Shown piece after piece: positions 1 to 64,000 of a DNA stretch of 64,000 bases. Below the pieces are notes generated by a model. The model was not told where the DNA came from. It made no database searches and saw only the letters and a list, made by a program, of their open reading frames with translations. The position numbers and the translations under genes are program-made. This DNA comes from the human T2T-CHM13v2.0 reference genome, Homo sapiens, in the NCBI RefSeq assembly GCF_009914755.1, contig NC_060926.1; one strand, given 5' to 3'. Positions within the stretch are counted from its first letter, which is position 1; every line of letters starts with the position of its first letter.

Positions 1-347
1 CTGTACTCACATTGGTATGAAGACATACGTGAGACTGGGTAATTTATAAAGAAAAGAGGTTTGATTGACTCACAGTTCCACATGGCTGGTGAGGCCTCTG
101 GAAACTGACAATCATGGCGGAAGGCAAGGGGGAAGCAAAGTATATCTTACAGGGTGGCAGGTGAGAGAAAAAGTGTGAAGGGGGAACTGCCAAATACATA
201 AAACCATCAGATCTCGTGAGAACTCACCATCAGGAGAACAGCAACCACCCCCAGGATAAAATCACTTCCCACCAGGTCCCTTCCTTGACACGTGAAGATT
301 ACAATTCAAGATGAGATTTGGGTACGGAACAGAGACAAACCATATCA
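1..347 (-). mobile_element. MaLR LTR (MSTA/THE1-like), partial
   Basis: Typical motifs GAGACTGGGTAATTTATAAAGAAAAGAGG, CCATCAGATCTCGTGAGAACTCAC and terminal AAACCATATCA. Confidence 0.8.
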
Positions 348-2866
<2,519 letters not shown>

Positions 2867-4550
2867 TCAAATTATAACCAAGCTTTAAACCTTAAGAAAC
2901 TAGATTGTACTTAATGGTAAATTTTGTGTTGCATGTTTCCACCATAATATTAAAATAAACCAAATGTAAATTCTAAAACTAAAATGTATAATTTGAAAAA
3001 CTGAAAAGGCAATAGCTCACTGGATGGGCTCAATAGTAGAGCAGAGACGAGAGAGAACAGAGTCAGTAAACTTGAGGAGAGATCAATAGAATTTACTCAG
3101 TCTGAACAACAGAGAGAAATACAGTGAAAATCATGAACCTATGACAATAGCAGGAGAGCTAACTTCCATACCATTGGAGATCTAGGAGAAGAAATAAAGC
3201 AAGACACAACAGAGAGTGAAAAACAGTTCTTAAAAAATTACATAGAAAGGCACAGGCTTTAGAATAGCCAGAACAATCTTAAAAGTAAGAGTAAAATGAA
3301 AGGAATCACTCTCCTCAATACTAATGTCTATTATGTAGTTATCATAAACAAAACAATGTGGTATTAGTGGACACGTAGACACATAAATCAATGGAACAGA
3401 GTAGAAAGCTAAGAAGTACACCCACAAAAATATGCCCAGCTCTTTTTTTTGACAAAAGTACTAAAACAGTCCCAAGCGTAAGGAGCTAGAATAATTGGAC
3501 ATCCATAAGCAGGAAAAAATAATGAAACTCAACCAAAACTTTATACAAATAAACTTTATACAAATAAACTTTACATCTTATAAAAATAAAAATTTTCATA
3601 TATATGAAAATCCTTGGGAGCTAGGGCAAGACAAAGAGTTGATAAACTTGGCACTAAAAGCACAGTCCTTAATAGAAAATATTAATAAATTGAACCTTAT
3701 CAAAAGTTAAAACTTTGCTCTGCAAAGACTGTGGGGAAGATGAAAAGACAAGCTACAGATGTAGGGGAAATATTTATAGACCACATATTTGAGAAAGACT
3801 TGTATGGAGATTATCTAACAAACACACAAACTCAGCAACAATAAACAAACAATATGATTAGAAAATGGGCAAAAGACATGGGTACGCATTTCACCAAAGA
3901 AGATATGCAGAGGGTACATAAGTACAAGAAAAAATGTTCAACATCACTGGCCACTAAGGAAATAAAATGACATATCACTACACACTGCTATCAGAATGGC
4001 TAAAATAAAAAATAATAATAAAACAGTGAAAACACCAAAGTCCGGTGAGAATGTGGAAAAGCTGAATCATTTACACAATCACTGGTGGGATTACAAAATG
4101 GTAGAGCCACTCTGAAAAATGTTTATCAGTTTCTTATAAAACTAAACATCCAATTACCACATGTCCCAGAAATTACAATTTTGGGCAGATATCCTAGAGA
4201 AATGAAAATTTATATTTACACAAAATCTTTCTATGCATGTTCATTACAGCTTTAGTTTTAACAGCAAAAGAAGGTAAACAACTCAGATGTTCTTCAATAG
4301 GTAAAAGGTTAAAAAACCTATGGGACATCCATACCATGAAATGCTACTCAGCAATAACAGGAAACACACTATTCATCTCCAGAAAATTATACTAAGTAGA
4401 AAAAGCCAATCCTCAAAGGCCACCTATGTATCATTTTATTTTTATAACAAGTTTGAAATGACAACATTATGGACATAGGAAACAGAATCACGTTGCCAAT
4501 GGTGGGATAGTGGGATGAGGAGGGAGCGGGTTTAGCTATAAAAGAATAAC

Positions 4551-4591
4551 ATCAGAGGAGATTGGGCATGTTCAGGGTGGTATGTCCCGTA
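4551..4591 (-). pseudogene. 5S rRNA 5'-fragment retrocopy (about nt 4-43), antisense, fused to an Alu
   Basis: ATCAGAGGAGATTGGGCATGTTCAGGGTGGTATGTCCCGTA matches the reverse complement of the 5S 5' end (ATCAGACGAGATCGGGCGCGTTCAGGGTGGTATGGCCGTA); most differences are at CpG sites. Confidence 0.85.
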
Positions 4592-4821
4592 ATCCCAGCA
4601 CTCTGGGAGGCCAAAGCGGGTGGATCATCTGAGATCAGGAGCTCGAGACTAGCCTGGCCAATATGGTTTAACTCTGTCTCTACTAAAAATAGAAAAATCA
4701 TCCGGGCGTGGTGTCATGCACCTGTAATCTCCGCAGTAATCCCAGCTACTCGGGAGGCTGAGGCAGGAGAATCACTTGAACCTGGGAGGTTGCAGTGAGT
4801 CAAGATTATGGGGGAAAAAAA
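4587..4821 (+). mobile_element. AluS, truncated at both ends, part of a 5S-Alu chimera
   Basis: Begins at ..GTAATCCCAGCACT and stops after GTGAGTCAAGAT; short A tail; shared TSD AAAAGAATAACAT at 4540-4552 and 4818-4830. Confidence 0.85.
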
Positions 4822-5037
4822 GAATAACATGAGTGATCCTTGCCATGATAGAATGTTCTGGTTGTGATGTTTTACTATAATTGTGCAAGATATTTGCATA
4901 AGAAATAAAGGGGGCAGAGGTTCTCTTATTTCTTCCAACTTTATGTGAATCAGTAATCTCAAAGGAAAGTTTTAAATAAAAAAGGAAAGCTTACATTAAT
5001 GGGTCCCACATTTTTAAAATTATGGTAAAAGATATGT

Positions 5038-5951
5038 AACCTACAAAATGGGAGAAAATAAGTAAGTGTTGAAAGCATATGAACAGACACTTCTCAAAAG
5101 AAGACATTTATGCAGCCAAAAAACACATGAAAAAATGCTCACCATCACTGGCCATCAGAGAAATGCAAATCAAAACCACAATGAGATACCATCTCACACC
5201 AGTTAGAATGGCAATCATTAAAAAGTCAGGAAACAACAGGTGCTGGAGAGGATGTGGAGAAATAGGAACACTTTTACACTGTTGGTGGGACTGTAAACTA
5301 GTTCAACCGTTGTGGAAGTCAGTGTGGCGATTCCTCAGGGATCTAGAACTGGAAATACCATTTGACCCAGCCATCCCATTACTGGGTATATACCCAAAGG
5401 ACTGTAAATCATGCTGCTATAAAGACACATGCACATGTATGTTTATTGCGGCATTATTCACAATAGCAAAGACTTGGAACCAACCCAAATGTCCATCAAT
5501 GATATACTGGATTAAGAAAATGTGGCACATATACACCATGGAATACTATGCAGCCATAAAAAATGATGAGTTCATGTCCTTTGTAGGGACATGGATGAAA
5601 TTGGAAACCATCATTCTCAGTAAACTATCGCAAGAACAAAAAACCAAACACCGCATATTCTCACTCATAGGTGGGAATTGAACAATGAGATCACATGGAC
5701 ACAGGAAGGGGAATATCACACTCTGGGGACTGTTGTGGGGTGGGGGGAGGGGGGAGGGATAGCATCGGGAGATATACCTAATGCTAGATGACGAGTTAGT
5801 GGGTGCAGTGCACCAGCATGGCACATGTATACATATGTAACTAACCTGCACAATATGCACATGTACCCTAAAACTTAAAGTATAATTAAAAAAATAAAAA
5901 TAAAAAAATAAAAAGTAAAAGCACAACTATATGCAGAAAAAATAAAATAAA
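5038..5951 (+). mobile_element. 5'-truncated young L1 (L1PA2/PA3-like 3' UTR) with ORF2 C-terminal remnant
   Basis: ORF 5079..5681 is the ORF2p C-terminus ([18 protein letters not shown]...SLIGGN). The 3' UTR has GATGACGAGTTAGTGGG and CTTAAAGTATAAT, followed by two A-rich tails. Confidence 0.93.
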
Positions 5952-6330
5952 ATAAAATGTATCATTTTCCCATTTTTAAGTGTATGACTCAGTGGCATTA
6001 AGTACATTCACGTTGCTGTGCGACAATCACACCCTCCATCTCCAGAACTCTTTCATCATCCCAAACTAAAACTGTCCTCATTAAACAACACTCTCAATTT
6101 CCCCCACCTCCCAGCCCCTGGAACCAACACTTCACTTTCTATTTCTATGAATCTGACTACTCTAGGCATCTCATGTAAGTGGAATATACAATATTTGTCC
6201 TTTTGTGACGGGCTTACTCCACTTAGCACAATGTCCACAAGGTCCATCCATGTTGTAGCATGTGTCAGCATTTCCTTCCTTTTTTACTTTGGAATATTAT
6301 TCTATTGTATGTTTATCCATAATAGGTCCT
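5952..6330 (-). mobile_element. L1MB-like 3' end (its extreme end is at ~5010-5040, split off by the L1PA insertion)
   Basis: ORF 6056..6271(-) THATTWMDLVDIVLS..SQKDKYC resembles the ORF2 C-terminus; the flanks TGGTAAAAGATATGTAAC | ATAAAATGTATCATT join as in L1MB ends. Confidence 0.75.
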
Positions 6331-6701
6331 ATGTGTTTGAGTGTTTAAGTCTTCATCCCAAAAAACAGCTTTAAAAACTGATTCATAAACAGTGCAATTT
6401 ACCCTGGTAGGAAGAGATGAAATACTGTCAGACACCAGAGAGGGGCAATAACTCACTGGCTTTAGTTTATTTGCTTTCTGGTAGATCCCCAGAAACTGCC
6501 TGAAAAGCATGAAAGCCAGTGCCTAACATGCCAGCAGGTGCTTGGAAGCCTGAAAGAAATAGGCAGTAAGTAGAAAACCCAGGAGCCATGAGAGTCAAAT
6601 AAAACAGGGGCTCAGGGTTCCAAACGGAAGCTCAAGTTTAGCAGCCAAATAAAAGTATCAGATATCTGGCAGTGACATAAATACTGCAAACTTAGTCTTA
6701 T

Positions 6702-7030
6702 GGCCGGGCGCGGTGGCTCACACCTGTAATTCCAGCACTTTGGGAGGCTGAGGTGGGCAGATCACGAGGTCAGGAGTTCAAGACCAGCCTGGCCAACATG
6801 GTGAAACCCTGTCTCTACTAAAAATACAAAAATTAGCTGGGCATGATGGCACGTTCCTGTAATCCCCAGCTACTCAGGAGGTTGAGGCAGGAGAATTGCT
6901 TGAACCAGGATCTGGGAAGCAGTGGTTGCAATGAGCCAAGATCGCGCCACTGCACTCCAGCCTGGGCTACAGAGTGAGACTCCGTCTCAAAAAAAGTAAA
7001 AAATAAAAATAAATAAATAAATAAATAAAA
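6702..7030 (+). mobile_element. AluS
   Basis: Full dimer with (TAAA)n tail. Confidence 0.9.
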
Positions 7031-7271
7031 CACCAGCAAGAAAAATTAAAATGATGCATAAAATATAGAACTAAATACAAAAATTCCATATTAATTCTAG
7101 CTCTTCACAAGCAGAAGGGAAGATTGCAGAAAAATGGTCTGTGATATAAAGATTAACATGATGTTCAGGAAGAGAAACTTCAATACCTGCTGATGACTTT
7201 TTATGTAGCAACCAGGGGTACTGTGAAGCTTCCTCAGGCCTGGAGTAAGCATTGTTTAATAAGCAAAAGTC

Positions 7272-7560
7272 GGCCAAGCCCAGTGGTTCCACCTGTAATC
7301 CCAGCACTTTGGGAGGCTGAGGCAGGTGGATCACTTGAGGTCAGGAGTTTCAGACCAGCCTGGCCAACATGGGGAAACACCATTTCTATTGAAAATACAA
7401 AAATTAGCTGGGCATGGTGGTGCTTGCCTGTAATCTCAGCTACTTGGGAGGCTGAGGCATGAGAATCACTTGAACCCAGGAGACAGTGAGCTGAGATTGC
7501 ACCACTGCACTCCAGCCTGAGCAACAGAACAGACTCTGTCTCAGAAAAAACTACAAAACT
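7272..7560 (+). mobile_element. Alu (S/J)
   Basis: Dimer with a short deletion in the right arm; degenerate TSD AAGCAAAAGT / AACTAAAAGT. Confidence 0.85.
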
Positions 7561-9951
7561 AAAAGTGGCTTCCTGTGGCTGACTCTTCACACATTAGACC
7601 TCATTTGATCCTTTTTTAAAACACAATTATGTCAATTTCCTTCCCATTTTAAAAATGGGACATTCAGACATAGAAAATTGAATAACTTGTTAAGAGTTGT
7701 TATCTGACATTTTCTTAGCGTTAAAATGTAACCATGATTAGGAGATCCAAGAATATAAAATCCTAGTTTAGCCCACAATTCCACCTCATGGTGAGTTCCT
7801 GAGGGAAATGTATGTGTCCAAAAAGGATAACAGGCAGGAAGCAAAGGCATCAGAGGGCCCTGGCCCTGTCCCTCAGTGCAGGGGATCCTCCAGCCCATGA
7901 GGGAGGCAGGACATCAGGGCCACTCCTCACAAGCCTTAAACAGCACCCACACAACTGGGCCCTACCCTGAATATAGGAATCTAATAAATGTCCTGAGCAG
8001 GCAGAAGTCGAATTACAGGAGAGTTCAGGGATGTGTACAAATAAGGAAAAAAAAAATGGCTTGGCCTCCTTCCAGTGAGGAAAATAATCTGGGTCAGCTT
8101 TGGCCTTGACCTCCTGGGTGGCAGAAGACAAAGGATGAGCATGGACAATGTGGTGGAATCCTCAACAAATGGGGACTGTACCCATGGTTAACTGAAGCCC
8201 AAACAGTGTCCTAGCATCATTGCAAGCATCAGGCTTCCCAGGTGATGAGGCTAGTGAGAGAGATGGGGAGGATGAAGGAAGCTGGTAGGCAGTGTTCCCT
8301 CCCTGGACCTTGAAGACATGGATGCATGATGAAGACATCATAGGCGCTGGCGGGCTGGCCTCAGCTGGGGGACAGCAAAGCCCACACACCAAGCATCTCT
8401 GTCAGTTTCAGTCTTTTTGAGTTAACTCCTTCAGGCCCTGGACAGTGGCCAGGAGCAAGATCTCAGGAGTTACAGATGGAAACCCTCCTTGGCTTTATGC
8501 GAGACAGAGAGGGCGTAATGTATCTCCTTGGCCCAGGAGCCTACTTTCTATGGATCATTAAAGGGATCTATTTGGGCTAAGGGCAAGTCTCACCCTTCAT
8601 ACACCTGACCTGCTCAGCCTGCAGGTGGGCTTGTGAGATGGACCAAGATCTGACCATGCATAGGGAATGGGAGTGGGCTGCCAGGGAAGGAGGCAGCACA
8701 GAGGCCTTCTCCCTCCTGGAGTAAAACAGTCTAAACCCTAGTAACATCATCCATGGCTCAGGGGGAGGGCATGGCCCCTAGGTCCAGAACACTTGCAACA
8801 TGTTATGGCTTTCATGGAAAGGTAGTAGAGTGAGCTGTGATTCTTAATGCACCTCTACTGTGAATAGTGTTTGGTGGTCATGAATTTTAAGAAGCAATCC
8901 ATAGGGCTTCATTGAAGAAAAGATGCTCTGATGATATTTTCCATCTAAAACCCCAATGCCCCAGACCTGAAAGTAGCTATACATGAGTGGCTCTTCACAC
9001 ATTTTATCTTCTTACTTTTTATAAAAACCCAGTGAAAATAGCATTATCTCATCTTTAAAATGAGGAAATCAGGATTACAGTGTGAGGCTGACGTTAGTTG
9101 GCCCACTCAGAAAGGCAGGCTGGACCATTTGCTCCCAGCTGGCAGACCAGAAGCAGAGCTCACACTCCCTTCTCCTCGGTGGAAGGAGTTTGTGATCAGT
9201 TGCTACGGGAGAAGGAAAGAAAAGATGCTGCCATGGCTTTGCTTGTCTAGAACCCTGAGGTTCCCAAGGGAAGTATTTATGCACCATTTCACTTTATCCT
9301 CACAAGAGGATAGCCTCACCTGTAAGATAACTGAGTATATGTTGTTTCTAGTTTAACAGCTAATTACATTGGGGCATAGGGAACTTCAGTAACTTCCTGA
9401 AGGCTGGTTTCCTGTGGAGCATGTAGAAGTAGAATCTCCAGCTGGGCATGACCACCATGGTAGCACCTCAAGCTGCAGGGGCAGAAGGAGGCACAGGCTA
9501 TGAAAACTCATCACCATTAAAGAGAGCACAGGGCCACTGAGTTAACAAAGCAACATTCTAAGAACAAAGCTAGATAAGTGGGAAAGGACTTTGTTAAATC
9601 TGCTAGAGTAGTTTGTCATGCAGACCGCCAAGTGCCTTCATTCAGCAGGTTGAGATCAGCCAGCTTGAGGACCACTGGCACCCACCCTCATTGCAACTTT
9701 CCCCAAAGGCAAAGACCGAGACTTCTTTTCTGTACTCACAGAATTGATATTACTGATTACTATTTAAGAGTTTGATGTTCAATAAATATTGAACAATATC
9801 AATAATTATAAACCTAATTCACACAGGTGTAGAAGTATGAATACTAGCACAAGAATATTTGTTGTTATTGAAACTTGGTATCTTGTCTGAGTAATGGTAA
9901 GATGTGCTGAAGGCTGCATAAAATTCAAAGTTAAGAAGTATAACTGGGTTT

Positions 9952-10126
9952 ATTAGCCAGGCTTGGTGGCAGGTGCCTATAGTCCCAGCTACTCAGAAGG
10001 CTGAGGCAGGAGAATGACGTGAACCTGGGAGGCGGAGGTTGCAGTGAGCCAAGATCATGCCACTGCTACCACTGCACTCCAGCCTGGGCAACAGAGCGAG
10101 ACTCCATCTCAAAAAAAAAAAAAAAA
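9952..10126 (+). mobile_element. 5'-truncated Alu (right arm, AluY-like)
   Basis: Right arm only; TSD AAGTATAACTGGGTTT / AAGTATGACTGGGTTT. Confidence 0.88.
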
Positions 10127-12365
10127 GTATGACTGGGTTTAAAGAGTTACGCAACATCTTAAAAAAATAGCAACACTCTCCCAAACAGTTTCCAATGACA
10201 TCTATACAAACAAAGAATAAGAAAAAAATTTTCTCACCTTATCCTCTGTGTTCTTTCATAATACACTTTTATTTTGAGCTTAGCTAATGCAAATCAGAAA
10301 TTCACTGTTGAAAATCCCACAACGAATACCCTTTATAAAATACCACATTGACTTAGGTAGAATCCTCTTGGCCCCATCTCCTCTCATCAGACTGAGGCTA
10401 TTAAAAGTTGTTCAGACTGACCTCTTACAAAGACAGCAATTTCTAGGGAAGAAACTCCCTGTGACAATTCATGTCTTTGCACATTTCTGGGAGATGTCAT
10501 TTTCTCAGGCAAGAAAAAGGTATTCTGTCATCTAACATGAGCTTCCTATCTGAGAAGTGATTTAACAGCATTTCTTTCAAATCTACTAATAGCGGCTGCT
10601 CCCCATGCACATTTTATTATAAATACTTGAATTACAGACAGATACTGAAAGGACATGATTTTCTTGCTTCTTTTTACCAGAATGATTAGTACAGTAAAAG
10701 GTCTGGAATTAAGTGGACGTCTACAGGGTTACTGCAGGTTAATTTCTACCCCTCTGAAAATTGTTTGAATTTGCTTTGATTTCAGCACTTCCTTTAGAGA
10801 GAATTTCCTGGATGTAAGCATCTGCGGACATAGCATGGTCTACATATTTGCAAGTGTCATAATTTTGTCTGCTTGTGAACTCTGCCTATCACTTATACCT
10901 GCCCCCACTTTGACTCTCACCTGCACTGAAGTTAATGGTTAATGATAAACACAGTTCAATTCCTTAATTGTGTTAATTTTTAATTATATATGTATAACAA
11001 ACAACTCTAACCTACACAAATGAAATCTGCATTCTGAAAGTGGAAATATTTGTGTAACAAAGGATAATGAATGAGTAAGCAAAGTGTGAGCTTGCTGGCC
11101 TTGGCCCGTGGTTATTATCACCCCAGCTAGGATTCCCAGTAACCCATCAAACTGCAAGCTGGTGTTGATCAAAGGGATGAATCAGACAGCTGTCTCCATC
11201 TTCACCTGGCTCCCGCTGCTGCCAGCCCCACAGCTGCCTTCTTTGTCAATTCTTTCTGTGAGAGAGGCAGGTACCAAACACAGTGGTATCATTGGCCTTG
11301 TCAGAGTAGTAAGAATGTGATATGATAGTTTCTGCCTGGAGACAGGAAAACCAAGAGGGTAAAGATCAGATCTTAGGATCAGTCTGTTTATATAGAAACA
11401 GATTAAATAATTTAGCTAAAGACACCGCTATTACTAAATCTCAGAGGAATCCCAAAAAGCAAGCTCTCTTCCTCTTTACAATTTTATCCTCAATTATGCC
11501 TAGGCTTGGATAGTATCTGATTCATTTCTCATAATGTTATTTATTTTTATTTCTTGTTATTTTAAAATATACTTGTTTTATATTTGACGTTCATATTATT
11601 TTTATTATCGAAAGCCCCTGGGGTGACCTGTTGTTTGTTGTTTGTGTTCATTCTTGCTCATTGTGGCCTGTATCCTCATCTGTTTCATAATTTTGGATTG
11701 TGAGCACATGTTCAGTAGGGTTGTAAAATGGGAATATATACCACCTGGCTCCAAATACATTGTGCATTTGCTTGTGTAAACATCTCAGTGGGGTTTTCAG
11801 CCTTTTATGTTACTTTTACATTTGGAGGGTTTGGGATCATTAAAACAATGTAAATTCAAACTTTTAATCCATCTCTATGGAAGACTTGTGAATCCAAATT
11901 TTCTGGGAGGTTATTGATTTTTTTTTCCCCCACCAAGCTTACCATGATAGGTAAGCTTCCACATTCTCTCCCTTTATCAATGCACAGTTTCTTTTTATTT
12001 AAGGCTTCCTTTGAGGGTTATCCCTTCCCTCACTTCTGGTTCTAATCTTTCATCTTGATTGGGTACATGATTTACCTTTTTATGTTCCTTAAATGTGTGC
12101 ATCTTGGCTTGGAAGAATTCCCAGAGCAGCTGTTGTTTGGTGCCCACTGACCACTGTTGTTTGTAATTTTCTCTTTGCTTTTGGCCCTTGGGAATTTCCC
12201 TTACTTTCTTACAAGCTTAAGTCTGGATTTAAAAGTGTATTTGTTACATTTTACCTGACATTTCTAGGTGTCAGTAGCAAAAAGGTTTCAGATCACCTAA
12301 TGGGCCAACTTGCTGTATACAGTAGCCCTACCATCTCTGACCTCACTACCCTCACCCACCCCATC

Positions 12366-12366
<1 letters not shown>

Positions 12367-12406
<40 letters not shown>
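12367..12406. repeat. (AC)n microsatellite
   Basis: About 20 perfect AC units. Confidence 0.95.
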
Positions 12407-12408
<2 letters not shown>

Positions 12409-12737
12409 CCCCTACTGCCTCATTTTTACTCAGTGATTTCTGATGGTAAAGTATCCCAGACATAATTCTCATTTATTCAATGACCGACCAGACAGTTCCT
12501 TTTTCTGTATCCACTCCCATTTTATAGCTCATTTGTACCTCCCCTGGTGAAGAGCAGGGGAGAGAATTAGATAAGCATTGACAAGTTCCATTTTAACAGG
12601 ACTAGTAAAAGGTTTCACAGTAGCAAAACTCTAACAGGAGCTTTCTGAGCTCTCTGAAGATCAAGTCATCTGTTTTCCTATTTTTATCTATGAATTATTT
12701 AGAACTCACTAAGTTTCAAGTTTAGATAAGCCTCTCA

Positions 12738-12780
12738 GTGTGTGTGTGTGTGTGTGTCTGTGTCTGTGTCTGTGTGTGTC
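12738..12780. repeat. (GT)n/(GTGTCT)n compound microsatellite
   Basis: Seen directly in the sequence. Confidence 0.9.
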
Positions 12781-13053
12781 TATGTACATTTTGTTCACTG
12801 CACCTGTCCAAGGGGGAAAAAAATTCTCATTACCAGACCCATGAGAATAGCAGCAGATTATCTTTGCTTTTTTATGCATTGAAGAGAGGGAGAGCAATTT
12901 TTATCTCTGGATTGTACAGACATGCCTGGCCTTTAGGAGACTTGTAGAAACAAGGGAATTTCTTTGTACTCTATTTCTAAAGCAACTCGGGGGAAAATGG
13001 CAGGCAGGGCACATGTCATGTGCTTGCACTGAGAACAGATCATTAAAAGATGA

Positions 13054-13552
<499 letters not shown>

Positions 13553-13858
13553 GATAGACTCTTTAATGCGTTTCCATTCCACTTCATCCTAGTTCTCATG
13601 TCTCTCTTCTGAATCAATGTCAGAGGAGGAACCAAGGCCCAGAGAAGTTAAGCAGTCTGCCCAAGGTTACAGCGACAATAAATGGTGGGACAGTCATTGT
13701 TCAACATAATTCTTTCTAGTCTTGAAACACCTTTTGGAGTCTTATTTTTATGTTTTGTTTTGTTTTCTAAATATCCTAATATCCTGTTATTTCTAAAACA
13801 ATGGTTCTCAAACTTCAGCATGCATGCTCGAGGTTTTCATTCATGTAAACTGATAAAT

Positions 13859-13905
13859 TGTTTTGTTTTGTTTTGTTTTGTTTTGTTTTGTTTTGTTTTG
13901 TTTTT
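13859..13905. repeat. (TGTTT)n pentanucleotide repeat
   Basis: About 9 units. Confidence 0.9.
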
Positions 13906-15049
13906 AACCATAGGAAACCCAGGGGATTTTAACGCAGATGTATCCATGGAACAGTCTTTGAGATACACTACATTTGTACATTCAAAAAAATAATAAAATA
14001 AAAATAAATTTTCATTGACAAATATCAATAAATTAGCCAGAGCACTTCTTGTCTCAAAATAATCATAAAATGTCACAAACAGTTCAATAAATGGTGATTA
14101 AAGTAGAAACAAATATGTTTCTTCATCTTGAACAACCAGCTGAGTTTTGATGAGGAACAAATTTCAGTTTTCTTCTCAGTAGTAGCTTGAAGTCTGTACC
14201 CATGAGGGTATTTCTGCCATAATTGCTAATATCTAATGTAATTACACACTTAGTAATATATTATAGAGATCCCCTTGGCTTGGCAAGGAGTCAGGAATGG
14301 GATTGTTCTTCTTATGAAAATTCCAAGCAGCTTGATCATAAGTAACCTCTACTTGCTTTTCAGGAAAACAATTATATTTGCTATGTGCCTAAAATGAGTT
14401 GAAGTTGTAGATACTAAAACCAGTGATCATTAACGGATCACGCAATATGCACCAGGAAGTATATTATATATGCTATCCCATTTCATCTTCACCACAGGAC
14501 AAGTAGCAGCATTCCTGTTTCATAGATGATGACAGCGAACACTTGCAAAGCCCTCATGTTCCAGGTCTTACTCAAAATGCTTTGTATGTACTAAGTCTTT
14601 TATCCCTCACAAAACCCCCATGGCAGATGGGGAGAGAGGTATTCTATTAACATTACCATCTCCATCTTTGCAGAAGAGAAACCAAGGCCCAGGGCGGTTA
14701 AGCAACTTGTTCAAGATTACTGAGATAACGCGTGGTGACACAGGCATTCAAACACAGTCTGCCCAGCTCTGGATTCTCTCTCTAACTGGAGAGCTGCTCA
14801 GTTAGAAAGAGGAGTGTTGTTCTCAAACCAAAGAGTGCAGCTGGACCACCTGGAGGGTTTGTGAAAGCACAAAGTGCCAGGCCCAGGCCCACAGTTTCTG
14901 ATGTAGGAACTCTGGCTGGCACTCAGATTTTGTTTCTAATCAGTTCCCAGGCAGCTTAGATGCCACTCCTCCAGCAATCCCACTTTGGGAACCATTGCCC
15001 TAGAGTACAGGGCTTATCAGATTTTTTTGATGTTTTTTGAATTCTAGTC

Positions 15050-16120
<1,071 letters not shown>

Positions 16121-17751
16121 GGAATTAGCCAATGTGAAATCTTTAGCAGCAAGCTAAGAAGTGTCAGATTAACTTGCCCAAAGTTAAAACATGGTACGGG
16201 GCAGGAGCAAGACTTATGTCTTTCAGATGCAAAGGGTTGCACTCCTAATTGTTATATTTCCTACCTTCTATTATAGTTTTATCATAGTGAAAATCCAACA
16301 TAAGGTATCGGTGAAGTAGATGATGGTGGAGGCCTGAGTGAGGAAGGGGAATGTGCAAATCTTGGGAACTGTAAATTGCTACTGCCAGGACTTACACTGA
16401 ATATTCTTTTTAAAATATTTCTTTCCTATATGCCTCAAAGAATAAATCTTTCTCACTGTTTTTTTTCCTGTCTTAGCAGCGCTAACAACACTGCAACTAG
16501 TTAGCACATTACCTGCCAGTTTAATTGCCATCATTATCACCAGCAGATATCCTTCCCGCCCTATTTCACAGCACTGCTATATATAAGTCAAGTGGAGCCC
16601 ATCTGTGATCTGTGCAGAGTAGGGCCTCCAAATGTTGGTGTGATAGATTCAAGAGCTCATTATGAGTGGCCTATATCTCAAAGTGGCAGCACGCTTTCTC
16701 CAGCACAATTATTTTCCCATTAGGTGCCGTGATAAGACATAAATAAAATATAAGGAAGTAATAAAGGCCAACATTTATTGAGTACTTATTGTGTTCCAGG
16801 TACTGTGCTTTATATATCTTACCCCATTCAAAGATGATAACCACCACAGGAAGGAAATACTATTATTGTTGTCATTTTCCTAACAAGCAAACAGAAGCAT
16901 AGAATGGGTAAGAAAAGGGTCAGATGCACCTCTTGTAAATAGAACCAGTGCTTGAACCCATGTGGCGTTGCTCCAGGACACACACCCTTAACCACTATTC
17001 CTATGGTCCCAACTAATATAAAAACCTTAATGTTGCCATTACTACATACAAACTAATTATCTTCATATTTCTGTTGTTTGTTTCACTAATTATATTCTCT
17101 GTCATGTACAAGAGTTTATAATGGAAAAAATGGAAGATGAAAGCAAAAGAGGAACCTATCTACTGCTATTTCTAACAGCTAATACAGTACAGTCTGTCTG
17201 TTACACATTTTTCAAAAGTGAGGATTCAAGATAAATTCCCTGGAATTATTCCTAAACAGTGAGGTCCATGGAGACAACAACTGAGCCATATCTGTCTTGC
17301 CTGCTGCTATTTCCAAAGGGGCAAACACAGTGTCTGTGAAGGGAGACTTTGTTTTCATTAAAAACAGCATCACACACTATGATACTCTGCATGGAAACTT
17401 TTCCAAAAGTGGCACTTTTCCATGATCTTTGTCTGATAATTCCATATCCCCATGAGCTGTGTGTGCCAAGGATACAGTATGGCCAGCACCAAGGACATTA
17501 AATTTGGGGTGTTCACATCAGCTGTACTGACAGACTGTGCCACCAAAAGCTGTGGGCACTATCCCTGCCAGGAGCCTCATGTCTGCATGTTCCATCTGTG
17601 GCCTGTGGATGGTCAGATGGTCATTTCAATGGCCAGTGTTTAGTGCCTCTTCCTCAGGAAAGCTTTAACGTTTGCTACGGGAAGTTGTTGGAGCATGTTA
17701 GTGCGTCGACAGTGATTATTCTGAAACCTGTCAAGTGACTCCGCTCTGTGA

Positions 17752-18186
<435 letters not shown>

Positions 18187-21100
18187 TAGCGGCCGCTGCT
18201 GCCAGGTAATATTTTTAGCACAACCCTTTTGAGTCTGTGTTTACATTATGAGGTCATGATGTCTTTTCTAACAATGCTGCTTTATTAACTGTTTGTTTTA
18301 GTCCCCTTCTTAGGAATTCATTCCTAGCCTGTCAGTCCATGCCAATCCTGAGTTTGGCTTTTCAAAATGGAAGGATGTCAAAAAAAAAAAAAAATTGAAA
18401 CGCTGGTTCTATGATAATTAAAGTAAAGCTCACATTGGAAAGCATTTGCTAATGTAGAAATTCAGCAAATACAGCATGTGTTGTCTTTAAATACAGCAAT
18501 CTGACAGTCGAATGTTCTATTCACTTGGTATTAACAGTCTCTAAGTGTGTAAGACAACGTAGCAGATTCCATGAGGCAGCAACTTGGCAATAAAATGGAA
18601 TCGGATTCATTCATGCCCTCTGCCTTTCAGCAGAAAATCTGCATGAGCTTCACTGCTCAGCCCAGGGATCGGTTGCGTGGTCAATGTGCCTGGCAGCTGA
18701 ACTGTGACCTCATGTACCCCTTGGCACTGTTTAATGCAGCCATACTCCATTAGGCTCGCTGCTGTCGTAACAGTCCAGCACTTACAACTAAAGTCAGACA
18801 TTGTTGTGTGATGACTGGTGAATACTCACTATCTATTTGGCTAATTATAGACCACTTGTTTTACACAGTGTCATTTACAACACACCATTCATTTTATTCA
18901 AAACACTGGGCTTATTGATCTTCTGATGCATGGTTCCTAGTTTAATATTTAGAGGGGTCCTTATGAAGAAACTGGGTCATAAATTGGTTATGCCAGTCAC
19001 TGCAAGGAAATTCCCCTGTTAATGTTAAGTAAATTGTACCATTTTCCAGATATAGGTGGCCAAGTGGCCTCACTGATACATTTGAAAAAAGTAAGTCCAG
19101 CTCAGGGATGGGTATAATTCATCCTGAGCACCATAAAACTTCTCAAAAAAGATATGGACAAAGACATGTCTTGTTAGTGTGAATTACTTTAAATACAATT
19201 TTCAGGCTTGAAGCTTCTTGAAATAATGAAGCTTCGGTTTCCACATAATACATAAATAATTATGTTTTCACAAGAGTTCCTGGCACCTAGACTCCAATAT
19301 GAAATGTAAATACTTGACACAGAAACATGGAGTGTGAGAAGGGCATTTTGCTTGCTTTCTGGAGAATACACCAGAGCCTTAGTTCAGGGAGAGATTTCTG
19401 TGGGCTCACAGCTGTCCTTGTGTGCAAAGAACCTGACCAAGACAGAATGGTACTGCAGAAACTCTGTTTAACGGTGTTAGCCTAGTTGAGAGCAGCTGCA
19501 GGTAGGAGGGCTGTCTCAAGGGCCCTGTGAGTGGCATTTGGAGGGCAGTGCCCAATCTTGTTCATGGGCTCTGGGATGAGGCTGCACCTGGCCCCGGGCA
19601 GAATAGCATGCTTTGTGCAGCTCACCAGAGCTCAGGTAAACAGTCCTTAAGCTGCTCATACAAACTGGTATGCAGTAAAGTTTGGGTGGGCCAGGATATC
19701 AACTCAGTTGAATCCCTTGCCCACTGCCCCCGAAAACGTTGCCGTCACAGGTAGCCTCCAGATCTTAGGAAATGCTCCCTTGCTCTGTATAGTTTGTCAA
19801 AAAAGGAGGAGCCTTCAGAGCTATCCGCAACTTGCACGTGGTCGCTGACTCCAAGTTTTCTGTGCCACAAACAGAACCCTAGTATCTCTACCTGAATTTC
19901 TTTCACTATGATTCTTTCTCTGTGAGGATGCCATATTGTTTACTTCTGGAGAGGAGAACTACCTTCTACAGTGGAGCCTAACTTTTACAGGGTCTTCCTA
20001 GGGGAGGCTTGAAAAAGTAAACAATTTGTTTAAGTTTTCTACAGGTAATGTCACATCTAGGTTGCTCTGAATGTATCTGGCTCTAAATATAAATCTGAGA
20101 GAAAGCCGATAAAAAGCATGAGCCCTGAATGTCTGTTCTAGATAATCAGAAAATGTATTCTTCTCTTCTGTTTACAGGAGCAGAATTAGAACAATTTGAT
20201 TCTGAATACATTTAAGAATTAAAAAAAAACAAAATAATGTAAGTAATTATTAAATTTTTAAATAATTTGAACACTTCATTTAGTTTTTTTACATAGCTAA
20301 GAGGGGACAGCTCCTTATTTAGCAGAGGCCTTATATATTCAGACATACAAAGTAGGCCCAGCAGCTAGCTACCCCTGGGAGTGGAGAAGGGAGAACAGTT
20401 TTGCATAAGAAGGTAGGGGGAGCATGAGTGTCGCAAGACACTGTCTGATGGAGAAATAGGAGAAGTGGGGAGGTGATCTAGTAACACAGAGGAAACCAGG
20501 GACAGAAGATAAAAAGAAGCCAGGGAGAAATGCTGGGTGAGGATGGGGGAAGAATGTTCCAGAATGACAGTACCAGCTTTCCACTGTAAGTTCTTCCCTC
20601 TCTGCACTTTCCAAACTTTTGCAAATAGTTCACTATCACAATAGCCATGTAGTGGCAGAGCTGTGGGAGAATGAAGAAAAGGCACATGTCCCGTCTTACT
20701 GGGAACTGCACAGAATAGCCAGTGTATGCCATGGTCACAGGCTGCAAACTGTGCTCCCTCCCGATCTCCTCCCTGCCTCTCTCTCCCTCCCCAGCTGCTC
20801 CAGCTCCTGGCCTTCCCTTGGCCTCTCAAACACAATGAGGTTTCCCGGCTCAGGGCTGTTGCCATTTCCTGGGCCCTTTTGTCACCCAGGTCTTCTCTTC
20901 TATGTCACCTTTCCCAAGAGCCTCCTTGAGCCACCCGATGTCAAAGAGCCCACACCATGTCATGCCCCCATGTCACCGTCTTCTGTTGTTGTCACCACCT
21001 GTCATCACCTGGAATTTCTTTATGTATGTGCTGTTTTCTGCATTGCTTACCTCTGTGTCAGCAGAGCTGCATTTCATGCTCATACATACTTGCCAAATGA

Positions 21101-21692
21101 GTAAATTCAAAAATAAACAGGACAGAGAAAAGCCAAAAGTAGAATAAGAGCATATTGGGATTGCAGGCAGACAATAGCAAGCAATAATCCAGCATGGCTT
21201 AATCTGCCATGACTCTCCAAATGTTGTGTATGTGATGCAGATGGTATGGAATCTGTTTGCATATTAAAGGGAAGGCTGACCTCAGATGCACAGAGGGCTT
21301 GGGAGCATGGATTACCTGTCTTGTTTTGTCCTGAACAAGGAGCCTTTTTATCCATTTGAGTCTTAGGCAATCTTAGCCAATTCTTAATAAAGAATGGCTG
21401 TTTGTTTTTATGTTTTGTGTATGTATAGTTTTCCATAGTCACATTTATTTAGCAACACTTAAGTAGCACATATTTTATATATCAGGCAGTGTTTAGAGAA
21501 CTTAATAAATATTATCTTATGTATTCTTCATCATAACTCTATCAGGTAATGACTATTATTATCCACTCTTTACAGTTAAGGAAGCAGATTTAAGTCATAT
21601 CTCAGCCAAGAACACAGAGCTAGTAAGTGGCAGATCCAGGACCATGCCAGGAAGTGTGATTTCAGGATACAAGCTCTTAAGCATTACATTAG

Positions 21693-21884
21693 GCCGCCTC
21701 TCTTACGGAATCATCCAGTGTTCAATCTCAAAATACTTACTGGTGTTAAAACACATCCTTCCTTCCAATGCATCCTCTTTATCTTCACAGCCGCCCCTTT
21801 TATGGAATCATCCAGCGTCCAATCTCAAAATACATATTGGTGTTAAAATGCATCCTTCCTTCCAATGCGTCCTCTTTCTCTTCA
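21693..21884. repeat. 97-bp tandem duplication, two diverged copies
   Basis: GCCGCC...GGAATCATCCAG...CATCCTTCCTTCCAATGC...TCTTCA starts at 21693 and again at 21790. Confidence 0.92.
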
Positions 21885-23448
21885 TGGCAAAATGCTGCAT
21901 ATGAACAAAACCCACACTCTCGAATGTTCCATTCTGAAAGGAGGGAGTATTTCAGGCAAGTGGGTGACACTAATAATAAATGGTGAACTTAGTGTCATTT
22001 CAGGTTTTTTTTGGTCAGATAAAAGCTATATATCACTTCTTGCTTTAATATATGATGGCAATGTATTGAGTAAGCGTAATATAAGTGAACCTGAAAAGTG
22101 ATCCTCAGAGCTTTTAGCAACACGATGTCTGGAGAAACTAACACCAAGGAAATCCCCCCAGGATGTCCCTAAAAGTAGCACCTTTAAAGTCTGTAAAGAG
22201 AATACATTTATTAAGTTAATGACAGAGCTTTATTTAATGCTACCAAATTCTTTGAAAAGACTATCAAGCCTCTGATCAAACAGTATTTTATCCTGCCATT
22301 AAGTTGTTATAATTACTCAGTATTTAGCCAGATGGCAAATAATTCCCAAAATCAGACCAGGTGTTCAAGAAGCAGAGATAATCACAAAGCTGATGACCGT
22401 GGTGAAACTAATTTAAAATGCTGTAACAGTGGCACAGTGGTGCTTCACATGAAAACTGACCAAAAAATTTTTTAAAAAAGAAAAAGAAAAAAGGTAAGAA
22501 AAAAATTGTTATTTCATGAAAATGAGGCTCAATAAATGCAGGTGTGAGAAAGCAGTGTTTAATTCTACTGTTTTTAATGCCAAGTTTTATGTCAATCAAC
22601 AACTGTTTTGACAGGTGTAAGACCTATCGGAGGCTTAAAATGTGCACCAGCAATAAACACTGAGAAGGCCTCAAAATTAGCACCCGTGGCAGACGGTGTC
22701 AACTCAAATAAGTATCAAACTTGGACACAATCTAACTTTTCTCACATTCCTGCTTCATGCATAGAAGGCTGGATTTCACAGTCACAGCTAAAAGTCACGG
22801 AGTTCTTAATTCGTTCTCAAATGAAGTGTTTCCAATAGGCAGTCATCCCAGCTTCCTATGCTCACCCCACTCAGATGACCTAAGCAACATTTAGGTTCAA
22901 CCAGAAGAAAGCTGGATTTTTGAAGCCTTGTGAGTAATGACAGAGTCCCAGGAAATATCTCTTGAGGCTCTGTTAGGTGTAACTATTGGCATATTATGAA
23001 GCACTTCCCATTTTTGATAAGGGATTATTTAGACGAGGCGAAGTTAGGATTGAAGTTAGCCTACCTAGGCCCTCATGCATCTCTAATACTGACTGAGGAT
23101 GCCATGAGTGGGCCAGATTTGTGGATGTGTGACCCGTGCTTAAGATCTACATTAGAAGGACCCTGGGCTTGGTCTAAGTCTCTGTTATTGCCAAGTTGAA
23201 ATTCTTAATGTTTTGAAGAGAGGACCTCATTTTTCATTTTTCACTGAGCCCTGCAAATTATGTAGAAGGTCCTGACTGGGTGAGCTACTTAATCTCTCTG
23301 AGCATTAGTACTCATTCACAAATACTATTTGAAGAAACATATGGTAGGAAAACACCTAGCATGTAGTAAGCACTCAGTAGAAGCTATAATTGTTGATGCT
23401 TTGCCACTGTTATTGTTATTGGTGTCATTGTTATTATTAGTATTGTGA

Positions 23449-23731
<283 letters not shown>

Positions 23732-23739
23732 ATATTATG

Positions 23740-25290
23740 ACAAGGCAGCTCATTTGCCTCTCAGCAGCAATTGACAGAGTTGTCCATGCTCTCCTCCTTG
23801 TAGACTTTATCCACTTGCCTTTCAGGACATTTCATCCTCCTGACTTTCTCCTGCATCTCTGAACTCTCATTTTCAATGTTCTTTTCGGGTTTGCATCTCT
23901 CCAACCTCTAAGTATTGTAGGGCTTCAAAACTCATCCTTGCATGTTTGCTATTTTTATTTAAGCCCATCCTACATGGTTTTATCCAGGGTCATATGTTAA
24001 ATATCACATATGTTGATGTTATAGCCAAATTGTCCCATCCCCAAATAACCATATTTTAAATTCCTAACTCCTAGTCCCTCAGAATGTAATTACATTTAGA
24101 GATAGGGTTTTTAAAGAGGTTATTAAGTTAAAATGAGGTCATGAGTGTACCATGAGGTACCTCATGAGGCATAGAGAGACCATGTGAAGACACAAGGAGA
24201 AGACAGCTGTCCACAAGCCAAGGAGAGAGGCCTCAGAAGAAATCCATCCTGTTGCCACCCTTATCTCTAACTTGTGACCTGCAGAATCGTGGGAAAATAA
24301 ATTTCTGTTATTTGAGCCACCCGGTTTCTGGTACTTTGTTTTGGTAAGCTAATAGAGCACAGGGCTCTCAAATATTTATTCTCAACTCAGACATCGGCCC
24401 CAAATGCTAGGTGAATTACTGTCCACTTGACACCTTCACTTGGATGTCTGTTAGGCACCTCACACTTAACATGAGTTCCTAAGATTTGCCATTTCAAACT
24501 TTCATTCTTTGCTCTCTTAGTTAATGCTACTTGCAGGCTTTCATTTGATCAAACCAAAAACCTTGGAATCATCCTCACCCTTCCCATTTGCTCAGGCTCT
24601 GCATTGGATTGGTCCGTAAGTCCCACAGGCTCTGACTTCATACTGTATCAAGAGCCTGACCTTTCAGCACCGCATCCTCACTCTCACTGTGGTATTACTA
24701 TCCTCAACCACCTCTCACCTGGGTTATTCCCTATGACCTTTCAGTCTATTTCCAACACAACAGCCACAGTGATCATGGGAAAAATTATAAGTCAGATCAT
24801 GTAACTCCTATTTTCAGATTTCTTCAATGGCTTTCCACCTCATGTAGAGGAAAAACCAAAATCCTGACTATGGGTTGAAGTCTACCCCACTCCCACCATC
24901 TTTCTGATCTCAACCAGGCATCATCTTTGCTCCACGTGCTCCAGTCACTCTGCCCCAGGCTGTTATTCCAATGCTCCAAGCACGCTCACATCCGAGAACT
25001 TGGCGTGCCATTTTCCCTTTAGTAGTCTCATAGCTTTAATTTAACCAGAACTTCCAAACATTTTCTATGCTCCTTTCCTATTGTTTTTCTCCTTATCACT
25101 TACCACTTTTCAACATATTCATTTTACTTATTATGTTACTCATTATCCTTTTTCCCCCACCAAGTCTAAACTCCTTCAAAACAGGCATTTTTCTTTTGTT
25201 TTGTTTACATTCATAGCACCCAGTACAGGATCTTGCACATAGTAGATTATGAAAAGATACTTGCTGAATGAAAATGAACTGTGAATGAAA
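23740..25290. mobile_element. L2 fragments with a nested MLT1-type LTR (~24015-24355)
   Basis: L2-like CACTTGGATGTCTG..GGCACCTCA and terminal TTGCTGAATGAA; MLT1-like CACAAGCCAAGGAGAGAGGCCTCAGAAGAAA and AATAAATTTCTGTT. Confidence 0.6.
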
Positions 25291-27610
25291 AATGGAAAAG
25301 TTACTGCTTTTTACTTTCTATACACTTATACCAAATTGGAAGTATAGTCAAGTGTGTATATTGACACCGTGCTACATGATACCGTCCATAACACACCATC
25401 TGTCTCCAAGGCAGGGAAAGTTTATTTTTAATAAAACTCTGTTGACTTTTAAAATATATCCTTTATTTTCTAGATAAAATTTCAGAAAACTATGTGTAAT
25501 GGGAGATATTCTGACCTTGGAAGTTATGTATCTTTTATTTATAATGCAGAGACTTGATATATCTCAGCATATCTATATCTATGTACCAAACTACTTCACA
25601 ATTCAATTGCTGGCATCCATATCAAATAGAGGAGAAGTTGTTCTGCCACAATGTAAGTCATCTTCTTTTTCTAGCCTTCAAAAATAATTTAAAATGCCTG
25701 GATTTCCCCCCAGGAGGTTTCTCGCTGGTTAGCTCAGACTTTTTCTCATGGTATCTACCTTCCAAGAGGTCAAAAGAGGAGGCTGTGGCCTCTTGAGTCT
25801 GAGCTTGGAAGGCCTGCAACATGTCTCTGCTGCATTCCACTGAGTCAAGCAAATCGCAAGGTCAGCTCAGATCCAAGGGGTAGAGAAACAGACTTCACTT
25901 CTAGGTGGGAAGAATGGTGACCTCACAAAAGGTAATAGCAATTTCAACTTCGCTTGATCATGGGAAGAACAGAAACATTACATCATAGGGATCAGAGGAA
26001 CTTTGTGTCATATTTTGCAATCTACTATTATCTGCCATTTGTCCGAAATTATTCATGTTACTTCTCTTGGCAAACTGTTCCTGTCATCTCAGAGACCCCA
26101 TAAGGCCAATCGCACTAGTTTAGCAGGTCTAATTGTCATAAACTTAAATCTTCCTATGTCAGTGTTTCACAGTGCATGGTCTCCAATCCAGCAGCATCAC
26201 CTGAGAACTTCCTAGAAATGCAACTTTTGCACCCCATTAAGAAAACTACCAAATCAGAACCTCTCAGGAGAGGGAAAGGATCTTCTGTTTTAATAAGCCC
26301 TTAAGATAATTCTTATGGATGCTAAGGTTTGTGAGCCTCTGTTGTATATTTTACCAAAGAGTCTGAGCTCTTGACTTGATCCTCAGCCAAAGGCCACTGC
26401 TTAAAATGGGAATCATTTGCAGAATAGAGAAACTAAGGATGAAAAATAATTTAATTTTCCATTCAGCCACTCTTAGAGATGCTAGATTTTCTCTAAATTT
26501 TGTTCGTAAGCTGAAAAGTTTCTGCTTTAGTTTCTCTCTCTTGTGCAGTAACATATAATGAAGCTAGAAGAACTGAATTGACCTTTCCAATATTCTGCCT
26601 AGAAATCTCCTTAGCTAGATCCATATATTTTACTGGGGACCTTTTCTGTCATCCAAGTTATCTCAGAACACAATCATTTCACAACTAAATAGCATGGGTT
26701 GCCCGGTTTTAGCCTTCAATAACAATTTACTCATGATTTCTTTCGGCTTACACTAACATTTTGCCATTTTGTTTCATTTTTTATTGGTCAAAAATTTCCC
26801 CACTGCTTCTCCAGTTTTGGCTACCACTCATTCCCAAAGCAAAGGCCACATGTTTTCAATTTTTGACTCATTAACATTCTACTTCTAGGTACTAAATTTT
26901 GTAATCATTATTTTTTGCTATGTATCGACCACCCCAGAACTTAGGATGTTAAAACAACAACCATTTGTTTCCTCCAAAACTCTCAGATTTGCAGTTTGGG
27001 CCCAGCTGAGCCACGGTTGGGGTTCTCTTTCATGCACGTGGAGTCAGTTGGCAATCCTGCTGAGGGTTAGTTCTTAGAAGAGAGCCTCGCTTACATGTCT
27101 GACAGCTGGCTAGGCTGTGAACAGAAGTGCCTCTGTCCTCTTTTCCATGGCCTTTACAGCAGACTAGGCTTTCTCACATGGCAGCTGGGTTCCAAGAGGG
27201 CAAAATGGAAACTTCAAGCCTTCCAACGTCACTTTTTTTGCATTCTTTTAGCAAGGTAAATCACAAACTTGGCCTAGGTTCCAGGGGGAGGAAAAAGAGA
27301 CCCTCCTTTGTTGGGAGGTGCAAGAATGGCTCATTATAATACAATGTCTGGGGAAATATCTGGCCATATTTTACAGTATACCAGATTATGCTTGGGAATA
27401 TTTGCAATCTAAGCTCAAATCAAGGTTGAGTTAGTGGCCCCCAACTCCATATAACCTAGAACCTTTACCAAAATAAGATACTATATAAGTCTCTGAACCA
27501 AGAGATCTATGAATAGATTTTATCAAAGGCGTCATATGAAATGAATAGTTATAAGTCAGTGTGTTATGCACCAAAGGTGGCAAGAGCTGAACAATAATGA
27601 CAGCCACAGT

Positions 27611-28078
27611 GCTATGGGTCAAGTTCATCCCCTCTGAAACTCATGTTGAAATGTGATTCCCAATGTGGCAGTGTTGGGAAGTGGGGCCTTGTGGGAGGTG
27701 TTTGGGTCATTAGAGTGGATCCTTCATGAATAGATTAGTGCCCTTCCAGGGGAGTAAGTTTTCCCTCTCATGAGACTGGATTAGTTATTGCAAGAGCAGT
27801 TTGTTCCTTCTCATGTTTGGTCTTTTAGGACACCCTTCCTTCCTTCCTTCCTTCCTTCCTTCCTTCCTTCCTTCCTTCCTTCCTTCCTTCCTTCCCTCCT
27901 TCCTTCTCCTTTCTTCTCCTTTCTTCCATGAGTTGAAACAGTATGAGGCCCTCAGCAGATGCAGCTGCCCAATTTGGGCTTTTCAGCCACCAGAAACACA
28001 AGCCAAATAAACCTTTTGTCTTCATAAATTATCCAGCCTCAGATATTCTGTTATAGCAACACAAAATGGACTAAGACA
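27611..28078 (+). mobile_element. MaLR LTR (MSTB/C-like) containing (CCTT)n at ~27834-27905
   Basis: TGCTATGG start, GAAACTCATGTTGAAAT, and CTGTTATAGCAACACAAAATGGACTAAGACA end. Confidence 0.8.
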
Positions 28079-28121
28079 AACTGTGACTTCTGAAATGTCA
28101 ACTCCTAGAACTTCTTAAGGC

Positions 28122-29367
<1,246 letters not shown>

Positions 29368-32300
29368 TTATCGTCAATTTTCTCTTTCAGGTCAGGGACA
29401 TTTTCTCTTTGTTTCAGTCCTGAGTCCCAAGTCTAGGCCATGCAGACACAGAGAAGACACTATTTTTAAATGAGGTATTAAATGAAATGAGTGTGCAAGC
29501 ACTTGGCAATCTGGTGAGTTTGAATATTTCCTTAATTGTTAAATTCAAGAAATTATAATTCATTCTACTAAGTTAAATTCGTAGCTATTCTTTCATGTGA
29601 ATCCTAGAATAATTTATGCTTTATTATGAGACCGAGAGTTTAAAAAGTCCTCTTACCTAGTGTTTTCTAAATTCATAAAATATATTAATTTGAGAGATAT
29701 TTATCTTCAGGATTTGGGAATAAGCCATCAGAATTCCCTGGAATGTTCAGGAGCTCCTAAAATCATTTTGCACTGTATTTTTCATAAGACAATTTCCATA
29801 TTTTACAGTGATAATTGTTTACAATATTAATAAACAACAAATATTTTTAAAACTAAAATGTTGGTGGCTTTTCTATTATAAAGACGTGATCAAAATAAAT
29901 GGTTTATCATTATTATGAACCATTATATTATTTTGATAACATGTAAAAATAACTTCAATTTTACATAGACATTTGAAAATAGAAAGCATTAAAAGAAAAA
30001 ATATTAACACAAAACAAATATCAATAAAAATCATTTAAAATTGAAAGATAGTAGAAAAACATTCATTGTTTAAAGGTAATTCTTAAAATAAAGTTTTAAA
30101 ATAAAACCTGAGTTGTTCTATCTAATAATTTTGACCTTGCTTTGTGATAAATATTCTAGAACAAAAAGAGGTTTGTTTTCTATTTTGTTTTATTCGTTTA
30201 TTTTTCAAAGATGAAAATATTTTTGTTTTCTTGCCCTAGTTTTGGTTCTGTCATTGAGAATGATACTGCTCTGTCCAATTCAGATTTTAGATAAGCTTCT
30301 GATTTTAAATAGCAGTATTCCACAATAGTCTTTCTGCATGTATTTCCTCTGTTAGATAACTAGTGCCCATGAGGAATGCTCAAACACTGCAAAACACCAG
30401 CAAACAGAGCCACATAAAACCCAAGTTGACAAGCACTACTCAGAATCAGAATTGGCAACTTAAGCACGTACTTTGCTTTCAATACTTACTTATTGTAATA
30501 CAACTCGTAGGATAAAGTCTACAGTGCATATCAACTTATTAATACTTGTTTTATTTTAAGAATGTCCAACCTTAAGAGTGGATCAAGCGCTATGAACAAG
30601 ACAATCAGAGCAGGGTCATTTTCCTCTGTCCCCTTCCTAAAATATTGTCCTTAACTCTGTGTCCACTTCCAACTCAGTGTCAATGGATCCCTTAACCAAC
30701 TGATATCTCTATGTTGGTTGCCAAGCATTATTTCTCATAGGATATAATGCTGGTCTTTCCTGTTTTTCGAATTTCTTGTTGTTTTTCAGAATAAGGGACT
30801 CTTAAAAACATAAATTTCCCGAGACATACTGGGAATAAATTTCCACCTAGAAAAATTACGCCCACCTCACCATATGTCACTTCATAAAAACCTTGGTATT
30901 GTACTTTGAAACAATTACCGGGATGGGGGAGTTCTTTCTATGTAATGAATATTCGTAAGAGGTTATTTTGAAATAAAGTGAAGATGTATGTTCTGTTGAA
31001 TGAAATTAAATATCTGTTTCATATCTGGTAATTTATTTTCTCTCCAAGCTGCACTTTGGTTTCTAAAGAGATGAGTCAATTTTATGCCTCAATCTTAAAT
31101 TACTCAGATGTTTGCAAAGATTCAAACATTTCCATATTTTATGTTCACATTTTGTAAGCTCTTACATTGTGAAAATAGGTATTTGCTAGCTATTAAAATA
31201 TAGGTAAAATAGGTAAACATATCTCCAGCGTCAAACATTGGTAAAGGAAAGGGCTGAAAACAAATTTATCTTATTAATACTTAAACAAAAGATTCTCATT
31301 CCATTTAATACAAAAGATAGAACATGACTTTTATAGCTGCTCAAAGAGAGAATATTGTACTTTTATTTCTGGCTTAAAATAAGCCTTTGCTATTCCTTTT
31401 AGGTTTGTTTTCTTTTACTCCCTTTTGTTAGTGAATATCTTACCAAAATATCTTTAGGAATTCTTAGATTTTGGGTCATCAGGAATTCTCCCAAATCTGA
31501 TCATTGCTTTGTTTTTTTTTTTTGTTTTTTTGGTTTTTTTTTTTCTACTTTATGCAACCTGGCACTTGGAACTATGCAGATACCTGCTTACCCAGAAGCT
31601 TGTTCTGACAGCCTTCTCATTTGAAATCCCAGGAAATATAGATAATTCACTCTGATTGCCAAAGAATAGCCAAAGCCAGCAGCAGTGTCTCTTTTATGAC
31701 ATCACGTTCTTAGAGAAAGCATGAAGGAGAGACCCTGCTGGATAAACTAAGGTCAAAGCTGAAATTATTGTTAGAACTCTGTTTAAGAAAAGCCTCTGTA
31801 AGTCTTGGTGCGAGTGATTATTAAATCTTCCTGTATCCGTGGATGTTGGAAATGGTGGAGAATGGGAGTGGAGGATTCTTATAGATTCAGAATAGATTCA
31901 GAGTAGCTGGCTCTACCAAGAAGCACAAGTTTTACAATACTATAGACTCTTCTGAATATCCATTATTGCGGAACTCCACAAAGCTACCTCCAGTCCCACT
32001 GACCTGTATTTGTTCTGCAGTTGTCTATGTTGGACTCTGAACCACCCAGGCTCTTTCTGCACTTCGGGCTGAGTATGCAGACTTGCCGTTATAGTGCCTG
32101 GAGCTAGTTACAGTTCTACCCCAGGAAGAGAAGGGCCAAGCCCTGCCTTCCACACCCAGTCTATTCTGACAGCCTAATATTTCATCCTGTATGCTTTACC
32201 TGGGCCAGCCTCTGAAGAAGCCATTGGGTTGCTTCTTTAGTTTTATTATCTTCCTGGTTATTGATACTCGTTTTGCCCTGAAGTGGCATCCATTGGATCA

Positions 32301-35300
32301 TTCTCAGCTTCAAACTCAGAAATCCTGTCACCCAAGTAGAATGTCAGTTGTCCCCTTGACCAGAAGGAGATTTCAGACAGCAGGAGCTACTCATCAAGGA
32401 ATTTGAAGACTCTGTAACCACCTGTTGCCAACTCCCACTCCACCCCCCTCCATCTCTAAGATAGAGAGGTTAGATTAGGCAAAATCTAATCCACATCATA
32501 CAACTCTGTATGATGCAATTAATCAGTGATTCTATGATCTCCCTATTAACAAATTTATGCAAATGGGATTCAAAGTAAAAGACTCACCAAAACAATCACA
32601 AATGTAGTTTATGAAAATAACATAGGACAAGTACTCTTATATGGAGTCTAGGTGCTTTTTAAAAACAAGTTCGTTAACAAATTTTCATTTTACATTTTCT
32701 CCAAACTGTTGTTCAAAGACTAAACTGTAAATGTAAATGTAAACATTTTACATTTTCTCCAAACTGTTGTTCAATATCGGCACCACCATTTTCTGGAAGT
32801 CAGGAAGGTGCTAGCCACTACTCATGATCTATATTCTTCTATAACTTTATGTAAATTTGGAGTTTACCCTGAATTTCCCTGCCATCTCATTCCCTGCTTT
32901 GGGCCTAGAAAATATAGGTTACCAAAAAGCCTATGGTCTATCCCTCATGACTGTCGGGAAGGCAATGTCAATATTTCCATTGCATATGCTACTCATATCC
33001 AATAGCATCTGTTTCACTTTGGATGCTAGGTTGTAGTTATGAAGACTTTAAAATAATAATAAAAGCCTTAACCTGTCCCAAGGGCTTACAGATGTAAGGG
33101 CATTTAGCTGAAAGGAGCACACAAGATATGGAACTTGAAAACCAGCTTATTTTGTTTCTCTCCTCGATGGTAAAATGACATGTCTCATTTGTGAAAATAT
33201 GTTTTTATCATCTGCCATGTTTTGTGTTCTGTTTAGTTGGTGCTTATACAGTCAGAATCATATTTTTTCCCTTATGGGGGAGAAAGGGTATAAAAACTGA
33301 AGTGATGAGTTTTAAATAAATAGTGGTTTGGGAATTTAAGCATGATGCTGGCCCACATTTACAAAAGTACATTGCCTGCATAAGTCAGTAAATGGGATGA
33401 ATATTTTTAAATGCATCATTAAAAGCCAATATGCAAATAATCTTAGCAATTATAATCGCATCTGTGCCTGGGCCAATGGAAGAAAATAGACACATTTCAC
33501 CTTATTAAGCATCAGCATAAAGAACTATCTTCACCAGCACCAATATAAAACACACACACAGAGGCATGTACAGACAGGTGAGTCAGTTGTATTCTTCATA
33601 TGGAGTCTTGCCTCTTCCCTTTTCATCAACAATTTCATTCCTTTGTTTGTGGCTTATTTTCAGGTGACCCAGAGAAGGGAGGATCTGCAAACTGCATGTT
33701 AAATCTCATTGTCCTAATGGATACATTGAAATAGACAGAGGAAATTAGTTGCAGAATTTGAACTAAAACCAGATTTTTTTAAAAGGCTAATGTAACTATG
33801 CTTAAATCTAGCCTTGCTTAAAATCTTTCAACGGTTCCTTGTTAATCTGATAAAATCCCAAATTCAAAGCCCACCCTTCCAGCCTCATTTTGTTCAGCAC
33901 TTCTCTGTCTTCTCTATTCCCTAGCCACACAGAATGTTTTCTGTGCTTCACATGTGCTCTTGCATTATCAACAACCTTTCACATGTTGTGTTCTTGGCCT
34001 AGAAAGCTGTCTTTTATTTTTGATTGGGTAATACTCATCTCATAAGTCTCTGTTTAAACATTATTTCCTAAATAATGTCTTTACTAACCCTGGAGTGAAT
34101 TACATTCCCTTGCAATATGCTCTTCTTCTTTGTTAAGACTCATCACATTTGTCATTAGTTATTATTTTTCCCATGTGCATCCTCTCTGCTGGACCATAAG
34201 CAACTGGAAAGCTGGAATGACGTCTGTAGTATTATAATTATATCTTCCACTTTATAGGCAGTGCCTCAGATCTATTATATATTAAATTAAAATTGAATAA
34301 TTGATGGTTAATTGCTTGGTCATGGTATCTTGCTTTCAATGATTTCTGTATTGTATCATACTTCCCCAATATAAAATACATTTTACAAATATATTGCTCT
34401 ATAAATGTTTACAGTTTGTTGTGACTAAAGATGATTTGAGATGGTCCTTTCAGTAATTAAAATTACTGCATCTTCCAAGTAATGCATGGTGGAGGAAGTT
34501 ACCGATTTGAAAGGGAAGCATTACTGCAGGGCCAAGCAGTTTTTTAAGAGTTCTTCCTTTACAGTCATCATTTTGTGGTAGGGATTAGGGCAAATACTGA
34601 TGATGTCATATTGTAGTATTGCTCCTACTCAGTTCCAAATTAAATCCTACACTTAAGAAAAATTTGTCTAGCAATATTTTAATATCACTATTTAGCAAAG
34701 CAATGTTGAGTCTCCTAAGTTCATCAGCTCTCAGTTAAAGCTAAATTTTCATTTGTTTCTCTTATTTTTATAGTCTTTTACTTCTCAGATTAGCTGCCTA
34801 CATTCTTCCTGATGATGAATCTACCTGCTTTTTACTTTAGTACCTAAGCTCAGAAGAAAGCAAATTCTAACCTGTTCTTCTTGTACAACCAACCCACCTC
34901 ATACTCTTTTTCCGACAACATTACCTATGACTGCTAAGTTATGGGCGTGTCTGGATATCTAATTGAAGTGCAAAAGGTGCCAGTGTCTAGAAAAAAATAG
35001 ATCATGTCTAATCTCATTAGCATTTTTCTGGCCTTTAAAAATTTAAGCCTCCTATTCAAATGATATGATGTTCTGACAAGTTCAAATTGTTTATCTCTTA
35101 CACCAGCTGGGGAAAAAATGAATTCTCAAGTACCTTATATTTTTAAAAAGCCTTAAATAGTTGACATCATCCAAAAAGTTTGGTTGATCTACTTACGGTC
35201 ATTGTACATACAAAATGGTCTGACTGAGGCACACAGGATGACTCCAGTATAAATAAAAGGTAATGAAGGGAGTGACTTGGGATGTGATGAGTGACTTGAA

Positions 35301-35906
35301 AATTTTAAATGTGAGACTTCATCATTGCTGTTATCATCATTACTGTTACCATCACTGTCATGACATTCAGGACGCAAAGCGGCTGCTGCCAGCCCCATGA
35401 TAGGGGGAATTGGAGAAGTGTCAGAGTGTTTTGTGTGATTTGGAAGAATTTCTTTTATAATGGAAAATGGTTTCCAACTTTTTTAGAATTCTATAAGCCT
35501 GGTAATAGTGCCTTTTTGATAGGTGTAAGGTCATGGAAATGATAGTCTAACACATTGGCTGATGGCTTTTCCACTTCTCTGGAAGATTTTGCTAGTAGAC
35601 TTAGAGCCAGGACCAGTGGAGCTGAATTTTTCCTGGTGACTTTTAGAGTAGAATCTGGAATAGAATAAATACATCTTAGTCTTGATTGTCAGTGTTGACA
35701 AGATATTCACTTAGAGATATATAAATTGAATTAAAGGAATCAAAAAAGGATCAGTGGTCATGACTAGAGATTAAGATTGGAAGCATCTGCATGTAGATAG
35801 TAACTAAGACCATTTAAATTTTTTGTTTGCATATCTGCAGTTAAGCAAATAAATGCTGTTCCTGTATTTTTGAATAAATAATTGCCTATAGGGGAAATAC
35901 CACTAA

Positions 35907-39210
<3,304 letters not shown>

Positions 39211-40518
39211 CCGGCCGGCTGGCGCAGTCCTGTGGGCGGCCTGGCACTTGCGAGCGCAGGAAGAGTCCTGGGGGGACCGCGGCGGGCGGGAGACCTTTGG
39301 CGCCGGCGCTTCCTCTTTCTCCCGGCTTGTTCCCGACGCTTGTTCCCGACGGTGCTCGCTCCTGGGCCCGTCCTGGCCCGGGCTTTCTGGCCCCGTAGTA
39401 CCCGCGCAGCCTGGTTCTCGGGGGCTTAGGCACCCGGGTGCTGTATCGGCGGGTTTCTTCCCATCTCCTGGACATTTACTTTATATGCTGCGGCGGAGGT
39501 CGTACCTCCTTGGCCTGGAGGAACCCAGTGGGGACTGACGCAGCTCCGGGTGAGCTTTGGCGGCTGCGTCGAGTGACAAGGTAGGCATCTCAGCGCGGAC
39601 ATTTGCAATGGCCGGACGGCGCAAATGACACGGAAAGTCCCCTTGTTTTGAGTATGAGGTGTTTGTCGCTGTCCCTTTGTAAGGGTCCAGCTCCACTCCA
39701 CTCCTCATACTCACCTCCCTCGCCCCCATCCCCGCCCAGAACACTTTGGTAGCTGCCTTTGCTTAAAAAAAAAAATTCTAAAGTTCTTACAAATCGTTAG
39801 TATGGCTTGCAATTTTTAACCTTTTCCACAGATGTTTTAAGGGTATTTTTCCTCTTTACATGTAAATAATGCTGAGATTACAGGTGTGAGCCACTCTGCT
39901 CAGCCTGATTTTTTTTTTTTAAACAAGCTTAAAAAAAAAAAAAAGCATGTTTAGAGCCTTTCTGAGATTCTTAGTGGGGACCTTGGCTTCCAAAAGATTA
40001 AAAACCACTGGTCTAGACAGAAGTTAGAATGTTCTTTCAACTGCATAACTTCTCCATTAAATAAAGTGGAGTGGTGGCAACATTTTGACGATTGGTTATT
40101 ATGACACCTCTCTTACACTTAGAGTCTTTTTTTTCCCCCAAATTGAAAGTCATTTACATTAGAACCTGGGGATTTCAGCGGAATATGGATTAACTAGTGA
40201 GTAACTGGAACATGTGGAGCTATTCTGTGAAGTTAGGTTTGAGTGAAATGACAAAACAGGGTGCTTTGGATAGAAGGTAAAGAATGGAGGGAGAAGAGGC
40301 AGTGGCTGTGAAGAATATGAAGAGGTTAGTATTCTCCCCCAGTTTGGCAGAGGCTGGCCATCTGTGAACTGCCCATGCTTTCTAGAATGTCGGAGTTTTG
40401 GAGTGTGATGATGCGTCTGTATATCATATCTTTCTAGTCTTCCATTGTGCTTTCATTTGTTAGTCTTCTCTTGTTTTGCCATTTTTCTACTCCCTCACAT
40501 GTGCTTTTGCCCTTCTTA

Positions 40519-40862
<344 letters not shown>

Positions 40863-41139
40863 TTATTCTGCAGCTGATTCCTACTTCTCAAAGTCTACTT
40901 GACAGCTCTTATTTTTATTTATATTTTTTTTAGAATAGGGTCTTGCTGTGTTGCTCATCAAATTTTTGGGCATAAATGATCCTCCTACCTCTGTTTCCTG
41001 AGTACTTAGGACTACAGGCAGGCACCTTTGACAGCTGTTAGTTGTTTTTTCTGCCCTTTACATCTATACTTCATACTTCTGAGTAACACACATATATACT
41101 TTTGTTATTTTTAATTCCCTTTCTCCCATTTTAGACATT

Positions 41140-41142
41140 TTC

Positions 41143-41179
<37 letters not shown>

Positions 41180-41459
41180 TTTGAGACGGAGTCTCGCTCT
41201 ATCGTCCAGGCTGGAGTGCAGTGGCGCGATCTCGGCTCACTGCAAACTCTGCCTCCCGGGTTCACACCATTCTCCTGCCCCAGCCTGTAGCTGGGACTAC
41301 AGGCACCCGCCACAACACCCGGCTAATTTTTTAGTGTTTTTAGTAGAGACGGGGTTTCACCGTGTTAGCCAGGATAGTCTCGATCTCCTGACCTCATGAT
41401 CCGCCCGCCTCAGCCTCCCAAAGTGCCGGGATTACAGGCGTGAGCCACCGCGCCGGGCC
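41140..41459 (-). mobile_element. AluY
   Basis: TSD CCCATTTTAGACATT. Confidence 0.9.
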
Positions 41460-42008
41460 CCATTTTAGACATTCTGTACTGGCTATTATGCTCCTCCAAA
41501 ACTGTCCTCAGACACTTTGGTTTGCCCCTCATTCTTTCAGTACTGTTATTGCAGTTTTTGTTTAAATGAATATTTAACATTTATATAAATATAAGGTAAA
41601 TATTTTGCATTTGAATTGCCCTTGTTGTGCAGTTTTGTTTTTCCTGGACTGAATAATTGCTTTATTTTTTGGTTTGCTTGTATGTTGTGTTACTACTTGC
41701 TTACTTAAACTCAGCAACTTAAACCCTCAAATGTGGTCAAACTGATCACATAATCCGTTCAATTTCAGCTTAAAACATTGATTGATTGATTGATTGTCTA
41801 CCTGGAATACCCTTACTAACCGACTTCTCCAACCTGGATTGGGTTTTCTTCCTCTTTGCTACACAGCTGTGCTCTTGGGACTTCCCTTTATCACCAGTTT
41901 GAGAATTCCCTTCATCTTTTTTCTGAGTTAGACCCTTTGTTTCTTGTATCTCATGTCGTCTTCATTTACTTTCTTTGTTTTGGTGTAGCATAGTCTCACT
42001 TGCTTTGA

Positions 42009-42250
<242 letters not shown>

Positions 42251-43345
42251 GAAACTAATGGTATGTCTTTAAAACGTCTTTACTTAATTTAGTTGATCAT
42301 TTGGTTATCGAATTCTGAGTTTGAAATAATTTTTTTCGCAATTTTGAAAGCATTGCTCCATTTTCTAGAAGTTCTGTTGTTAGGAGTCTGATGAGATTCT
42401 TGTTCTTGGTAACAAAGGTTTTCTGGAAGTGTCCTTTCAATTGGGAAACTCATTTCTTTCAGTTCTGTAGCATTTCTTGTATTATTTCTTTGACCATTTC
42501 TTACCCTTTTTTTTAATGATGTTTACCTGAAAGCTGGAGTTTCTCTAATTTTTCTCTTATTCTCCTCTTTTGTTTGTTCTGCCTCTTGAGAGATTTCCTT
42601 ACCCTTATGTTCCAGGGGAAGAAGATTGGGGAACTCATGGTTCAGTATCTAGACTTTTCCTCATTGTCCTGTATAATCGCGGCCTTCACCCTTGTTGGGA
42701 CTCCACAGATTTGGAGCTGATCAGATGGGTTTGTTGAGAACAGCAGCTTTTTTGGAGGATTGTAGGGGGAGGGAGATTCATTTGACTGTGCAAGATGGGT
42801 GACAGAGCGAGACTCCGTTTGAATTAAAAAAAAAAAGAGAGAAATTTAGAACTGCATAATGAAAAAGTAGGCCACAAATGTTAAGTTTTGGACAATTACA
42901 ATTACATCTCTATCTTACTGTGCAAGATAGTGATGATGTGGCATCTCTTGGGGTCTTACTGTTCCTGTTTTCAGCCCTGCATCAGTTCTTGATATTTGGC
43001 AGCTTAAGTGAATTCAGGTATTTGCTTATAGTGACATCTGCTGTCATGCAAAGAAGTACTGCTTGAATCAGATATTGTCCTGTTTACATAACATGGGCTG
43101 TGCTCCTTCCTAGCTATATATCTTTAAACAAGGCATTTGCCTGCTTGAGCTTCAGTTCCCTTGTAAAGTGAGCAGGTTAGAGGCAAAAGATCATACAGAA
43201 GAATAATTTGTAAAGTTGTTTAATTATCTTAAGATTGTCTACTTTAATAACATAGTTGGAAGCAAAGAAGGTAATGGAATTATCTTTCTATTATGTTTTG
43301 GCATTGTACCTTGAATCTATTTCTTCATTTTGAAAAGGGGGAACT

Positions 43346-43786
<441 letters not shown>

Positions 43787-43890
43787 TCACCTCCTTGTTT
43801 ACATTTATTCCCAGGCATTTTTTTCATTTAGATGCGATTGTAAATGGAATTGCTTTCTTAATTTCCTTTTCTGATTGTTCGTTGCTGGTA

Positions 43891-44615
43891 CAGTAGTCCC
43901 TTCTTATCCACAGTATTGCCTTACGTGGTTTTACTTACCTGCGTCACCCGTGGTCCAAAAATATTGAATGGAAGATTATATAAATAAACATTTCATGAGT
44001 TTTAAATTGCAAACAGTTCTGAATAACATGATAAAAATCTCACAGCCTCCTGCTCCGTCCTACCCAGGACACGAATCATCCCTTTGTCCAACATATTCAT
44101 GCTGTATGTGCTCCCCACCCGCTAGTTACATACTAGCCACCTCAGTTATCAGATCAGTTGTTGGAGTATTGCAGTGCTTGTGTTCAAGTAACCCTTATTT
44201 TATTTAAAATGGCACCAAAGAGCAAGAGTAGCGATGCTGGCAGTTCACATATGCCAGAGAGAAGCCATATAGTGCTTCCTTTAAGTGAAGAGGTGAGTTT
44301 TTGACTTAGGAAAGAAAAAAGATCATATACTGGGGTTGCTAAGATCTATGGTAAGAACAAATCTTTTGTCCATGAAATTGTGAAGAAAGAAAAAGAAATT
44401 TGTGCTAGTTTTGTTGTGACACCCCAAACTGCAAAAGTTACAGCCACAGTGTGTGATAAGTGCTTAGTTGAGATGGACAAGACATTAAATTTGTGGGTGG
44501 AGGACACAAACAGGAAACATGTTTCGATTGATGGCAACCTGGTTTGGTACTATTCATCGTTTTGGACATTCACTGGGGTCTTGGAATTTCAAAAATAAGA
44601 TGTTTGAGTAGCTGT
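43891..44615 (+). mobile_element. Tigger-family DNA transposon derivative (MER44/Tigger7-like) with transposase remnant
   Basis: TA|CAGTAGTCCCTTCTTATCC terminal repeat; ORF 44380..44598 (KEKEICASF...MDKTLNLWVED) resembles a CENP-B-type HTH transposase segment. Confidence 0.75.
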
Positions 44616-44656
44616 ATACTCTGTATCACATGGATGGAACATACTCTGGTTGTATC

Positions 44657-47082
<2,426 letters not shown>

Positions 47083-47843
47083 GGGAGGCAGGCTTTTAAA
47101 GGCATCCAAAGGAAGATGGAAATGCTGGTAAGAAAGGAAAATGGTGGTACATAAATTATGTAACTAGCAGCACTGTGACTGTTAACTCTTGTACCTTTTT
47201 ACTGTGAGACTTTAATCCCTTAGTTTAGGTCTGGCCTCATTTCTCTGATGGTAATACTGTCAAGGAACCTAGAGGATATTTACTTATTTTAGTTGTTACT
47301 TGATTTGAGAAATGGAAATTTCCTGTATTTGGTACTGTAATTAGTAATTTTTCTTCTGTTCGATTTTAGCTGGATATATAGTACTGTTAGAAATTACTTT
47401 CTTGCTTAAAGGGTAAGTGTATTTCCCTTTGTTGTTTGGGAAATTGTTGCTGTTTAGTATTTTGCATTATGATAACTTTAAAAATGTTTACTATAATCAC
47501 TTCTAATTTATTTGCAAAACTGTTAGTGCTTTATTAAAATGTGATCAGGAAGAAAAAGCAATTTATATGTTCATTTCTTATGTGTGGATAACACTGGAGA
47601 AAAATTTGGTAAATGTGACATTTAATGGTAAAATGAGTATGTGGTCAACTCTATGTATGTGTTTTTAAGTATTACCCATTTCTTTCTATGAATACTTTTG
47701 AGTTATCTGTATGAATAGTGGTAGTTTTGAGTAACAATATAAACAAGTTTAGTGGTTGCTTTGGTTTAAGATGTATTCTTCGGTTAGCATTTAAAAGTAC
47801 AGTTCCAAGTTTAATTTACTTTTGTATTACTTTTAAAAAACAG

Positions 47844-47955
47844 ATACATATGTACTTACATTAATGTGCGAGAGATGGATCCCAGAGCTCACAGATTTCT
47901 GGGTCTTCTTTATGAATTGGAAGAAAACACAGAGAAAGCCGTTGAATGTTACAGG
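47844..47955 (+). CDS. RGPD4: RGPD coding exon 3 (YICTYINVREMDPRAHRFLGLLYELEENTEKAVECYR), TPR
   Basis: Acceptor CAG at 47843; donor AGG|GTAAGT at 47956; 112 nt; frame continues from exon 2. Confidence 0.92.
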
Positions 47956-48398
47956 GTAAGTTATAGGATTCAAATATAGCCTTTGCATAGCCAAACACAT
48001 GATGCCCAGAGAAATTTATATAAGTAAGTCAAATATATTTTATGAATATCATAAAACAGGCATTGGTATCATAGTACAGTTATGTGACACAGCTTGGAAC
48101 AGATTTAGAATTGTTTAACACCTATAAATTGTAAGTCTAACACGGTCAGAAATGGTGTTCTTTTGTGTTTTTTACATTCAAATGACACAAATATAATCTT
48201 TATTTGGTTCATTTCCAGAAAATTCCAAGACACTTTTATTTTAACACCTTTGAAGTAATATGTTTTCTCCAGAAGTAGAATTTTTTAAGGGTTGGAGTGA
48301 TAATTTTTAACCTTTATATATAAGTATATAAGTATATATACTCCTACATACATACATACAATTTATTTACTAATCTTTAATTTCTTTTCTGATATTAG

Positions 48399-48551
48399 CG
48401 TTCAGTGGAATTAAACCCAACACAAAAAGATCTTGTGTTGAAGATTGCAGAATTGCTTTGTAAAAATGATGTTACTGATGGAAGAGCAAAATACTGGGTG
48501 GAAAGAGCAGCAAAACTTTTCCCAGGAAGTCCTGCAATTTATAAACTAAAG
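48399..48551 (+). CDS. RGPD4: RGPD coding exon 4 (RSVELNPTQKDLVLKIAELLCKNDVTDGRAKYWVERAAKLFPGSPAIYKLK)
   Basis: Acceptor TAG at 48398; donor AAG|GTAAAC at 48552; 153 nt; overlaps ORF 48405..48602. Confidence 0.93.
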
Positions 48552-49378
48552 GTAAACAAACAAAACATAAAGGGAGAAAACTTAAGACATAACCATTTCT
48601 AATATTTGGAGTTTAAATTACTTTTCAATAGCAAACCTTAAGCCCAGGTGTTTGTGTTTCCTTTAACATTTTTCTTTTAAAAAGTGTATTAAAACCTTTC
48701 TCAGCATCTACTGTCTTATTAGGCATTGTTATACTTTATAAGTGACATCTCATTTACCCTTCTGGAATAATTAATATTTTAGGGATTTTACAGTTTAGTA
48801 GCTGTAAACTAAGTAGAGCTAAGATTTACATTAAGTTCTGTCTAGTATACAATTTTTGCTTCATTAAGTGAAAATTACCTACAGGATGACAATTTAGGGA
48901 TATTTTAAAGGAGTGTTTTCTAATAACTATTGTCTGAAAGTGGAAGGGATTGTATTTTGAGATAGTAAGGTTTTCAAGCAAAAGATAAAAGGTGGTTTCT
49001 CTAGTATATAAGACGTAATTACTAAAAATGGTAGGAAGTTCTTGCTAGTGTGTTGACTGGTCCTGATATTCTTTATAGAGTAAAATATAGTTTACTAAGT
49101 AACTGTTCTGGAGAAAATCTACACAAATATGTTTGGCAAACATTTAAAATGTATATTGTAATGTTTTATCTATTAATGTATACTTTATTGTGTATGTACA
49201 ATATAAAATTATAAATGTATATTTGCCTTTAGCCTCCTCCTACCCCCAATATATATGTTTCCGATAGAAATTTAAAAAATTTTAATTTTGAAATAATTAT
49301 AGATTTCTTTGCACAGGAAGTTGCAAAGATTGCACAGAAAGATCCTATATGCTACTTCATTTTCCCCCAATGCTTATA

Positions 49379-49606
49379 CAGGTTGAGCATTTAAAATCCG
49401 AAATCCTAAACGCTCCAAAATCTGAAATTTTTTGAGCACTGACATGATGCTCAAAGAAATGCTCATTGGAAAATTTTGGATTTCAGATTTTCAGATTTGG
49501 GATGCTCTGCCTGCTAAGTATCCTGCAGATATTCCAAAGTCTGAAAAAATTCAAAATCTGAAATACTTCTGGTCTCAAGCATTTTGGATAAGGGATACTC
49601 AACCTG
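49379..49606. mobile_element. Tigger4a/MER46-like MITE inside an antisense old L1 fragment
   Basis: Terminal inverted repeats CAGGTTGAG...CTCAACCTG, preceded by TA. Confidence 0.8.
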
Positions 49607-49807
49607 TTTAACCCGCCCAAAGCACAATATCAAAATCAGGAATTTTGACATTGGTACAATGTGTATGTATAGTTTTCTTTCATTTTATCACGTGTAGATT
49701 CATACCACCACTGCCGTCAAGATACAGAACTACTCTGTTACCACAGAGATCTTCCTCATGCTGCCCCTTTTGTAGTCCTGCTATTTACTTCTCTTCACTA
49801 TGCCTGA

Positions 49808-50503
<696 letters not shown>

Positions 50504-52596
50504 TTAACCATTCACTTTTGAGGGGCATTTTGGTTATTTCTAGGTTTTGGCTATTGTTCAACTGCTATGAACAATCATGTCCAGATTTTTGAAGCTGAAA
50601 AAGCATTGAAGATGCTTCCAAAGATAAATATTACTGATAAGTTTTTCTCCCCAGTAATAAGCAGCTGGATTTTAAATATTAGTCTAAAACATGAGGTCTA
50701 ATTGTGCAGATTTCTTTACTCTCTTAGGTGTTATGCCTCAAACATAACTCCCATATTGGGCGTGGCAATCCAGTTAATCTGGTGTCAGTAGTGTTAAAGA
50801 ACATATGTAATGGTAGGAGATTCTTTTCTTGCAGTGTAACAAGTTAGATACTTTGAAGCATTCTTTAAAGATTTTCTTTAATAACTTGAAGGCACTGTTA
50901 CACCTTTCCTGTATCAGATTTTTTTTTTTTGGAATTGAAATCCATGAGATTTATAACTGTCATGCAAAGTAATTCCATTTCTCCTAAAATTTAAGGCTTG
51001 CTAAGGTAAACAGTTTCTGACATTTGTTTAATGAATGAGAGTATTACTGTTGAGAAGGCTTTTTCTCTCAAGTATGAGATAGAACTTTTTAAAAGCACTC
51101 ATAGTGGTTTTTAAAAAAATGTTTAACATAGAGTCAAAGACTAGGGCTTTTGCAATAGGGAGAGGCCAGGGTTTCATCCATCTCATCCAGAAGAGGAGAA
51201 ATTGATAAAGGAGAGAGGGGAATGAAATACAGAGTACTAATGGGCGGCTTGGTCTTGAGAGTTGGGGAAAGACGAGTTTAAGTAGGTAAGGTAAAATGGA
51301 ATTTATATGTGATAGCATCAGGTTTCTCAGTGAAGGATGAATCTAGGTTATAAGTTGAAAGTGAGGGTCAAAGGAAGGTATGGGGAAGTTGAGGAAATAG
51401 GAGGAGGTGTGAAGTGTCAGGGAGTGGAGAAAGTGAGTCTGTTAGTACTAAAATGGTATTTTGTTTTAGGCAGCACCAGTTTGATGGTTGAGATAATGCA
51501 AATGAAATCAGTTAGCTTGGGGTTATGATTTCCCAAATCTAAGCACACAGAAACCAGTTGGGAGGGTTCTGAGGAAAAGAGGGAATTAGTTGAAGGGATC
51601 TGTAAGCAAACAGTAATTATGGATATAAGGGATTATAGCATTTTTTGCCTGACAGAAGAAAGTGTGTGTATTTATATGTGTTTACAGGTGTTTAAAACTT
51701 GATGATGTTATTGTCTTGAAGGGAGCTTGTCATGTGGTATTTCTGAAAGTAAGGGTATGTAGGCCCTCAGTGAGGTGGAAGAATAAGAAGGATGGTATGG
51801 TGGTTTCGGTGGTATGACCAAAATGCAGATTTTGAAGACCTGTGTCAGTGGCAAGTGGATGGTTGAGGTTGGAGTGGAGGATAACATCACTGGAGATGAG
51901 GTGATTAAGGAACTGAGTAGTCAGCCTGGGCAACACGGCAAGACCCCATCTCTACAGAACGTTAAAAAAAAATTAGCCGGGCATGGTGGTGCATGCCTAT
52001 GGTCCTAGCTTCTTGAGAGGCTGATGGAAGAGCATCGCAAATGAGAAGTGAGTGGCCACAAACCCTACTTCCTCTCCTTGTATGTAAGTTCAGAGAGAAA
52101 AAGCCATCATGGTAGTGGGGGTTATCCTGAGATGATACTGTCTTCATTTAAGGTCAGGAGGTGATGACAGTGCTTTGAGATGATGATGAAGGTAACAGAA
52201 CAGTGGGAGGAGAGGGGATGCGGGATTGAGTCAGATTTAAGGAGATACAGAGCAGTTTGAGCATAAGGACCTTGTTGCTGAGGATTGACTGGGGAGGTCT
52301 AGGCTTCTGATGGTGACTCAGATGGACAGGGATGTGTGGCAATAGTCCTGGTAGTCTCTGAAGAGAGTATGAGCTACCGCAGTAATCACAGATGCTTTTC
52401 TTCACATACAGTTCTTGAGGCTTAGTTTCTGGGTTGTAAGCAACTCTCAGAAGGGACGAATAAGGTATATAGGATGGTGTTTTTGGTGGCATCATCATAA
52501 AACTAGACATAGTGGAATGGTGCTTTTTGGGAGCATGACTTGTTTAAAATTGCACAAGTGTTACTCTAATAATTTTTCTTTTTCCCCTCTAAATAG

Positions 52597-52827
52597 GAAC
52601 AGCTTCTAGATTGTGAAGGTGAAGATGGATGGAATAAACTTTTTGACTTGATTCAGTCAGAACTTTATGTAAGACCTGATGACGTCCATGTGAACATCCG
52701 GCTAGTGGAATTGTATCGCTCAACTAAAAGATTGAAGGATGCTGTGGCCCGCTGCCATGAGGCAGAGAGGAACATAGCTTTGCGTTCAAGTTTAGAGTGG
52801 AATTCGTGTGTTGTACAGACCCTTAAG
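52597..52827 (+). CDS. RGPD4: RGPD coding exon 5 (EQLLDCEGEDGWNKLFDLIQSELYVRPDD...VVQTLK)
   Basis: Polypyrimidine tract and TAG at 52596; donor AAG|GTAGAT at 52828; 231 nt; overlaps ORF 52648..52893. Confidence 0.93.
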
Positions 52828-53172
52828 GTAGATAAAAGCTATTGGGTCTTTACATTTCTATGTAGGCAATTAGCATACCTCTTTTTGTACTAAAGCAGCA
52901 GTGCCCCGCAGGACTTAAATTTCTTTTATTTAGGTAGAACAGTTATAAAACGAAATTTTTACCAGGATCAGTTGAATTTATAATGGGAAAATTGGGGAGA
53001 TAACTATGATAAATGTATATATTTTTGGTGTTTTCATTTATAAGGTTGATGTAAAAATCAATGTAGTTTCACAAACGTGGTTGGAGTGAGAAAAGGAATT
53101 TGTAGGCATAAAATGGTTAATTTCTTAACACTTGATTAAGTTTTGTAACTTACTATTCATTCCACAAAATAG

Positions 53173-53318
53173 GAATATCTGGAGTCTTTACAGTGTTTGG
53201 AGTCTGATAAAAGTGACTGGCGAGCAACCAATACAGACTTACTGCTGGCCTATGCTAATCTTATGCTTCTTACGCTTTCCACTAGAGATGTGCAGGAAAG
53301 TAGAGAATTACTGGAAAG
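53173..53318 (+). CDS. RGPD4: RGPD coding exon 6 (EYLESLQCLESDKSDWRATNTDLLLAYANLMLLTLSTRDVQESRELLE)
   Basis: Acceptor TAG at 53172; donor AG|GTGCGT at 53319; 146 nt; translated by hand and open. Confidence 0.92.
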
Positions 53319-53892
53319 GTGCGTTGACTTTGAGGAGAATGCTTTAGTATAAATTGTAGTTTTTCTTTTTGCAGTAAGTTCATTGCTCTAAATTTCTTTA
53401 CTGAATCATTATTTCTATAATGTACCTAGGAGTTATAGTTAATACAGTGAACCACTAGGAGGCAATCTTATTTTTCTTCTTTTACGGGGAAGTTCTAATT
53501 GGTTTTATATGACTTTCCTTTTTAGAGAACTCTTATAGTTCAAGCTTGATTAAAATTAGCCTTATGGTTAAATACTCAGTTTTGTCATAGTCAAGCTTAA
53601 AATGAATGTTCTAACTGCTATTTCATATTTTATTTTTTTATAATAGTATAATCTTGAGTGAAAATTAAGGTTCATCTGTCATCAGATGGCTAGGTTCACA
53701 TGTACTAGTATAAGCACTTAGCATCACTGGTGTTTCAGAAAATACTGTTTTAGCTAAGAAACAAAATAACTCAACTATGTGATTTACCTTTTTTCCTAAA
53801 TTTTGATTTTGAAAACCAGTGTCTCCATTTTGAAAATAAATTCCATTGAACAAAAACATCACTTGGATTTGTATAAAGATGTTAGTTTAGAG

Positions 53893-54105
53893 CAGGGGTT
53901 GTTGATTAGAACTTGTGGGCCAAATATGGCCCCTGCCTAATTTTGTTAATATTTATTGGAATGCAGCATGCCTCTGTTTATGTATTGTCTGTGGCTGCTT
54001 ACATACTACAAGATTGGAGTTGAGTGGTTGCAGCAGAGATTGTATGCCTGTAAAGCCAGATTAGTAATCTCCTCCTTTTTGTAGAAAAAGTTTACTGATT
54101 GCTAG
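53893..54105 (+). mobile_element. MER58A-like hAT MITE
   Basis: CAGGGG..GTGGGCCAAAT..TTTATTGGAA..GTATTGTCTGTGGCTGCTT..GAAAAAGTTT. Confidence 0.7.
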
Positions 54106-54281
54106 TTTAGGCTGTCCATTTGTTTGGAAGTTAATTTATTTCCCCATCTGGTATAAGGAAAGAAGTTCATTTCACTGAGTGCAGGGAGTAGGTAATTTTC
54201 TTGAAAAAGTACATAGTGTCCTAAATTGGTAGGGTAAGAGCAGTATCTAAAAGAACTAACATAACTTTAAGATTATTTTAG

Positions 54282-55938
<1,657 letters not shown>

Positions 55939-56046
55939 GTATGTGGGTTATTTCTGTCAGTGTTTATTACATTAGAAATTAAAACAAATAAAAAATGTAA
56001 TCCATTAAAAATGTAATAAGCCCTACTGTGTGTTAATAATTATAGC

Positions 56047-56340
<294 letters not shown>

Positions 56341-56532
56341 AATAATAGCATTTTTTATGAAAAATAATTATTTTCCAACAGCAAAAAAGTAGTCAGAAAA
56401 GTGTCATTGTTTTTGCATTTTTGTAAATCTTTTTAATGTCTCGCTTAATAGAACATAGCTAGATTCTCATTTACTTCCTCTTTCAGTCTGTAAAACTATT
56501 ACATGTCATGAAGCCTCTAGAAAACTCAGCTC

Positions 56533-57415
<883 letters not shown>

Positions 57416-57910
57416 GACAATTTATTTAATGCTGTAATGATCTATATAGTAAAAAGAGCAATTACTGTATTGATACTCAAATACCTGTCAATTATTTACT
57501 TATAATTTGGAAATGCTATGTCTAATTTGAGAAATTACAACTGTTAATTAAATAATGAAATTATATGATCAGGAAGAAACTACAAAATAGTCTCCCAACT
57601 TTATCCTGGTTTATTTTGAAATGTGCACCTATAATCACTAATCTTATATTTATCCTGTGATTGGAGGGCTGGAAATAACTGGGAATAAGACATCATTTGA
57701 GAGGTTAAGCATGAAGTATAGGAAGTATGCAGGATAAAAATAAGCATTAGATGATTCATAATTTATAACACGGGGAATAAGAATTATTCGAAGTTGAATG
57801 TGGAAGATGAAGCTTGAAATAAAATTTTTATTTTGTTTTGAATTAAATGAACCATGATTATTCACAGTGCAGTAAGTGTGTATCATCTGTTTGATATTTT
57901 CATATTACAG

Positions 57911-58106
57911 TTTTGATAGTGCTCTTCAGTCTGCGAAATCTTCTTTGGGTGGAAATGATGAACTGTCAGCTACTTTCTTAGAAATGAAAGGACATTTCTA
58001 CATGCATGCTGGTTCTCTGCTCTTGAAGATGGGTCAGCATGGTAATAATGTTCAATGGCGAGCTCTTTCTGAGCTGGCTGCATTGTGCTATCTCATAGCA
58101 TTTCAG
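57911..58106 (+). CDS. RGPD4: RGPD coding exon 7 (FDSALQSAKSSLGGNDELSATFLEMKG...CYLIAFQ); gene continues beyond the window
   Basis: Acceptor CAG at 57910; donor CAG|GTAAGT at 58107; 196 nt; exons 1-7 total 978 nt = 326 codons with no stop. Confidence 0.93.
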
Positions 58107-58559
58107 GTAAGTCTTCCACTTGGAGCAATTGACATTTCACGGAGTCTTGATGTGTTTTAAATGAAGGTGTGCTCTGGTATGTAATGACAATATGTGAACA
58201 AACCTGTGGAATTAAAGTTGAAATGAAATAGTCAATTTGATACAGTGGAAAATAACTAAGCATACACAATACTGGTGAGGCTGGTGAAACAGGGATGTTG
58301 AGTGCACTCTTGTCGAAAGCCTGCATTGCCATGATTTGTTTGTAGACAAATTTGAAGAGTTTGACCTTTTTACTCTGCCATTTTTGGGAACATGATAAAG
58401 ATGTAATCTCGTATGATGGGTAAACTTGATTCAAAAAGATGTGTTACTTGGACAAAATCCTAATAAGTAGATGTAGGGCAATGGCTTTATAGCCTATGAT
58501 AGAAGAATATGATTGCAGTTTAACATGTTAATTGAAACACATGTATATAACATTTATGA

Positions 58560-60980
<2,421 letters not shown>

Positions 60981-61526
60981 CTGTGAACTTTTAATCATAA
61001 TAAGTTAGTTTCCCTCTTAATCCATTCACTCAGGTCTCCTTTCCTAGATGACAGCTACTGTTAGGAGTTTCTTGGGTGTTCAGAAATATTTTTTGCATAT
61101 GCAAATGTGCAATACATTCTTTCTCTGCTTTTAAAAAATATTGTGCCTCAATGTGGGTGTGCTTTACCTATTGCCAGATGCCTTGCTTTTCTAAATGTTT
61201 CTTCATTGTTCCACTTCAGCACAGAGATACCTACCTCAGTCTTTATTAACTACCACATATTTCTGTAGAATGAATATATAATAGAAACATCTTAGATGCT
61301 TGTATTTTATTTTATCAGTTTATTTTAAAGCTTAATGATCAAATGATTATAAGCATAAAATGTAGGTTATGTGCTGGCATTTGGGTATGTAAGAATTGGC
61401 TAACTTTTATGGCAAGATTTTCAGACTCTTAATCAGAGGAATACTGTGGTTCTAGTAAGTACATCTGCATTGCAGCTAGGTAGTTGACAAAGTATCTTGA
61501 AACCTTTTAGTTAAGATGAGGAAATA

Positions 61527-61876
<350 letters not shown>

Positions 61877-63307
61877 TTAACTGGTCACAAATTCAACTGT
61901 TGAATAATTTTGTAAAAGAGGCCGGGTTTATGAATTGAGGTCAGTTTGAAAACAAAAAGAATGATGTCAACATTTTGTTTCTTATTTTGTGTGCTCTTTT
62001 CAACATATAGATGACAAACTTTGACATGATGTTTAGAAAACTTGTGAGTAAAAGGATAGGCGATACGAATATTTCTAAAATTCAAAATCAGAAGCTTTTA
62101 GGTTCATAAATCATATATTTTGAAAAATGAGCATATTTGGAAAGAATTATATATACATGGTTTAAAATTCTGGCGGCTCTTAAGAATATGCTATGAAGAC
62201 TCCTTTCTGTTCCCTAGTTATTTACTTTCTCCACCCCCAAAGAAACTAATGTTATTGCTTTCTTGTGTGTTCTTCAGGAAATGTTTTATGCATCTCCAAG
62301 TAAACACACATATATCCCCTGTCTTTAAAAGAAGGAGGAAAACGTTTGAACATTGCATTTACTTTATTTCCATTAACTGTATCTTGGAGATGTTTCCATG
62401 TCAGTATATATAAAGGGTATTCTCATTAGTTTGGATGCTTGCATATTATTCCATTGTATGGATGTACTGTAGTTTTGGAGTTTTTAAAACCAGGGTCCTA
62501 AAGCCAGGACATTAGCTTGCTTTTACTTTTTTTTTTAAATGCTACTTCAAGTAATTTAGCAATGATTAACTTGTGCCATGAATTCCTGAAAGAATTGCAG
62601 TATCAAAGTATATCTGTGCATTTATAATTTTTAGAGCTGTTGCCAAATATCTAACCCTAAAGAGGTTGTATCAAATTACATTTCCACCACCAATTAAGAA
62701 AGTGGTGATAGAATTAAAAGCCGATGCTCTAGTCACCCATATAGTTACTTTTGGCATGTTTCTAGTAAGTGGGCATTGCCTATGACTGGACGTTTTCAGT
62801 GATGGACATTCATTACTTTTCAAGATAGCCCAGTGCATCTTTAGGTGGTTTGGCTCTTGGTACTTCCTTATATAGAATAAAAATATTCTTCAAGCCTTCT
62901 ACCTGTTGGTCTTGTTTCTTCTTTTGATGATTTCTTTTATAAAATAATTTTAATATTTGAAGGCAGCTGTCACGTCTTCCCTTCGCCATTCTATTCATCA
63001 TGCTTTTTTTTTTTCATAGGTTATTGCATGAGGATCTCTTTAATTTCCTGGTTGTCCCATTTATTCCAGTGCTATCCCCTATTATCCATACTCTGAAAAT
63101 GTGTTATCTACAATGTGGCATTTCCAAGTGTCATTTCACCTGTACTTTTTAAAGTAGGGTGTCATATCTACTCAAATAGGACAACATCTGCTGTTGTCCT
63201 ATTTATGCAGGGTAGAAAAGTAATGTAATTAAATTTTCCATTTCTCTGAATGTAACATGAATGTGCTTTTAGTAGAAACTAATTTCTCAGAGCTGCTCTG
63301 TGTATGC

Positions 63308-63940
63308 TTTTTTTTTTTTTTTCTTTTGTTGGAGATAGGGTCTCACTCTGTCGCCCAAGCTGGAGCACAGTGGCATGATCATGGCTCACTGCAGCCTTGA
63401 CCTCCTGGATTTAAGTGATCCTCCTGCCTCAGCCTCCTGAGTAGCTGGGACCACAGGTGTGTGCCACCATGCCTGGCTAATTAAAAAAAACTTTTTTTAG
63501 AGATAGGGTCTCACCGTGTTGTTCAGGCTGGTCTTGAACTCTGGGCTCAAGTGATCCCCCCACCTTGGCCTCCCAAAGTGCTGGGATTACAGGTGTGAGC
63601 CAACATGTCTGGCCCCTCTCTTTTTTTTTTTTTTTTTTGCGATGGAGTCTCGCTCTTTCACCCAGGCCGGAGTGCAATGGCACAGTCTCGGCGCACTACA
63701 ACCTCTGCCTCCCAGGTTCAAGCTATCCTTGTGCCTCAGCCTCCCGTGTAGCTGGAATTAACAGGTGTGTGCCACCACGCCTGGCTCTTTGTTTTCTTTT
63801 TTTATTTTTAGTAGAGACTGGGTTTCACCATGTTGGCCAGGCTGGTCTCGAACTCCTGACCTCAAGTGATCAGCCCACCTTGGCCTCCCAGACAGAGTGT
63901 TGGGATTACAGGTGTGAGCCACCACGCCTGTACCTGGCCT
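63308..63940 (-). mobile_element. Tandem antisense AluJ and AluS
   Basis: Two dimers with T tails at ~63308 and ~63621. Confidence 0.88.
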
Positions 63941-64000
63941 ATCTTTCATAGGTTATATAAATTCCTTGGTTCCCAGTTTTTGCAGTCTTTTCCAATTCAG

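What the first reader, a model, noticed from the sequence alone, without database searches (positions are those of the whole stretch)
4540..4830. Antisense 5S rRNA-Alu chimera inside a single target-site duplication (possible twin priming on two different RNAs)
Seen: a perfect 13-bp TSD (AAAAGAATAACAT, 4540-4552 and 4818-4830) brackets ~40 nt of reverse-complemented 5S rRNA 5' end joined through GTA to a sense Alu that lacks its first ~23 nt and last ~30 nt. The TSD's last AT is also 5S sequence (2-nt microhomology). Established: L1 machinery makes U6-L1/Alu chimeras (normally both sense), tailless 5S/tRNA retrocopies, and inversions by twin priming. Inference: the bottom-strand nick primed on Alu RNA while the top-strand 3' end primed internally on a 5S rRNA, so two RNAs were copied in opposite directions in one event. 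That would be a fossil of retrotransposition using ribosome-associated RNA.
Basis: partly seen in the sequence, partly recalled or inferred. Interest (0 to 1): 0.72.

Follow-up and report, generated by a model that had tools for sequence, protein, structure and literature searches.

The report
Backwards 5S rRNA piece fused to Alu
An old retrotransposition scar in a human intron joins a backwards-facing piece of 5S ribosomal RNA to a forward-facing Alu inside one target-site duplication; this is a rare Alu version of a chimera type already described for LINE-1.

Summary
A perfect 13-bp direct repeat (4540-4552, 4818-4830) brackets the antisense of human 5S rRNA nt 43 down to about nt 7-4 (32/37 identical to the genome's own 5S gene). 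This is joined to a sense Alu running from about nt 22-28 to about nt 241. Paralogous copies of the host L1-like element carry the repeat once, so it is a true target-site duplication. The bottom-strand nick site reads TTTT/AT.

The geometry is that of published inverted small-RNA/LINE-1 chimeras: U5/L1 (Doucet 2015) and 27 5S/LINE-1 cases (Law and Burns 2026). Both papers attribute these to twin priming on two RNAs.

What differs is the partner, an Alu. In my limited scans this locus was the only case:
- 27 pattern hits checked.
- 96 other dispersed 5S fragments examined.

Three points remain open:
- The Alu lacks about 40 nt and a real A-tail; GGGGAAA sits there instead.
- No outgroup genome could be checked, so a single event is inferred, not shown.
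- The proposed link to ribosome-associated RNA has no specific support.

Verdict: a real, rare variant of a known kind, of modest interest.

The parts
4200..4539 (+). Left part of the host element, an old L1-like 3' end (family name recalled, not tested); the bottom-strand nick site TTTT/AT lies at 4539|4540
   Evidence: 40 other genomic matches at 67-90% identity; paralogous copies align up to the repeat.
4540..4552 (+). 5' copy of the 13-bp target-site duplication AAAAGAATAACAT; its last two bases (AT) also fit 5S nt 43-42
4551..4591 (-). 5S rRNA fragment, about nt 4/7 to 43, encoded on the minus strand (antisense to the Alu)
   Evidence: 30/34 ungapped; 32/37, E 4e-8; local alignment covers nt 4-43; weak Rfam 5S_rRNA hit cut at the 3' end.
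4586..4591 (.). Inversion junction: CCCGTA fits both antisense 5S nt 8-4 (with a 1-nt indel) and Alu nt 22-27 (one substitution)
4586..4810 (+). Sense Alu from about nt 22-28 to about nt 241 of an approximately 283-nt copy; it carries a 12-nt internal insertion (4724-4735) and a 6-nt deletion after 4782
   Evidence: non-CpG divergence 19/187.
4811..4817 (+). GGGGAAA of unassigned origin, standing where the last ~40 nt of the Alu and its A-tail should be
4818..4830 (+). 3' copy of the target-site duplication
4831..4985 (+). Right part of the host L1-like element; it continues directly from the single repeat copy in paralogues

Best explanation
This is one L1-ORF2p-mediated insertion into an older L1-like 3' end, made by twin priming on two different RNAs.

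Proposed steps (all inferred):
1. The endonuclease nicked the bottom strand at TTTT/AT (4539|4540). That T-rich 3' end primed reverse transcription of an Alu RNA, giving the sense Alu next to the 3' repeat copy.
2. The top strand was cut 13 nt downstream. Its 3' end (...AACAT) annealed by 2 nt to 5S rRNA near nt 43 (loop C) and primed a second cDNA running towards the 5S 5' end.
3. The two cDNAs were joined at a short imperfect microhomology, CC(C)GTA. This removed about 21-27 nt of the Alu 5' end and a few nt of the 5S 5' end.
4. Fill-in duplicated the 13-bp target.

What the sequence shows directly is the anatomy, the true target-site duplication, the nick-site motif, and the identity and orientation of both parts. 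The order of the steps, that both parts arrived in one event, and the cause of the missing Alu 3' end are inferred. My favoured cause for the missing end is a later deletion reaching into a G-containing A-tail; internal priming on a tailless Alu RNA is the alternative.
For: - True target-site duplication. In paralogues L021 and L030 the alignments of the left and right window flanks overlap by exactly the 13 nt. L017 is consistent. L038, L032 and L039 show one copy by eye. That is 6 of 6 paralogues. In one search, 6 of 7 aligned; L018 did not span the site.
- Nick site. T|AAAA at the 5' edge is the L1 endonuclease motif read in the Alu's orientation. Law and Burns score this motif type as 'Yes' in Table S2.
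- 5S identity and orientation.
- The 3' cut at nt 43 is the hot-spot. 45 of 96 other dispersed copies end at nt 36-46 and 32 end at nt 79-91. By my count of Table S2, 12 of the 23 antisense 5S/LINE-1 chimeras end at nt 40-50.
- Published precedent with the same architecture. By my count 23 of 27 5S/LINE-1 chimeras are antisense; the authors report 20 of 27 with 7-17-bp duplications and propose twin priming. Doucet 2015 gives the same model for inverted U5/L1, with the same criteria: the endonuclease motif appears only in the L1 orientation, the truncation lies in a loop, and there is junction complementarity.
- The geometry differs from stand-alone 5S retrocopies. Among 53 stand-alone copies with a flanking repeat of 8 nt or more, 23 have a T-rich repeat end next to the 5S 3' cut and only 6 have an A-rich repeat start. 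The window has AAAA at the start and no T-rich end.
- No second copy of the 5S/Alu junction exists in the genome, so it is not a retrocopy of a pre-existing arrangement (6 candidates, 5 of them 5S only).
Against: - The Alu has no real A-tail, only 3 A beyond the duplication, and lacks about 40 nt of its 3' end. Canonical priming from a T-rich nick expects a poly(A) tail. GGGG at 4811-4814 is unassigned.
- No orthologous empty or half-filled site could be examined, because the genome tool holds no relatives of this genome (header).
- The microhomologies are short: 2 nt at the target/5S junction and an imperfect 5-6 nt at the inversion junction. A longer similarity between antisense 5S and the Alu 5' end, which I suspected, is no better than shuffled sequence (score 15 versus a shuffle mean of 15.3).
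- Divergence of the two parts cannot show equal age: non-CpG 1/29 for the 5S piece (my count) against 19/187 for the Alu. The 5S sample is too small.
Confidence: 0.65

Rival explanations
1. One primer only. The top-strand end primed on 5S RNA as in a stand-alone tailless 5S retrocopy. The reverse transcriptase then switched from the 5S 5' end to an RNA that contains an Alu in antisense, for example an intronic transcript. It copied about 225 nt, and the cDNA end was joined to the TTTT end.
For: It explains without extra events why the Alu lacks its 3' end and A-tail: in this model that end is simply where the cDNA stopped. Stand-alone 5S fragments primed directly at a nick are common (Noll 2015).
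Against: - The L1-type nick motif TTTT/AT lies on the other strand and would then go unused as a primer.
- The 5S-priming end (...AACAT) is not T-rich, unlike 23 of the 53 stand-alone copies.
- GGGGAAA is still unexplained, because Alu sequence should continue there.
- The published chimeras of this shape have the sense partner tailed and primed at the endonuclease site.
Confidence: 0.1
2. Two separate insertions. Either a 5'-truncated Alu with the 13-bp duplication came first and a 5S fragment landed exactly at its 5' junction later, or the reverse order.
For: Both kinds of element insert independently and often. In the census, two 5S fragments (L094, L140) did land inside pre-existing Alus.
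Against: - In L094 and L140 Alu sequence lies on both sides of the 5S piece, overlapping by about 19-21 nt of Alu as a duplication would. L094 also has an exact 14-nt flanking repeat.
- Here neither part has its own duplication, and the single 13-bp repeat encloses both.
- The second insertion would have to hit the junction to the base and leave no duplication.
Confidence: 0.08
3. Repair capture. An L1-endonuclease-made staggered break, or another break, was patched by end joining that picked up free cDNA or DNA fragments of 5S and Alu. No reverse transcription was primed from the top strand.
For: - Both parts are truncated at both ends and there is no A-tail.
- Unassigned filler bases (GGGG) are typical of end joining.
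- The junction microhomologies are short.
Against: - The 5S piece ends at the same nt 42-46 hot-spot and has the same orientation as in the primed chimeras and stand-alone retrocopies.
- The 13-bp duplication and the TTTT/AT motif are the normal L1 signature.
Confidence: 0.1
4. There is no 5S at all. The 40 nt are a decayed Alu 5' end or random filler that merely resembles 5S.
For: Decayed Alu right monomers do produce GGGTGGTATG: most of the 14 hits were of this kind, as seen. Rfam gives only 10.2 bits.
Against: The match is 32/37 to the genome's own 5S gene at E 4e-8 and includes a perfect 15-mer. That 15-mer occurs 382 times genome-wide against 5 for the reversed control. The stretch 4553-4571 has no Alu counterpart.
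Confidence: 0.02

Closest known systems
Antisense 5S rRNA/LINE-1 chimeric insertions (Law and Burns, Cell Genomics 2026, PMC13174262; passages and Table S2 read)
   Same: - One target-site duplication.
- The L1 endonuclease motif on the side of the sense element.
- An antisense 5S fragment starting near nt 1 at the junction and cut near nt 42-46, placed at the 5' end of the sense element.
- Twin priming is the proposed mechanism.
   Different: The sense partner here is an Alu, mobilised in trans, rather than LINE-1. It also has no A-tail. I found no 5S/Alu case in the passages or in the four supplementary tables I searched. The PDF supplements could not be read.
Inverted U5, U1, U2 and U6 snRNA/L1 chimeras explained by twin priming on two RNAs (Doucet et al., Mol Biol Evol 2015, PMC4476161; passages read)
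   Same: - A 3'-truncated small RNA in opposite orientation.
- Truncation in a single-stranded loop.
- The cleavage motif is right only in the retroelement's orientation.
- Complementarity between the small RNA and the target.
   Different: The small RNA is 5S and the partner is an Alu. That paper reports only two U6atac copies associated with Alu and calls U6/Alu chimeras very rare.
Tailless 5S rRNA retropseudogenes (Noll et al., Genome Biol Evol 2015, PMC5322556, passages read; Schmitz et al. 2004, not held and not read)
   Same: The same 5S fragment (about nt 1 to 43), no A-tail, and truncation at a loop hot-spot. My census gives 45 of 96 copies ending at nt 36-46.
   Different: Stand-alone copies are flanked directly by their own duplication, which often has a T-rich end next to the 5S 3' cut (23 of 53). 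Here the duplication also encloses an Alu, and the T-rich primer is on the Alu side.
Twin-primed 5'-inverted L1, and the single 5'-inverted Alu (Kojima, Mobile DNA 2010, PMC2912911, passages read; Ostertag and Kazazian 2001 known only through citations in these papers)
   Same: Two cDNAs primed from the two ends of one staggered break and joined at a microhomology.
   Different: In the classical case both cDNAs copy the same RNA. [quoted passage not shown]
Sense U6/L1 and U6/Alu chimeras made by template switching or RNA ligation (Buzdin 2003 and Garcia-Perez 2007 as cited; Moldovan 2019 seen only in the search listing)
   Same: A small RNA placed 5' of a retroelement within one duplication.
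   Different: In those chimeras both parts are in the same orientation and the small RNA is full length. Here the orientation is opposite and the 5S is 3'-truncated.

Membership tests
Twin-priming chimera (antisense small RNA + sense L1-mobilised element) | A single target-site duplication of about 7-20 bp around the whole composite | tested here: met
   Perfect 13-bp repeat, present once in paralogues of the host element.
Twin-priming chimera (antisense small RNA + sense L1-mobilised element) | L1 endonuclease motif when read in the orientation of the sense element | tested here: met
   T|AAAA on the top strand, i.e. TTTT/AT on the bottom strand, at 4539|4540.
Twin-priming chimera (antisense small RNA + sense L1-mobilised element) | Small RNA 3'-truncated, antisense, at the 5' side of the sense element, with its 5' end at the junction | tested here: met
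   5S nt 43 down to 7-4 on the minus strand, directly abutting the Alu.
Twin-priming chimera (antisense small RNA + sense L1-mobilised element) | Truncation in a single-stranded hot-spot, with microhomology to the target end | tested here: met
   Cut at nt 43. Hot-spot: 45 of 96 copies and Table S2. There is a 2-nt AT overlap. That nt 43 lies in loop C is taken from Law and Burns, not tested here.
Twin-priming chimera (antisense small RNA + sense L1-mobilised element) | Sense element ends in a poly(A) tail at the 3' duplication | tested here: not met
   Only AAA follows an unassigned GGGG, and the Alu's last ~40 nt are absent. A later deletion could account for this but is not shown.
Twin-priming chimera (antisense small RNA + sense L1-mobilised element) | Both parts appear together in phylogeny (empty site in outgroups) | not testable with these tools
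   No other primate genome is held (header: no relatives).
Stand-alone tailless 5S retropseudogene | The duplication directly flanks the 5S fragment on both sides | tested here: not met
   The right-hand copy lies beyond the Alu, and there is no repeat between 5S nt 1 and the Alu.
Template-switch or RNA-ligation chimera (U6/L1 type) | Both RNAs in the same orientation | tested here: not met
   The 5S is on the minus strand and the Alu on the plus strand.
Ordinary Alu insertion | Alu with an A-rich tail, the duplication abutting the Alu at both ends | tested here: not met
   About 35-40 nt of 5S sequence separate the 5' duplication from the Alu, and there is no tail.

The most novel reading that the evidence does not exclude
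Neither half used a poly(A) tail. ORF2p started at the endonuclease nick on an internal or 3'-degraded position of an Alu RNA, possibly after copying a few bases of a third template (GGGG). It started at the second nick on 5S loop C. This would be a 'double tailless' twin-primed insertion made during trans-mobilisation. Together with the census, it would mean that the same 5S nt 1-43 module is copied whichever DNA end primes it. That points to a pre-cut 5S half or a structural entry point at loop C inside L1/Alu ribonucleoprotein particles, rather than to primer complementarity.
Probability: 0.2. Interest if true: 0.5.

Novelty: new variant of a known kind. Interest (0 to 1): 0.33.

Why it matters
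Twin priming on two different RNAs has been documented for LINE-1 copying itself in cis. This locus suggests the same thing can happen when ORF2p mobilises an Alu in trans, where 5' inversions are otherwise almost never seen. [quoted passage not shown] A set of such cases would show whether small-RNA capture at the second DNA end depends on the L1 RNA/ORF1p particle or only on ORF2p at the break. As a single old fossil in a lncRNA intron (GACAT1, from the hub's annotation) it has no evident functional consequence.

Tried and rejected
- **Rfam.** Over 3500-6500 it gave no 5S hit. On the 46-nt stretch alone it gave only a sub-threshold hit. The identification therefore rests on BLAST against the genome's own 5S gene.
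- **Origin from the 5S rDNA array.** The array unit does hold an Alu near the 5S gene, but that Alu is only 75% identical to the window's Alu and the order of the parts differs. Rejected.
- **Retrocopy of a pre-existing 5S/Alu junction.** The junction query found only this locus plus five 5S-only fragments. Rejected.
- **Extended similarity between antisense 5S and the Alu 5' end as a driver of the junction.** It is no better than shuffled sequence. Rejected.
- **Search for a class.** I ran three pattern scans for antisense 5S followed by Alu landmarks.
  - 14 hits; 7 hits; 6 hits.
  - The 21 hits were checked.
  - Of one search's 6 hits, 3 were judged from the printed match and 3 were fetched and checked.
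  - Only the window is a real 5S/Alu junction (1 of 27).
  - These scans need two exact words and gaps of at most 60 nt, so decayed cases or Alus truncated beyond about nt 85 would be missed.
- **Census.** It covered 96 dispersed 5S copies that carry one exact 16-mer.
  - They came from the first 100 of 117 matches (chromosomes 1-18 only).
  - Three tandem neighbours were not fetched.
  - No further Alu-abutting chimera was found.
- **Schmitz et al. 2004.** Not held.
- **Law and Burns supplementary tables.** A look-up by an estimated hg38 position found nothing. The estimate uses a recalled hg38 coordinate of RGPD4, so this is weak.
- **Alu subfamily.** Not determined. I can only say that its non-CpG divergence exceeds that of 89 of 120 other Alus. 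One copy was dropped by a naming slip in the script.

Full report
**What is in the sequence**

The stretch 4540-4830 reads, on the plus strand, as follows:
- AAAAGAATAACAT at 4540-4552.
- About 35-40 nt that are the reverse complement of the 5' part of 5S rRNA.
- A sense Alu up to 4810.
- GGGGAAA at 4811-4817.
- AAAAGAATAACAT again at 4818-4830.

The repeat finder confirms the 13-nt perfect repeat, which extends to 16 nt with one mismatch. Simulated sequence of the window's dinucleotide make-up holds on average 0.77 such 13-mer pairs at 100-500 nt spacing in all 64 kb. A pair placed exactly around a composite insert is therefore not chance.

**Identity of the 5S piece**

Rfam alone is not convincing. 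It gives no hit in a 3-kb scan and 10.2 bits, E 4.8, on the 46-nt stretch.

I therefore took the 5S gene from this genome's own chr1 array (L010, 119 nt, identical in 5 of the 6 array loci fetched).
- Window 4551-4584 matches its antisense at 30/34 without gaps, covering 5S nt 43 to 10.
- With gaps the match is 32/37, reaching nt 7, at E 4e-8.
- A local alignment reaches nt 4.
- Three of the four core mismatches are CpG transitions, as expected for an old, once-methylated copy.
- The perfect 15-mer inside it occurs 382 times in the genome against 5 for the reversed control.

**The Alu**

Compared with two full-length copies, the Alu starts at about nt 22 and is recognisable to about nt 241 of roughly 283. 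The six bases 4586-4591 fit both antisense 5S (with a 1-nt indel) and the Alu (one substitution). The junction therefore lies somewhere between 4585 and 4592 in a short imperfect microhomology.

The Alu lacks about 40 nt at its 3' end, not about 30, and has no real A-tail. It also carries a 12-nt insertion (4724-4735) and a 6-nt deletion. Its non-CpG divergence from the majority of 120 other Alus is 19/187, higher than 89 of those 120. It is therefore an older Alu, but I could not name its subfamily.

**The repeat is a true target-site duplication**

The flanks belong to an old L1-like 3' end with many diverged copies elsewhere.
- In six paralogous copies the word corresponding to the repeat occurs once. 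It is followed directly by the sequence that follows the second copy in the window.
- In L021 and L030 the alignments of the left and right window flanks overlap on the paralogue by exactly 13 nt.
- The 5' edge reads T|AAAA, that is TTTT/AT on the bottom strand. This is the L1 endonuclease motif in the orientation of the Alu.

**Mechanism**

Opposite orientation of the two parts excludes a single cDNA copied across two sense RNAs, whether by template switch or RNA ligation.

The layout is the one expected if two things happened. The T-rich bottom-strand end primed on the Alu RNA. The top-strand end, cut 13 nt downstream, primed on 5S RNA near nt 43, where it shares AT. The two cDNAs then joined at a microhomology.

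The model is also a published one.
- Doucet et al. 2015 drew it for inverted U5, U1, U2 and U6/L1 chimeras. They listed the same hallmarks: the endonuclease motif only in the retroelement's orientation, truncation in a loop, and junction complementarity (passages).
- Law and Burns 2026 catalogue 27 5S/LINE-1 chimeras. By my count of their Table S2, 23 are antisense, and 12 of those end at 5S nt 40-50. They report 20 with 7-17-bp duplications and propose twin priming (passages; table).

**How special is the Alu partner?**

- A query across the junction finds no second copy in the genome.
- Three pattern scans for antisense 5S followed by Alu landmarks gave 27 hits. Only the window is a real 5S/Alu junction. 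The rest are decayed Alu right monomers or chance.
- I then examined 96 other dispersed 5S copies that share one 16-mer. Their 3' ends fall as follows:
  - nt 36-46: 45 copies
  - nt 47-56: 8 copies
  - nt 79-91: 32 copies
  - full length: 8 copies
  - elsewhere: 3 copies
- Two copies (L094, L140) abut Alu sequence, but the Alu continues on both sides, so there the 5S piece landed inside an existing Alu.
- None repeats the window's architecture.

These scans are partial. They need exact words, cover chromosomes 1-18 for the census, and miss deep Alu truncations.

[quoted passage not shown] Doucet 2015 calls small-RNA/Alu chimeras very rare. I saw no 5S/Alu case in the passages and tables I read. 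The PDF supplements of Law and Burns could not be read.

**An internal contrast**

Among 53 stand-alone 5S copies with a flanking repeat of at least 8 nt, 23 have a T-rich repeat end next to the 5S 3' cut. That suggests the endonuclease-nicked strand primed the 5S directly. Only 6 have an A-rich repeat start.

The window is of the second, rarer kind: AAAA at the start and no T-rich end. This is what one expects if the nicked strand was used by the Alu and the 5S was primed from the other end. The contrast is suggestive, not decisive, because 27 of the 53 show neither signature.

**What does not fit**

A primary Alu priming event should leave an A-tail. Here only AAA follows four unassigned G's, and the Alu's last ~40 nt are gone. 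Three explanations are possible:
- a later deletion reaching into a G-containing tail (this copy has other indels);
- internal, tailless priming on Alu RNA;
- the rival in which a single cDNA primed on 5S switched to an antisense-Alu-bearing RNA.

I cannot tell these apart without orthologs. I had suspected a long similarity between antisense 5S and the Alu 5' end as a driver of the junction, but it is no better than shuffles. The Alu that sits in the 5S rDNA unit is not the source, being only 75% identical.

**Verdict**

The mechanism and the antisense-5S architecture are already described for LINE-1. The new element is the Alu partner, together with the absence of a tail. The suggested link to ribosome-associated RNA has no specific support, since 5S fragments of this kind are common L1 by-products (Noll 2015). 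This is a rare variant of a known kind, of modest interest.

Noticed in passing
Loci L072-L164 (dispersed 5S fragments in the genome): Stand-alone tailless 5S retrocopies often have a T-rich end of the flanking repeat right next to the 5S 3' cut, with words such as ATTTTCA or TTTTCT. This holds for 23 of 53 copies with a repeat of 8 nt or more, and the repeat usually overlaps the 5S by 2-4 nt. It suggests direct priming of 5S RNA from the endonuclease-nicked strand.
   Followed up: partly
L094 (G000:C3:44338426-44338661) and L140 (G000:C11:111938540-111938775): These are 5S fragments (nt 2-46 and nt 7-79) inserted inside pre-existing Alus. Alu sequence lies on both sides, overlapping by about 19-21 nt of Alu. 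L094 also has an exact 14-nt flanking repeat.
   Followed up: partly
G000:C5:6914497-6914802 (L107 covers the first copy): The 5S 16-mer recurs three times at 145-nt spacing, so a 5S nt 1-42 fragment seems to be part of a short tandem repeat.
   Followed up: no
G000:C2:164607481-164607550 (L089): Two matches of the 5S 16-mer lie only 54 nt apart on the same strand.
   Followed up: no
window 948-961 with 1445-1458; window 8915-8927 with 9217-9229: Two further exact direct repeats of 13-14 nt lie outside simple repeats: AAAAATAGAAAAAT at 497-nt spacing and AAGAAAAGATGCT at 302-nt spacing. The second looks like the target-site duplication of an ordinary Alu-sized insertion.
   Followed up: no
window 4699-4762 and 4570-4682: There are weak sub-threshold Rfam hits to mir-1268 (27 bits) and Metazoa_SRP (19.7 bits) inside the Alu. 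From recall, such hits are the usual echo of the Alu's 7SL origin and of Alu-derived miRNA families.
   Followed up: no
L010 1204-1417 (chr1 5S rDNA unit): Each 2.2-kb 5S rDNA unit carries an Alu about 85 nt beyond the 3' end of the 5S gene, in the opposite orientation. It shares a 24-nt identical stretch with the window's Alu, but overall identity is only 75%.
   Followed up: yes
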